Assembly (NCBI GenBank): GCA_964016885.1
Contig: OZ024742.1
Coordinates: 121,830,001 to 121,894,000, forward strand
Direction of reading: 5' to 3'
Origin: Eledone cirrhosa
Taxonomy: Eukaryota
DNA length: 64,000 nucleotides
In this document: in pieces, positions 1-64,000 of the stretch
How the letters are laid out: each line of letters starts with the position of its first letter
Position numbering within the stretch: the first letter of the stretch is position 1
The notes under the pieces: model-generated
What the model was told of the DNA's origin: nothing
What the model saw: the letters and a program-made list of their open reading frames with translations, nothing else
The model's database searches: none
Program-made: the position numbers and the translations under genes

Positions 1-990
1 ATTTTAAACAAGGACAACATTTCACAGTTAAACACAGCTTTACATGTGCATCTGAAAACCTTATCTATGTTTTGACATGCTCAGGTTGTCAAGAGCACTA
101 CATAGGACAGACAAAAAACTGCCTCCGTCAACGTATGCCCGTCCATAAATCACAAATTAAAATACAGGAATACAGAAAGATTGCATTTAGTGAACATATC
201 GCCAATTGCGTACTCAACCAACATCCAAACTTAAAAATTCTCGCCATTTACAAATTCATAGACAATGCTACTTTCATCCAACGTACCAATAAGTAAACAC
301 ATTTCATTAATACATTTCAACCACTACTCAATGCCCTAAAAGTCGGACCAATCTAAAACTGCAACACACCATCAAACTTTTACAAGAGTTACCTCCCTCA
401 CACCTTACCTAATCCTTTTTCTTAAATAAATTAAATATCACCCAGCAAGAATTGTTTCCCCCTGCATATTAACTCTCTAAAAAAAGAAATCATATCAAAC
501 CACAGTCCACCATTTGCCTCCTTAACGGAACCATGGTTCAACTAAGCACTTTTGCGATATTAACACATTTTGAACTGCTTAACTGCAATGACTCTGCTTG
601 TAATTAACATTATTTTTTCTTCCACATTGACGTTTTTTTTCCTTTTTCTTTTTTCTTTTCACTTCTTAAACCTTGTTTGTATATAACATTATTCTTTCTG
701 CACCTTCTGTTTAACATATGCGAGACCACACTAATACATTTCACTATCATTTGATAATGCATATAAATGCTGACACCGGTAATAGACAATAATTAAATAA
801 ATAAATAAATAAATAAATAAATGCCATTGTTAAATAATAAATAAATCAACTAATACCTTAACACTTCACACAAAGTAAAACATTTCGTTTTAATCATTTT
901 CTAACCCAGAAAAAAGAGAGAGAGAAACACAAAAGGAAAAACAAATATTTTTCTTCCTCATAATCGTCTCTTTCTCCCTGTTTTCATATG
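1..990 (+). mobile_element. Penelope-like element (Neptune-type) 3' portion: GIY-YIG end plus 3' UTR/pLTR
   Basis: ORF 72-296 has CSGCQEHYIGQTKNCLRQRM..H, a GIY-YIG motif similar to 32569-33084. The 3' UTR carries an HHR-like motif and ends at a (TA)n tract. Confidence 0.85.
744..785 (+). ncRNA. Minimal type-I hammerhead-like motif (U3:A8 core, GAAA>GACA variant)
   Basis: ctatcat-TTGATAA-tgcat ataa atgc t-GACA-ccggt-A-atag, with palindromic stem III ACCGGT. An inverted copy lies at 3447-3488. Confidence 0.55.
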
Positions 991-1029
991 TATATATATA
1001 TATCATTTGATAATGCATATAAATGCAAT

Positions 1030-3195
1030 ACTGATAAGAAAAAATCAAAATTTATTCAGTTCGATAAGAAAAAATCAAAATTTAAGAAAAAATCAAAATT
1101 TATTCAGTTCGATATTGATGAATATTATTCCTCAATTTCACCTGATACTCTACAGGAAGCTCTTTCGTTCGCTAAGGCTAATTCCGACCTTACGGATGCT
1201 GAAATTAATATTATTATGGAAGCGAGGAAAACTATTGTTAAATTTGATGATAGCTACTGGGTTCGCAAAGATAGACCTCCTAATTTTGATATTACTATGG
1301 GTTCCAATGATTCGGCGGAAGTAACTGATCTTGTGGGAATTTATATCAACCACAGACTACAAGGAAAATTCAAGGATCTCCACGGTGGAATCTACCGTGA
1401 GGATGCGCTCCTATTAGTTAAGCATATGAATAACCAGAATTTAGAAAGGATGCGTAAAAATATCAGAAAGCTTTTTAAGGAACTAATATTAAATATTACA
1501 TTTGAATATAACCTCAAAGAGGTTAATTTCCTTGATGTTACTTTGAATCTCAATACAGAAACGATTAAACCGTTCCATAAACTAAATGAGAACCTTAAAT
1601 ATGTAAATACGAGTTCTAACCATCTACCCTCTATAATTAAATCCATCCCTAGAAATATTTCCCTTAGAATCTCCCGCCTGTCGTCCAACCAGCAAACCTT
1701 CAAAGAACATGCCGAATATTATGATGATGCACTTAGGACGGCTGGACGCCTAGATAATATAGAGTATATAGTCGACGATCACCAAAACACACAAAATAAA
1801 TCTCATAGAGGTAGAAATAGCATAGAATCAGCACCATACATACACTACCGCAATAGACACACTAATAGTCGCATACCACCAAACAGAAGGCGATGTAAAG
1901 AGTATATATGGTACATCAGCTATAACATCACAAAACAACAAACAACATCTCGTCCTACCTAAGCAACCTCATCAACCCATCCATGCCAATACAACAACGC
2001 AAAATTATAACTGTAACTGTGTCCAACCAGGAATGTGTCCGTTGAACAATCAGTGTCTTGAACGCAACATCATATATAAATGTACTATCGAATCGGATAG
2101 CCAGAAGTGGTACTATGTGGGGTCTACAGCCAACTCCTTCAAATCTCGCCTTTATAGACATCGTTACTCGATAAAACATGAAAACCAGCGTTATGTAACA
2201 ACACTCGCAGACAAGGCTTGGCAGCTGCGCGAAAATAACCAACAATTTAACCTAAAATGGGATATAATAGCCACTGCCCCTCCATATCCCACGGACAGGA
2301 ATTTTGTAAATTGTGTAATATGGAATTATTTTGTATTATGAAATCCAAAAATATTTTATTAAATAACAGAATAGAGCGATCGTTATACTGTAACCATCGC
2401 TTGAAATCTACATTTTCATATTACAAACACTACCAGGATTGAACGCCTGTCTCCATCTCCGTTTGATTGTCAAAATACATATTAACATTCTCTATTAGTC
2501 TTAATTCTATCAACTCTTCTATTCTTTACCATTTAATATAAACTGCTATACATAAAATGAGATTTCTTAATTCAATTCCCTAATGCATATACCAGCAGTC
2601 TACCAGCATTGTTGTTATTCAGTAGCAGTGAAAATCTCCCTCTTCCTTAATTGACACTTTATAATTAATACTACTACACCAAACGACCAGCCCTGTCCAT
2701 TGTTCAATTGGTCAAGTATAGATTAAAATAGGCACTTCCCAAAATTCTTATTTAGATAAAATAAACCATATACTCATTGTATTCTCATTAGAAACCCTTT
2801 ATATACTTGTTTACCAGTAAATAGAATTGCCATCTGTCATATACTATCCCCTCTCTTCTTCCTTTATTACAACTAATATAAATACTTCAATTTTTCTGAT
2901 TTTTTTCAATTTATCCAATATCTCTGAAAAAGTGACAACTGATTATACATTTGCTATCGAATGCTTGCTAACATTATATGATTACGCAAGCAGCGATACA
3001 TAGGTATTCCGTCTGTTACAGAAACATATGTCAATACCTAATAAATTCCTTTTTAAAAAAAAGCACTTTCATTTTATATTCATCTTTTCTACATTTTCTC
3101 TGGAATATAATTTATACTCGTTGAGCAAACCTACACGTACGCTGTTCATCTCTAACGTGACGATATATTATCACTACATTATTGATAACCTGAAA
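1030..3195 (+). mobile_element. 5'-truncated Penelope-like element (RT + GIY-YIG), decayed
   Basis: ORF 988-1962 has FIQFDIDEYYSSI, FDITMGSNDSAEVTDLVG, GIYREDAL and VNFLDVTL. ORFs 2033-2442 have CPLNNQCL, YYVGSTANSFKSR and CKLCNME. Frameshifts are present. Confidence 0.9.
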
Positions 3196-3197
3196 TT

Positions 3198-3237
<40 letters not shown>

Positions 3238-3407
3238 CATATGAAAACAGGGAGAAAGAGACGATTATGAGGAAGAAAAATATTTGTTTTTCCTTTTTTG
3301 TTTCTCTCTCTCTTTTTTCTGGGTTAGAAAATGATTAAAACGAAATGTTTTACTTTGTGTGAAGTGTTAAGGTATTAGTTGATTTATTTATTATTTAACA
3401 ATGGCAT

Positions 3408-3439
<32 letters not shown>

Positions 3440-4111
3440 TTATTGTCTATTACCGGTGTCAGCATTTATATGCATTATCAAATGATAGTGAAATGTATTA
3501 GTGTGGTCTCGCATATGTTAAACAGAAGGTGCAGAAAGAATAATGTTATATACAAACAAGGTTTAAGAAGTGAAAAGAAAAAAGAAAAAGGAAAAAAAAC
3601 GTCAATGTGGAAGAAAAAATAATGTTAATTACAAGCAGAGTCATTGCAGTTAAGCAGTTCAAAATGTGTTAATATCGCAAAAGTGCTTAGTTGAACCATG
3701 GTTCCGTTAAGGAGGCAAATGGTGGACTGTGGTTTGATATGATTTCTTTTTTTAGAGAGTTAATATGCAGGGGGAAACAATTCTTGCTGGGTGATATTTA
3801 ATTTATTTAAGAAAAAGGATTAGGTAAGGTGTGAGGGAGGTAACTCTTGTAAAAGTTTGATGGTGTGTTGCAGTTTTAGATTGGTCCGACTTTTAGGGCA
3901 TTGAGTAGTGGTTGAAATGTATTAATGAAATGTGTTTACTTATTGGTACGTTGGATGAAAGTAGCATTGTCTATGAATTTGTAAATGGCGAGAATTTTTA
4001 AGTTTGGATGTTGGTTGAGTACGCAATTGGCGATATGTTCACTAAATGCAATCTTTCTGTATTCCTGTATTTTAATTTGTGATTTATGGACGGGCATACG
4101 TTGACGGAGGC
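3238..4111 (-). mobile_element. Inverted copy of the PLE 3' end at 121-990
   Basis: Near-identical reverse complement of 121-990, with the same peptide LRQRMPVHKSQIKIQEYRK. Confidence 0.9.
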
Positions 4112-4526
4112 TGGCCATGTGCTAAAAGTAGAAACAATTATATATATTTGTCTATAAATATTTGTCTGTATAAATATAAACCGACAAACACCGATAAACT
4201 CTCACAAATACACACGCGTACACACATACAGGCATACACTCACAAAAATGAACAAATATGCATTGACACACATATGCACATACACTCAGACAAACACACA
4301 CACACGCACGCAGAGCGTGGAAAAATTTGGAAGTCATTTGGCTGTTCTTGCCATAGTTTTTTCACCACCCTCTTCCTCTCTTTTACACATACATACACAC
4401 ATATACTTACACAAAGCTTTGTGCAAAAGTTGAAACGCTGTTCGATTTTTTTTCGTCGTAGAGTTTTCACCATCCTCTTTCATGTGGACTGACACATGGA
4501 CGGACGACATTCGACTGTTATATAGA

Positions 4527-4713
4527 TAATTATTTCTACTTTTGGCACAAGGCCAGCAATTACCCAGTGTATTACTAGTACTTTATTTTATCGACCCCGT
4601 AAGGATGAAAGGCAAAGTTAACTTTGGCGGGATTTGAACTCAGAATGGCAAGGGCCGTAACTCTATGCCTCAAAGCATGGCGTCCGACCCTCTACCGATA
4701 CTGCCAATCCACG
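4527..4713 (-). mobile_element. tRNA-derived SINE with 18-bp TSD
   Basis: Matches the copies at 9533, 14537, 53963 and 57658, including the B-box-like GAGTTCAAATCCC. TSD gactgttatatagataat at 4513-4530 and 4714-4731. Confidence 0.9.
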
Positions 4714-4829
4714 GACTGTTATATAGATAATATCCACAAAATACTTATGAGAAATCGGATTAGATTTCGAACAGTTAATGTCAAGCTCTGTACAAAATTA
4801 GATTTATATGCTCCCACGTCATGAGATGC

Positions 4830-5170
4830 ATGATGCAGCCAATATGCTCCAATGACCACGGTCAGTTGTATCTATCAATACATCGTTCCAAAAGCTTTTG
4901 ACGAGATTCAGGTCTCTGTTGATTGTCTGCCGCCAGTTCATCTTGAGATGTCCTCTTCACCTCTTTCTGTGGTGGTCCGAATACCTGGTAGTTATGTGAT
5001 GTGTCCCAGCCGGCCAGGTCGACGCTTGCACATGATGTTACTGAGTAGTTACCATCGCGTAGAACCATAAACACATGCCTTTAGATGACCAATATATTTG
5101 TGAAATGGATGTAGCATATATGAAGAAAGTATTGTATCTAGCTCAATGGAGAAATTGACGACAGTAGAAG
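4830..5170 (-). mobile_element. RTE-type LINE 3' relic
   Basis: Minus frames give KRRPGRLGHI and RKR*RGHLKMNWRQTINRDL, resembling the RTE C-terminus. Confidence 0.5.
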
Positions 5171-5289
5171 CTACGACCTACGTGAGAAAGCAGTAGACCA
5201 TTACTGATAAATCTAATGAAAACCATATGCAGAATTCCTGCCATACGTTACAGCCTACAAATATTGCCAATGGAGAACCATCTGAGAAA

Positions 5290-5725
5290 TTACACCACAT
5301 TTTATGAGAATGACCCACATTAATCTCGACAAAATATACTCTGAGAATCAGTGACGTAGCAAAGATGTTTACATACACATAGTGGTCATATTTCATCTGT
5401 TTCAAGAAAAGCTCTCTATGTAAATATGAAATACAACATCTTTGTCCATGATAAAAATGTCAATATCCGATTAATTACCCATATAACAATATTGAGTTAT
5501 TTTAATATTCCCGAGGAGCGAGATAAAAATCTAAGAAAGTATACCGGCTTAGCTCTTGCATCTGAAACTCTATGGAAGTTAAGGAATGTTTTCATCCTTC
5601 TATTTGTAGTTGTTTCAATTGAAACTTTACACAGTTTTAGTAAGGGCATTGATAAATTAGCTATATCAATTGTTGGACCTCCTTCGGTTTCGACGACGAA
5701 GGTTCCAGTTGTTCGATCAATCTAA
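5290..5725 (+). mobile_element. R4/Dong-like REL endonuclease relic
   Basis: ERDKNLRKYTGLALASETLWKLRNVFILLFVV resembles the EK..KY..LA....LW....V.IIP end of the REL domain. Confidence 0.5.
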
Positions 5726-5729
5726 CATG

Positions 5730-5960
5730 CAAGCAGCTTAGTAGTCCACTGACATGCGACCCCTTAACATAGTTCTCAGGGAAATTCAGTATGTGACCTT
5801 TTGAATTACTGGTACAACTCATTTTTGTCAAATTGAGTGACTGCGGCAACGTGAAATAAATATCTTGCTCAATGACACAACATTCCCCCCAGTCGGGTAA
5901 TCGAAGTCATCAGCCCACGATCGTCATTTCAGCACTCCAACCACAAAGTCACATGTCTTT
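5730..5960 (-). mobile_element. Degenerate second SINE family copy
   Basis: gtgaaataaatatcttgctcaatgacacaac...gggtaatcgaa looks like an antisense tRNA-SINE core. A similar stretch lies near 58090-58200. Confidence 0.4.
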
Positions 5961-6287
5961 ACTCTTATAATATTATATCAGTAAATTTCACAGATACTAG
6001 GATTTGTAATCATTGTTAGGGAATTCAATTATCACACAGCATTTGGTAACCATAAACATGTTTATTAACATTAAACATATATATAACAAAACCCACATGG
6101 CCCATGTTCTAACATGAATTAACTAATGCCAAAAATATCAAAACAAATCTCAGAAAAAAGCAAAGATAATCTTTCATACAAATACAATTCTACTCCCAAC
6201 AAATGCAATATTGTGCACGTCACGGGGAAATAAAAATGCATCTGGTAGGTTAGTAAAACTCACATAAAACTGTGGTAAACGTGATAG

Positions 6288-6625
6288 TAATTGTTTCTAC
6301 TTTTGGCACAAGGCCAGCAATTATCCCAGTGCATTACTGGTGCCTTATTTTATCGACCCTGTAAGGATTAAAGGCAAAGTTAACCTCGGCGGGATTTGAA
6401 AACCTGATAATAATGGTTTCTGATTAAGGCACAAAACCAACAATTCTGGGGGAGGAGAAAGTCGGTTAAATCAACCCCAGTGTGGTACTAGTACTTTATC
6501 TATCTTCCCCATAATGAGGAAAAGTAGAGCTAGCCTCGGAAAGATTTGAACTCTTAAAGTAAAAGGTCCATAACTATATGCCGTGAATCATATTATCCGA
6601 CGCTCTACCGATACTGCCAATCCCA
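6288..6625 (-). mobile_element. Two adjacent SINE copies (one 5'-truncated, one divergent)
   Basis: 6288-6400 is the 3' half of the SINE. 6412-6625 is a related subfamily ending ctctaccgatactgccaat. Confidence 0.75.
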
Positions 6626-7206
6626 CACCCTAATTATGATAACCGAGATAACATTAGTAGCTGAAAATATGAGCTATAACTGTATTAATATTGGTAAATA
6701 TATGGCTATTGTATATAAATTTCAAAATTATAATGCCTTATTAAAACAAAAGTGATTTGCAATATGTATATCTAATATAGTTGATAACTATATTTTTCTG
6801 AAGTATACTAATATCTGTATTCTAATGCGCAATTCCATTATTTCTTTTTGATATATGAGATAAAATATAATTTACATATGATATGGCGATAATGTAACCC
6901 TTTAATTGAAGATGTCGTCAATACTGAATTTCCGAAATAAAGAAGAGAGAAGGAAGTAATCAATACACGATTCTGATTGTTATGCTATTGTTTAAACATT
7001 GAATATTCAGCTCTAAAACAATATTATTTTTCGAGTTGAGCGAGACACTTAAATATTAATATACGTAGCTAAAGAGTTACTATGCAAAAATGTTTCGTAT
7101 TTCTAACCTATATTATCTGTGAAATATTATCCTACATTAAAATAAAAAATGTGTACTTGACTAAATGTTTAGTATATATAAGTATAATTAATGAATAATA
7201 TAACGT

Positions 7207-7340
7207 GGCGGATAGGCTGCGAATTGGCAAAGTCGTTAAAGGTTTCGGATCTCTACTCTCGGAGTTCGAATCCTGCAGAGGTTAACTTTGCCTTTCATTC
7301 GTTCAAGGTGGGTAAGTACCAATTTAGTACTGGGTCGATT
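7207..7340 (+). mobile_element. Degenerate SINE
   Basis: gagttcgaatcctgcagaggttaactttgcctttcat matches the SINE consensus. Confidence 0.65.
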
Positions 7341-9127
7341 CCTCTATATCACTAACATGCTTTCCCTCACTCTCTATTCTTCTCTGGAAAAATTTGCTAT
7401 ATTCAGACCTGGAGAGGAAATGGGCTCCGACTGGCTTTAAAATGGCCTAGAAACATGTATGTCAATAAAACGCTTTCACAATTGTCTTGTGAGTTACAGG
7501 ATCTTACAAATATAACATGGTGGGATGGAAAAGATGGCAGAGAGCAGACGAGTGGCGTTTCAGTATAAAGTACAACACTCAAATTTTGAGTTCAATGTGG
7601 GATGAAATACTCGGCTAGAATCGATCGATTTCACCCCTTCTTTCTCAATAGGTGAATTATTGTGCTAAAATTAGAAATCAATATTTGAATAAATGTAATT
7701 TGGGGATCTTCTTCTACCTGCGATATAGTAAATACTTCTTCCGAAAGTTGTAGGAAACCTATCTCTGGTCGCTTTGTTTTCCCTTTTCTTGTGCAACGTT
7801 TAAATTCCAGTGAAAATTACGATTGTGATTCAGTCTTACAACTGCTGTCTATTGCTATTTATCTGTAATATGAAATTCTTCAGTTCATATTTTCAGAGAT
7901 TAAATTCGATAACGACTTGAATGCAAATAATCTAGATATAGAGTTTTTGAATTCTCAAACTTCCGATTATTTTCTCGTTCCTCCTTTGTCCTCCACAAAT
8001 GCTTTAAATTATAAGACATAATTAACGTGGTTGAGATGAATGATTTTCATTGCACAGGAAAAGAAATGCTTTTACATTTTTATCAAAAGTTACAATAATG
8101 TCTTCATCGCAGCATCATTCTAAATTTCTATTTGGAGACATCTTTTCGTTAATATCTAATAAATACAAGGAAATGAATAAAATAAGGATATGTGAAGGAA
8201 ATTATTACATGAAAAAGCTTTTGAAAAAATTGTCTTAATTAATCAGACGGAGATGATTCCGCCGTTCTACTTCTTTCATAACGCATAGAGCTTCATTCAA
8301 AGGATTTCTGAAAATGCTAATATCCAATCTCCTCCACGATATTGTAGTGCTGTGTGTTGAGTAACTGCCTAGCTAATTGGCCAATTTAGATTTCATATAT
8401 TAATAGTACTACTCTGTAAGTTGCCGACGTCAAATCACGTTATTGAAGATAAAGAAAAAAAAAAACAAAACGAATATTATGTAATTATAGAGAAGAATGA
8501 CTGAAAATATAGAAAATAATTCCATAATATATTTATAAGAAACTTAATCATTAGCTGGCAGTGTACGTTGAATAAAGACAGCAGCTATTAGCACAATATA
8601 ACTAATTCAATGTGAACAAAATAAGGTTTCCGTTGTTGTTCTAAGACATATTAATTTATTTCTAATATTTGTCTCATTCAAATGCTTCCACATGCATGTT
8701 TTTATACATTGACGAAATTAGATAAATTATTGACCTCATATGATCATTAACGTTAAATTCGTGTCATTGATTTTCAACATTTATAAACATGTGGCATGTT
8801 TTATTACTTCCAATTCTTCTTGTTTGAGCGTTTAAATAAACTATTGAAAATATCACGAAATCTTTTGCTTTTAAAGTATATTTGTGTATCAATTTAGATT
8901 ATATGTTGTAAATAACTCAAGTTAAATGATTTATTTACTTTTGCACTATAAAACTAATTACTTTGACTAGTTGCAGAGTTAACATTTCGCGGAGGAAGTG
9001 TATGCTTAAGTGAATTTATACAGTTTGAATCCAGGGTGCTATGACATTGTAACTAATGAATACCTTGCATGATATGTGGTTGGGTATGAAACTAACATCT
9101 ATATTTGTAATATATTTTGTTTTTGAG

Positions 9128-9350
9128 CGTAGTGGATTGCCAGAAATTAATAGAGCGTTGGATAAAATTCCGTTGCCGTATACGTTCTAATTATTTACAT
9201 TTTGAGTTCAAATCCCATCAAGGTCAATTTTGTCTTACATCCTTCTGGGGTCGCTGAACATGAATACTAAGTCAAGTACTGGGGTTGATTTAATAAAATG
9301 CGCCCTTTCTTCAAAACTGCTGCCCTTGTGCTTGAATTAGAACTCAATAT
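9128..9350 (+). mobile_element. Degenerate SINE
   Basis: gtggattgcc...gagttcaaatccc..aggtcaattttg...ttgtgcttgaattagaa. Confidence 0.65.
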
Positions 9351-9532
9351 ATTCTAAATAAATTTTAATAGTTTTTCAAGTTTGTAAAAGTTAACAACAG
9401 TTTTATTTTAAAATATTCCTTTATATGAATCAGTTTATTAAAACAAATCTGCACTAAGTATGATATCCTCCATTATTGTATATATATATCGTATATATTG
9501 TATATATATATCGTATATATTGTATATATATA

Positions 9533-9725
9533 GGCGGTGGATTGGCAGTATTGGTAGAGTGTCGGATGCCATGCTTTGGCGCATAGAGTTACGGCCCTTG
9601 CCATTCTGAGTTCAAATCCCGCCGAGGTTAACTTTGCCTTTCATCCTTACGGGGTCGATAAAATAAAGTACCAGTAATACACTGGGTAATTGCTGGCCTT
9701 GTGTCTAACGTAGAAACAATTATTG
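9533..9725 (+). mobile_element. tRNA-derived SINE, full length
   Basis: ggcggtggattggcagtattggtagag...gagttcaaatcccgccgagg...gtagaaacaattat. Confidence 0.9.
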
Positions 9726-10306
9726 TATATATATATCTTATAGAATAAGGTTTAGTTAAAACACACAAAAATAAAGGGAGACAACCCACCAAAAACAACT
9801 TCAATGGAAATATTTCCAGCTCTCGCACTTCTAGTAATTGTTATGATATGCAGCGACAGCTTCACATAAACAACTATGATATGGATTCAAAACGGCTTTT
9901 CCTGAAAGTCATTAAAAACATTTTTGCCATTAACGAATGCACGCTTAACATAGTAAAATGTATCCCTTCAAGAATAAACTTTACTGGAAAAGTTATAAAA
10001 CGTTTATTTCCAAATACGTCTAAGTGTTTATGGTGACATCCATATTAACAATATTAATACGCCATGTGTACATATATTTATAGATATGTCTCTTAAATTT
10101 ACACTCACATGCAGACAAACACAGAGAGCATTTCTTTTACCAGTCATGTTGATACTATAAGAATTTCGCTTTGCAATCACGGGTCTTAGTTTCTAACCGT
10201 ACACTCGTCTTTGTAAATAGTTATTTCTACTCTTTCATTTAATCCTTTATATCATTTGTATATATATATATATATCGTTATGTAATAAACAACATAAGAT
10301 AATTAT

Positions 10307-10364
10307 TTCATTTACCAGTGGTTTCTTGAAACCCAAAAAATCTACTTTCAGTCGTCAGAATGAA
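10307..10364 (-). ncRNA. Type-I hammerhead ribozyme motif
   Basis: Minus strand ttcatt-CTGACGA-ctgaaag..gtttcaa-GAAA-ccactggt-A-aatgaa, with GUA cleavage triplet and stem I ttcatt/aatgaa. Confidence 0.75.
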
Positions 10365-10470
10365 AAAATCCTGGTGTTTTTATTGAATGTGGATTTGAAA
10401 ACAAAAATATAAGAAATATGAAAGTGAGGCTGAGAGAAGAAGAAAAAAAAGATTATAAATATATAATTAT

Positions 10471-10610
<140 letters not shown>

Positions 10611-10634
10611 CATATATATATACATATATATAAC

Positions 10635-10667
<33 letters not shown>

Positions 10668-10956
10668 AACATACATATATATATATACATATATATATAT
10701 AAACATACATACACATACACATAAATAGACAAACACACACACACACACGGTCTTCAAAATGCTTTTAATTAAGCATAAAGTGTATTGCAAAATACATTAT
10801 ATATACATCCATATATATATTTCTATTTCAGAGCTCCAATTCTAATTTTTAATTTCTGCCTGACCAACAACCGCTCTGCATACTCAGCTACTGATTATTT
10901 ACTAGACTTCTATAAGAATATAACATCAATGATCTCAGCAGACAGGTGGGGTAGTT

Positions 10957-11000
10957 GGCCTTGATAAGCTTCAACCAAAGCGAAACAAGTCTTGTCGGCT
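10957..11000 (+). ncRNA. Type-I hammerhead ribozyme (U3:A8 core)
   Basis: ggcc-TTGATAA-gctt caacca aagc-GAAA-caagtcttgt-C-ggct. Stem I is extended by gatctcagcagacagg/cctgtttgctgagatc (10931-11023). Confidence 0.8.
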
Positions 11001-11272
11001 TATCTCCCCTGTTTGCTGAGATCAAAGTGAGTGAATTCGTCACTACTTTAAAACAATAGCTTACGGTCTTCAAAATGCTTTTAATTAAGCATAAAGTGTA
11101 TTGCAAAATACATTATATATACATCCATATATATATTGCTATTTCAGAGTTCCAATTCTAATTTTTAATTTCTGCCTGACCAACAACCGCTCTGCATAAT
11201 CAGCTCCTGATTATTTACTAGACTTCTATAAGAATATAACATCAATGATCTCAGCAGACAGGTGGGGTAGTT

Positions 11273-11316
11273 GGCCTTGATAAGCTTCAACCAAAGCGAA
11301 ACAAGTCTTGTCGGCT
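11273..11316 (+). ncRNA. Type-I hammerhead ribozyme (second tandem copy)
   Basis: Identical core to 10957-11000, 316 bp downstream. Confidence 0.8.
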
Positions 11317-11440
11317 TATCTCCCCTGCTTGCTGAGATCAAAGTGAGTGAATTTGTCACTACTTTAAAACAATAGCTTACGGTCTTCAAAATGCTTTTAA
11401 TTAAGCATAAAGTGTATTCCAAAATACATTATATATACAT

Positions 11441-11513
<73 letters not shown>

Positions 11514-11807
11514 CATATATATATATATATATACACACACACACGTAATTATAAAAATAAGTAAAGATAAATAAACAAACATACACACACTCGACTTACT
11601 AAAATAAGCAGTCACAACAGCTGGCCAAGATAAATCCATATACATGAAATCAAAATAATAAATAAATAAAAGTAAAAAATAAAGTCAAATATAAAAATAA
11701 AAATAAATTAAAAAATTAGCAAGTTGACAGCGATACAAAAGAAGAAAAAACACAAATAAAAATAAATAAACAAACACACGTGGTAAGCAAATGCAAAATA
11801 AATAAAA

Positions 11808-11872
<65 letters not shown>

Positions 11873-12247
11873 CACACATATACATACACATACACATACA
11901 TAGAAATATACACACACATATATATACAGTACAAACATATACACAGTTAAATATATACATACAAACATATACACACACACACACATACACACACACATAT
12001 ATATATATATACACACACATATACATACTCACAAGCATAGACACACATACGCACGCATATACTCGCAACCACGCGTATAGGTACATATACACAAATGTAA
12101 GTGTATATATATATATCAAAAAGTATAAATACATTCACACACACACGTATACATGAGAAAAAAAACATACAACCACATACACACATATATATAAATAATT
12201 ACTTATATATAAAAATATACCCATACACACACATACGTACATGTACA

Positions 12248-12323
<76 letters not shown>

Positions 12324-12329
12324 AGTGGA

Positions 12330-12450
12330 AGGGGTATTCAATTAGTTGGAAATCCGACAAATATAAAAAAAATATAAATGTTTATAACTGATTTAGAGCA
12401 CTGAACAGTCCTGGATCAAATATTCAATGATATTAAATATTTAATGTCTT

Positions 12451-12536
<86 letters not shown>

Positions 12537-15341
12537 CACACATATATATATACATACATATACACACACATACATAAAGTTGCATCACCACATATATATA
12601 AAAAACATACACACACATAAACACACACACACACACACACACATACACACACATACACATATATATATATATATATAAGTACATACATATACAAACATAT
12701 ATACATAAACATACATATACACGCACAAAAATTACACACTCACATAAGTACATATATATACATACATACACATACATATACATATACACATACATACATA
12801 TATATACATACACACAGAAATATATATCTATATATAAAATAGGGTGGGTGGGTGTGTAAAGGGTAAGGTAGAAAGTAGGGGGGAATATAATCAACAGAAA
12901 TATAAATAACATAGGAAAAAATATAAATATAAGAGGAGATGAGGGAGAAAAAGAAATTATGGGTAAATAATGTGAGTTCAGAGAGTAATAATAATCGTAG
13001 AGGATGTAAGGCGTAATGAGTAAAGAAGTTCAAGGTGGTTGAGTCATCGTAGGAATGTCAATCCACTTACAAAGTAGATGTGATTTCAGATGAGGACAAC
13101 ATTTAAAGGTCTCGGTCTTGGAGTTAAGGCAAGTGGAAGTGGCTTTCCAATTTGGAGAATTCTAAATTTTTTCCGTGGTGCACAAAGCACAATTCTTTGT
13201 GCCCCTTTGGTATTCTCTTGAATGGTCTAAAATAGACCAATCGATAGTGTACGGGATGTTTTTGTCTTTGAATTCCCACACTTTATTTGCGAGAGCCGTT
13301 GATGTTCTTTTATCAGAGTGTTTAAAAGAAGCGACATGTGCATAAAACCTGGTTTTGAACCTGTCCTGTGTCATGCCAACATATCGTTCACGCCTGGCTG
13401 GCTGGTTGTTAATCAACGGTGTCAATTTGGCCTCACACACAACGGATTTAGTATTACATTTGCCCTGTAATGGGCATTATTCCGTCTTCCTGCAACTACA
13501 TCCTGGATTTACTCTCGTACGATTAGAGTTGGTAATTTTAGTCTTCATTGATGGACAGCAAGAGTAACTGATTTTGACTACATTTCTATTAAATATCTTA
13601 TAATATCTATGATTAGGGGGAAAATATTTGTCTAGGAGGTCGAGGAATTTCCTTCCTACATTAGTTTTGACAGTTAGAGAGAAGGGGGTGTAAACCAAAT
13701 AAATTTCCTTTTGCTTAGTTTGTGATTAGTTTTAGAGGAAGGAGTAGGTAAATATTTAATATATTCTGTAAAGCCGCTGTTATTGAGGGCCTTATTATAA
13801 TAAGGGGCGGCTTTGTTAAAAATGTCTAGAGACGAAGATTAGGTAGAAATCCTACGGCTAATATTGGGAATAAGATTTTTAAAAACTGTAGGGGTATGGC
13901 AAGACTCTTTGTGTATATATCTTAGATTTTCGTTAGGTTTATGATAAGGTTTAAAAGAGGCAGTAAGTAGATCAAGATTAATATCAAGAAAGTTAGCATT
14001 AGTAAGGTTCGTATCTATAGTAATTTTAAGGTTTTGGTTAGCAAAAGTATTGATTAAATCTTTACAGAATTTATCAAGGTTATGGCCGTTGGTGGTATGA
14101 GAAACTGCCAATCCGGCGTCTCGGTATAAACCGATATTATGGAAAGGAAATGTCTCTTTAAGGGTGTGGAGAAGGAATAATCCTACTAAGTCGCACACAC
14201 CAGCACTGTCATATGAACCCATCGCAACATCAAAAGAGTTTTCAGGGCTTGACTTTTTAACCCAAATACTTTCATTAGTAAAGAGTAGAGTTTTTCCTAG
14301 CATGAAAGATAATGTATTCTTCTAATTTAGAAATATTAATGAAAGGTCTTGCAAAATCTAAGGCTTTGTTAATAAGGAAACAGTAATAGAGGGGTGAAAA
14401 TCAACAATATCAAATTGGGTAAATCTACACTTAATTTTACCTTGTATATTGCTAAACCAAGAAATAACAGGATGTATTTAACCATTGTGATAAGTCAGTC
14501 TTAGTTCTAATTTGGAGTATTATTTTTCTTAAGATTAGAGCGGTGAATTGGCAGTATCGGTAGAGGGTTGGACGCCATGCTTTCTAGAATAGTTACGTCC
14601 CTTTACAGTCTGAGTTCAAATCCCGCCGAGGTTAACTTTGCCTTTCATCCTTACGGGGTCGATAAAATAAAGTACCAGTAATGTACTGGGTAATTGCTGG
14701 CATTGTGCCTAAAGTAGAAACAATTATTTTTCTTAAGATTTTTTTTACTAGCAAGGCCAACTTCAGATTTAGCCGGGTTAATTAGTCTACAGCTAGGTCG
14801 AGTAGTGAAGTCAGATTTATAGTCTTTTAGGGTAATATATTCTTTACGTTTAGTTAGGCTTTCAATCCGGTTATCTATTTAAAAAATATTAGCTAGGTCT
14901 TTAGCTTCTTTATTAATCGTATTGTAGGTGTTATTGTTAGCTAATTGATATTTGTTGGTGATACTATCTGTTAAAAGTTGGTTATACAAAATACTATTTA
15001 CTTCAAATAGATTTTTAGTTTTATCGGAAAGAACGAAAGTGTTTGTAGAATTTTTAAAATTAGAAATATCGTTAGAAAGTTTGAAGGTTATTGTTGTACT
15101 TACGAAATTTGATTTCACTAATTAAATTAACAAGATCCAATTCGAAGTTGGCCATGTCTTTATTCTAGGTGAGTATATGCGGGATTTAATGTCAAAACAA
15201 TCATTTGTATCAGCACTGAATAGTCCATCGTAACCATTGCCTTCCATCTCATTCTTTTAACGACTTGTTCGATTTTATCTATAAGCAGTTTGGTATAAGT
15301 TGTGTTTGAAGGAGTAGGTATATTTTTGATAGAATAATCCA

Positions 15342-15342
<1 letters not shown>
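12330..15342 (-). mobile_element. Near full-length decayed Penelope-like element (RT + GIY-YIG)
   Basis: N-terminus [26 protein letters not shown] motifs FDVAMGSYDSAGVCDLVG and GLYRDAGL. Linker CSCRKTE. Endonuclease YVGMTQDRFKTR and CALCTTEK. Broken by stops and a SINE; the 3' boundary is approximate. Confidence 0.9.
14537..14727 (+). mobile_element. tRNA-derived SINE inserted in the PLE RT region, 18-bp TSD
   Basis: TSD attatttttcttaagatt at 14519-14536 and 14723-14740. Confidence 0.9.
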
Positions 15343-15407
<65 letters not shown>

Positions 15408-15551
15408 GTGTGTGTGTGTGTGTGGTGTGTGTATATATCTTTGTATGTATATATTTAACTGTGTATATGTTTGTACTGTATATATATGTGTGTATATTTC
15501 TATGTATGTGTATGTGTATGTATGTATATGTGTGTATATATATATATGTAT

Positions 15552-16212
15552 ATATATATATATAAATGGAATAGAATGAAACGAAATTTCATTTCTCACT
15601 CTAAGTACGGCACTTACTTAAATGTAAGTATGTATGTATGTATACGTACATACATATATGTATACAGACGTACAGTAGTATGTATATATATACATACATG
15701 CACATATATATATATATATGCACGTATCGGTTTACCGAACATTTATTATAATGCTCGGTTTGTTTGTTTGAAAACAAACAAACAGCCCGAATTACGCCGT
15801 ACAGTGTTTAGGCAACCACGTTACCTTTTTGTTCAACATTGACACAGGAACGATATACTAGTTTCAAGGTTATTAGCTATCGTCAGCATCGTATACCTTC
15901 CTGCCAGATAGTTGAACGTCTGAAAGTATATACTTTCCTTATGCATATTAACGGCTGAGCAGCCTAATTTGCATATCGAGTGAGTTCAGTCGTCCGGGCA
16001 CACCGCAAACGATAAATGGAATAGAATGAAACGAAATTTCATTTCTCACTCTTAGTACGGCACTTACTTAAATGTAAGTATGCATGTATACGTATATACA
16101 TATATGTATACAGACGTACAGTAGCATGTATATATATACATACATGCACACATATATATATACACGTATCGGTTTACCGAACATTTATTATAATGCTCGG
16201 TTTGTTTGTTTG
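15552..16212 (-). mobile_element. Tandem ~460-bp hammerhead-containing repeat (retrozyme-like), about 1.4 units
   Basis: ataaatggaatagaatgaaacgaaatttc recurs at 15552 and 16012. There is an HHR on the minus strand and (TA)n flanks. Confidence 0.75.
15850..15892 (-). ncRNA. Type-I hammerhead ribozyme motif
   Basis: acgatg-CTGACGA-tagctaataacctt-GAAA-ctagt-A-tatcgt, with palindromic stem III ACTAGT and a weak stem II. Confidence 0.7.
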
Positions 16213-16356
16213 TAATATATATATACCTGGAGTTGCGACCGATAGATAGTATTAGCAACTGGAAAGACCAACGGAAACATTGTTTCTTCGGTCCGATTTG
16301 ACGAAAGTCGATCGCTCCTTTTATATGTTTGTCTGTTTGAAATACAACAATATTTG

Positions 16357-16400
<44 letters not shown>

Positions 16401-16469
16401 CTTAGGTTAGTAGGAGTTAGGTATTATATACCCGTGTCCCGTTAAGGTATTGGCAAAAGAAGGAAAAAC

Positions 16470-17258
16470 ATGTATGTTAACCCACCTTTTAACTCCGAGG
16501 TCCTCACTAGTCTCCCCAGAGTATTCTTCTCATTATTGGAAAAAAACTTCCCACCAGGCAATAGATACCGCAACATAATTAACAAAAACGTAATTAAATT
16601 ATCCTATTCGACCACACCTAACCTCGCATCACACCTAGCACGTACGAACATTAGGAAAACTAAGGAGGGATTCGAAGCAATTAAAATGGCAGTTAACCAC
16701 CAGCAACCGACTACACTAGAAAATGGGCAACATAATAGCATCAATGAGCCATCTAATGATATAGAGGCACCTAGTGATAATGCGAGTAACCAAACTTCGG
16801 GAGGTAAGCTAACTAATCGAACCCGCAGTTGCAATTGTAGGCGGAGTAGTAACTGTCCCCTAAGGGGGGATTGCCTCACGAAAAACATAGTATATGCATG
16901 TGACGTAACCACACACAACTCTACCAAAACATATATAGGAGCAACGTCCAATACATTTAAAACTAGATTTAACGCGCATATGTACACATTTAGACACGAC
17001 AGACATAAGAATGCCACCTCACTGGCGGGATGCATCTCCTTCTTAAAAAATAATAGTACCCCATACAATCTTTTTTGGAGGAAGCTTACTAAATCCACGC
17101 CATACCGACCGCAGAGCGGAAGTTGTGACCTGTGTTTACTGGAATGCCATGCCATAATACACTCTAAACTGAACCTGCTTAACAGGAAATCGGAAATTTT
17201 CTCCTCATGCCAACACAAAATCCTGAGTTCCTTCTTCTATTTTAAACCTAGCACATAG
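16470..17258 (+). mobile_element. PLE C-terminal fragment (thumb end, Cys linker, GIY-YIG)
   Basis: NPPFNSEV, CNCRRSSNCPLRGDC, YIGATSNTFKTRFNAH and CDLCLLE; 5'-truncated. Confidence 0.9.
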
Positions 17259-17699
17259 ACGTAACATATATCACGCAACCCCCACCTAGACTATAGTTTC
17301 CCCCCGCCTCCCCCCAACCCGTAACCTAGATAGATAGGTACCATAAGGGTGGTGCAGTCCCCTACAAGGTTGGTGCTCTTGCGTGTGTGTGTGTGTGTAT
17401 TCTCCTTTTATCTCTCACACGCACGCACACGCAGACATATGTGTGGGTGTGCGTGTGTGTGTGCATGCATGCACGCATGTGTGCGTGCATTGTATGTAAG
17501 TATATTGTGTGTATATGTATGTATATATATGTATGTGTATATATATGTATATGCATGTGTGTGTGTGTATATGTATATTGTATGCATGCGTATTATATTG
17601 TGTGTATGTGTATGTGTGACATGTATGTGAATATATGTATGTATGCGTATGAGTGGGTATGTGTAAGTGTATAATGTGTGTATGTGTGTATATATGTAT

Positions 17700-18890
17700 G
17701 TATACTCTTCTGTAGAAATTCTCTCTATGTGTGCTGTGTGGCATGAATTCCCCCTATAATACTCTTCTCTGAGAGGAGCACGATATGCAGAGTAACACAT
17801 ATGTATTGTTGAAGTTGAAACTGAGAACCACCACCCCTCATGCTGACCTGGATGTTTACTGAGGACCAGAACACCATTCTACGCAATATAAGAGCGAAAT
17901 GCGCTTGCCGAACTATTGATGACCATAACATCACATTCCAATGTAGTGGCAAAATACAGTGAATGATATGCACGACCAGAACACCACAGCATGCATATCC
18001 AAACAGCACAGATATGATATCAATGGGGGAATCAACTGAAACTTTTTGGGTTGAAATACATGTGGATATGTGTCTGTGTGTATCGAACACACGAACACAT
18101 AAGGAGGCTCTTGACCTAAATATACCTGTCATGCCTGTCTGAATCCCTAAGGGAACTGTCGGCCAGTTACTGTCTTGACCGATTGTAGTACCACTGGGTG
18201 AATCATTTGAGTTTTTTGGGTTGAAATACATATAGATATGTGTCTGTGTGTGTCGGACACACGTACACACATAAAAAAGCTGTTATGCCTGCCTGAATTT
18301 TCGGTCAGTTGCTGACTTGACTGATTAACCCCACAATTACTACGTAGCGGTTCTTGCACGTGACTACTGGACCCGGATGAAACGAAGACGAAGAATTTCC
18401 TTCCGTACCGTTTTGTACCACAGATGCGATATCACCCTGCTTCGTTGATGTCCTATCGACACCAAAGTTCAACGTTTGGGCGAATAGATTTGAATCCAAC
18501 CACCAACAACATAGCTGGATGACCGATAATCACACCAAACCGGAGTACTGTGATCCTTGTGACTTCCAAATATACAACCACTGACACTGTCACGAAGACC
18601 AGGAAACCATACTCCATATATTGAACCAATTGATTGATTTGTGCGAACAAAATAACACCAAACACATATTGAACTAGGAATATTGGATCCTCGGTCAATG
18701 TCCGGGTGAGCAAAAATTGACTTCTATCTGCATTGGAATTTACAAACTTGTGCATCTGCTGTGGTGTCAAAAACAAACGCACATGACCGCACAGATAAAC
18801 AATGGACCATGCCACGTGGCTTGAACCCGTAAGTGAATTGAAGGTTCTGCAACACTGATACACATATTGTTTATTATTTATTATTAAGAT
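17700..18890 (+). mobile_element. Possible L1/Tx1-like 3' relic (zf-RVT-like), with an internal ~178-bp duplication
   Basis: A plus frame near 18575-18630 reads H*HCHEDQETILHIL. Direct repeats lie at ~18040-18140 and ~18210-18300. Confidence 0.3.
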
Positions 18891-19535
18891 GTATAAACTG
18901 GACACAACTGTTATCATATATTCTCTCAACGAATCACACTTGATCATGTTTCTCTATCCTGTTTTCTCCCCCCATAATTATTATATTTTTATTATTTTTT
19001 ATTATTGTTTGAAAAAAATCGTTTTTTTTTACATTGTGTTTTCCCCTCCAAATATTCGCTTATATTTCCTTATATATTCTCTATATATTTTTTATCTTTA
19101 TTATTATTTCCACTTTTATCCTCCTTTATATTTTACCTTATTCTTACCTTTATACCTTATTATAGTGTAATCTTCCCCATGCCTTATTATACACTATTAA
19201 TTATAGATTATTATTATTACTCTTTTTCCATTTCTAATTACCTCATGTACCTTCTCCTCCGCTATATGTATATATGTATTCTACGCCCTTTGTGTTTGTG
19301 TAGCCTCTGCGCACCCTCTGCACCATACTATCCACGCCACCCCATCTATGGTTCAGCTAACCACCCGACCCCCGGGAATGAATATGACCGCAGCTAGTAA
19401 ACAAGGACCAACACCCCACCCTCCCGCACCAAAATTAGACTTATCGTCCCCTACTTTTGCTCTTTACTCTCTTTACCCTTTGTTCTTGGGTGTTTGGTTG
19501 GTAGAGTCCATAACACCAATCAAACCCCTTTTATA

Positions 19536-19582
19536 GCTCTGATGAATCCTACGGTTACACGTAAGGAAGAAACATTGTTAGC
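19536..19582 (+). ncRNA. Type-I hammerhead motif at an element 3' end
   Basis: gct-CTGATGA-a tcctac..gtaagga a-GAAA-cattgt-T-agc, followed by AATAAA and (TA)n. Confidence 0.65.
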
Positions 19583-19623
19583 CAATAAAAATCTTTTGAT
19601 GTTGTAGACGCTCTTGTGTTCTT

Positions 19624-19664
<41 letters not shown>

Positions 19665-19671
<7 letters not shown>

Positions 19672-19964
19672 TTTATTTTGTGCATTTGCTTACCGCGTGT
19701 CTTTGCTTATTTGTTTTTATTTGTGTTTTTTCTTCTTTGGTATCGCTGTCAACTTGGTAATTTTTAATTTTTCTCTTAATTTTTATATTTGACTTTATTT
19801 TTTACTTTTATTTATTTATTATTCTGATTTCATGTATATGGATTTATCTTGGCCAGTTGATGTGACTGCTTATTTTAGTATATGGGCATGGTCAAGTGTG
19901 TATATGTTTGTTTCTTTATCTTTACTTATTTTTATAATTATGTGTGTGTGTGTGTGTATATATA

Positions 19965-20056
<92 letters not shown>

Positions 20057-20088
20057 CGTTTGTATTTATGTGTATGTGTATGTATGTT

Positions 20089-20121
<33 letters not shown>

Positions 20122-20345
20122 GTGTGTGTGTGTGTGTGTTTATATATACTTATATATTTATAATCTCTTATTCTTCTTCCCTCAGCCTCACTTTCATATT
20201 TCTTATATTTTTGTTTTCAAATCCACATTCAATAAAAACACCAGCATTTTTTCATTTTGACGACTGAAAGCAGATTTGTTTGCTTTCAAGAAACCACTGG
20301 TAAATGAAATAATTATCTTATGTTGTTTATTACATAACTAATAAG
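19665..20345 (+). mobile_element. Non-coding PLE-terminus-like repeat with HHR
   Basis: Reverse-complement homology to 11550-11800 and 10277-10460, and 3' homology to 37120-37245. Confidence 0.7.
20251..20308 (+). ncRNA. Type-I hammerhead motif (C3U variant)
   Basis: ttcatt-TTGACGA-c tgaaagcaga..tttgctttca a-GAAA-ccactggt-A-aatgaa. Confidence 0.7.
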
Positions 20346-20401
20346 ATCTGTAACCTACATAGAGCACTCTTTTTTCCTGGAACTTTCCGACGGAATTACT
20401 T

Positions 20402-20452
<51 letters not shown>

Positions 20453-20483
20453 ACATACACACAGACAGACAGACACACAGACA

Positions 20484-20553
<70 letters not shown>

Positions 20554-20575
20554 GACAGACACACACACAGACACA

Positions 20576-20644
<69 letters not shown>

Positions 20645-20673
20645 AGACACACAGACACACAGACACACAGACA

Positions 20674-20760
<87 letters not shown>

Positions 20761-20879
20761 GCTGAATATTTATGTCATTATACCCAAGAAATACATAATT
20801 AAAATATTTGCAACTTTAATAACTGCTACGTGCCATAATTCACATAAATGATACGGTTACTATTATGAAAACCATAGAG

Positions 20880-21020
20880 AGAGAATTGAGTCGTTAGAAC
20901 GTCGGATATTCGTTTGGGCTCCACTCTCTGAGTTCAATTCCCGCTGAGGTCAAATTTGCCTTTCATCCATTCAAGGTTGATATAAAAATTTCTAGTCAAG
21001 TGCTGGGGTTAATCCCTGCT
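20880..21020 (+). mobile_element. Degenerate SINE
   Basis: gagttcaattcccgctgaggtcaaatttgcctttcatcc. Confidence 0.6.
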
Positions 21021-21559
21021 CTATATCTCTTTCTCACTTCCATTTCCCCACTCTCTATCCTTCTCTGGAAGAAATTTGATGTGTTCAGACCGAGAGAGAA
21101 GATGGGCTCCACCTGGTTTAAAAATCTCTTTGAAACGCCGTAAGTTAATACCGCGTCCCGACGAATCACTCAAGAGTTACGTGATCTTGCATGCATTATG
21201 CAAACTATTAAGTTATCAAAACGCAAATTTCCCAGTTTGTATGATTGTTCATATATTCAATAATCCTCGTCAAACTTTACATATGTTCAACGGTATTGCC
21301 GTAATTATTTATGACTCGGGACGACTAATATGATGATATCACCCTTAGACTCAATTCTATTACAAGTAGATGCATCAGAATTAATAGAATAATCAATGAC
21401 TTATTTTCATAGTATGTATAATTTCATTTTGATATATATATATTTGATATATGGCCTAAGTCTATTGGTCTGCTTGATGGTACATCCCAGAATCGGTTTC
21501 CTGTTTTTGTTTTTGCTGTTTCATCGATTGCATGTTTTTCCTTTCAGGTTTTTATTCTT

Positions 21560-22190
21560 CATCCACGTATTTCTTAGAGGATCATGGGGGCAGATTCCTC
21601 AAACACCTTTTCTAGCGGGTCCTGTCAGAAGCAACCGTCTCCAACTGATCCGGCTAGATCTCCAAGCAAGACTAGCCAAGGTCCTGGATGTTATCCGACC
21701 ATCGAGCTCGGGATATATCTCTGGGTCTCCTGCCAATCGGTTTTGCCCGTAAAATCCGACCAGCAATTCTTTCCTGAGACATTCTAGCAATATGATCATA
21801 ACATCAGAGCTGTGATCTTTCAATTCGGAAAAGCAGTGACCCTATCTGGTGACTCACCGATCCCCGAGATACGCATTCTATTGAGTACCATTAGGAAACC
21901 CATTTCGGCCGCTTTTATTCACGATCGTATTTTCTCGGTCCTTCCCCAAGATTCATAACCATAGTTAAGAGTTGGCACGAATACCGAATTGAAGAATAGA
22001 GAGTCCATTGTTAGAATAGAAGTCTAATAAGGTACCTCCATTCATATTTAACTAGGGGTCGCCTCCCCTTCCAACCACTCCTTTCCAAGTCATGTGGTCA
22101 TGGTGAACAGGTGCATTGAAATCTCTCATCAGGATATATGACTCAGTCCTAACTATATCTAACGCTGCAGTTATTCTATTTATTTTGTTA
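21560..22190 (-). mobile_element. Internally deleted RTE LINE relic (APE piece joined to 3' end)
   Basis: 21570-21960 is homologous to the 3' end of the RTE at 26090-26460. 21970-22190 is homologous to its endonuclease region. Confidence 0.7.
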
Positions 22191-22222
22191 GAAAAACATT
22201 ATACGAAATATATATTTCGTAA

Positions 22223-22279
<57 letters not shown>

Positions 22280-22318
22280 TTATTAAAATAACAGATTAAA
22301 GTTTAAGCAAAGAATCGC

Positions 22319-22374
<56 letters not shown>

Positions 22375-22497
22375 TTGTATTTGTGTCATTGGAGAGTAAA
22401 TTTATTTATTTATATCTTTGCTAACAAGTATATTTGTTTAATTTGATTTTCTCTTATTCTGAAGAATAAAAAAAAAAAAAAATAAAAAAGAAAAAAA

Positions 22498-22668
<171 letters not shown>

Positions 22669-23251
22669 GAGAGAGCAGATACGGAAACTATAAGAGAAAT
22701 AATAACACAAGTCTAGTTTGAGAGCTCTTTGTGTTAAATGAAAAAGTAAAGTTTTTACTATAGTTAGAAAATTATCACATAAATCAGAATCACTTTGAAG
22801 ATGATAATAAAACATTAATATATATTATTTATTACATTTAAATGAAGAATTTAATTTAGTTCAATAAGGTAAATATGTAATTATTTAGCTACAGAAGAGG
22901 AACTTTTTATTATATTTAAAAGAGAATTGCAAAAGTTAGAGTCTTAGTGCGGATTACAATCTAAACAAAACGTTAAAAATGATAACATATGCAGTGAACT
23001 GAAACAAGAGTGACTAAACATTTATAAAGAAACAGGGAAATACAACAATAAAACAAGGAGCATAATAAAATAAATGTAGAATGAAATTCTAATTATATTT
23101 TTGTGTTTATAAGAATTGAGAATTTTTCCTTACACCCTTTTCTGTACCTAAACGTATTCGTCAATAGTTTTAAGGAGAGAAAAATGTTTATACGTTTATT
23201 TTCGGTGATTGCAAATAATGTTTAAAAATATTTGAAGATGTTATCAAGAAA

Positions 23252-23340
<89 letters not shown>

Positions 23341-23571
23341 GAGTTAATCAAGATTCAATGAGTACATCAAAGAATGAGTTTTACAGTAGATAGGAAGCAC
23401 TCTACATAAAAACTTTTCCAGAGTTATTAATATTTAAATACAAATATTAATAAAATAGATGTTCTTTTACATCAATTAAATTTTATTATACATATTTCGG
23501 AGGATTTAATCAAGGTACCTTGATTAAATCTTAACCATTTAACATCTCAGGGTATGTCATGTATCATTATA

Positions 23572-23620
23572 TTTTGTCTGATGAGGACGTACTGTTGTAC
23601 CTCCGAAATATGTATAATAA
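23572..23620 (+). ncRNA. Type-I hammerhead motif
   Basis: ttgt-CTGATGA-ggacgtac tgtt gtacctcc-GAAA-tatgtat-A-ataa. Confidence 0.7.
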
Positions 23621-23730
23621 CATTTTATTGATCAAAAGAACATTTATTTTATTAATATTTGTATTTTAATATTATATATATATATATACGATATTAACAA
23701 ATGGAAACTATATTTATAAAACCATATTTA

Positions 23731-23791
23731 TTTTATTATACATATTTCAAGGACACCAGGTTAAATTATGGTGTGCTTTCATCAGACAAAA
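23731..23791 (-). ncRNA. Type-I hammerhead motif
   Basis: ttttgt-CTGATGA-aagcacacca..tggtgtcctt-GAAA-tatgtat-A-ataaaa. It has the same flanks as 23572 but a different, still paired stem II. Confidence 0.7.
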
Positions 23792-24119
23792 TACAATATA
23801 GATCAGTTTTATAAATAAATATTGACATACCCTTAAAAAATGCAACCATTACTGTTGGAAGCTCCCGGATAGTGGAGTTGTTTACTTATATTATTATTAG
23901 TATTGGATATTTTAAAATAAGTCGTTGGGTTAGAGAGAAAGAAAGAGAGAGAGAAAAAGACAGAGAAAAGAAAGAAAAAAAAAGAAAAAAAGAAAGAAAA
24001 GAGAGTGAGAGATACCAAAACAACAGAGAGAGAAAAATATAGAGGTAGAGAGGGGACAGAGAGAAGGGGAGAGAACGAAAACATTAAGTCATCAATCGGA
24101 GATGACTTGTTAGGAAGGC

Positions 24120-26490
24120 AGATTTAAGTTAACTTAAGATGTAGTTATGACTGATGGGAGACTTCAAAGCACATGTTGTCACTGGCAACCTGACATGGAA
24201 AGGTGTGATTGAAAGGAATGTCGATCCCGATCTAAATACAAATAGAGAGGCCTTGCTGGACTTCTGTCCTAACAATGGACTCTCTATTATGAACATCTTC
24301 CTCCAGCACAGAGACATCCATAAGTATATATGGTATAAGGCGAACCAAGAACAGAAATCAATAATTGATTTTGTAATTGTCTCTGATCTCTTTGATTATG
24401 TGTTGGATGTATGTGTTACGAGAGGGGCTGAGCTGTCAATTGATCCCCATCTAGTTATCCGTCACTTGAGTCTGCCTAATGCAAACGAAGCCTACAAAAC
24501 TAAACTGGAGGGTCCAGAGCGACCCACAGGATAAAGTGGGAAGCATTGGTGGATAAGGATGTCAGGACCAGGTATGCAGATACTATTGCATCCAAATTCA
24601 GAGAACTCCTTGTGAAAACTGAAGACGTTGAGACGGAGTGGATATTCTTCAGCACACCAGTTTCTACTTCAGATGTTAAATGCTGCGGGCGAAAGAGACC
24701 TGGTGTGGCGCCGAATGGCAGGAAGACTCCTTGGTTCAATGAAGAGGTTAAAAATGCCATCCGAGCAAAGAAGGAGGCTTACAAAGCTTGGCTTGGAAAT
24801 AAGCCCCCCTTCTTGCACTTGCGGTACAACCATCCGCCGACTTCGTAATAAGAAGCCCTCTTCCACACCTGCTGGAAAGAACGCTTGTAGAGTTCTCCTG
24901 TCTTCAAAGAGGTGCGTCTTCCCGAGGTGGAGAGAACACTTTGCTCATCTGTTAAACCCGATCACAACCGCATTTTCGGATGTACACGCCGTGCATCTGG
25001 GAGCGGTGACTACTCTCTCAGAGGCTGAGGTCATAAGAGCAGTGAAAGTGCTCAAATATGGTAAAGCCGCTGGGGAAGATGAAATCCATCCCGAAATGTT
25101 AAAAGCCTTAAATAGAGAAAGTATCCTCTGGCTGACTCGTGTGTGCCAGGCGGCCTAGATCTCTGGATCGCCCCCTAAGCAATGGCAATCGGGATTGATG
25201 ATCCCACTTTTCAAAAAGGGAGACTATAAAGAGATTGTTTCAATTACATAGGGATCTCATTGTTACGTCTGCCCGGTAGAGTCTATGCTAAGTGTATGGC
25301 AAAAAGATGCGGGGAGATTGTCGAGTCCAAGCTAGCTGATGAACAGTGTGGATTTCACCCCGGACGAAGCACAGCCGACCAAATATTCACAGTGGCAGGT
25401 AATCAAGGAATCATGGGAGTATTGCCAAGAAGTATATTCTTGTTTTGTCGACGTTGAGAAAGGCATATGGCCGCATTCCGCGTGACCTGATATGGAAGGC
25501 TGTGCAGGAGTATGGGATTCATGGTCAGCTTCTTGCTGCCCTGATATCTCTATATGAATGCCCGAATATTTGTATATGGATAAATAGTGCTAAATAAAAA
25601 CCATTCCATGTGGGGGTCTGACTCCTCCAAGGGTACGTACTGTCACCTCTACTGTTCATTATTTACATGAACGGGATTGACATGCGCAACCAGGTTGGAA
25701 GTGGTATCACGGCTGGTGGTTGTAAAATCAGTCGGCTAGAATTTGCAGATGACATGGTATTACTTAACTCGACAGAATATGATCTTCGACTTGCACTTGA
25801 TAGGTTTGATGCCGAGTGGTGCTGGAATAAATATCAGTGCTGAAAAACTGAGACATTCGTCCTCTCAAAGAAGCCTATGTAGTGCATTCTACATGTGAAT
25901 GGAGTCCCACTGAAGAAGGTAGAGAAGTTCAAGTATCTCAGGCCCGTGTTCATGGACGGCAGGAGGCTGAATTAAGTGCAAGAATTGCAAAAGCTGGTGT
26001 AATAATGCACCAGCTTCAGTATTCAGTAATTAGAATATAGGTGGTAGGCGAAAAGGCGAAACTTGTTATCTTCAATTAGTGCCAACCCTTAGATATGGTC
26101 ATGCATCTTGTGTAATGACCGAAAGAATACGGTCGCAAATAAAAGCGGCCGAAATGGGGTTCCACTGAAGGGTCTTTGGAGTAACGTTACTCGATAGAGT
26201 GCGTAGCTCAGAGATCAGAGTGTCACTCCAAGTAGAGCCGCTACTTCTCCGAATTGAGAGATCACAGCTCCGATCCTATGGGCATGTGGTTAGAATGTCT
26301 CAGGAAAGAATCGTTGGAGAGATTTTACGGGCGAAACCAACAGGTAGGAGACTCAGAGGTAGGCCCCGAGCAAGATGGATAATATCCTTGAGCTTGGCTG
26401 GTCACGCTTTGGGATCTAGCCAGATATTTTGGAGACGGTTACTTCTGACAGGACCCTCTCAGGTATAAGTGGGTGAAGAAAAGAAGAAGC
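24120..26490 (+). mobile_element. RTE-clade LINE (APE + RT), 5'-truncated and decayed
   Basis: MGDFKAHV, SIIDFVIV, GKAAGEDEIHPEMLK, EQCGFHPGRSTADQIF, FADD and RSQLRSYGHVVRM..GRRLRGRPRARW. Confidence 0.9.
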
Positions 26491-26610
26491 AAACATTTGT
26501 CGGTGTGGGTTCGCATCATTTTCATGTCAGCAATGTAATTTCAATATATCGCACATTTGTATACATTGATAGCTATGTTACGAAAGTCATATATATATAT
26601 ATATGCGTAT

Positions 26611-26689
<79 letters not shown>

Positions 26690-26825
26690 TAGCGAGGGAA
26701 AGAGAAAAAGAGAGAGAGAGAAAGAGAAAGAGAAAGAGAGAGAGAGAGAGTGTGTGTTTGTATGCTTGTGTGTGTGTGTATGTTTGTGTGTATGTGTATG
26801 TGTATCTGAATCGGATGTGTTTTCG

Positions 26826-26856
<31 letters not shown>

Positions 26857-27288
26857 TATTGCAACAACTATTACTTCTATCATCGTTTCTCTCTATTCAG
26901 TAGAGAAACTATTAGGGATATGTTTGACATTACTACACCATTAATTGACACTTGTGATGCGGCTAAACAGTGGTAATGTATACAAAAAATAAATAGTTTC
27001 AACCAGAAAAATAATGATATTCTTTCTAGCAAATCACCAAAAGAGAAATCAAAGACCTGTCTATTGCCAATGGATGTGTTTGGGCAACCGAAAATCAGTA
27101 CTATCAGAGGAAACCCACAAACAAAGCAGGAGCTAAGGAGCAAATATATTTATTCATAGATATATGCAGAAATAAGTAGATAAATAGTGGAAATATATAT
27201 AAGATAAATATTTACATAGAGGTAAACCAGTTTATAAGGGCTCTATATATCCTCGTGTCTTACACACCGATTACATCACCTTTTTAGA

Positions 27289-28770
27289 ATGGAGCTACGT
27301 AAACTGGATTATTCCCTAAAAAGTAATCCCAACCATTCCAACGAGACTTATTCGAAGTACTTGCTACAAGAAGAAAAGGACGTCGTTAGGCTTTTTTCGA
27401 CGGGAAAATCACAGGATCAGTCGACAATTTCAAAATTAAATCTAGAGACTATCTCTCCAAGGTCAATGACTACGATCCTTTCGAGACAGCTCTCCTTGAA
27501 TTAGTCATTAGCTTCTTTCGTAAATCCTCCAATCCTTTCAAAAACAAGATTAGAAAAGTTATACAACATTTTAGGTTCTCTAAAACGACTTTCGGCTTAT
27601 CTGACAATAACTTATATGAGCTGGACGAAACTATATACAATCACTTAACACACAAGATCATACTTCTAAATATAAATTAGTAGACCCTTCACCTTACAAC
27701 ATCAATAATGAAGACAGGCACATAGCCATCGCATGTAGATAAGAAATTAGAATGTTTAACATTAACATAATTTGACTTTACTAATAAGCTTATATGCAGG
27801 CTCACCAAATGGGACAGAGTTAGAACTAGTTAGCAAGATAATACTTAGAAATATAATTAAGACCACAAGGAAACATTCCAGCCCAACTCAGTGGGAAATA
27901 GTGATACAGTAATTAAATGAATGGCTTAGCTCCCTGACCAACACTAACATAGATAGATTCACTCAGTTCGACATCACATATTTTTACCTCTCGATATTTA
28001 AAATCCTGTTAGATAAGTCCTTAGATTTTTCCACTAGATACACTAGCGTTTATGACATAGACAGGCAAGTGATATCCCACTGCAGGAAAACTCTCCTTTT
28101 CAGCAACGAGGAAAATTGTGTGAAAAAAATCAAATACAACAGATCTATTCGTTGCAATGATGTGGTCATTCGATATTGCTGATGTGGGGTTACGTATTTT
28201 GGATACACTACGGGCCAAATAACCAAACTTCCACAGGAGCCTTTACCAAGATGATCGTCAAGCCATACCGAGCTATAAAAGCGGCCATGATCTTGAACAT
28301 TAAAGAAAAACTTAACCATATTTAACGAATTACGAATTAAAATCCCCGAGACATCAACCCGACTAGGATCTACCCACTAGTTGTCGCCTTAGATCTTCTG
28401 CCACCCTCCTACGGCTTTTAAAAACATTATAAAAACATGAACAAAAGAATCATGAACGTTTGAGGCTTAATATAACGGAAACAATTGTCGGCTGGCCGTT
28501 TCGTATGATGGTTAGCACGATGAAACGGTATACTGCAGGTGTGAATGTGGGTCCTACGGGTAGCGGGGTACAAATTGATCTCCGTCTTCATGGTTTATAT
28601 GTCCAATTTAGACTATTTTTCACAGTAAAAATCGTTAAAGCTTCTAACTTACCAATTTTAACCCTCTCATTACTCAACGGTTCTAGCAATAGATCGTTTA
28701 TATAAATACACACACACACAAACACACAAACACACACATTTTAGTCTTCACATTTAATATTATTACTATA
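27289..28770 (+). mobile_element. Heavily decayed Penelope-like element
   Basis: N-terminus LDYSLKSNPNHSNETYSKYLL is like 15160-15342. RT remnants include FTQFDI and GKTLLF. The end ttttagtcttca..attattactata is shared with 36911-36940. Confidence 0.6.
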
Positions 28771-28818
28771 TATATAGTATATATACATATACACATATAT
28801 ATATATAGTATATATACA

Positions 28819-28859
<41 letters not shown>

Positions 28860-28922
28860 TATATACATTCATATATATATATAGTATATATACATTCATA
28901 TATATATATATATATATATATA

Positions 28923-29038
<116 letters not shown>

Positions 29039-29185
29039 TATATATATATATATATATATATGTGAAGATAGACATAGAATATTCGAAAATATTCTGTATG
29101 TTTATAATAACATTTTGAAGACCTAATCGCTATAGAATAGAATACGTCACGTATTACAATTAGATTCTCGATAAAAGCAAGGGAA

Positions 29186-29228
29186 GTAATCTACGCGTTT
29201 CATTCTTATTAGAAATCTTCAGGATTAC
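29186..29228 (-). ncRNA. Type-I hammerhead ribozyme
   Basis: Reverse complement of 29381-29423. Confidence 0.8.
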
Positions 29229-29380
29229 ATATCCAGTGCTTTTATCGAGAATGACACAGCTAGAGACTTATAGAATACTTAGCTGTGTACAGGAACTGGT
29301 TTGAAAGAGCGGTTGCCGGTCCGGCAGAAATTAGAAATTGGATTAAATGCTCTGAAATGCTCGATAAAAGCACTGGATAT

Positions 29381-29423
29381 GTAATCCTGAAGATTTCTAA
29401 TAAGAATGAAACGCGTAGATTAC
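29381..29423 (+). ncRNA. Type-I hammerhead ribozyme, canonical core
   Basis: gtaatc-CTGAAGA-tttct aata agaat-GAAA-cgcgt-A-gattac, with stem III palindrome ACGCGT and extended stem ctcgataaaagca/tgcttttatcgag. Confidence 0.85.
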
Positions 29424-29690
29424 TTCCCTTGCTTTTATCGAGAATCTAATTGTAATACGTGACGTATTCTATTCTATAGCGATTAGGTCTTCAAAATGTT
29501 TATTATAAACATACAGAATATTTTCGAATATTCTATGTCTATCTTCACATATATATCGCTATTTCAGAGCATTTAATCCAATTTCTAATTTCTGCCGGAC
29601 CGGCAACCGCTCTTTCAAACCAGTTCCTGTACACAGCTAAGTATTCTATAAGTCTCTAGCTGTGTCATTCTCGATAAAAGCACTGGATAT

Positions 29691-29733
29691 GTAATCCTGA
29701 AGATTTCTAATAAGAATGAAACGCGTAGATTAC
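29691..29733 (+). ncRNA. Type-I hammerhead ribozyme (second tandem copy)
   Basis: Identical to 29381-29423, 310 bp downstream. Confidence 0.85.
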
Positions 29734-29893
29734 TTCCCTTGCTTTTATCGAGAATCTAATTGTAATACGTGACGTATTCTATTCTATAGCGATTAGGTCT
29801 TCAAAATGTTTATTATAAACATACAGAATATTTTCGAATATTCTATGTCTATCTTCACATATATATCGCTATTTCAGAGCATTTAATCCAATT

Positions 29894-30051
<158 letters not shown>

Positions 30052-30067
30052 TATATATATATAAATA

Positions 30068-30133
<66 letters not shown>

Positions 30134-30179
30134 TATATATAGATATAGATATATATATATAAATATATATATAGATATA

Positions 30180-30278
<99 letters not shown>

Positions 30279-30279
30279 T

Positions 30280-30449
30280 ATAAAGAATCGAGACACCGAC
30301 GACTGAGCTCTTACCGTTTCAACAACTCTTTCCAGACTTGAACTAGCTACTGAAACGTCAAGAGCTCCCGACACTTTATAACATTGTATTAGCCCAAGTA
30401 TCAAGTACTCTGTTGAGTAATGGTCTAACCAGTTTCAAACTGAATACAT

Positions 30450-30455
<6 letters not shown>
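30280..30455 (-). repeat. Short hairpin element in (TA)n (AGTACTCAATAC family)
   Basis: The minus strand has cattactcaacagagtacttgatacttggg as at 38302-38330. It also has an imperfect IR, gagctcttaccgtttca/tgaaacgtcaagagctc. Confidence 0.6.
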
Positions 30456-30499
<44 letters not shown>

Positions 30500-30503
<4 letters not shown>

Positions 30504-30825
30504 GGAAAAAAATGAAACAAAATTTCATTTCCCACTCCCAGTACGGCTGTTACTTAAATATAAGTATGTACACGTACATACATATATGTATACAGACGCA
30601 CAGTAGTATGTATATATATATACATACATGCACACATATATATATATGTACGTATGGATTCACCGAACATTTATTGTAATGCTCGGTGTGTTTGTAAGCA
30701 TTATAATAAATGTTCGGTGAATCCATACGTACATATATATATGTGTGCATGTATGTATATATATATATACATACTACTGTGCGTCTGTATACATATATGT
30801 ATGTACGTGTACATACTTATATATA
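30500..30825. repeat. Fold-back fragment of the 460-bp family
   Basis: Homologous to 15560-15760. IR arms lie at ~30560-30683 and 30698-30822. Confidence 0.75.
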
Positions 30826-30831
30826 TATATA

Positions 30832-34630
<3,799 letters not shown>

Positions 34631-34653
34631 CCTCTCTCTCTATATATATATAA

Positions 34654-34717
<64 letters not shown>

Positions 34718-35078
34718 TATATATAGATATATATACATACATATACATACATATATACATATATATATATACATACCTATATATATTTATGTACATACAT
34801 ACATATATATATGTATATACATATATATATATATATACATATATATACATATATATATACATATATATATACATATATTATATACATATATAAATATATA
34901 TATATATATTTATATATGTATATAATATATGTATATAATATATGTATATATATATGTATATACATACATATATATATGTATATACATATATATATATATA
35001 TACATATATATACATATATATATACATATATATATACATATATTATATACATATATAAATATATATATATATATTTAT

Positions 35079-36940
35079 TAAAATAGCAGATTAAAGTTTA
35101 AGCAAAGAATCGCTGCTTTCACCCTTAACGGGATCTTCTGAAACTAACAAAGTCAATCTGTAAACGGTGAAAAACAATACGCGCAAAGACAGAACCACGT
35201 TTATAGTATAATAGAGGTAAGCATTTTCCCCCTACAAATAAATATAGTAAAATTTTTAATAGAAATACTATTAAACTTTTTTACTCTACGACTCCTAACC
35301 TTGCACATAACATCACAGCTTCAAATTTAGCTAAACTACCTAGCCGTAGGAACACGTGCAACCCTGTAGTTAGTACTAACTGTAATTGTAGGAATCGGGT
35401 TGATTGCCCCCTATCCGGTAAATGGCTCTCTAGTAACATTGTCTACAAATGTAAGGTTGTAACACCCACGTCCCGTAGGGCCTACATAGGGTTAACCGCC
35501 AATAGATTCAAGCAGCGTCTTTACATGCATACCCATTCTTTTCGTTACCCTCTAAGAAGGAATATGACGTCACTTTCAGCTTATATCTGGAGTCTAAAAG
35601 ACAACCATACCCAATATCAGTTACACTGGGAGATCCTTGCGAGGGCTAGATCGTATAACGGAAATAAAAGACCATGTGACCTCTGCGCCGCTGAGGCCCT
35701 GGAAATACTCTACGCCACAGACCACATCTTAAACAAAAAATCTGAGGCAATTTCGGCTTGTAAACATAAATTGCACAAAACATTCCTGTATTACAGCCCC
35801 ACGTTATACCCTAACGGATAGTACGATCTATACGTGGATATTTTACGTCTTGATGTGGGAGCTAAGTATATGTTTTGTTTATACCTTTACTTATTTGCAT
35901 AGGTAAGTATATATTATCCGTATGTTTTGTGAAGGTACGTATACCTTCTCGTACGTATATTTGATTGTTATGGCGTATAATTTTTATTTATTTATTTTTA
36001 TTTTTTATTTTAATATATTCTGGTACATATGGTTCGACTATGTGTATACGGGAGTTTTGCGTCTGTGTGAGTATGCAGGTTCGTACGTATGTAGGGCGTG
36101 TGTATATGTGTACTTCATGTTTTGGTTGACTTACGTCTCCGAACATTCGTGTATTTACATGTAGGTATATGTGGGCGCTTGTTATATATGTATTTATTTA
36201 TTAATATACGTTTATATAATTATTTATTTATTTGTATACACGCTTGCACACACACACATATTTATATGTGCGTGATTTTGTTTACCTATGGTAAGTTTTT
36301 GCGTATGCTTGTGTATGTACGTTTCTGTTTGCGTGTATGTATTTATTTATTTCTATTACTTCTGTATTGTATTTATTTACTTTGTTCTTAACTCCGTAGC
36401 GGAGATTCATTCGGTCTCCTAGTTAGAATTTAGTCTACGACTTCTGCTATATCATTTACGTGGTTTTGTCTTTGCGTGCTATTGTTCTCCACGCTCCACA
36501 TATGACGTATTATCTTCGTTTTTTTCGTTCATCGCCAGAGAACGTCTCTATGCACCACATAAGAGAACATTAGTCTACGACCTCTATTATACTATAAACG
36601 TGGTTCTGTCTTTGCGCGTATTGTTTTTCACCGCTCCTATTAATGACGTATTATATTCGTTTTTTCCCGTTCTTAGCCAGCGAACGTTTCCACGAACCAA
36701 AGTATCGTCTTCCTGTCTTCCTCCGGTTGCAACGTTTTTTGAAATATCCAGTTCTGCGTTTACAGATTGACTTTGTTAGTTTCAGAAGATCCCGTTAAGG
36801 GTGAAAGCAGCGATTCTTTGCTTAAACTTTAATCTGTTATTTTAATAAATATTTTCTCTACGGTTCTTATATATTTGATATATATTTATCCTTATCGAGC
36901 CCTCTTTGGATTTTAGTCTTCAAATTTATTATTATTACTA
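35079..36940 (+). mobile_element. 5'-truncated PLE (GIY-YIG + 3' UTR) with inverted 3'-end pieces at its 5' junction
   Basis: CNCRNRVDCPL, YIGLTANRFKQR, TSLSAYIWSLK and CDLCAAE. 35079-35166 is the reverse complement of 36757-36845, and 35166-35218 of 36581-36633. A 140-bp tandem duplication starts at 36431/36571. Confidence 0.85.
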
Positions 36941-37066
36941 TATATATATATATATATGTGTGTGTGTATGTGTGTGTGTGTTTGTGTGTAAACGTTAAGA
37001 CTCTTTCTTTACTACATCAAGCGATAAACTCATATATTCCTTAATTGTACTGTGTTGTTTGGTATG

Positions 37067-37123
<57 letters not shown>

Positions 37124-37149
37124 TGTAATAAACAACATAAGATAATTAT

Positions 37150-37207
37150 TTCATTTACCAGTGCTTTCTTGAAGGCAGATGTATCTGTCTTCAGTCGTCA
37201 GAATGAA
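37150..37207 (-). ncRNA. Type-I hammerhead motif
   Basis: ttcatt-CTGACGA-c tgaagacagat ac atctgccttca a-GAAA-gcactggt-A-aatgaa. A partial inverted copy lies at 37251-37290. Confidence 0.7.
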
Positions 37208-38177
37208 TAAAAAACATGGTGTTTTTATTAAATATGGATTTGAAAAGAAACGACTGAAGACAGATACAACATCTGTCTTCAAGAAACCACATGTATATAT
37301 ATGGAAGCCGAACCGGGTACATTGGTGTATTAAGTACATTTAATTTTAGTTTTTTTATTTACCTCTTTTTAAGGCTAGGCCGGTTTGGATTTTGTTTTAG
37401 TACGCTTGATAGCACTTTGAATCAGCTAAATATTCGTTGAAAGCGACGTCAAAGCATGATTTTATAGCAACTAGCAACTGAAACGAGTAAAAGTGTACAT
37501 CAGTTCTAATTCGATCCTGTGAATATGTACTTATATGATTTCATAGATAAATATAATAGAATATAGCTTACATTGCGTTTCACAATTTATATTGCTAATT
37601 TTTCGACAACACTAAATACGCCGTGTTGCTCCCGAAATTTTATTTATATGAGCTTTGTCTGATATTGATCTAATAACACTTGTGTAAAAATTGACTTTTC
37701 TGATTAGCACAACTGAAACCATACTCAAAGAACACTTGTAGCGTTCATGAATTGTATTTCCACGGACAATTTCCCTTCAGGATATATCAGCATCTACAAT
37801 TATCTTCCTGTCAAATGCATATTGAATAACATAAGAAAGGTTTTCTCTCGATCAACAGAACCCTTCAAGAGATGTGAGAATAATTACCTTATTAATATTT
37901 GCGATGAATAATATGATTATTGCGATCATGCTTATGATGATAATGCTGACGGTGATGATAATGATGATGATGGCAACGATGATGATGACAGAGAATTTGA
38001 AGAAATTAGTGAAGATTATTATTATGAAAACTGTATTAATTGACAATATCTACATTATATATTGTGGTTAAGTTTTCAATTTGTTCTGGAATATTCTTGT
38101 CTTAAACCCACGTCAAATATTTAAATGAGAATATAATATGAATACGTAAAAACCTCTACAACATCCAAATATAGAAC

Positions 38178-38244
<67 letters not shown>

Positions 38245-38299
38245 AAGAAAAGAAGAACGGGAGAAGTTTTCCTCGTCAGTTGTCTGCTGGGGGTCTCGG

Positions 38300-38474
38300 A
38301 TCATTACTCAACAGAGTACTCGATACTTGGGGAAGTAGAGTGGGTAATATGAAAAAAAATCAGGACCTCGACGGCTGAGCTTCGGCCGTTTCACCAGCTA
38401 GATCTGAACTTCGGATTTAGCTGTTGAAACGGCCGTGGCTCAGCCGTAGGGGTCGGGATCCTGAATTTTTTCAA

Positions 38475-38478
<4 letters not shown>
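38300..38478 (+). repeat. Short hairpin element (AGTACTCAATAC family)
   Basis: agtactcgatacttgg is followed by a long imperfect IR at 38348-38478 containing GAAACGGC..GCCGTA. Confidence 0.7.
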
Positions 38479-38506
<28 letters not shown>

Positions 38507-39282
38507 GGAGGGAGAAAGAGAGAGGTAGCGAGAAAAGAGAAGAGAGAATACATTGAGACATGGAAGCAGCAGCCGCAGAGACGGACGGTTGTACTGGTTC
38601 TCATCTGACTAGATCTGGAACAATTTTCAGAGTCGCTCCGTTAACCGCTTTTGTTGTCAGACTATTTTATTTGCTAGGAGATGGCCTCTGCCACGTATTT
38701 GACTGTATTTGAATAATACATATAAAAATGAGAAAACTGATTGGCAACACTATTTTTTCATTTAACTGTTTAACACAGTTAATATTAGCTTTCAATTTAG
38801 AAAGCTAATCACAGCTTGAAGTCTGCTATCCCATTATTTTCCTTTTCCTTGTTTTCTTTCGTCCTTCTGTGAGAGATTAATGTTTCTGTTGCACGATCCA
38901 GCATTTTAATATGGCGCTCTCCGTAGGATCGTGGGAGGCCATTTTATTGCCTTGGGCGCTGATGAGGGTGAAGGTGTGTGTCTTGTACATCGCCTTTGTT
39001 CATTTCCTCTTCCGGTCACTTCTGTTCGCCAACACACTTCTCCTCGTCCTCCTCCACTTTCACTCTTTTCTATATTTCATCTGCCTATCACCCACCTTGT
39101 AGATTGTCCCTTCTGTTGACCATTGGCAGCTGGTTTCTTCCCTCTGAGGTATTTTTGCTCATCACAGTCTTTGACAGCATTTAGCTGGTTTAACGGCTGT
39201 TCTGGCGATGTATTTTCTCATTTTTATATGTATTCAAATACACTTTCGCTTCGTTTCGATCAGAGACAACACTATTTTTTCA

Positions 39283-39335
<53 letters not shown>

Positions 39336-39639
39336 TTAGCTTCAACATAGCTGTATACATATATGTATGTGAATTTCGTAAATCTAAATGTATACGGTAT
39401 GTTTAATAATTAAACTTGTTGAAAGCCTAGCTATGCATATTGAAAGTATGTATGTTCTCTTGGTTTTATAATTTCACAAATGTTTACCAATAGAGAGAGA
39501 GAGTCTATTTCTAACATATATATAAGATTATCTCATTGGAATTTACCCGGCATCAACTAGGTAGATATGTATGCATGTCTGTATGCATGTGGGTGCAGGT
39601 ATGGATGTTATTGTATGTGTGGAGGTGTATATTTTGAGT

Positions 39640-41455
39640 TATATGTGTGCATGTGTATATATGCTTTGTATCTGTACATGCATACATGGAGTTGTTAGAT
39701 GAAGAATTTTTGGAATGTTTTACATATTTTTACTGTTCCATTAATGGATTGTACTTGTAATTTCCTAAGTAGTCGTGATCTTTCTGTTTCTGTGAAGCCT
39801 AGCTTCTCAAGATTTGTACTGAGGCGGTTACTAACATATCCCAGTGCCCTAGTAATCACAGGTATAATTATGAAGGTATAGTTCTGTATAGATATTCTCT
39901 TTTTCGCTAATCTTTAAGATTATATTGGCATCTGCTGGGCAGCTAACTTCCAATACTTTTCCATGTTCCATATTATATTTGGTCTGTTATGCCTGCATTT
40001 ATCGGGGTTTTTACTGGAACATTCTACCAGTACTCTTTCATATTATGTACATGGATGTCTTCCACATTGCTGTAGCTTTTAATGTGTTTATTGTCGGGGC
40101 TATCATTTCTTCAGATTGCATTGTACAGTGTTTTGGCCCCTACATCATGCCTCATAGGTAAATAGTACCATGATGACAACTCTGATGTTAATTCTGCAGA
40201 GTCTGCACTTGCTGTCACATCTAGGTGTTTTGCCTGAATCCCTATCTCTTTTGTAAATCAGGTATTTTGTGTTGATTTCCTGTTCTTGGATTGCAAAAGC
40301 ATATCCTTCAAATTGAGAGGTAATATAGCGGTTGTTGGTCCAATATAGACTACTTTGCTTACCTATATTACTATCACTCTAGAACTTCCTGGCAGCATAT
40401 CCATGCATGACTTTTCGCTAATAAGCCTGAAGTTTTTCATCCATGGATTCGCTGCGGTATTGCTGGGCAATTTTCCTGGGTGTGAGTTTATCATGCAGGG
40501 AGTATCTTTCAAGGGGCTCCTTTCCAACTCTCATAATCTCATCTGTCTCATGCAGACAGACTTACTCAATAGATGGACTCTTTCCCTCGGAGGTTTGTAA
40601 ATGTTGTCGGAGGGATATTATGCGACACTCAAATGCTGTATGGACCGATGATAGGCCTCTGCCTCCCTGCTTACGTTTTAAGTAGAGGCGGTCTATGTCA
40701 CTCTTGATGTGTAAGTTTCCGGTGTTGTTTAGAATTTTTCGAGTTTTAACATCACTTTCTAGGATTTCGTCTATCGTTCACTCGAGTATTCCAAACTTTG
40801 ATGTTTGGACAGGCACAGCAAACATATTGTGAGCCACTGTTTTACTGTGCACAGAGAGTTCCGATGACCATATTTTTCTTAATCGGGTGTAATATTCCCT
40901 GGTTATGCGTTCCTTATTACAAATACGATTATAAGATATATCCTCATCTATCCCCAGGTATCTGTAGCAGTCCTCGTCAGATATCGGTGAAACAGTGAAG
41001 CTATTGATAAAAAAATGTTGCTAGATTGGGTTGTAGTTTTTCCTCGCTTTACAGTCATATTTGAACATTTATCTTGGCCAAACTCCATTCCCATATTCTT
41101 TGAACATTTATCTTGGCCAAACTCCATTCCCATATTCTTTGAGAATGTTGTAACCAGATCAAGGATTTTCTTCATCCCGTTTATGTTCTTAGCATAGAAT
41201 TTCAGATCATCCAGAAAGAAATTATGTGTTAAATTCATATTTCTGTCCTGTGAGCCAATGATGTATCCTTAACATTTCTTGAGCAAATAGAACACGGGGT
41301 TTAATGACAGGATAAAGAGCAGCACTGAGAGAGACTGTCTCCTTGAAATATACCCCGGTGATATTCTATTTTATTACTGGAAATAGAGTCCTCCTTCTCT
41401 GTTTTTAACTTTAGGATAGTAGCCCAAGAAGAAGACAGCTCCTCTATGTCTTTGA
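39640..41455 (-). mobile_element. Old R4/Dong-clade non-LTR relic
   Basis: LTHNFFLDDLKFYAKN, MEFGQDKC, a DRLYLKRKQGGRGL-like motif and AFAIQEQEINTKYL, all paralleling the young copy at 42870. Confidence 0.8.
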
Positions 41456-41456
41456 T

Positions 41457-41540
41457 AATAATTGTTTCTACTTTTGGCAAAGGCCAGCAACTACCCAGTG
41501 CATTACTGGTACTTTATTTTATCGACCCCGTAAGGATAAT
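41457..41540 (-). mobile_element. 5'-truncated SINE
   Basis: aattgtttctacttttggc..ggccagcaa..tactttattttatcgaccccgtaaggat. Confidence 0.8.
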
Positions 41541-41620
41541 AATGTCTTGGAGTTAGCAAGTCGGAGGGTCTCTATCACCCAAGAGTGGGGAACAGAATCA
41601 AATGTATGTATGTATGTATG

Positions 41621-42807
41621 TTTTCTCTTTCTCTTAATTTCGAGTATATTTTTTTTGACCGGCCACCTTCCTGGTGGCAAGGTTGTAAAAGAAAAGAAAT
41701 TGTCATCCCTTGAATCGCAAGAATGTTTTGCATATTTTGAAGGTGCCAGCTATCGCAGCCATTTGTAGACTATGAATTAGGGAGCTGGGCTTTTTGTCCG
41801 CAAATCCAAGTTCGGTCATACTTTGGTCCAAGCGGGTTGGTATATAACCCGTAGCACCAATAATGATGGGTATGAAGCTAAAGGTGTATCTTGGATACTG
41901 GATTTGTAAGCTCCTCATCAATGGTCCGTAGATGTCCTCCTTCTCCTGTATTTTTCTGACAACGTTTACATCAAGTGGGCAACTGATCTCCACAACAGAA
42001 CACGTGTTCAATGTGTGGTCCCAAACTACAATATCAGGCCGGTTGTGCTTTAATTTGGTGGCAGTTTTTATTTTCAGGTTCCACCAGTATTCCTTAGTGC
42101 CATCTGTCTCAATATATTCTTCCTCGTTTGTTGTTAATTTTGTTTTCCGAAGTGCGTTCCAGATAGTTCTAGCTATCCCATCGTGTCTCATGGGGAGGTA
42201 GTAGCGAGATGACATTCTTTCGCAGCTGGCAACAATGTGGCTTACATCCTCGATCTTTGTTTTACATAGCCTACATTTATTGTCAGCTGCTGGCCCTCCT
42301 CTTTTGTGCAGCAGATATTTGGTAGGGAGTTCTTGTTCCTGTATTGCATAGAGATATCCCTCAAGGTGTGATGTCATAAACTTGTCGGAACTCCATGCCA
42401 GGCTTTTTGAGTGGTTTATCCCCTCTATGGTCTGTGTTTTACGCCTCAAGTATCCATGCACAACTTTCTCTGTAAATTGGTCAATTTTTTTTTCTTGTTT
42501 GAACATTGAATAGGATCTTCCGATTTCTCTGGGTGAGAGATTTATATCAGGCTTTATTCCATATCTCTCCTCCAGATCAGTCGCTATTCTAATGATATTT
42601 CTTTTTTCATGCTCATAAACCTGAGCAAGATGGTCGCCAACCTTTTTCCTCTGTTGAAGGTGTTGCTTCAGTGTTACTATCCGGGTCTCATATGTTGTTA
42701 ATATTGATTTTAGACCCCGGCCACCTTCCTTGCGTGAGAAGTATAGCCTATCCACATCACCATTGATGTTAAAGTTCCCAGTAACACTGAGAAGTTTTCG
42801 AGTTCTA
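41621..42807 (-). mobile_element. 5'-truncated copy of the young R4/Dong element
   Basis: Near-identical to 42870-44057 apart from a few SNPs, and bounded on both sides by (TATG)n. Confidence 0.93.
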
Positions 42808-42869
42808 TGTATGTATGTATGTATGTATGTATGTATGTATGTATGTATGTATGTATGTATGTATGTATG

Positions 42870-45800
42870 TTTTCTCTTTCTCTTAATTTCGAGTATATTT
42901 TTTTGACCGGCCACCTTCCTGGTGGCAAGGTTGTAAAAGAAAAGAAATTGTCATCCCTTGAATTGCAAGAATGTTTTGCATATTTTGAAGGTGCCAGCTA
43001 TCGCAGCCATTTGTAGACTATGAATTAGGGAGCTGCGCTTTTTGTCCGCAAATCCAAGTTCGGTCATACTTTGGTCCAAGCGGGTTGGTATATAGCCCGT
43101 AGCACCAATAATGATGGGTATGAAGCTAAAGGTGTATCTTGGATACTGGATTTGTAAGCTCCTCATCAATGGTCCGTAGATGTCCTCCTTCTCCTGTATT
43201 TTTCTGACAACGTTTACATCAAGTGGGCAGCTGATCTCCACAACAGAGCACGTTTTCAATGTGTGGTCCCAAACTACAATATCAGGCCGGTTGTGCTTTA
43301 ATTTGGTGGCAGTTTTTATTTTCAGGTTCCACCAGTATTCCTTAGTGCCATCTGTCTCAATATATTCTTCCTCGTTTGTTGTTAATTTTGTTTTCCGAAG
43401 TGCGTTCCAGATAGTTCTAGCTATCCCATCGTGTCTCATGGGGAGGTAGTAGCGAGATGACATTCTTTCGCAGCTGGCAACAATGTGGCTTACATCCTCG
43501 ATCTTTGTTTTACATAGCCTACATTTATTGTCAGCTGCTGGCCCTCCTCTTTTGTGCAGCAGATATTTGGTAGGGAGTTCTTGTTCCTGTATTGCATAGA
43601 GATATCCCTCAAGGTGTGATGTCATAAACTTGTCGGAACTCCATGCCAGGCTTTTTGAGTGGTTTATCCCCTCTATGGTCTGTGTTTTACGCCTCAAGTA
43701 TCCATGCACAACTTTCTCTGTAAATTGGTCAATTTTTTTTTCTTGTTTGAACATTGAATAGGATCTTCCGATTTCTCTGGGTGAGAGATTTATATCAGGC
43801 TTTATTCCATATCTCTCCTCCAGATCAGTCGCTATTCTAATGATATTTCTTTTTTCATGCTCATAAACCTGAGCAAGATGGTCGCCAACCTTTTTCCTCT
43901 GTTGAAGGTGTTGCTTCAGTGTTACTATCCGGGTCTCATATGTTGTTAATATTGATTTTAGACCCCGGCCACCTTCCTTGCGTGAGAAGTATAGCCTATC
44001 CACATCACCATTGATGTTAAAGTTCCCAGTAACACTGAGAAGTTTTCGAGTTCTAACATCCATCTCACTTAGTTCTTGCAATGACCAGTTCAGTAGGCCA
44101 AATGTTGGCGTTAGAATTGGCACAGCATAGGTATTGTGGGCAATGTATTTGTTGTATGCTGACAGTTCTGATGACCATATTTTTTTTACTCTTCTGAGGT
44201 ATTCAGTTCTGGTTCTCTCCTTATTTATGGGTCCATCATATCTGACATTCTCATCCTGTCCAAGATATCTGTAGTTGTCACCTGACTGCAGAGGTTGTAT
44301 TGTCAGGCCGTTCATCTCTAGATTTCTAGAGGAGGGCACAGCTCTTCCACGTTTTACTGCCAAATATGCACACTTGGACTCACCAAATTTCATTTTGATG
44401 TCGGTTGAAAATTGTGTAATGAGGTCCAATTGTTTCTTGATGTCATTGATATTTGGCCCATACAACTTCAGGTCATCAACAAAGAAAAGATGGGAGATAC
44501 TTCTGGGCCCACTTCTTTGTCCACCTTGTTTCCTGAGTAGGTAAGATAGTGGATTCAGTGAGAGAACGAAGAGTAGTACTGACAAGCTATCACCCTGAAA
44601 GATGCCCTTCTGGTAATGTATCCCATCAGTCTTAACCTGCTCCTTCTCACCTCTAAGGATCAAATTGGTGTACCAGTTCTTGGTCAGGCGTTCAACAGCA
44701 GCTACTAATGGTTGTGGGACTTTAGCTAACTGTAAAGCCTTAATAATCCACCCATGAGGTACACTATCAAATGCTTTTTGATAGTCCAGCCACACGACAG
44801 TCATGTTTCTGCGATTCTTTGTTGTTTTTTCCTGAATCATTTTGTTAGTTAGTAGGTGATCTATGCAACCCCACACCTCCCTCTTTCCACCAGCTTGCTC
44901 AGGTGTTATGATGTTGTTGGTAGCACAGTGATCCTGTAAGAACAGGTTAAGGCACCCAGTATATAATTTATACATGATGTTTTGGCAGGCAATTGGGCGG
45001 TAATTTTTAGCAAGGGTGGTTTGGCTATTTTTGGGAATGAGGAGAGTAGTGGCAGTTGATAACCATCTGGGCAGTTCTTGTGTGCCCTTAATGGTTTCTG
45101 TAAACAGCCGTATGAGATCTTGCCGATAGAAAGTGAAATTCTTCAACCAGTATCCTGTAATGAGGTCTGGGCCTGGCGATTTCCTATTCGACATTTTCTG
45201 TAGAGCTGTTTCCAGTATTGACCCATCTATGTCATATTGTTTTGTCTGGACATGTTGGCAGTAGTCCTGTTCCAGTTGTTTTAGCCAATTAGCTTGTCTG
45301 TTGAATCCGTCATCCGTTTCTCATACAGATCTCCAGTAGTTCTCAACCTGTTCTTTTGAAGGGGTGTCGTTTACAGGGATTGAACTTTTGCCACCGAAGC
45401 TGCGATAAACTGATTTAGGATCTCTGGCAAACAATCTATTTAGCACTTGTCGTTTATGGGCTGTTGACTTATATTTTAGTCTTTCTGTTGTAGCTGTGAG
45501 TTGTTGTTTCAACTGGTGTAATTTGGAGTTCAAAGTTTTAAATTTGGTATCTCCAAATCGTCTCTCTAACTTTTTCTTTAGGTCTTCCTGGTGTCGTGTG
45601 AAGTTTCTCTCTATGTTGCATTTCATAACGACTGCGATGTGTGAGATACTTCGTCTCAGGGACAAAATTTTGGTTTTTAAATTTCGCATCCACGCTGGTT
45701 CAGGCTTTCTGTTTGTATCTTGATTGCGTGGTTTTAGATGTGTGTTATATGATAGCAATGTGACAGCTGAAACATATAACAAAACATTGAGCGTTTCAAA

Positions 45801-46668
45801 TGTCGTTTCTACACCTTTAGATCGTATAGCCTTCAGATAATTGCCAGCTATTTCGTTCACCGCTTCCAATTCCAATTTAGTGGGTTCTTTACTGACTCTA
45901 GTGTTGTATGGTCTGTCACTCACATTAAGGCTGTGTATCTCTTGAAACATATCGTTCCATATCACTTGTAGGGTGCCCACAAGTTTTTGGTGCTCTGTTT
46001 GTTCAGTAGAGTCATGAATTGCAGCCTCGTTGTTGATGTGGTGACAATTACTACTAGAGTCAGCTGACCTTTCTCGCTGTTCTTCAGTGGAAGTGGGATG
46101 GATTTCAGCAAAATTGTTGGTGAGCTGTTCACTGTTAGATTTAGCTGGCCATTCTCTTTGTCTGTCAGTGGAGGTGGGGTGGTTGTCTACAAGGGCTGTA
46201 TTTGTAGTATCACTCGATTCCGTTAGATGTATCAATTTACATCTAATGATACGTTTTGCCTGTTCATTTAGATGCTTTGGAGAAAAGTCTAATTCTGGGT
46301 GTTTGGAGTTCCATAAAGTTTTTAGCCTTTGCATAAAACCGAACTTTTGGGGTTCAGATTGTTTGTATGCTTCATATAATTCTTTGTTAAGCTCGTAGCT
46401 CCACTGTATACAACGGTTGTAATTGCGATTTGGTCGAAGGAGACTTGTACTTTTTGCCATGATGAGTTCGTCTATTCACTAATATTTTGTATTTATTTTT
46501 TTAAAATAGTCGATGATCTTCTTTAAAAGTTACGACAAAGTTCTGTCAGAATCAAATTTAAAGTTATTCACAGCTTGGGTAATATTTCTTTTCAGTTAGT
46601 TTTAAATTCTACAACTGTGTTTTAAACGTTGTTCTTGAATCGTTTGAATCGAGAACAAAAAGAACCGT
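42870..46668 (-). mobile_element. Full-length R4/Dong-clade non-LTR retrotransposon in a (CATA)n microsatellite
   Basis: Single reading frame with RT and REL endonuclease, and (TATG)n on both sides. The 3' UTR has the hairpin gccacc-aggaa-ggtggc. Confidence 0.93.
42951..46460 (-). pseudogene. R4/Dong ORF (1170 codons): RT, CCHC knuckle and restriction-like endonuclease, with one in-frame TGA at 45321-45323
   Basis: The 379-aa and 747-aa ORFs are in one frame, joined by YWRSV*ETDDGFNRQANWLK. Motifs include KSPGPD, NYRPI, WLDYQKAFDSV, GIFQGDSLS, FFVDDLK, CRLC..EDVSHIVASC, RHD, RPDIV and EISCP..EKEDIY. Confidence 0.9.
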
Positions 46669-46967
46669 TGTATGTATGTATGTATGTATGTATGTATGTA
46701 TGTATGTATGTATGTATGTATGTATGTATGTATGTATGTATGTATGCATTATGTCAGGTCGCTCTTGAGCGCTACCGGTAACATGTAATTCAGTACAACC
46801 TGTTGCATGGTTTAGTCGGCGACGACCCAACCGGCAACCCCACAGAGCTTGATTGGTGAGGAGGGTGGTATTTGGACATACTGCGGGATGAAAAACAAAA
46901 CTCGACAAAGGGTGGAGGAACGCGATAGAGTCAACGGCCATCCAAATACTGTGTGTGTGTGTGGTGT

Positions 46968-47064
<97 letters not shown>

Positions 47065-47125
47065 ATGAGTACTCTATTTGTATATACTTATGTACATGCA
47101 TTTTGTGTGTGAATGTGTATGTATA

Positions 47126-47193
<68 letters not shown>

Positions 47194-47579
47194 CATATCC
47201 AGGGAGTGTAACTTGGAGTTACTGTAGGTTTACCCGGGTGAGCACTCGATGTTTAGGTTCACTTCAGTGTCGAGGTGTAGAGCTAGACACCGCGTCATCA
47301 ACCAATAAACGTAATGAAGGAGTAACCAATCCTCCTTGTTTTATCTTATTTTACTATATATATTTCTATATCTCTCTCTCTATATATATATATGTACATT
47401 TGATATATCATCGGGTGCCTCTTTGCATACGTATACCTTAATTATGTATACATCTTTAATTCTTTAAACTTTGTAAAAACTTTTTAACTTTAAACATTTT
47501 TCAATCTTTCGTCTCTTATATATCCTCGGATAGTGTGCTTTTGTATATACATTTTAATAAAAAATTTTTTTTTAAAATA

Positions 47580-50500
47580 GTGTGTAGACGTGTGCGCGGA
47601 GACAGGGAATACTTGGTTGGCGTCCAGGCGCGCAGATAGCCCGCTGGGAGTGAGATGCACTCTTAGCTGTTGTCACAACATTTCTCTAGGAGAGGCAAAC
47701 TCCGAATAAACACTTGCGGTGTTGAGGGCACCCGATGATGTTGACCAGTTCTTCTTTTCGGTACATGCTCTCCATGCTCAGAGAGTGGGATTAGCTCTGT
47801 ACAAGGTTTTTCTTCACTTAAAAAAATTTAAGCACAAGCATCGCCTGATCGATTTGAACAAATAATTTGTTGCAGTGTGGCTGGCCGTAGCCAAAAAAAG
47901 GTAAACATATTCAATGATGAACCATGGTAATGTACAAATTAATGGCAATGGGGGCTCTGAAAATGATGGTGAAAGGGTCTGGCCCGGTAAGTTCCCCAGG
48001 TCACTGCAGCACTGCGATGCGAAGAAATTGAAACCTATGGATATTGGTTGCTGGAACACTCGGACCTTATTAGATTTGGTGTTTTCATAATCACGACCAA
48101 AAAGAAGATCACCTCTTGTTGCCAAAGAGCTGGTTCGATACAATATGGTCATTGTTGCCTTTTCTGAAACAAGGCTACTTAAAGAAGATCATATCACTGT
48201 GATGTCCAGTGGCTACACGTTTTACTGCAGTAGCAGAGCAGCAGGATGAACAAGGCAAGTAGGAGTGGCTATTGCTGTGAAACGTCTTTGGTGTCGACAT
48301 TTGACCAGTTTCCAAGTAGCATCAATTATCGCCTCATGTCAACGAGAATTCCTCTTATGTACAATCATTACCTTACCATTTTCAGTGTATATGCCCCGAC
48401 AATGAATTCCAATGAAGATGAGAAACTTACCTTTTACAGGTCTCTGAAGGAACTTGTCAAAAAGATTCCTTTAGAAGACAAAATTGTCGTACTTGGTGAT
48501 TTCAACGCACGTGCTGGCAGGGATTATGAGATTTTGGATGTCATCGGCAGACATAGCATAGGAGAATGTAACAGCAAGGGTCTCCTCGTGTGACATATGT
48601 GTGTGCGTTAGATTTGTTCATTGCAAGCACGATGTTCCAGCAAAAGGATAAGCTCAAGACAACATGGACGCACCCTGGGTCGAAAGTGTGGCATCTGATC
48701 GACTATGTTCTTGTGAAGAAACGTGACATGCAGGGTATCAAGCATGTGCGTGTTCTGCGTGGCGCAGAGTGCTGGACAGACCATCATCTGGTGCGTACTA
48801 AGGCAAACTTTGTGATCAAACTTCAAAGAATAGCAAATGGTGTCAAGATTCCAAAGGGCTTGAATATATATCGTATGAAAGATAAGGGTGTCAAGGAAGA
48901 GCTGCGTCGCAGGCTTGAAAACATTGATTGTGCAAACAACTGGAATGACTTTAGGAGCACGGTTTACGATATTTCAACCGAGGGCCTTGGCTTTGTCACA
49001 AGAAAACACAAGGACTGGTGTGATGAGAATGACCATGAAGTCAATGCTCTGTTGGACAAAACAAAAGGCATTCGATGCAGTTCTTAAAGCTGGTAGCTCT
49101 GGAGTTGACAATTGTGAGCGTTAAAGGAGGGAGTGCAGCTGAAACCCAAGGCCATGGTAGAGCAACAAAGTAGCTTAAGTTCAAGCAGCATCTAATAGCA
49201 ATGATGTGAAACTGCTGCACACTTTACTCAGAGAGGTGTATGGCCCTTTCAGCTCACCAGTGCCAACTTTGAGATCGAAAGATGGCAAGCAGTTACTGCA
49301 CAATCCAAAATACATACATGACATATGGAGAAATCACTTTGATGAGCTCTTGAACCAGCTATCGCAGGTTGATGATGATTTCATTTGCTCCATTCCCATT
49401 GAACCATTGAAGCATGAGATGGCTGATGTACCTTCTCTTGCGGAGGTGGCTTCTGCCGTGCATAAACTGAACTGTGGTAAGTCTCCTGGTATGGATAGTC
49501 AGAGGTTTTGAAGAGCGGTGGTAAAAACATCATGCAGCGCATGACTGACCTCATGAAAAAGGTGTGGGAAGATGAGAGTGTCCCACATGATTGGAAGGAT
49601 GCGCTTAGGGTGATTCTCCATAAGGGAAAGGGAGGGAAAGACAACTGTGGCAATTATCACGTCTTTCAGTAGTTGGTAAAGTCATGTGTCGAATTTTGAT
49701 GGATAGATTGATCTCAAAGGTTGCTCTAAATGTGTTGCGTGAGTTGCAGTGTGGGTTCAGAAACGAAAGAGGAACATTGGGTATAATCTCTTCTGCTCAG
49801 CAGCTCCAGGAAAAGTGCATTGAACAATGTATGAACCTTTACCAGATCTTTGTTGATTTGAGGAAGGCCTTTGACACCGTCAATCTAACTACGTTGTCGA
49901 AAATTTTGGCTGCCCTCAAAAGTTTATGAAAATTCTGCGTATTCTTCATGATGACATGAAGGATTGGGTCAGTATTGGTGGTAGCATTTCTGAACCAATA
50001 TCAGTTGAAAATGGAGTGAAGCAGGGCACATTCCGGCTCCAACTCTGTTTTCCTTATATTTTACGATAGTGTTTCTCATGGCATTCAGGAAAGATTGTTC
50101 GCATGTAGTTTACATTAGGTATCGCACTTCGAGAAGGTTGTTCAACATCTTTGATGCAAGCACGAAGGTATTAACATCCATAATCCGAGAGTTTTTGTAT
50201 GCAGATGACTGCGATCCTTTTGTACACTCACAGAGTGACATGCAGCATATTATGAACTCTACTTCTGAATCTTGCAACGAACGCTTTGGGCCTCAAAATA
50301 AGCTTGGAAAAACTGTTGTGATGTACCAGCCAGCACATGGGAAACAATATACTACACCAAGTGTGTACGTGTACGGAAAGAGGCTAAATGTTGCTGAAAA
50401 GTGTGTTTACCTTGGTAGTACGTTGAACAATTCATGCACACTTGATGATAAGATATCCTTAAGACTCAAGAAAGCCAGTGATGTTTTGGACTCCTGAATT

Positions 50501-51373
50501 AACGTTTATGATCCAGACGAGGTATCACCATTGAAAGCAAGGTGAAAGTGTATCTGACTTGTGTCGTCTCCACTTTGCTTTATGCTTGTGAAAGGTGGGT
50601 CACATACAGAAAGCACCTCAAGGAATGGAGAGGTTTAACCAACAATCTCTTCGTAGGATACTTGGGTGCGATGGAAAATGTTGATTAGTGATCTGGAAGT
50701 TCTTGAACGGAGCAGGTGCTTGAGCATAGAGAGCATGATCTTTGGGCATCGGTTGAGGTGGTGAGGCCACGTGGTCCGGATGTCTGATGATCGTATTACA
50801 AAGCAACTTCTCTACGGTGAACTATGCGAAGGAAGGCGACCACCACACAAACGAGAAGTTTGGTACCGGGACTGTGTCGTGAGCACGTTGGCTTGCGTTG
50901 GAATTTCATCTGACGTATGGGAGAAAATGGCTCAGGAGCGCGTGAAGTGGAGACGTTTGATCAAGTCAGGAAGTGAACACTTTGAAACTCGTCGAAGAGA
51001 ACACCTAACACTAAAAATGAAGGTGAGGAAAAGGGACTGTTCTGAACTGTCTACTGTTGAACAACATCTGGTTTGCCAGCATTGTGGTCGAGTCCGCCTG
51101 AGCAAAGATGGTTTGATTAGAAATGAACCATGTCATATCAGTAGACCTCATGCAGATTATGATATGAAAAGGTGTAAGGAATGCGTCTTAAAAGACACAT
51201 GAGAAAACACAGCCAGAACAAAGCAATGGAAAGTCCCAGAAGAGCCTACAGTTGCCATGTGTGTACCAGAGGGTCCAAGTCTTTGATTTGTTTAAAGAGC
51301 CACATTCGTGCCTCACATTTTGAGCATTTTATCGGGCGATGGCAATGCTCGAACACGAGTTTGCAGCCATCAT
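47580..51373 (+). mobile_element. Full-length decayed RTE LINE with C-terminal C2H2 fingers and (ATGT)n tail
   Basis: IGCWNTRTL, SVYAPT, LGDFNARAG, WHLIDYVLV, CWTDHHLV, QCGFR, FVDLRKAFDTV, FLYADDC, YLGS and GHVVRMSDDRITKQLLYGEL. Confidence 0.92.
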
Positions 51374-52779
51374 GTATGTATGTATGTATGTATGTACGTA
51401 TGTATGTATGTATGTATGTATGTATGTATGTTTGTGTGTATCTGTGCGTGAGTGTGTGTGTGTATGTTTGCATGTGTCTGTGAATGTCTATGTGTTTATG
51501 TATGTGTATATAAATTGAGAGTGATATAGATAGATAGACAGTCAGACACATAAATAAATAGATAGATAGATATATAGATAGATGGCTAGATATATTGATG
51601 GATATGTTGGTAGAAAAATATATTTGTCAACATACGAACATCAAACACATGTACAGGCAGACGCAGACAGATAAAGACTTTTAATTTCGCATGCATCCTG
51701 TCTCACAAGCAAAGATAATTATATGGTCTGAAGGTGCGACAAATATAAGATGTAAGTATAGGAGGCACCTAGGTTTCGGTGTAGTGGTAGACTATGTGAG
51801 GATGTCAATGGGGGTGTTACTCTAAGCAAGTTAAATCATGTTAGCTGTGGTGATAATTATAGATTTCTATAGGTGAAAGATGATCAGTAATCAGAAGATG
51901 ATTAATCACATGTATAGTGTTATAAGGCACCTTAAGAAAGGAGTGCTGTTAATAAGAATGGTTAGTTTTAGTGGACCATTAGATAATAGAATAAGTGAGA
52001 GAGTTAATGGAGGTGTAGTGAAACGAAGTATGTACTGGCTAGCTGAATGGAAATTTATAAGTGAAAGGCCATTGTAGTTATAGAGTAATAAGAATGTTTT
52101 CTTGCATGTTGTTTGATGTTCATACCGAAGAAAATCTCAAGTTGGAAATAGTGTCTAATGACAGATGTAAGAGAAACGATAGTGACCGAAATGCTAGCCC
52201 GGTATAAGATGATTTGCTCATTGTATTTTGCGACCAACTCCTCGTTATTTTCACGTCAGACTTCTGTAACAAATTTGGCGCCACGGTTGGACTTGTGTAA
52301 ATTAATCTCTTAAGAGTATATAAAAAATGAATTGCAGTAGAACTGGAGTCATGGAATGCCAAATTTGTGGTACTTTTATTAAGACCGTGCACATTACAAC
52401 TCTGCTCACAGATTGAGGTCTCTCAACACAGATTTGTAATTTATGTAGTCTTAATAAAATTACTACTAAAAAGAATATATATATATGTATGCATATATAT
52501 GTATATATATACATATGTACATATATACATATGTACACATATATATATATATATAAACAATTAAGTTAAAAATGTACATCTACATATGCATACTGAAATA
52601 CTAGTATGCATATGAATACACACACGTATACATATGTAGATGTAACAAGTCTTTCACTGGTTACTTTACTGTGAGTAACCCAGCTATTCTGTATGTAAAC
52701 ACACAGACAAACCGGTTTTAGAGTCATACTGGTTTTCGAGGAAACACCTTTCCTCTATTCTCCAGAAAGCCAGAAAAGG

Positions 52780-52824
52780 AACATTGAACTAGTTTCGTTG
52801 TTGTTACAACTCATCAGCAATATT
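52780..52824 (-). ncRNA. Type-I hammerhead ribozyme
   Basis: Reverse complement of 53372-53416. Confidence 0.85.
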
Positions 52825-53371
52825 TACCTATCTACCGGCCTTTCTGGAGAATCGTAAAAGCACATATCGTTATATGCTTTTTCTATGAAAATTAGTAGTG
52901 GGCAGACCAATTTGCATAGAGTGTGAGTACGCACCGGTTCAGCGGAGACGATAAAAACAAATAACGAAACGAAATTAAATTTCGTTTCGTTTGTAACTCA
53001 CTTTTGTATGACTGACGCTTAAACAATTAAGTTAAAAATGTACATCTACATATGCATACTGAAATACTAGTATGCATATGAATACACACACGTATACATA
53101 TGTAGATGTAACAAGTCTTTCACTGGTTACTTTACTGTGAGTAACCCAGCTATTCTGTATGTAAACACACAGACATCACGTCAGTCATACAAAAGTGAGT
53201 TACAAACGAAACGAAATTTAATTTCGTTTCGTTATTTGTTTTTATCGTCTCCGCTGAACCGGTGCGTACTCACACTCTATGCAAATTGGTCTGCCCACTA
53301 CTAATTTTCATAGAAAAAGCATATAACGATATGTGCTTTTACGATTCTCCAGAAAGGCCGGTAGATAGGTA

Positions 53372-53416
53372 AATATTGCTGATGAGTTGTAACAACAACG
53401 AAACTAGTTCAATGTT
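53372..53416 (+). ncRNA. Type-I hammerhead ribozyme, canonical core
   Basis: aatattg-CTGATGA-gttgt aaca acaac-GAAA-ctagt-T-caatgtt, with extended stem attctccagaaag/ctttctggagaat. Confidence 0.85.
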
Positions 53417-53704
53417 CCTTTTCTGGCTTTCTGGAGAATAGAGGAAAGGTGTTTCCTCGAAAACCAGTATGACTCTAAAAACCGGTTTGTCTGTGTGTTT
53501 ACATACAGAATAGCTGGGTTACTCACAGTAAAGTAACCAGTGAAAGACTTGTTACATCTACATATGTATACGTGTGTGTATTCATATGCATACTAGTATT
53601 TCAGTATGCATATGTAGATGTACATTTTTAATTTAATTGTTTAAGCGTCAGTCATACAAAAGTGAGTTACAAACGTAACGAAATTTAATTTCGTTTCGTT
53701 ATTT

Positions 53705-53761
<57 letters not shown>

Positions 53762-53962
53762 TAAAAAAATAATGAATAAAACAATGAAACAGTTCCTTAT
53801 ATTAAACAAAAAATGTTCATTATTTAACGATCGTTTCTAGGATATATATGTGTTAGAATTGGCATGCATATTCAACAGATCTATGTACAAAATTATACAA
53901 AATTATACAAACTATCAAAATTAAATATACATACCAACGCATATATAAGCCGTCTTCAGAAA

Positions 53963-54150
53963 TAATTGTTTCTACTTTTGGCACAAGGCCAGCAATTACC
54001 CAGTGCATTACTGGTACTTTATTTTATCGACCCCGTAAGGATGAAAGGCAAAGTCAACCTCGGCGGGATTTGAACTCAGATCGTAAAGGGACGTAACTAT
54101 GCTGGAAAGCATGGCGTCCGACCCTCTACCGATACTGCCAATCCACCGCC
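53963..54150 (-). mobile_element. tRNA-derived SINE with 18-bp TSD
   Basis: TSD gccgtcttcagaaataat at 53949-53966 and 54148-54165. Confidence 0.92.
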
Positions 54151-54801
54151 GTCTTCAGAAATAATGAAATATATTTATTGATAATAACAACAATTCAAAA
54201 TTACAGGTCTGTTTGGGAACAGAGTTCAAATTGACCAATGAAAATACAAAAAGTTTATACAGTTAGGTGTGTGTATATATGTAAGTAACTTCGTTCACAG
54301 ATATGCATAAAGATATATGTTCACATGCATACGCATGCCAAAAAGATGTATGTAAATACAAAAATTCAAGGCTAATGTCTCTGTATGTTTATAATCTACA
54401 GATAAAATACGTATACACATATAAATATAAAAACAAATATATACACACATTCATATACTCACACATATACGTACATTCACACACACACGCGCGTATACGC
54501 ATAAACATACACACAACCACGAACATACATACACACACACACCCCCACACACATATATATGTGTATATACTATTATTATAAGCATATGGACATTAATGCG
54601 CGCACATAAACACTGCCACACATATTTAGATCCAGATGCAGAAAGTAGGTGGGGGGGGGGGGGAGAAGAGGTCAGTATTCACCGGTGTCAGCAGACTGCC
54701 TATTTATAAATGTATCTATAAATTTAGAAATAAAAAGAAAAGAAAAAGAAAAAAGAAAAAATACGGATTGGACACTACCGTAAACTCTTGGTAGATTTAT
54801 C

Positions 54802-54836
<35 letters not shown>

Positions 54837-54899
54837 AAGTACATATATATTTGTATAGTATATATATATATGTATATATATATGTATACATATATCTAT

Positions 54900-55670
54900 C
54901 TAGGGCGGGTAAAATTTCCGAGATCCATGGACGAGTTCTCTCCAGCGGTCTCTGTCCCTCATTATCGCTGCCATGTCCTGCGTCTCCAACAGACCAGTGT
55001 CTGTCTTTAGGGCATCAACATATGTTAACCGCGGTCTTCCTCTTCCAGTGTGTCCATGCAGGGGCTCCCGCTTTAGGAAGGCCTTTGTTTCTGTGGACTG
55101 TCACTGCCTGATGAAGATCTTATAGGCTTATGGAATCCCCAAGAAGATAGTGGACCTGATATCACTGCTCTTCACCAACACCAAAGCCCAAGTCATTACA
55201 CCCGATGGGATGACGGATTTCTTTGAGATACTGGCTGGAGAGCTCCAGGGAGATGCATTGGCTCCCTACCTTTTTATCATTGTAGTGGACTATTGTATGC
55301 GCCTTGCACTGGAGAAACACCAGGACTCTGGCTTTACTGTAACACCAGCTCAGAGCAGGAGAGTTAAGGCGAAAAAGATATCGGATGCTGAATTTGCCGA
55401 CGACATAGTTTTGGTCACAAACACAGTGAAGGAGGCAGAGGATTTGATGCAGGAGATTGAGACTGTATCGATGAGTGTGGGGCTGAGAATGAATGAGATT
55501 ATGACAAAATATCTGGTAGAGAATGTTGAGAAGCCAGAGGGGATTACTAATGTAGGCGGGAAGCCGCTAGAGTTGGTTAAGGACTTCCTGTATTTGGGAG
55601 CAAAGATTGGGAATGCGGAAGATGATGTGGTCGAGAGGAAGAGCAAAACCTGGGCAGCGTGCCACAGCTA
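54900..55670. mobile_element. RTE-X-like LINE fragment with 5' inversion
   Basis: The minus strand at 54920-55070 reads EPLHGHTGRGRPRLTYVDALKTDTGL..MRDRDRWRELV. The plus strand at 55150-55670 has RT motifs GELQGDALAPYLF, FADDI and FLYLG. Confidence 0.8.
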
Positions 55671-55683
55671 TACATATATATGT

Positions 55684-55739
<56 letters not shown>

Positions 55740-55931
55740 CGAAGGAAATGTGGTAAGGAACCAGGTGGACCATAACGCACCGAAGTACTCAATACTTGAG
55801 GTAGTAGAGTGGATAATAGGAACCAGTAAGACCCCGACAGCTGAGCTCAAGCCGTTTCGACGGCTAATTCTAAGAGTCCAGAATTAGCCGTCGAAACGGC
55901 TTGAGCTCAGCTGTCGGGGTCTTACTGGTTC
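55740..55931. repeat. Short element with a perfect 52-bp inverted repeat (AGTACTCAATAC family)
   Basis: Arms 55820-55871 and 55880-55931, 8-nt loop, (TA)n flanks. Confidence 0.85.
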
Positions 55932-56031
<100 letters not shown>

Positions 56032-56049
56032 GGTATCGATATATGCGTA

Positions 56050-56207
<158 letters not shown>

Positions 56208-57288
56208 GTACATATACATATATAATATATATTTATATATATGACATAGATATATGCGTACTATATATATATATATATGCATGTGTGCGCACGTGTTGGT
56301 GTCTGTGTATGTGTAAAGAGATAGAGAGGGAGAGAGAAGTGAGGCATACCTCGTAAATGTATTCGATTCTTTCTTTTTCTCATTGCTCAATTAATTAAAA
56401 TCTTGATTCTTCTGAGAATTCATCGATTTAAATTTGGCTTCAGATTGATTCGTTTCTTTTACTATCTTTCTATTTATATTCGACAAGTTATTTAAGACAT
56501 GACGCTATAATTACGCTTGTGTGAATATATACTCATTACGTATAAATCATTAGAAATGTCTCACAGTAAGTCCGAAGGCAGCTACTTCATTCACATGTTT
56601 GACATTAAAGACGTGGTTGATTATAGACAGATTAAAAGCATTTCTTTGTGGAAGGATACAAATGAAAGAAATACTCGTAGTTAACAACTTTCTGGTAAAA
56701 TGAGAGCTTATATTCGATCAAATGTTCTCTGTTCGACATCAAGTTACTTAAATCCTGTCTATAGAAAATAATTATACTAATATAGAGCATTCACTGGAAA
56801 ACTTCAGGTAATAATTCTAGGATTCACGACAATGAGAGAGCATCTGCACGGTGTCTCAGGTTGTTTGAAATAGCAACTATGTTTTCCTCATATTGCAATT
56901 ATCATCCTTTAAAAATGGGAATGCCCAGCGAATAAAACGGTCTTACATTCGCTGCCTGAAAAATGATGGCAATATTATGGCCGTAATACCTTTGATCCTA
57001 TGACTTAGATCAGAGTTGGCGTGGAACCAAATAACCACTCCGTTTTACTGGTTGTAGATATAAGGTTATGCTCAGTAAGTGGTTTGAATTCTCAGATGTA
57101 AATACTTCTTTTTGTGTTTTGTTTTTAAATATTACAAAGCTGTTTATACAAAGACAAAAGACGAAGGGAAGAAAACAAAAGGAAATGAAAAAGAAAAAGA
57201 AAGAGAAAAAGAAAGAGAAAGAAGAAATTAACAAACGAAAGAAAGGGAGGGGGGGGGGGAGGCACTATACCCCAGTCTGGGTGGTGCT

Positions 57289-57561
57289 TTAGCTGCGCCT
57301 CGCGGACAAAATGGCAAATGCATTACCGCGAAGAATGGCCAGGGACACCCGTTGCAACAACCGTCCAACCTCACGGGGCTCCTTCCTCAAGCAGGATGTT
57401 ATCTTTCTGATTTTACGGTGGAGATCAGCAGTGCAGAGATCAAAGAATCCTGAGGTTTCGACAGAGACCGATACAAAGATGAAGCGGTTGGTCAAGCCCC
57501 GGTTTTCAACCATCTTCCGCCTCTTAGAAGTGTGAGTTCGGGCCTGCAGACGAAGCGACAA
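57289..57561 (-). mobile_element. CRE-clade non-LTR retrotransposon 3' fragment
   Basis: FVSVSVETSG...LLQRVSLAILRGNAFAIL matches the CRE REL C-terminal QR.S.AIQRGNA signature. Confidence 0.75.
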
Positions 57562-57657
57562 AGTGGAAGACGGAGAAGTTCTTGTATAAACTTATCAAAA
57601 GAAAAACCTGCCATCGCATTCAACGAGTCATGAGATTACGTCATTATTACTATTTTA

Positions 57658-57846
57658 GGCGGTGGATTGGCAGTATCGGTAGAGGGTCGGACGCCATGCT
57701 TTCCAGCATAGTTACGTCCCTTTACGATCTGAGTTCAAATCCCGCCGAGGTTGACTTTGCCTTTCATCCTTACGGGGTCGATAAAATAAAGTACCAGTAA
57801 TGCGTTGGGTGATTGCTGGCCTTGTGCCTAAAGTAGAAACAATTAT
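57658..57846 (+). mobile_element. tRNA-derived SINE with 15-bp TSD
   Basis: TSD attattactatttta at 57643-57657 and 57842-57856. A degenerate antisense copy follows at 57890-58030. Confidence 0.92.
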
Positions 57847-59235
57847 TACTATTTTAATTTTTTGCGCTTTTGTGAGAAAGAGATATAGACCCCAGTACTG
57901 GCACTTTTGATATCGACATGGAATGAACGAAAGGCAAAGTTGACCTCAGCGGGATTTGAACAGCACAGAGCGCCGGAACGAATAACACAAAGCATTCCAT
58001 CTGACGTTCTAATGACTCTGCTAATTTGCCGTCTTTTGTATTTATACTGTATATCTAAATTAAAATACTTTTCTGGACCCCATTTCTGTGATAACGGCAA
58101 TAACTGAATTACAGTTAAGAAACAATAAAATGTTCAGTGGGCCAATATGGAATCGAACATTATCGATATCACTGACCTTTATATCCCACTACTACATTCA
58201 TGCACTATATCAAACCACTAATGCACTTATATAGAAAATAACAAAACAAAACCTTATTAAACAATGTGCAACACATTTCTCCCATGTCTCAAGTTTTATT
58301 TCTATATAGGAATAGATACTTTGATTGAAATTCATTTATTTCATATGTACAAAATGCACAGATGTATGCTATATTTGTATGACTATAGTATTGTAGTCAA
58401 ATACATACTGGAAACACAAAATTGAAGAATTTAACAGAAGGGTGTATTCTGAATTATAGTTTCCAATGAATATAGACAGGTGTTAATAGCTATCTCCATG
58501 AAGGTATATCACCCTTAACAAAGACAATGAAAACTGACGATATATTTACTAGTTTATCTTCACAGTATCTATTTTACTATTAGTATAAATCTAAAATTGA
58601 ATTAAATCTGACTTGCAACATGAAATTAAAGTCACTCTTCTAAAGTTCAAACTGAAGAGGCTATATCAAAAGTTAAAATGATAAGCAATGACTGTAGTTA
58701 TCACAGTGGAGAGAAATATTTCATTGATTTCTTTAGAGAAACACAGATCATACTGAGATGAAACTATTTCATTGCCATTGAAATTTAAGTCACATATACA
58801 ATGTCAGTCAAGCCAATGATATCTGAATAAAGAACTAAACTTAAATTTATACTTCGATGTTTTCAGGTGTTTTCTACACCCCCCACCCCCCACACACACA
58901 TATATATATATGTATATATATCGATACTAGCGGCCTCTCGGACTGTACTGTGCTCAAATCTATTTATAAGGCATTTCTTGGTATCTATCATAATGCCAAT
59001 TTTATTGAAATAAAATATGTTAAAAGGTATTTAAATATTGCACAACATAGTATAAAAAAATTATTTAGAATATCTAAAAAAAATTTCTTAGTGTTCCCTA
59101 GCGGTGCTTTTCTATAAATTTGAACGGCTGAGAGGTGTTTATCTGTCACTCCCCGCCTCTGTTTTCGGAAATAGGAGAAGTTGGCGAGTCAGTTGGATAT
59201 CAGATCGGTCAAAACAAAGGACAAAAACCTAGCGA

Positions 59236-59296
<61 letters not shown>

Positions 59297-59336
59297 AGGA
59301 GGTTATAGTTCACTTGAAGCATTGTGTAATGAGGTA

Positions 59337-59753
59337 TAAACGTTTGTATATGTATAATAAAACCAAAACAATGCAGGTATGGACATAGAATAAAGAATGC
59401 AAATGCAAAAGATATTGTTGACAATTAATCTTTTACCTTAGATTTATTTAAATGTCCTTAATTTTCGAGATAATATCTCTTCTTCGGAGGGAAGTAAAGC
59501 GGTTAAACCAGTCTTCTAAATAGCTTGCCAAGTCAAGTTCTAAATGTTTAGTGTTCTAAATGACTTGGCAAGCTATTTAGAACACTGGTTTAACCGCTTT
59601 ACTTCCCTCCGAAGAAGAGATATTATCTCGAAAATTAAGGACATTTAAATAAATCTAAGGTAAAGACTAATTGTCAACAATATCTTTTGCATTTCCATTC
59701 TTCATTCTATGTCCATACCTGCATTGCTTTGGCTTTATTATACATATACAAAC

Positions 59754-59760
<7 letters not shown>
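59337..59760. mobile_element. Divergent ~200-bp inverted repeat element with HHR-like motifs
   Basis: Arms 59337-59535 and 59561-59760. Motif cct-CCGAAGA-a gagat att atctc-GAAA-att-A-agg at 59606-59640, with its reverse complement at 59456-59490. Confidence 0.7.
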
Positions 59761-59828
<68 letters not shown>

Positions 59829-59899
59829 GAAGAAGACGCATTGCACATCAAGTTGGTAGAGATATTTATTTACGATACATTTATGATATATATTAAATG

Positions 59900-60960
59900 A
59901 ATCCATCGTTAGCTTCTACCACTGCGTCAATACAATGTCTGAAGCGTTACCATGTCCAAATCAGATGATCTCTATCAATATTAGACATTGTGCTGGCAAT
60001 GGTATACTTGATATTCTATAGTGTTGTGAGGGTGATGATTGATCTCTCCTTTAACTACTTCATAGTCTGGGGGATCGAGATTTGATTAACTAGGAGGCCA
60101 TATGTTTGGAAGAATGTGGTCACGCATTAATGTTTGTGTCATTCGGGCCTTATGAGAGGGCGCAGAGTCTAGTTGGAAAACGAACGGTCTTCCGTTGCTT
60201 ACCCTCTCTATACATGGCTTCACAACTGTCACCAACACCCTTAAGCCCTGAGATACAACATGAGGAGGCATGATATCTCCCTCTTTACTGCCGACGCCCA
60301 GAACCATCGGAGTTGTTGGAAATTTGGGACGCATGATCGTTGGTACCTTGTTTGGGTCTCTGCATAGCCATCTATCGTTCCTTAGCTTTACCTTTTGACC
60401 TGATCAAAGGTTTTCTTATTAAAGCATTCCAGCTTCTTGATGTTTTATCTTATTCAGTAAGCATTTTGCACGGACTGAACGATTATCCTTTGTTACATAC
60501 GACATAAACTGGCCTTTCCACATCACATTTGTATCGGATGTAGTCATGGACACCTTCTTTCGATGGCTCATTATGAAACATTAAGGTATTTTGCAATGGC
60601 TCTGATTGACTTTCCTGGTGATGTTTCGATTTGGTTTAAACTTATTTTAAAAAATTAAGCGCTCTGATTATATTAAGAACTTGTGCATGCGTTTTGCGCT
60701 TGGCTGCTAATATTGGATCCCCGTCAACAGCTTCCAGATTCTTTCTAACTTTGAAGACGAAAGATCGGACAACTTTCAAGAAGGAAGCTATCGCTGTATC
60801 AGTGTTGTGCTTTTAAGGCTACGGTTACAGCGTGTCGCTTCATTTGCTGGTCAGTTTAACGTCTGGGATTATTTATCTAAACAATTAATAAAATAAACAA
60901 ATTAGTAATAAGATCGTTAGGTGTTAAGAAAGAGGGGTCCTCAAAACGAGAGGCAACCTC
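59900..60960 (-). mobile_element. Decayed Tc1/mariner transposon (maT/DD37D-like)
   Basis: KFPTTPMVLGVGSKEGDIMPPH, GRPFVFQLDSAPSHKA and IWPPS*SNLDPPDY. A matching TIR pair was not found. Confidence 0.75.
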
Positions 60961-61620
60961 TCTCTCTTTCTCTATATATAACCATGTCTCAAGAAACCTC
61001 TTCTTTGCTGTATAGCGAGGAGAATGTACACACGACATTGTACTTCTGATTTCACATAACTCAAATGAGCCTCAACTAGAAATAGTTTACTCTTGTCTTA
61101 CATCAAATTAATACATGTTAAGCATGTAGTTAATATCTTGTATTCATTTTTATCAGATATATGGTTTGGATCAATTTGGCAATTTGAAGCTAAATGATTT
61201 GAAAATTCGTACTGAAGAGAGCAGTTTGCATTAAGTAAAATCAAAGTTGGCTGCGGAAATGCTTACGTGAGTGCTGATATATAGAAAGTGGAGACATGAT
61301 GTAAATATTGATTTATTACGGTTGTGTGAGGCCTGATAGGAAATTGCCCTCTGTCTCTTACTAGTTTAACACCCACTTATAAATTTCCTTGTTTATATAT
61401 AATTATTCTTTTCTAACTTTTCAATTGGTTGATGACAGTATTTTCTTTGGCAAGCTGGGCTATCATACTGATTCAAAGAAACAAGATTAACTCGCGGGTT
61501 ACAGCCAATATTTGCTCAACAATCGAAATAGATTATTTTTGCAATAGAGGTAAATATATATTTTAAATATTTATTAACGCCTAAACACAAAATGTGTTTT
61601 GCAAATCTCTCACTCTCTCT

Positions 61621-61666
<46 letters not shown>

Positions 61667-61826
61667 TTACATGCATATGAGCAGTTGGTGTACAGATAGC
61701 GTGTATATATTAAGTAATAACAATGAAGTTTCATTTAAATGCTTTTTATAGGTTATCGACATGTTACAAACGTTTCGCAGATGATTAGCTCAAGGTCAAC
61801 TATTGAAGTTATGAAACCGTTTTTTC

Positions 61827-61887
<61 letters not shown>

Positions 61888-61889
<2 letters not shown>

Positions 61890-62675
61890 CGTTTCTGAAT
61901 TTGTTTAGCAAGATTCTTTATCTGAAATCGTGTGTTGAAACCGATATTGTTATACTTTGGGAGGGTCATGTTGCCAATAAGAAACCAATAAGAAACACAC
62001 GCACTGGTGCGTGTGTTTCTTATTGGCAACATGACCCTCCCAAAGTATAACAATATATATATATAATATAATATAAATATGCTGGAACGGGCTGCTATTT
62101 CTAGTAATCCTGTTAATTGCCAATCGTCCATCTCTTGCTACCCTTCTTGTTGTCCGCCTACCACGTGATATTTTCCCTTTCGAAAATATCACCATTAGCG
62201 GTCACTTGAAATTTCCTCTTGATTTGAGAAGAGTTGTGATGTGTCTTAGTAGAGGATATCCTAACTTAGAATATTCCAGTTGTTTGTTACACGCCGAAAC
62301 TGCAGTCGGGATCACGAAATTAATGAGACAACTTTTTTTTATCTTGTTTGCTTTTCCCCACTTACGAATTTATATATATATACAATACATAGAAGATGGC
62401 GTAGGGCAGAACAAAGGAGAGGCACAAAAACAAAGAAAAGAATCCCCGGTCACTGAAGAGGTCACGGAATGTGTGACGAAAGAACTTTGACAATATATAA
62501 ACAACCAACCGGAAATTTATAAATTCCTAAATTTATAAATTTATTATAATAAATTGAAGTGAAAGCATGTGGTGCGTGTGTTTCTTATTGGCAAGATGAC
62601 CCTCCCAAAGTATAACAATATCCGTTTCAACACACGTTTTCAGATAAAGAATCTTGCTAAACAAATTCAGAAACG

Positions 62676-62680
<5 letters not shown>
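61888..62680. mobile_element. Element with inverted termini, an internal palindrome and an HHR
   Basis: 61888-62005 is the reverse complement of 62571-62680. A palindrome spans 61944-62056, and (TA)n flanks the element. Confidence 0.7.
62449..62491 (+). ncRNA. Type-I hammerhead motif
   Basis: gtca-CTGAAGA-g gtcac ggaatgt gtgac-GAAA-gaact-T-tgac. Confidence 0.7.
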
Positions 62681-62708
<28 letters not shown>

Positions 62709-62871
62709 TAAGTATGTTTTGAAACAGCGAGCAAGTTCGAAATTAGAAAATAGAAGCTTTCACCGTCTTTTTTTACTAAATAAATTTTAGCCTGATAGTG
62801 GGGTTTAGAACCCTCAGAGAAATGGAAAAAAGATGAGTATTGACATATATATATATGTATGTATGTATATG

Positions 62872-62948
<77 letters not shown>

Positions 62949-62977
62949 ATATATGTATGTATATATGTATGTATGTA

Positions 62978-63377
62978 AGAGATGACCCCTTAGCCTTTGC
63001 CAAGGCACAATTCTGGAAGAAGGAAAACTCTGATATAACACCTGCAACCCTGATGGTATCCAATGATGTTGACCTATTCTTCTTTTTGGTAAATATCATC
63101 TTGCTTAAGAGAGTGGGACTGGCTTTGTGCAGTGCCTTTGCTCACTATAAAAGCTTCACGGCACAGGCATTGCTTTATATCTGGAGATCTCTCTGCATTT
63201 GTCATCACATGGTACCATAGGCCCAGCACTATGTGTCAATAATTGTCACAAGTGTAGTGTTTGTACCAGAGTTTTCAAGTCGCTGGCTGGACTAAAAAGA
63301 CACATCGGTAGGGGTTCTCCTACATGGATATAAAGTAGTGGCCGTACTCGAAAACGAGGTGGCAGCCACCATGTATG

Positions 63378-63380
<3 letters not shown>
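62978..63380 (+). mobile_element. Short bipartite RTE derivative (5' UTR + zinc-finger 3' end)
   Basis: The 5' part resembles 47690-47770. The 3' part encodes HKCSVCTRVFKSLAGLKRHI and ends ctcgaaaacgaggtggcagccaccatgtatg, like 51350-51380. Confidence 0.7.
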
Positions 63381-63450
<70 letters not shown>

Positions 63451-63599
63451 GCGTGTGTGTGTGTGTGGATGTGCGTAGAAAATCGAATAAAATATCACAT
63501 ATATACAGAAAAATGTCACCAGTTCTATGCCTGCAGAAATTATTTCTATAATAAAACATACCCGTTTTAACACTGGTCTATATACATATTGACCATGAA

Positions 63600-63905
63600 C
63601 TGGCAGCAAAAGAAATGAAACATTTCAAGGGAATTATCGGAGACAGCTGACAAGGGAAGTCACTATATTTGACACAATGAGATGAATGGTGGACCTAGCA
63701 CTTAGAACTGGCGGAGATTGTACAGGGGACTCACCAAAAACTTTGCTGTGACGGAGGAGTTTCGTCAACTACATCGGAGGGTCGCTGTGAATATCTGTGG
63801 TGTCACGAAGAGGTCGAAATACAGAGTTAATTCAGCTGCTGATGAGACATCGACTCCTGCATTCATCGGTGCAGGACAACAGCACCTCAATGCACAGGTG
63901 TGTTT
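63600..63905 (+). mobile_element. Possible L1/Tx1-like 3' relic
   Basis: WRRLYRGLTKN..LHRRVAVN..ADETSTPAF loosely resembles the zf-RVT region. Confidence 0.25.
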
Positions 63906-64000
63906 ATTAAGTATATATATATATATAGGTGTGTTTACTAAGTATATATATAAATACTGCCAAAATTCATCGCTAAGGCTTTCAAATATGTATTCCTAAA

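Follow-up and report, generated by a model that had tools for sequence, protein, structure and literature searches.

What kind of element is the short tandem repeat at 10747-11452 of the 64,000-nucleotide window (the whole stretch of Eledone cirrhosa DNA analysed here, to which all positions refer), and why do its stems differ in sequence from those of a related 310-bp repeat in the same window while staying paired? A sequence-only reading had placed a 316-bp repeat at 10748..11445 and had attributed its stems to selection on RNA structure. TRF supports the repeat itself, as a head-to-tail array of 2.2 copies with a period of 316 and 98% matches, and moves its end from 11445 to 11452. The whole insertion (10747..11452, + strand) is one-armed and 5′-truncated, with (CA)n joined at its 5′ side and (TA)n at its 3′ side, and it terminates at the family's "short" terminus, 140 nt past a predicted cut site. 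The unit is non-coding, lies within the 150-450 bp tandem range, carries one type I hammerhead and lacks an LTR; no stop-to-stop frame of 150 aa occurs across the element. The 316-bp repeat represents one copy of a young mobile element that is spread genome-wide and encodes no protein.

A descriptor scan of the window placed hammerhead cores at 10961 and 11277. The first hammerhead (10961..10996, + strand; descriptor scan, Rfam and alignment) has the core UUGAUAA with a U3:A8 pair, stem II at 10968-10971/10978-10981, the GAAA box at 10982-10985, a palindromic stem III at 10985-10995 and C17 at 10996; the second (11277..11312, + strand; descriptor scan and Rfam) is identical in sequence, with C17 at 11312. 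Around the first core, the ribozyme domain (10930..11024, + strand) comprises a long stem (10930-10946/11008-11024), a 3-nt 5′ bulge whose first letter is an invariant U at 10952, stem I (10955-10960/10997-11002) and U1.7 at 11003. Every element of a type I core is present: the 3:8 pair (here U-A), U4 G5 A6, A9, G12 A13 A14, A15.1-U16.1, H17 and three stems. U3 lies at 10961 and 11277. By hammerhead numbering the C17 positions given earlier hold, as does the U3:A8 assignment, and the anchors and three stems named at that time are present in the sequence. The Rfam model Hammerhead_HH9 aligns to both cores, with 24.6 bits (E 0.0012) at the first and 23.8 bits (E 0.0022) at the second against a gathering score of 52, and no Rfam match reaches gathering level anywhere in the 64-kb window; matches to SurA, IhtA, RUF21 and miRNA models fell far under their cut-offs and were discarded.

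Stem III is the part of the earlier fold that fails: drawn as ACAAG/CUUGU inside one ribozyme, it would leave a 1-nt loop, which is impossible. It can instead form 4 bp closed by a 3-nt loop or, as an 11-nt near-palindrome, pair with its counterpart in a second ribozyme, and it is palindromic in all subfamilies described below though its sequence changes. In constrained dimer folding, where the energies omit tertiary contacts, the double hammerhead of the 10747-11452 copy costs 3.7 kcal/mol relative to the free ensemble, compared with 14.3 for two single folds; the corresponding values are 1.9 and 18.8 for subfamily B2 and 1.0 and 16.5 for the 310-bp family. For our copy, the double hammerhead is predicted to be about 11 kcal/mol better than two single hammerheads. 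Motifs of this palindromic-stem-III type have been described as acting as dimers in tandem repeats (PMC4209133). In the model, a tandem transcript cleaves itself 3′ of 10996 and of 11312, and likely does so as a double hammerhead. The predicted excised monomer (10997..11312, + strand) is 316 nt long, and the fold of the unit beats all of 100 shuffles in two phases (z -6.2, and -5.4 for the phase of the monomer). In the modeled fold, stem I and the intact long stem juxtapose the monomer's ends, the arrangement that a ligase would need.

These same energies can be read another way: the repeat might be a PLE-derived, non-autonomous element copied from uncut multimers, with a hammerhead that is weak or serves only to trim precursors, and with no circle. 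At its lowest energy the B1 ribozyme (B1 being the 316-bp family) folds with the core strand paired to the 5′ half of stem III, which for the single domain is 6.8 kcal/mol more stable than the active fold, and this inactive fold remains the minimum even in the dimer, where it is preferred by 3.7 kcal/mol. The published precedents as described also lend this reading some weight: only one of nine predicted Xenopus retrozyme dimers cleaved in vitro, the other eight showing no cleavage (10.64898/2026.07.22.740005), and PLE hammerheads are reported to be weak in vitro (PMC4209133). Against it stands the fact that core, 3:8 pair and putative tertiary-contact letters have all persisted over about 40% divergence, which is hard to account for without selected catalysis. 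We return to it once the insertion ends have been described.

The outgroup is family A, the 310-bp relative, of which a two-armed insertion with the canonical C3:G8 core lies at 29053..29896. Alignable homology between the two units was a point on which the sequence-only reading depended, and it is there, scoring far above 300 shuffles (238 for the global alignment, versus 91.9 ± 10.8 and a maximum of 122). The units are collinear over their full length with their cores in register and 181 of 317 columns identical; blastn finds 74% identity over 129 bp (E 1e-17), and without the first 130 nt the score is 83 versus 46.3 ± 9.2 in shuffles (maximum 79). The segment best conserved with family A (10749..10877, + strand) contains three hairpins and all three anchors, at 10749-10761, 10823-10833 and 10850-10877. 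Stem III in family A is a 6-nt palindrome.

Further searches recovered four sister subfamilies, B2, B3, B4 and B5; identity to B1 is 87% for B2, 80% for B3 and 62% for family A. A tree of 23 units, midpoint-rooted and with one B2-labelled copy grouping with B1, has the form (A,(B5,(B3,(B4,(B2,B1))))). C3:G8 occurs in A, B5 and B3, and U3:A8 in B4, B2 and B1, whose units form a single branch (support 96/98); with family A as outgroup, this means that the swap from C3:G8 to U3:A8 happened once. Genome counts agree. An exact core pattern with positions 3 and 8 left free matches 619 copies, and the first 100 listed comprise 97 with U3:A8, three with G3:A8 and none with C3:G8; a B4-type sister pattern matches 601 copies, with U3 in all and A8 in 98 of the first 100 listed. 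Tree and counts together place a single origin of the U3:A8 core from C3:G8, retained through three subfamilies that continued to amplify afterwards.

The source assembly is large (3.0 Gb) and microsatellite-rich, and the 316-bp family is dispersed over many of its chromosomes in recently mobile copies. A DNA search of the genome gave at least 120 matches at 90-100% identity from the 40 candidates scored among 845, and the anchor common to this family and family A has 17,686 occurrences (0 for the reversed control). Part of the unit is also present in thirteen public runs under ten organism codes. When contigs from eight of the thirteen were compared, the core and GAAA box in the deepest run (843 contigs) carried no change reaching 10%, and at the fourth pair of stem III both partners, 10988 and 10992, had changed in four contigs of that run and one contig of another. 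Array-specific variants (L068:1817-2424; L132, C14 array; L212, C28 array) comprise tandem 304-bp deletion units, a long array of B2 with 28 units or more and a B4 array in decay, the last with expanded (TA)n inside its units at the short-terminus site.

Given this series of relatives, have the stems been maintained by compensatory change? When the ribozyme domains of 15 copies, drawn from six subfamilies and amounting to about six lineages, are aligned with MAFFT, 18 of 26 pairs show two-sided change and 97.4% of cells are paired. No shuffle among 500 was as high, a count that is not a probability or P value, and slid partners gave 35-44%. For the 15-bp long stem, comparison of B1 unit 1 with family A gives eight two-sided changes, one one-sided change and no break; there the 3′ strand was placed by best pairing, whereas the 26-pair test used the independent MAFFT register. 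The base of stem II in family A is U-U. While the stems turn over, the bulge U, three A's of loop II and the core letters are invariant in all 15 rows, and U1.7 is found in B1, B3 and A and displaced by one in B2 and B4; the bulge U, the loop II A's and U1.7 are candidate letters for the tertiary contact between the stem I bulge and loop II. In the end segment, the three hairpins have accumulated four two-sided changes and one swap of a GCAA loop for UUCG. Elsewhere the picture is patchier: one hairpin is paired in family A, B3 and partly B2 and broken in B1, an 8-bp hairpin is confined to the B lineage, and a 9-bp helix is confined to family A. The "wholesale compensatory changes" of the earlier reading are thus an overstatement, since three helices outside the ribozyme domain are not common to the families. 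Its selection on RNA structure is supported for the hammerhead, the long flanking stem and the three small hairpins, and lacks support at mid-unit, where each family has helices of its own.

Inverted repeats in DNA are homogenised by palindrome correction and template switching, and most of the covarying pairs sit in inverted repeats. Together with the family-specific helices at mid-unit, this could suggest that the repeat is an ordinary satellite whose apparent compensation arose at the DNA level, RNA being under no selection at all. The 3:8 pair, however, covaries in all 15 rows although it lies outside any DNA palindrome; wobble pairs are frequent (G-U in 9/15 and 5/15 rows at two pairs, for example); one hairpin has exchanged its GCAA loop for UUCG; and the family is scattered over chromosomes with fixed ends, unlike a satellite. 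We regard a purely DNA-level origin as very improbable. The alignment supports the view that paired changes have maintained the stems of the ribozyme domain from one sister family to the next.

The fixed ends point to how the element moves. Outer ends of insertions fall about 140 and 166 nt past the cut site, 26 nt apart; in unit 1 of our copy these are the short terminus at 10820 and the long terminus at 10846 (+ strand), and the 26-nt "tail" between them is seen in unit 2 at 11137..11162 (+ strand). Family A ends at 139 nt (short) and 165 nt (long; about 165-170), and B2 and B3 end at homologous places. Among 23 distinct insertions, counted after removal of seven duplicate loci, 16 are two-armed (back to back), and 14 of these 16 have one short and one long end. 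A cruder automated count of 67 insertions includes 36 two-armed ones, of which 23 are long plus short, three short plus short, 10 unclear or complex, and none purely long plus long. The outer flanks are mostly (TA)n. As described by Craig et al. 2021 (10.1101/2021.04.23.441226), PLEs form partial tandems with an inverted truncated copy, have a tail at one end only and are biased toward (TA)n, and the layout here has the same features: a tandem plus an inverted truncated copy, a one-sided tail and a microsatellite target. Since the best-conserved anchors flank the two fixed insertion ends, their conservation is likely due in part to the mobilising enzyme recognising them, and not to folding alone, and the anchors around both ends are likely recognition or priming sites. 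By analogy, the ends suggest that insertion is likely carried out by Penelope-type retrotransposon enzymes.

Units within an insertion resemble one another closely. Across 57 B1 units in 26 insertions, the difference within an insertion is 0.54% for units in the same direction and 1.24% for opposite arms (9 pairs), versus 2.11% between insertions. At 11 informative sites, allele sharing is 0.96-0.97 within an insertion, opposite arms included, versus 0.74 between insertions (0 of 2000 permutations), most of the same-direction pairs coming from two long arrays. This pattern fits one template per insertion, whether a circle or a homogeneous multimeric transcript. The near-identity of units within an insertion nevertheless weighs against copying from uncut multimers, even though the insertion ends do not coincide with the cut site, as that reading would have it. 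Weighing this with the retained catalytic letters, we think that reading rather unlikely.

On our preferred reading, which we hold with considerable confidence, the 316-bp repeat belongs to a protein-free animal non-LTR retrozyme, of which it is a young copy. Its tandem RNA is predicted to self-cleave 3′ of 10996 and 11312, a double hammerhead being the likely form, and PLE reverse transcriptase and endonuclease likely copy the RNA into new (TA)n sites. Read-through or internal Pol II transcription would first produce a multimer; runs of T4+ in the unit argue against Pol III. Adjacent ribozymes would then pair their palindromic stems III, cut and free the 316-nt monomer, whose juxtaposed ends a host ligase may close into a circle, as inferred from PMC7229834. 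In the final step, (TA)n DNA would be nicked by a PLE endonuclease and its ends would serve as primers at two TA-like sites, 140 and 166 nt past the cut, after which the reverse transcriptase would run round one template to give tandem arms, often two back to back; for this last step the fixed ends, two arms and shared alleles are observed, and the enzyme and circle are inferred. Pol III was considered because A-box-like letters precede the first anchor, and was rejected for want of a shared B box and because the T4+ runs would stop it. A bacterial promoter scan stayed at chance level and is irrelevant. Rare changes in the 57 units show no A>G excess that would indicate RNA editing (3 A>G, 6 G>A).

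PLEs abound in the genome. One young example, whose 775-aa frame is intact, displays a two-terminus pattern too, with a tail of about 60 nt rather than 26. Profile searches with the end segment and ribozyme domain, made on PLE-bearing loci (50 loci, then all 210 loci and the window with known subfamilies masked, then 60 more, a sample of the PLE families), gave more retrozyme subfamilies and no autonomous PLE carrying the anchors. An exclusion pattern joining the anchor to unfamiliar sequence gave 41 matches, all of them readable as known families altered by an indel, a point change or a junction; a partner with an altered anchor or with divergence further downstream would escape this pattern. 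The element at 30564-34270 was weighed as a partner and set aside for its tail of about 60 nt and lack of detectable homology, despite its two-end pattern and U3:A8 core. It is a 5′-truncated member of a PLE family that is very young, with many copies at 97-98% identity and intact 775-aa frames elsewhere, and Neptune-like by its linker motif; its terminal repeat has a U3:A8 hammerhead at 34100-34129 and two termini about 60 nt apart. PLE fragments with a CxCX5C linker, fitting the description of the Hydra clade, lie at 964-2341, 13000-14321 (- strand), 16446-17258 and 35207-35821, and one such fragment has 75,363 first-look candidates in the genome.

Other mobile elements share the window. At 52556-53708 lies a two-armed insertion of another hammerhead repeat with a unit of about 470 bp and cores near 52810 (- strand) and 53379 (+ strand); a motif like the end segment of the 316-bp family sits about 190 nt past its cut, so it is possibly a distant relative. 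Two facing hammerheads (23578, + strand; 23785, - strand) occur in related AT-rich repeats at 23337-23830, adjoining a (TA)n run, and similar motifs recur at loci L011, L021 and L061. A short fold-back element with a hammerhead core at 34497-34577 has a U-U base of stem II like family A and relatives in L010, L066 and L279. Single hammerhead motifs at 10358 (- strand) and 19539 (+ strand) belong to other repeat families, and the flanks of sampled loci indicate at least 10 distinct hammerhead families in the genome. A non-LTR retrotransposon with RVT_1 and zf-RVT domains, its 3′ part tandemly duplicated, occupies 41703-46475 (- strand).

The inactive fold of B1 could have a function of its own: the core swap may be part of a built-in off switch, such that the monomer circle blocks itself and only tandem transcripts cut, as double hammerheads. 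In the B lineage, core positions 2.1 to 5 pair with the 5′ half of stem III, and along the tree the 3:15.4 pair runs from C-G through U-G to U-A and the 2.1:15.5 pair from U-A through U-G to C-G. Several controls weaken the proposal: among 300 random variants that preserve the structure, 12% favour a non-ribozyme fold equally strongly; the 3:15.4 pair is broken in seven of 22 sampled B4 ribozymes and in one B1 sub-branch, and it is absent from family A; and three of four informative substitutions preserve pairing, for which chance would be about 0.1-0.3 (a hand calculation). We consider the off switch doubtful. PMC7229834 describes metazoan circles as probably blocked by something other than self-pairing, and against that background a conserved block would be new. 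If it were true, sequence alone would explain how animal retrozyme circles avoid cutting themselves, and the subfamilies would form a natural dated series of catalytic-core change in a ribozyme; a real self-blocking fold would bear on a point left open in PMC7229834 as it discusses the matter, namely how metazoan circles avoid linearising.

How does the family compare with known systems? By a testable definition it is a metazoan non-LTR retrozyme with the footprint of a non-autonomous PLE and predicted self-cleavage, and both the class and the U3:A8 core are already published. Cervera and de la Pena 2020 (PMC7229834) report retrozyme circles from coral, mussel and axolotl. Literature searches turned up no account of the 316-bp family, though mollusc families may be listed in supplements to the retrozyme papers. 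For the most part it is an unremarkable representative of a known class, but its history is well resolved: in one genome, six related subfamilies document a single core-pair change together with paired changes in every ribozyme stem, and they could be assayed side by side. The fixed ends and two arms offer a direct, testable link between retrozymes and Penelope enzymes, which the papers, where they raise it, propose without mechanistic proof.

As in the metazoan retrozymes described in PMC7229834 and 10.64898/2026.07.22.740005, the units here are non-coding, about 300 bp, tandem and low in GC with one type I hammerhead each, and they form dispersed short arrays that co-occur with PLEs and have a dimer-type ribozyme as in axolotl. 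Unlike those described, U3:A8 is fixed in three subfamilies and stem III is a long (11-12 nt) palindrome; B1 has a predicted inactive, self-paired fold, whereas most metazoan circles are, according to PMC7229834, predicted to keep their ribozyme free; and two-armed insertions with fixed ends are without counterpart in the descriptions of these two sources. The compensated core pair is the one already reported as natural by Perreault et al. 2011 (PMC3088659), where U3-A8 variants are said to have been proven active in vitro earlier, and in the Cercyon PLE motifs of Schistosoma (Cervera and de la Pena 2014, PMC4209133). The Cercyon motifs are presented as minimal, heterogeneous and mostly single, whereas ours are full type I, homogeneous and tandem, with an origin placed on a tree. 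With the EN+ PLEs of the Neptune and Hydra clades, as characterised in 10.1101/2021.04.23.441226, the family shares partial tandems, an inverted 5′-truncated copy, a tail at one end, (TA)n targets and a hammerhead near the 3′ end; it differs from them in having no ORF, a 26-nt tail rather than one of 30-40, and no match to the PLE terminal repeats compared.

Follow-up and report, generated by a model that had tools for sequence, protein, structure and literature searches.

The closest described relatives of the locus reported here are the metazoan non-LTR retrozymes, which Cervera and de la Pena 2020 (PMC7229834) describe as tandem repeats of a 150-450 bp unit with low GC content, one type I hammerhead per unit, no ORF and thousands of copies. 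The discussion of that paper proposes, without a test, that Penelope-type elements (PLEs) probably move these retrozymes and that circles serve as the template, and Li, Clavereau and Pollet 2026 (10.64898/2026.07.22.740005) regard retrozymes as non-autonomous PLE derivatives on the basis of co-occurrence and pLTR similarity in vertebrates. The mover enzyme of animal retrozymes and the circle as its template thus both stand as proposals in the literature (PMC7229834; 10.64898/2026.07.22.740005). For PLEs themselves, an inverted arm and a 30-40 bp tail at one end are hallmarks of insertion (PMC8557442, PMC3846280), and with the anole PLE in vitro the tail corresponds to the distance between two internal start sites, both target strands being cut and extended (PMC11167929).

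Within a 64,000-nucleotide stretch of the Eledone cirrhosa genome (contig OZ024742.1; hereafter the window), we analyzed a 310-bp repeat that we read, with a probability of roughly 0.78, as a young single insertion of a hammerhead repeat copied in trans by PLE enzymes, probably from a one-unit circular RNA. The insertion at 29054-29894 is composed of an inverted arm, one extra base and a direct arm of the unit, and (TA)n is found on either side (28767-29061 and 29894-30282; unstranded target tracts outside the arms, 28767-29053 and 29895-30282), in agreement with the initial annotation. The inverted arm (29054-29358, minus strand) holds about 1.0 unit, with its 3' end on the left at site 1 (unit position 132-139), its 5' end at unit position 144 and one base lost near 29109. 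Beyond the unstranded head-to-head joint at 29359, the direct arm (29360-29894, plus strand) holds about 1.7 units, starting at unit position 253 and ending 3' at site 2 (unit position 165-167), with an exact 310-bp period and 223 of 223 bases identical between the two copies compared. Its first type I hammerhead, with an extended stem I, occupies 29360-29442 on the plus strand (core 29387-29417) and the second plus-strand core lies at 29697-29727. The previously predicted cuts after 29417 and 29727 are confirmed in position by these cores and delimit a full plus-strand unit of 310 nt without an ORF at 29418-29727. Three hammerheads had been reported at a 310-bp period; three cores are indeed present, but only two share that period, the third (29192-29222, minus strand) lying on the inverted arm. 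Between the two direct cores, the plus-strand segment 29486-29612, common to sister families, contains two hairpins, AUAUAUAU at site 1, a small tail hairpin and site 2, and may be the start signal for reverse transcription.

The unit (310 bp, 34% GC) has a longest stop-free frame of 59 codons when read as a circle and a longest Met-started frame of only 26 codons, bearing out its description as non-coding. Folded as a circle it reaches -67.5 kcal/mol against -46.9 +/- 4.4 in 100 shuffles (z -4.7). All four hairpins named by the initial annotation were recovered, but pairing involves 57% of the bases of the circular MFE, so the monomer is not built almost wholly of them. The predicted ribozyme has an open stem I (type I) of 6 pairs that is extended, beyond an internal loop, by 13 more, a stem II whose first pair is U.U, and a stem III of 1-2 pairs capped by the palindrome ACGCGU, so that 'canonical' was too strong a word and a weak type is the better description. 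Pair probabilities in the circle are 0.78-1.0 for stem I, about 0.16 for stem II and 0.0 for stem III, and the stem III palindrome self-pairs as a dimer at -9.5 kcal/mol. Rfam scans returned no hits at the gathering score and four at E<=10, with no ribozyme among them; the ribozyme call therefore rests on the core motif and helices. An intact core is present in 422 of 434 full units, and the unit carries a ribozyme in one polarity only. Within this family (family A), the common variants affect core position 7 or loop II, or else stem I, where pairing is preserved through G.U pairs. The core is retained, though with altered helices, in sister families that are about 70% alike, that of family B having U3-A8 in place of C3-G8, and this pattern suggests selection on the ribozyme. 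The short tandem unit, core and helices, and lack of an ORF support assignment to the non-coding type I hammerhead repeats of the non-LTR retrozyme kind, with cleavage as a prediction from sequence.

Family A is abundant, as the exact ribozyme-core pattern matched 13,916 times in the 3.0-Gb genome and the pattern common to sister families 21,012 times, each with no match in the control. A genome similarity search with the unit, covering 40 of 390 candidate places, yielded 293 matches, with 99-100% identity among the 150 matches listed; loci occur on at least 7 contigs, and arrays reach 27 units per arm. We mapped 80 clusters, 39 near best matches (including the window and one met by chance) and 41 in order along one contig; 30 stretches of the latter set were picked for a site 1 end, leaving their other end as a free test. 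These represent about 80 of well over 1,000 loci. From them we compared 434 full units, 258 not picked by similarity and 176 picked by similarity to the window.

The size, self-pairing and ribozyme of the unit would also suit a viroid-like RNA that replicates from RNA to RNA and is only occasionally copied into DNA, and rare locus variants carry a weak A>G excess (7 sites versus 1 T>C, p 0.02) that fits editing of an RNA template. Unit-private variants lack this excess (8 versus 16 T>C), however, and the ribozyme occurs on one strand only, the fold is branched rather than rod-like and diversity is very low, which together leave this explanation highly improbable. Three sequencing runs labelled as other organisms each yielded one 340-base contig of the unit plus coding PLE pieces, in similar proportion; we discarded them as expression or host-range evidence because the similar PLE proportion fits trace genomic DNA.

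The arrangement of the arms bears on how the repeat was inserted. Sixty of 79 complete clusters are two-armed and head to head, and in 57 of the 80 mapped the two divergent arms have one 3' end at site 1 (unit position 123-147, mostly 130-139) and the other at site 2 (158-175, mostly 165), a rule that the window copy obeys. No two-armed cluster among the 80 had both ends at the same site; the rest comprise 3 two-armed clusters with one end elsewhere, 19 in one orientation and 1 cut by a stretch edge. The split between sites in the 57 loci is far from independent choice (p ~1e-17), and in all 57 the tail of about 35 nt from site 1 to site 2 is on one arm only. Genome-wide, 657 forward-strand matches run from site 1 into (TA)n and 145 matches, for one sequence variant, from site 2; reverse-strand end counts are inflated by overlapping matches. 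Site 1 has 8 bases able to pair with the (TA)n target, but one family A locus within (TTA)n (L040) uses the same two sites, indicating that they are not set by (TA)n pairing alone. Of the 62 central joints, 43 show an overlap of a few bases between the arms, 6 are blunt and 13 contain extra bases, although some of the 13 are mapping artefacts; microhomology at most joints is 1-6 bases.

The same layout extends beyond family A. Among 21 stretches of sister family B, all 12 loci with both ends at a site have site 1/site 2 ends, the other 9 being one-armed or having one end elsewhere. Family B is represented in the window at 10747-11452 (316-bp unit, 73% alike over 145 bases, 1,006 candidate places). 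An intact PLE family of the same genome provides a coding control: among 20 stretches, both arm ends were seen in 14 loci, and in all 14 a single arm bears the tail. With two divergent arms, a TA target and a one-sided tail of about 35 nt, the Penelope-type integration suggested earlier is upheld. Since the array ends match those left by Penelope-type elements, PLE enzymes likely copy the repeat, and mobilization of the 310-bp unit by PLE machinery acting in trans is very probable.

The coding control is an abundant young family (L100-L119) with many intact frames of 784 aa; its insertions are two-armed, and it also forms tandem arrays with a repeat length of about 3,870 bp. Its frames carry RT, a CxxxxCxxC linker and GIY-YIG, the domains being confirmed, and by the linker described in PMC8557442 the family would be Neptune-like. 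It resembles the unit in target, youth and layout; there is no detectable sequence in common, and a scan of L100-L119 found no hammerhead. The nearby PLE at 30849-33084, which the initial annotation had taken as the driver, is not supported in that role: its frame is broken by an in-frame stop and by a frame change, it was inserted separately, and it has no sequence in common with the unit. Profile searches of about 1.3 Mb of the 3.0 Gb for a partner PLE matched only non-coding hammerhead families, and neither by eye nor by profile did the 3' regions of other PLE fragments (n=49) match the unit. Several leads were discarded. A fragment 79% alike beside a PLE endonuclease in L067 is the neighbouring sister-family arm rather than that PLE's end, and leads at 39330-39440 and 15707-15776 of the window led to further non-coding hammerhead families. 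At L067:9005-9140 the sister-family arm lies head to head against a coding PLE that is truncated at its 5' end, and this may be a chimeric insertion from two RNAs, although both outer ends are of the tail type.

These searches bear on whether the arrays could derive from a coding PLE, as its solo pLTRs or stumps, and have since been amplified as satellite DNA. Frog retrozymes resemble pLTRs (10.64898/2026.07.22.740005) and later duplication is visible in long arms, as that account would have it. Against it, unit follows unit in every arm and never an ORF, two-armed loci contain only the unit, and each locus has its own joint together with fixed outer ends, which is not expected of spread at the DNA level. 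None of 19 free 5' ends lies on a sense PLE frame or has a common flank (two have antisense PLE fragments), in line with the earlier view that the unit is not a pLTR attached to a coding PLE. We consider an origin as solo pLTRs or stumps improbable.

If PLE enzymes copied the repeat, the form of the RNA template can be narrowed from the arms themselves. A cut linear monomer primed at these sites yields at most 139 or 170 bases, while in 52 of the 57 loci each arm is longer than this and extends across a cut site, the median arm length being about 800 bases, so the template spanned the cut site and is a circle or an uncut multimer. A genome-wide pattern search found no arm ends at the ribozyme cut site, and across 562 ribozyme junctions no base is gained or lost at the cut bond, with 22 having one extra base two positions downstream. 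In L170 and L179 every unit of both arms is a 311-bp variant, having one extra base two positions past the cut site; L170 additionally has a doubled inversion.

Sequence differences among units suggest how much template was sampled at each insertion. In the 258 units not picked by similarity, units differ by 0.39 bases in the same arm, 0.23 in the opposite arm and 3.3 between loci, so that opposite arms resemble each other as closely as units of a single arm do, and about ten times more closely than different loci, which speaks for a circle. In the 176 picked by similarity to the window, the within-arm difference (1.31) is near that between loci (1.72). The majority sequences of the two arms disagree in 8 of 34 loci. 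Of 20 rare locus-wide variants, 19 are in both arms, the locus of the remaining one being one-armed, and their presence in all units of both arms points to a one-unit bottleneck, although homogeneous source arrays among unsampled loci could also be their source. In at least 10 long arrays, minor variants reappear every 2 to 10 units along an arm (every 10 units in L035, 4 in L059, 5 in L047 and 7 in L189; irregularly in others). Such periodic variants are not obtainable from one-unit circles; they are mostly confined to one arm and absent from the opposite one. They may reflect later block duplication, and a mixed multimer template could also yield them.

It is accordingly possible, if rather doubtful, that PLE machinery copied an uncut linear multimer transcribed from an existing array, with the ribozyme trimming some transcripts and circles being a by-product or absent. 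The weak predicted helices and the periodic variants within arms are compatible with this, as are in vitro data on the anole PLE, which mainly used uncut RNA as its substrate and for which mutants of the ribozyme were still inserted (PMC11167929). Of the predicted frog retrozyme dimers, only 1 of 9 cut in vitro (10.64898/2026.07.22.740005), which weighs against our main reading. Tandem arrays occur in the coding PLE of this genome too, where a scan detected no hammerhead, so multi-unit arms are possible without a ribozyme circle. Partly cut multimers would, however, pile 5' ends at the cut site, and the 5' ends observed are spread out instead: of 140, 2 lie no more than 2 bases from that site (2.3 expected). 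No central joint recurs in another locus among the 62, two mapping artefacts aside, as sampled in about 80 of well over 1,000 loci, and the locus-wide variants in both arms and the lack of periodic variants in the opposite arm also argue against a multimer. On this evidence we lean toward a circular RNA as the template, the 310-nt unit being the candidate circle.

A circular template suggests the following route. The arrays would be transcribed, the weak hammerheads would cut, likely as stem III dimers, and the unit would be ligated to a circle, by analogy with coral, mussel and axolotl retrozymes (PMC7229834). A GIY-YIG endonuclease would cut both strands of the AT-rich target, and each 3' end would prime reverse transcription inside the RNA, one at site 1 and the other at site 2, which are separated by about 35 nt. 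Of this, the pattern of ends is observed here and the enzymatic step is modelled on the anole PLE (PMC11167929). Both cDNAs would pass the ribozyme cut site and stop at scattered points, as seen in the arms, before being joined head to head, in most cases through the short microhomology found at the joints. Some arms would later lengthen by block duplication, as the periodic variants suggest.

The segment around both sites is common to families A, B, D and the L141 type and has a common predicted fold, in which both partners of 7 of the 22 pairs differ in one or more of 6 sequences; with few independent lineages this support for conservation is suggestive only. In an extended form of the route, for which we see the chances as evenly balanced, the PLE enzyme would prime from both ends of one DNA break at the two fixed sites on a single ribozyme-made 310-nt circle and copy round it, recruited without sequence likeness by an RNA fold conserved across at least four families of different age. 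If true, these loci would be a genomic record of the retrotransposition route proposed for animal retrozymes.

The window holds further repeats of this kind. Another hammerhead family lies at 15707-16215 (core at 15886, minus strand), and a short two-armed stump of it sits in TA at 30500-30830, with a similar hairpin-hairpin-ATAT arrangement before its end. An inverted repeat at 52709-53712 carries two hammerheads (53379 plus, 52817 minus) with palindromic stem III and represents a further family. The stump at 39330-39440 belongs to an older family (L210-L239; 1,620 candidates) with copies about 90% identical to one another, and the end region of this family shows distant homology to the end region of the 310-bp unit. 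At 34531, 23578, 23785 and 10358 there are further hammerhead-like cores, which belong to other repeat families, and a non-LTR retrotransposon with a 789-aa RT frame lies at 42951-46475 on the minus strand, with a duplicated 3' part at 41703-42950.

Comparison with described systems places the family within a known kind. It shares with the retrozymes of PMC7229834 all the features listed at the outset and, as in non-LTR retrozymes generally, its unit has no LTR, PBS or PPT and a GC content under 50%. The U.U pair at the base of helix II recalls axolotl HHR_Amex2 and the weak palindromic helix III recalls HHR_Amex1, both of which cut better as dimers (PMC7229834); in contrast to the ribozymes presented there, the two weak features are united here in one. 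Two-armed insertions with two fixed ends are likewise absent from the portions of PMC7229834 considered, and target duplication is unreadable in (TA)n here. With Li, Clavereau and Pollet (10.64898/2026.07.22.740005) we share the conclusion that these are non-autonomous elements using PLE enzymes, although the evidence here is an integration footprint with no parent pLTR found in our searches, whereas local tandem amplification is discussed there.

Among EN+ PLEs, Poseidon of Anolis (PMC11167929), Adineta Pen2a (PMC3846280) and Neptune/Naiad (PMC8557442) share with the present repeat an inverted arm truncated at its 5' end, a tail of 30-40 bp on only one end, a target that is AT-rich or (TA)n and two internal start sites downstream of a hammerhead; unlike these elements, the repeat lacks an RT/endonuclease frame and has a 310-nt unit repeated in both arms. 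The Poseidon start site is described as not homologous to the cut DNA (PMC11167929), whereas site 1 can pair over its 8 bases. Non-coding PLE passengers of Chlamys such as MRC1 also form multicopy head-to-tail insertions (PMC8557442), yet these resemble their autonomous family at the 3' end and are described without a canonical hammerhead, while here a hammerhead is present and the searches found no partner similarity. A literature search of listings, outside subscription journals, repeat databases and supplements, returned no paper on a two-armed two-site retrozyme footprint or on this family. Being young and abundant, with a nearly exceptionless PLE footprint and a coding control in the same genome, the family offers defined start sites and a short RNA for an in vitro PLE assay of the type in PMC11167929, and the genomic evidence makes the proposed copying route directly testable. 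It is thus a new family of a known kind, the non-LTR retrozymes, rather than a new class of element, and one that provides unusually clear genomic evidence for mobilization by PLEs.

Follow-up and report, generated by a model that had tools for sequence, protein, structure and literature searches.

Non-LTR retrozymes with circular RNAs have been described from coral, mussel and axolotl, with sizes given as 170-400 nt in one source (PMC7229834) and as 51-972 bp in another (10.64898/2026.07.22.740005). For their return to DNA, mobilisation by Penelope-like elements (PLEs) and the synthesis of tandem cDNA from circles have been put forward as a hypothesis (PMC7229834), and retrozymes have been tied by homology to PLE pseudo-LTRs in a text that calls the mechanism open (10.64898/2026.07.22.740005). 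PLE copies are described as partly tandem, with a truncated copy in inverse orientation, a tail confined to one end and a bias towards (TA)n (PMC8557442). In vitro, the tail lies between two reverse transcription start sites, and the PLE protein cleaves both DNA strands and extends them; its main substrate is uncut RNA, and insertion persists with ribozyme mutants (PMC11167929).

We analysed a 64,000-nt stretch of the Eledone cirrhosa genome (contig OZ024742.1; hereafter the window), in which an earlier note made from the sequence alone had picked out a two-armed hammerhead element. This focal element occupies 52554-53712, with TA tracts on either side, and no open reading frame of at least 150 amino acids lies over it. 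Monomer position 1 corresponds to window position 53179, the plus strand being the hammerhead sense; end site A denotes monomer 60-70 and end site B monomer 455-467. The parts are as follows.

52475-52555, no strand: degenerate (TA)n tract, left target flank (TA-rich sequence; nearly all copies run on from their 3' end into (TA)n)
52554-53175, minus strand: left arm, 622 nt, running through monomer 310-467 and then 1-465, with its outer 3' end at site B
52780-52824, minus strand: left-arm type I hammerhead, with cleavage predicted after 52787 of this strand (motif identical to that of the right arm)
53176-53178, no strand: 5'-to-5' arm junction, three bases matching neither arm
53179-53712, plus strand: right arm, 534 nt, running through monomer 1-467 and then 1-67, with its outer 3' end at site A
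53204-53233, plus strand: long hairpin directly upstream of end site A (predicted fold; conserved in the sister family described below)
53344-53438, plus strand: long stem bearing the hammerhead (predicted fold)
53372-53416, plus strand: type I hammerhead of the right arm (motif, core invariance, covariation)
53643-53712, plus strand: outer 3' segment of the right arm (mapped copy ends; compare PMC8557442, PMC11167929)
53708-53755, no strand: (TA)24, right target flank

The arms are 99% complementary and meet 5'-to-5' over the 3-nt junction, which bears out the earlier description of two divergent, near-identical arms and places them in (TA)n. Each is indeed just over one monomer long (1.33 units on the left and 1.14 on the right); the period of 465 bp given at first is corrected to 466 in the left arm, where one base is missing, and 467 in the right. 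The monomer is 467 nt long, 36% GC, non-coding and without LTRs. Its size, first thought large for a metazoan non-LTR retrozyme, is unremarkable, since 467 nt is above the 170-400 nt range yet inside the published 51-972 bp. The element resembles metazoan non-LTR retrozymes in having a low-GC, non-coding tandem monomer with a type I hammerhead, self-pairing, no LTR, thousands of copies and PLEs in the same genome, and differs from those described in these sources in its divergent arms, two fixed 3' ends, (TA)n targeting and editing signature (PMC7229834; 10.64898/2026.07.22.740005). Circles have been shown for the coral, mussel and axolotl retrozymes (PMC7229834), whereas for the Eledone family a circle is proposed. 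Whereas 24 of 57 families in Xenopus have a match to a transposable element (10.64898/2026.07.22.740005), the comparison here found no PLE pseudo-LTR homologous to the element. Plant LTR retrozymes have LTRs, type III hammerheads and a 4-bp target duplication, in contrast to the type I hammerhead and lack of LTRs in this element, in which a duplication is not discernible within (TA)n. A literature search, mostly of openly accessible main texts, found neither this family nor retrozyme insertions that are two-armed, tailed and edited.

Judged by its motif, the repeated stretch is a type I hammerhead, present in every unit and predicted to cleave itself. In the right arm CUGAUGA lies at 53379-53385 and GAAA at 53400-53403, with a predicted cut after U53409 (GUU); the canonical CUGAUGA hammerhead atop a long stem, as first reported, is present in both arms. 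Stem I has 7 bp, stem II 5 bp and stem III 2 bp, the last with a palindrome, AACUAGUU, able to pair between two copies (predicted duplex -8.0 kcal/mol). Metazoan motifs that cut as dimers share such a short palindromic helix III (PMC4209133), and the 2-bp helix III, palindromic loop and predicted dimer cutting are likewise found in newt satellite 2 and the axolotl retrozymes (PMC7229834, PMC4209133). Because Rfam at its gathering threshold gave zero matches within the 64-kb window, the hammerhead call is based on the motif together with its invariance and covariation. Both cores, CUGAUGA and GAAA, are unchanged in the majority sequences of 119-120 of 120 loci; GUU serves as the cut triplet in 90 loci and GUC in 30, and the stem II pair 209/220 is swapped from U-A to A-U in 39. 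Across this family and its sister, both sides have changed in 7 of 14 hammerhead pairs, with covariation in stems I and II; this count comes from three copies each of two families, six related sequences, and hence carries no probability.

The hammerhead-plus-stem region (53340-53440) has a fold z-score of -5.8. For the whole monomer the predicted fold is -161.7 kcal/mol (z -10.9, with 0 of 100 shuffles as good), and a circular fold is predicted at z -13.7 against 40 shuffles. All five hairpins named in the earlier note occur in the predicted monomer fold. Outside the ribozyme, lineage changes in predicted pairs kept the pairing in 26 cases and broke it in 25; variation thus backs the complete fold only in part.

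A 39-nt stretch of the ribozyme core has 5,039 exact matches in the 3.0-Gb genome that we probed, against 0 for a control. Counted on the forward strand only, because duplicate entries inflate the reverse-strand figures, there are 1,167 matches to site A with TA after it and 768 to site B. These sequence counts suggest more than 2,000 insertions, among them head-to-tail arrays of up to 31 units, and (TA)n continues beyond the site-A or site-B 3' end in nearly all copies. The family is real, young and abundant, and the original proposal of a young, multi-copy hammerhead retrozyme family copied through RNA is supported. Locus L209 (G000:C1 about 5.738-5.753 Mb) is a 14.6-kb insertion with a 31-unit arm, and a compound locus among the set L209, L264 and L219 carries two different subfamilies side by side. 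Retrozyme families are often nested in one another's (TA)n tails.

The ends of these copies follow a fixed pattern. All 51 loci chosen by similarity or ribozyme, and not by their ends, terminate at A or B, and 28 of the 33 two-armed loci in that set have one end at each. In a larger set, 132 clusters gave 131 insertions after removal of one exact duplicate, 73 regions having been chosen by an A or B end. These comprise 85 two-armed insertions, 45 single-armed ones (31 A, 14 B) and one compound; the two-armed class divides into 72 A/B, 7 A/other, 3 B/other, 2 cut by a region edge and 1 B/B, with no A/A. The 3' ends cluster at monomer 63-68 and 459-465, two sites about 68 nt apart and used one per arm. 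The 5' ends are scattered over the unit (199, from 214 mapped, 15 at the monomer border having been removed as alignment artefacts). Four fall at 228-236 against 3.9 expected, so there is no pile-up at the cleavage site; a mild excess at 19-55 and 243-258 coincides with strong stems. Among the 144 arms in A/B loci, the cleavage site is crossed by 115: once in 65 and at least twice in 50, with a maximum of 31, the other 29 not reaching it.

The scattered circular permutations that the earlier note expected of the copies are therefore not seen, as the 3' ends are fixed at two sites and the 5' ends alone scatter. The permuted look of the arms, taken there as a sign of a circular template, is accounted for by two priming sites together with 5' truncation, as in PLEs, and is not in itself evidence for a circle. 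That note would also have given up its reading if all copies shared fixed ends contiguous with a PLE ORF: the ends are fixed, but none of the 131 mapped insertions extends into a PLE ORF, into other PLE sequence or into coding sequence. Simple fold-back of one cDNA was rejected, since either arm can be the longer (the B arm in 33 of 72).

Young PLE families with open frames of 775 and 781 amino acids are present in the genome in many near-identical copies, the 775-aa frame holding a reverse transcriptase (RT) and a GIY-YIG domain. Copies of the 781-aa family lie in (TA)n as divergent pairs, and all four of the pairs examined (4 of 4) use two end sites, one for each arm. The spacing between end sites is about 107 nt in this family and about 63 nt in the 775-aa family. 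This end pattern, shared with the coding PLEs here and with those in the PLE papers, indicates that the retrozyme behaves like a gene-less PLE. The likeness extends to EN+ PLEs of the Neptune and Hydra clades, with their partial tandems, inverted 5'-truncated arm, one-end tail, two RT starts and (TA)n targets (PMC8557442, PMC11167929) and a hammerhead with a short palindromic helix III (PMC4209133). Unlike the EN+ PLEs described there, the element has no ORF, its unit measures 467 nt against about 3 kb, an arm can hold as many as 31 units, and its tail is about 68 nt long against the published 30-40 nt (PMC8557442, PMC11167929). MRC1 and other non-autonomous Chlamys PLEs of Chlamydomonas are comparable as non-coding dependants with multi-copy head-to-tail insertions in microsatellite targets (PMC8557442). 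Those elements, however, share 3' sequence with an autonomous family and belong to a clade described as mostly without hammerheads (PMC8557442), whereas in the present element conservation is highest in the hammerhead and the partner search gave no match.

The retrozyme was compared with three of the many PLE families in this genome and has no sequence in common with them. BLAST and profile searches of families B and C against the 775-aa and 781-aa PLE loci and 30 GIY-YIG loci returned nested B/C copies only, and a likeness to the 3' end of the third PLE family was dismissed as not above shuffles (2 to 21 of 200). The RT plus GIY-YIG frame that marks an autonomous PLE is missing from the unit and from all 131 insertions, and several features of a non-autonomous PLE are present: two fixed 3' ends, a one-end tail, 5' truncation, an inverted arm and insertion into (TA)n. 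From these sequence features we assign the element with high confidence to the non-LTR retrozymes, as one that very probably works like a non-autonomous PLE.

Two PLEs lie within the window. A young one at 30836-34270 (L162-L177) has RT and GIY-YIG domains in a 775-aa frame that follows an overlapping 409-aa frame. Its family carries the CX4CX2C linker described for Neptune and a hammerhead-like motif with CAGAAGA replacing CUGANGA. The other, at 964-2341 (L148-L161), is Hydra-like, a clade label given by motif likeness; a relative of it has many identical 781-aa copies in divergent pairs and is not recognised by Pfam.

The nature of the template was approached through differences between units. 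Of 32 rare changes found in all of at least three units, 13 are A>G, compared with 21 of 241 single-unit changes (Fisher p 1.2e-5); among the latter, A>G is not in excess (21 A>G against 33 T>C). When 112 loci were each compared with their three nearest neighbours, 74 array-wide differences included 34 A>G and 10 T>C (p 1e-4). Without locus L238 the figures are 24 and 10, and for differences in both arms 17 and 9. Relative to its neighbours, the focal copy carries two A>G changes and one G>T, present in both arms. In L238, 10 of 10 changes from the neighbours are A>G, and seven of these occur in each of the three units; the changes are repeated in the first and last unit, and the signature is found at one genomic locus only. 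Strand-biased, clustered A>G fits A-to-I editing of RNA. The recurrence of the same edits in successive units implies one molecule read repeatedly, for which a circle is the simplest explanation, although units 2 and 3 of L238 have one extra change in common, so that only two passes are safe. The ten A>G of this genome-unique array thus favour repeated copying of one edited RNA monomer. Arrays of 21 and 27 units, which show zero substitutions between units or arms away from the junction, fit a circle too. As A>G turns A-U pairs into G-U with pairing kept, fold selection can strengthen the bias.

We consider a circle the probable template for at least the founding insertions. The focal element is one insertion of a 467-nt retrozyme family that is probably mobilised in trans by a PLE protein with RT and GIY-YIG domains; this protein would prime from either side of a DNA break and probably copies round a circular RNA monomer. 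The circular template of the earlier note stands as likely, while the permutation argument first offered for it is unsupported. Public contigs (run type unstated) cover the monomer, and one of them, 496 nt long, is self-closing, but a tandem array would yield the same, so it is uninformative on circles. At locus L066 (G000:C1 about 56.387-56.398 Mb), a single A>G change is found in 6 of the 12 units of just one arm, with a periodicity of three, which may reflect a trimer template or block duplication.

The same PLE parasite could instead have used an uncut linear multimer transcribed from a genomic array, with DNA-level duplication and conversion giving length and homogeneity and circles arising as by-products. 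We regard this as unlikely, though it is the alternative with most in its favour. Two seemingly private haplotypes are common to several loci (69 matches at 7 places; 286 at many places), in loci whose arms have 17 to 29 units; shared haplotypes in such long, homogeneous arms mean that daughters may come from linear multimers. Locus-private haplotypes were accordingly set aside as proof of a circle, two of the three tested recurring elsewhere and one being unique. In older arrays, variants are shared by subsets of units (9 shared and 7 single in L209; 10 and 41 in L246), so that length can also grow at the DNA level. The idea that longer arrays are younger was unsupported (rho -0.11, n=66).

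Unit-level variants are common to both arms in 6 of 62 testable two-armed loci, in register in L018 and L022, and L018 is chimeric in both arms, with a haplotype switch between 87 and 280. The cross-arm variants and the chimerism fit a heterogeneous linear template or later conversion; a heterodimer circle was rejected for L010 and L018, as the variant order is incompatible. Uncut RNA is also favoured by the PLE in vitro, where ribozyme mutants insert (PMC11167929). If multimers were the template, however, editing would be per unit, yet the A>G excess is confined to array-wide changes; the L238 edits recur in the first and last unit without a genomic source, and the hammerhead core is strongly constrained. 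The circular and linear routes may both operate.

Copying from cut linear monomers, with the RT jumping from the 5' end of one monomer to the 3' end of that monomer or a different one, appears improbable. Locus L117 is chimeric with a switch between 232 and 300, just 3' of the cleavage site, as jumping would give, and the switch of L018 at 87-280 can be read likewise. Against this, 5' ends are not enriched at 228-236, positions 221-232 are invariant or differ as GUU/GUC only in 120 loci, without junction scars, and more than 20 identical units would require repeated jumps to identical molecules. Less probable still, and already largely refuted, is a 5'-truncated pseudo-LTR of a coding PLE, a DNA-recombination satellite or an assembly artefact: truncated PLE copies do typically have inverted, truncated, tailed ends (PMC8557442), and the focal junction is unbridged among the public contigs listed, which proves nothing either way, yet head-to-tail units reach 31 without an ORF, 0 of 131 insertions continue into a PLE, dispersed copies show precise ends and the strand-biased A>G signature, and public contigs contain both the joint between head-to-tail units and the one from site A into (TA)n.

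For the preferred reading, a PLE-mobilised retrozyme copied round a circle, the following cycle can be proposed. Tandem arrays would be transcribed, and neighbouring hammerheads, the motif of which is present in each unit, would pair through the palindromic stem III and release monomers. These would be ligated into circles, some becoming A-to-I edited, as the A>G signature suggests. A PLE endonuclease would open both (TA)n strands, and the 3' ends would prime at A and B, the sites at which the copies end. Each RT would cover from 0.1 to many units, and the cDNAs would join 5'-to-5' to give the divergent arms observed. Later local duplication and conversion, as seen in older arrays, would alter the result. 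Evenly balanced, in our judgement, is a stronger version in which the self-cutting, host-edited 467-nt circle would be an active replicon: a PLE dimer would open (TA)n, send two RTs round one edited circle from two fixed starting points and lay down mirror-image arrays of up to 30 units per event, so that the genome would record both rolling-circle reverse transcription and heritable RNA edits.

The class is already known, but its copies here provide genomic evidence for a proposed step and turn the suggested life cycle into precise predictions. For the return of animal retrozymes to DNA, PLE enzymes have been proposed (PMC7229834; 10.64898/2026.07.22.740005), as has a circular template (PMC7229834), both as hypotheses. 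The present family predicts two start sites, a (TA)n target and a defined RNA, with young coding PLEs as candidate enzymes, and these exact predictions, together with the published in vitro PLE assay, make the return step open to reconstitution. The family is, in addition, a minimal and protein-free substrate for the tandem and inverted structure of PLE insertions, which is unexplained, and its A>G patterns suggest that RNA edits become fixed in the genome by the retrozyme route.

Newt satellite 2 has an snRNA-type internal promoter. Such a promoter is unsupported in the Eledone monomer, which matches host U1/U2 upstream elements no better than shuffles do. The host U1/U2 upstream regions have TCAGT near -56 and a TATA-like box near -30, and no octamer. 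The host U1 and U2 genes (L281-L320) also share a TTACCTCCCTT motif near -260.

Further elements occur elsewhere in the window. The sister family, of about 430 nt, is present at 15562-16169 and 30498-30830 (also L127:2826-3260) and is colinear with the monomer at roughly 65% identity. It has the identical stem III palindrome, a GUA cut triplet and analogous (TA)n ends. An unrelated short family beside a (TA)n tract at 23480-23840 contains two hammerheads (CUGAUGA at 23578 on the plus strand and 23785 on the minus strand), and motifs like these recur in many of the loci examined. At 41703-46475 lies a non-LTR retrotransposon whose RT frame is long and whose 3' part is duplicated. Finally, a 56-bp perfect inverted repeat between (TA)n tracts at 55816-55935 interrupts an RT fragment and possibly represents the ends of another two-armed element.

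Follow-up and report, generated by a model that had tools for sequence, protein, structure and literature searches.

A perfect hairpin holding half a hammerhead ribozyme, probably of Penelope-type origin

How does half of a hammerhead ribozyme come to lie in a perfect hairpin, with a mirror copy in place of its catalytic core? The question is raised by a 192-bp insert, here called A (55740-55931), in an AT-rich, microsatellite-rich eukaryotic window (the whole 64-kb stretch of DNA analysed) that carries reverse transcriptase (RT) and GIY-YIG ORFs of Penelope-type elements (PLEs) near A. The insert has (TA)n on either side, at 55700..55738 and 55932..56000, and this microsatellite is the target, in which a target-site duplication is unreadable. 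A consists of an 80-bp extension at the left only (55740..55819) and a hairpin, the arms of which (55820-55871 and 55880-55931) form the longest exact inverted repeat of the insert, 52 bp around an 8-nt loop (55872-55879). The perfect fold-back reported in an earlier note on this DNA is thereby confirmed. Across 20 block-shuffles of the microsatellite-masked window the longest exact inverted repeat was 11-16 bp, and none of 200 shuffles was as stable as the predicted RNA fold of A (-123.8 kcal/mol, z -16.7). On the - strand the extension, the putative PLE 'tail', continues the left arm, which is an inverted 5'-truncated copy standing head to head beside a direct copy. A is a single insert, and the tandem units with a full type I hammerhead by which non-LTR retrozymes are recognised were not found there. 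A LINE RT fragment, which we take to be RTE-like, occupies 55126-55659 and stops just left of A's TA run, with no evident link to A.

The right arm contains, in order, 13 nt, GAAA (55893-96), a 5-bp stem III, the cleavage triplet GUC and GGGGUC. GAAA, stem III and an NUH triplet of a type I hammerhead are thus all present, and this 3' half occupies 55893..55915 on the + strand, with the stem III strands at 55896-900 and 55910-14, the palindrome TGAGCTCA in the loop of stem III, and C17 at 55915. Immediately upstream, the inner 13-bp stem with its 8-nt loop (55859..55892, + strand) may be the native stem II together with the junction. Downstream, the 16 nt that include the 3' strand of stem I and run to the right end of the insert (55916..55931, + strand) may mark a second reverse-transcription start, by comparison with PMC11167929. 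No CUGANGA core box was found at up to one mismatch on either strand of the element. The earlier note had placed a hammerhead 3' half in each arm, with CUGANGA lost; the sequence is as it described, except that the half is readable in one arm per strand only and is locked inside the hairpin. With its core absent, A should be unable to act as a hammerhead, self-cleavage is not expected, and the locus by itself is probably inert. The half-hammerhead pattern occurs six times in the window against 2.6 times per shuffled window (50 shuffles), so frequently that it carries weight only together with position and conservation; five of the six matches fall in the arms of A and of two related copies, B and C. 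Stem III is fully paired in the arms of all three, where the sole changes are one-sided G-U; there are no two-sided changes, and 203 of 500 shuffles were as good (in an alignment with the row for a further element, D, misaligned).

Copy C (38243..38474, + strand) has a 107-bp tail and arms identical at 47 of 57 positions, while copy B (30279..30453, - strand) has a 69-bp tail and arms identical at 31 of 42 with a 13-bp deletion; both pivot as A does. The kinship of A, B and C is evident from their tails, the homology of each pair being matched in 0 of 1000 shuffles. The copies differ in tail length (69-107 bp) and in the position of the right end, which lies 16-25 nt beyond the cleavage site. 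Read in the sense direction, the three tails have an ATG at one common position, and the tail of C contains on the - strand (38243-38290) an exact CTGACGA followed by a small hairpin without GAAA, probably by chance. Element D (34410..34580, + strand) has a 79-bp tail and exact arms of 36-37 bp. A full type I hammerhead survives in its direct copy (core at 34531), its inverted copy stops in loop II, the two are joined at a 2-3-nt G microhomology, and the right flank is (CT)n. The overall likeness of D to A-C is marginal, with 83-161 of 2000 shuffles as good; a position-matched 11-mer was equalled in 2 of 5000 shuffles. D is probably a distant relative of A-C at best, and its candidacy as their parent was rejected on account of this marginal homology. 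The related copies proposed in the earlier note are real in the case of B and C; at 34489-34580, within D, the full core is kept and the relationship is weak.

Whether A, B and C inherited one hairpin can be judged from their arms. These are identical at 52 of 52 positions in A and 37 of 37 in D, and the identities within A, C and B meet or exceed the 57-75% between elements, a range that B's within-copy 74% overlaps; the suggestion that the mirror was remade in each lineage is upheld. Changes paired in both arms separate A from C at six positions and A from B at four. Free decay from an ancestral A-type hairpin predicts arm mismatches of 57% in B and 46% in C, against 26% and 18% seen (P 5e-5 and 9e-6). 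A single ancestral hairpin decaying without re-mirroring was rejected (P about 1e-5 and 5e-5), and since the mismatch lies far under the free-decay expectation, the mirror was remade, or homogenised, in each lineage. G-T mismatches outnumber A-C mismatches 9:2 in the arms of B and C (P 0.065), while the arms of an insert at 59295 have the opposite bias (no G-T, four A-C). An ADAR footprint in the arms was rejected because C-to-T mismatches occur beside A-to-G and the bias is not significant.

The 80-bp extension contains the motif AGTACTCAATAC (55784, + strand), which had been taken for an upstream motif recurring with the layout. In its exact form the motif occurs only once within the 64-kb window, and the 80 bp most likely represent the tail that follows downstream in the element, in reverse complement, rather than an upstream motif, an assignment that stays inferential because the parent was not found. 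Profile searches (nhmmer, with the extension and with the arm) detected neither a further copy nor a parent for A, B or C within the window, the next hits having E-values of 2.9 and 2.2, and the core-bearing parent called for by the earlier note was likewise missing for all three from the GTDB contigs and from two supplementary sequence files. A degenerate tail pattern gave no matches in the GTDB contigs, where PLE protein alignment yielded three loci from 116 candidates; these neither match A-D nor contain an inverted repeat. No 3' end matching A-C was found in the flanks of the PLE ORFs in the window or of the three fetched GTDB loci, and a link between A-D and the PLE ORF at 30834-33084, beside copy B, was dropped because its flanks lack homology to A-D. 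The GTDB bacterial MAG contigs L001, L002 and L003 that bear PLE ORFs are probably animal contamination; at one contig end (L002:1852-1925) a hammerhead is followed by a TA run.

Other identities for the tail fared no better. A coding role was rejected, since the best match to 37 PLE proteins had E 0.13 and the frames are not consistently open; among the same number of proteins, no ORF N-terminus matched the tail. Conserved RNA structure was not significant in eight folds covering both directions (z -1.3 to +0.2), and a tRNA-derived SINE head was discarded with no tRNA genes found. Rfam gave no matches in the window at gathering score. Its E-value scans returned mostly microsatellite noise, with none below E 2 for the right arm of A and only Hammerhead_3 (E 0.46) for D; the best hammerhead matches elsewhere in the window were to HH9, with E 2.7e-4 at 52764 and 53361.

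Fold-backs of this kind extend beyond A-D. When the 74 segments between (TA)n runs were surveyed and those of at least 60 bp compared with themselves, 12 TA-associated fold-back inserts were counted in the 64-kb window: A-D and those at 23337, 29062, 30501, 35075, 37120, 52556, 59295 and 61888. The count leaves out simple palindromes of short length and a pair of SINEs at 57733. Each of the 12 has an extension at one end. A direct family copy is present in the window for four, and in all four the extension is the contiguous downstream sequence: 56 bp at 61888, by reference to a solo copy at 62570; about 60 bp at 30501, by reference to a tandem at 15566; and 35 bp at 29062 and about 65 bp at 52556, each by reference to its own unit. 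Exact inverted repeats of at least 20 bp (loop up to 300, microsatellites masked) number 18, with 14 in fold-back inserts and the other four in degenerate simple repeat. Pattern matching found 11 full type I hammerheads in the window, compared with 0-1 in 20 shuffles.

The fold-back at 23337-23672 has a 93-bp tail, an inverted copy that stops in stem II and a junction formed by a perfect 28-bp palindrome (23503-23530); beyond a short TA run, 23689-23830 carries a related hammerhead on the - strand. At 29062-29893, a 310-bp tandem unit has an inverted copy at its left and a 35-bp tail, with type I hammerheads at 29387 and 29697 (+) and 29222 (-), and the direct copy starts at a long helix enclosing the hammerhead. 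A 316-bp tandem unit at 10747-11458 is related to the unit at 29349 and retains GAAAC-stem III-GUC with a degenerate core. The 446-bp tandem unit at 15566-16215 has a hammerhead at 15886 (-), and 30501-30830 is its fold-back derivative, with a junction about 100 nt downstream of GAAA. One hammerhead family with a stem II of about 11 bp occurs at 10277-10460, 20210-20340 and 37120-37290, ending in TA about 37 nt past the cleavage site; its member at 37120-37290 has a short inverted copy that extends between the core boundary and approximately the cleavage site. The segment 35075-36938 holds a PLE endonuclease-like ORF fragment, assigned to no family by Pfam; a 3' fragment lies inverted at the 5' end, and an extension is present on one side only. 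At 52556-53707, two copies of a 465-bp unit with a hammerhead (HH9-like, E 2.7e-4) stand head to head and match almost perfectly; partial tandems accompany them, a tail of about 65 bp lies on the right, and we read the whole as a young non-autonomous PLE or retrozyme insert. Both 59295-59756 and 61888-62056 are tail-plus-fold-back inserts. The former has a possible variant core, CCGAAGA (59609), assigned by pattern only, and the latter a solo direct copy (62570-62677) 500 bp away.

We propose that A most likely derives from a hammerhead-bearing PLE, or from a retrozyme of PLE descent, whose 3' end is present twice, each time heavily 5'-truncated, with the two copies meeting head to head. An origin from a PLE is very probable; to the full mechanism, in which two cDNAs from two RNA sites join through stem II, we assign a probability of roughly 0.55. 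The anatomy, the recurrence, the mirroring in each lineage and the presence of this layout in other inserts are observed, whereas the parent, the two-primer order and the native stem II of A are parts of this scheme that we infer. A PLE reverse transcriptase-endonuclease would cut the TA repeat on both strands, and each cut 3' end would prime one cDNA on uncleaved element RNA, one beginning distally, at the end of the tail, and the other proximally, 16 nt beyond the cleavage site. Each cDNA would traverse that site, stem III and GAAA before stalling in the long 13-bp stem II. As stem II is a natural palindrome, the two cDNA ends could pair there and prime each other's second strand, leaving CUGANGA out. 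What results, an inactive half-ribozyme enclosed in a perfect hairpin, would be a by-product of transposition. Joining of two cDNAs would account in one step for the one-sided tail, the arms running across the cleavage site and the loss of the core. In D and the insert at 23337, the stretch between the arms is in sense orientation and forms part of the tail-less copy.

The placement of the junction on the ribozyme's stem II is suggestive only. The pivot centre lies 17 nt 5' of GAAA in A, 16.5 nt in C and 15.5 nt in B, that is within 1.5 nt, and TTTC-to-GAAA spans are 34, 33 and 31 nt, respectively. Pairs -9 and -13 are non-Watson-Crick in both B and C, as expected of an inherited RNA stem. In the intact hammerheads of the window, the core-to-GAAA distance is 12-30 nt, which makes a stem II of 31-34 nt plausible. 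Any mirror yields a stem 5' of GAAA, so for A the argument is partly circular and this copy alone proves nothing on stem II; support comes from the fixed pivot and the wobble states that B and C have in common. One copy stops between core and GAAA in D (34410) and in the inserts at 23337 and 37120. The junction falls within the core-to-GAAA interval in six of the ten inserts to which a hammerhead can be assigned and elsewhere in four (29062, 52556, 59295 and 30501). Recounted with A-C as one and two hammerhead-less inserts added, the figure becomes 4 of 10, with P 0.05-0.6 by assumed prior; over all ways of counting and assumed priors, P for clustering spans 0.001-0.6. The inner stem folds better on the tail-left strand than on the other (-17.4 against -10.2 kcal/mol in C, -4.8 against -1.2 in B), which fits a loop derived from the tail-less cDNA; the orientation of A's loop relative to C is ambiguous (21 against 22 of 34). 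A literature search that covered subscription journals thinly found nothing on junctions in hammerhead stem II.

The earlier note offered, as one of two readings, a cDNA that snaps back at stem II and primes its own second strand. In the version considered here, a single tailed cDNA (or else an antisense RNA) folds back at that stem, primes itself and stops before the tail is copied again. Such an event yields the identical central structure. Self-priming at junction palindromes has already been proposed for PLEs (PMC3846280), and the palindromic junction at 23337 resembles a small fold-back. However, snap-back requires a second reason for the stopping point of the right arm and explains a tail at one end less well. 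The sense stretch of tail-less copy between the arms of D and of the 23337 insert would be impossible by snap-back of a tailed strand, and in B and C the polarity of the wobble pairs points, weakly, to the strand opposite to the one needed. We consider snap-back unlikely, though a fair rival.

The note's alternative was a dedicated family of hairpins of about 180 bp. Understood as non-autonomous elements that multiply whole, their arms held similar by conversion or selection, such a family finds some encouragement in three copies, 25-43% diverged, that share a pivot, a similar length and a conserved tail motif. It is disfavoured, and we regard it as quite improbable, since there is no near-identical pair of copies, neither the tail length (69-107) nor the right end (16-25 nt beyond the cleavage site) is constant, the arms are concerted, perfectly so in A, and the layout is common to many unrelated families. 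DNA template switching can correct quasi-palindromes. If, after insertion, it had 'corrected' a hammerhead made quasi-palindromic by stems I and II, the core would have been lost between two natural stems, and the 80 bp would be upstream sense sequence; D is compatible with a four-point switch at its G microhomology. This too seems very improbable, as the mirror reaches the simple-repeat boundary in tail-left inserts, the extension is downstream and not upstream in all four testable families, and a stem I of 16-25 bp would be demanded. A MITE, a Helitron-type element, a hairpin-RNA gene or an assembly artefact would each fit a long perfect hairpin taken alone, and together they are hardly credible. 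The repeats are not terminal on both sides, 80 bp lying outside A's left arm, as a MITE would not have it. Helitrons have TC...CTRR ends, which are absent. The Rfam scans gave nothing at gathering score and nothing below E 2 on the right arm, and a read artefact is hard to reconcile with diverged copies that repeat the layout and have a tail left unmirrored.

The layout of A is already known for PLEs; the possible junction in stem II is the new and testable detail. In EN+ PLE insertions the 5' end carries an inverted copy that is 5'-truncated, only one end has a tail, and (TA)n targets are favoured (PMC8557442), and PLE copies have been found head to head with junction palindromes (PMC3846280). 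A is like them in its head-to-head 5'-truncated copies, one-ended extension, junction palindrome and (TA)n. Unlike the insertions as described in the accessible parts of these two sources, A is only about 190 bp long without an ORF, the tails of A-C measure 69-107 bp compared with the published 30-40 bp, and the junction lies inside the hammerhead, with the core lost. The anole PLE protein (PAc Poseidon) extends both target strands in vitro on an uncleaved RNA template; two internal RNA starts bracket the tail, a dimer is predicted, and cleavage mutants still insert (PMC11167929). A-C would resemble this system in two internal RT starts bracketing the tail and a 3' end shortly past the hammerhead, whereas in PAc these starts are 111-118 nt inside the ORF and the proximal end of A-C lies 16-25 nt past the cleavage site, with no ORF start matched; the account consulted does not deal with inverted junctions. 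PLE hammerheads and non-LTR retrozymes share with A the type I topology, long stem II and palindromic loop III, and Schistosoma has hammerhead pairs on opposite strands 100-700 bp apart (PMC4209133, PMC7229834, bioRxiv 10.64898/2026.07.22.740005). A departs from these, as far as they are described there, in its 5-bp stem III, long for an animal PLE, in having no tandem array and in its absent core.

If read through, A would give a 52-bp RNA duplex, a substrate for ADAR or Dicer. A short-loop, near-perfect hairpin within one repeat is also a feature of the self-folding repeats edited by ADAR, frog Harbinger and lizard Penelope, the latter heavily edited (PMC5625713). Unlike the TIR transposons among ADAR substrates described there, A would have been made by retrotransposition, as read here from sequence alone. 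For octopus, which the repeat-class analysis did not include, the proportion of loci able to form near-perfect dsRNA was reported as unusually high (PMC5625713); PLE fold-backs are a candidate source of octopus dsRNA if the host is a cephalopod. The origin of tandem and inverted PLE insertions and the role of the hammerhead are stated as open in PMC8557442. Short inserts such as these may reveal, in less than 200 bp, where RT starts at either site and where the junction lies, with several per 64 kb suggested, and a genome-wide junction map could separate two-primer joining from self-priming and probe the role of stem II. One speculative and rather doubtful idea is that the stem II of PLE hammerheads serves as a preferred site for cDNA stopping and pairing in second-strand priming, whether between two cDNAs or in one that folds back, a second role independent of cleavage; it would explain both inverted PLE junctions and the retention of hammerheads despite cleavage being dispensable in vitro. 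PLEs would then steadily generate short perfect hairpins and might be a main source of ADAR or Dicer substrates in such genomes, given the 14 of 18 exact inverted repeats that fall in these inserts here.

Several other elements were noted in the window. The PLE ORF at 30834-33084 is nearly complete (RT and GIY-YIG) and in pieces, its C-terminal part having 70% identity to the best database relative; its 3' flank contained no convincing hammerhead. On the - strand, 41602-46475 is a long non-LTR retrotransposon, presumably R2/NeSL-like, with a 789-aa RT ORF and a 3' part tandemly duplicated (1.2 kb, 99%). Finally, a SINE-like repeat of about 190 bp, which we assume to resemble octopod SINEs, is abundant, with copies 89-97% identical at 53958-54150, 57658-57850, 14540-14729, 4519-4733 and 9517-9731.
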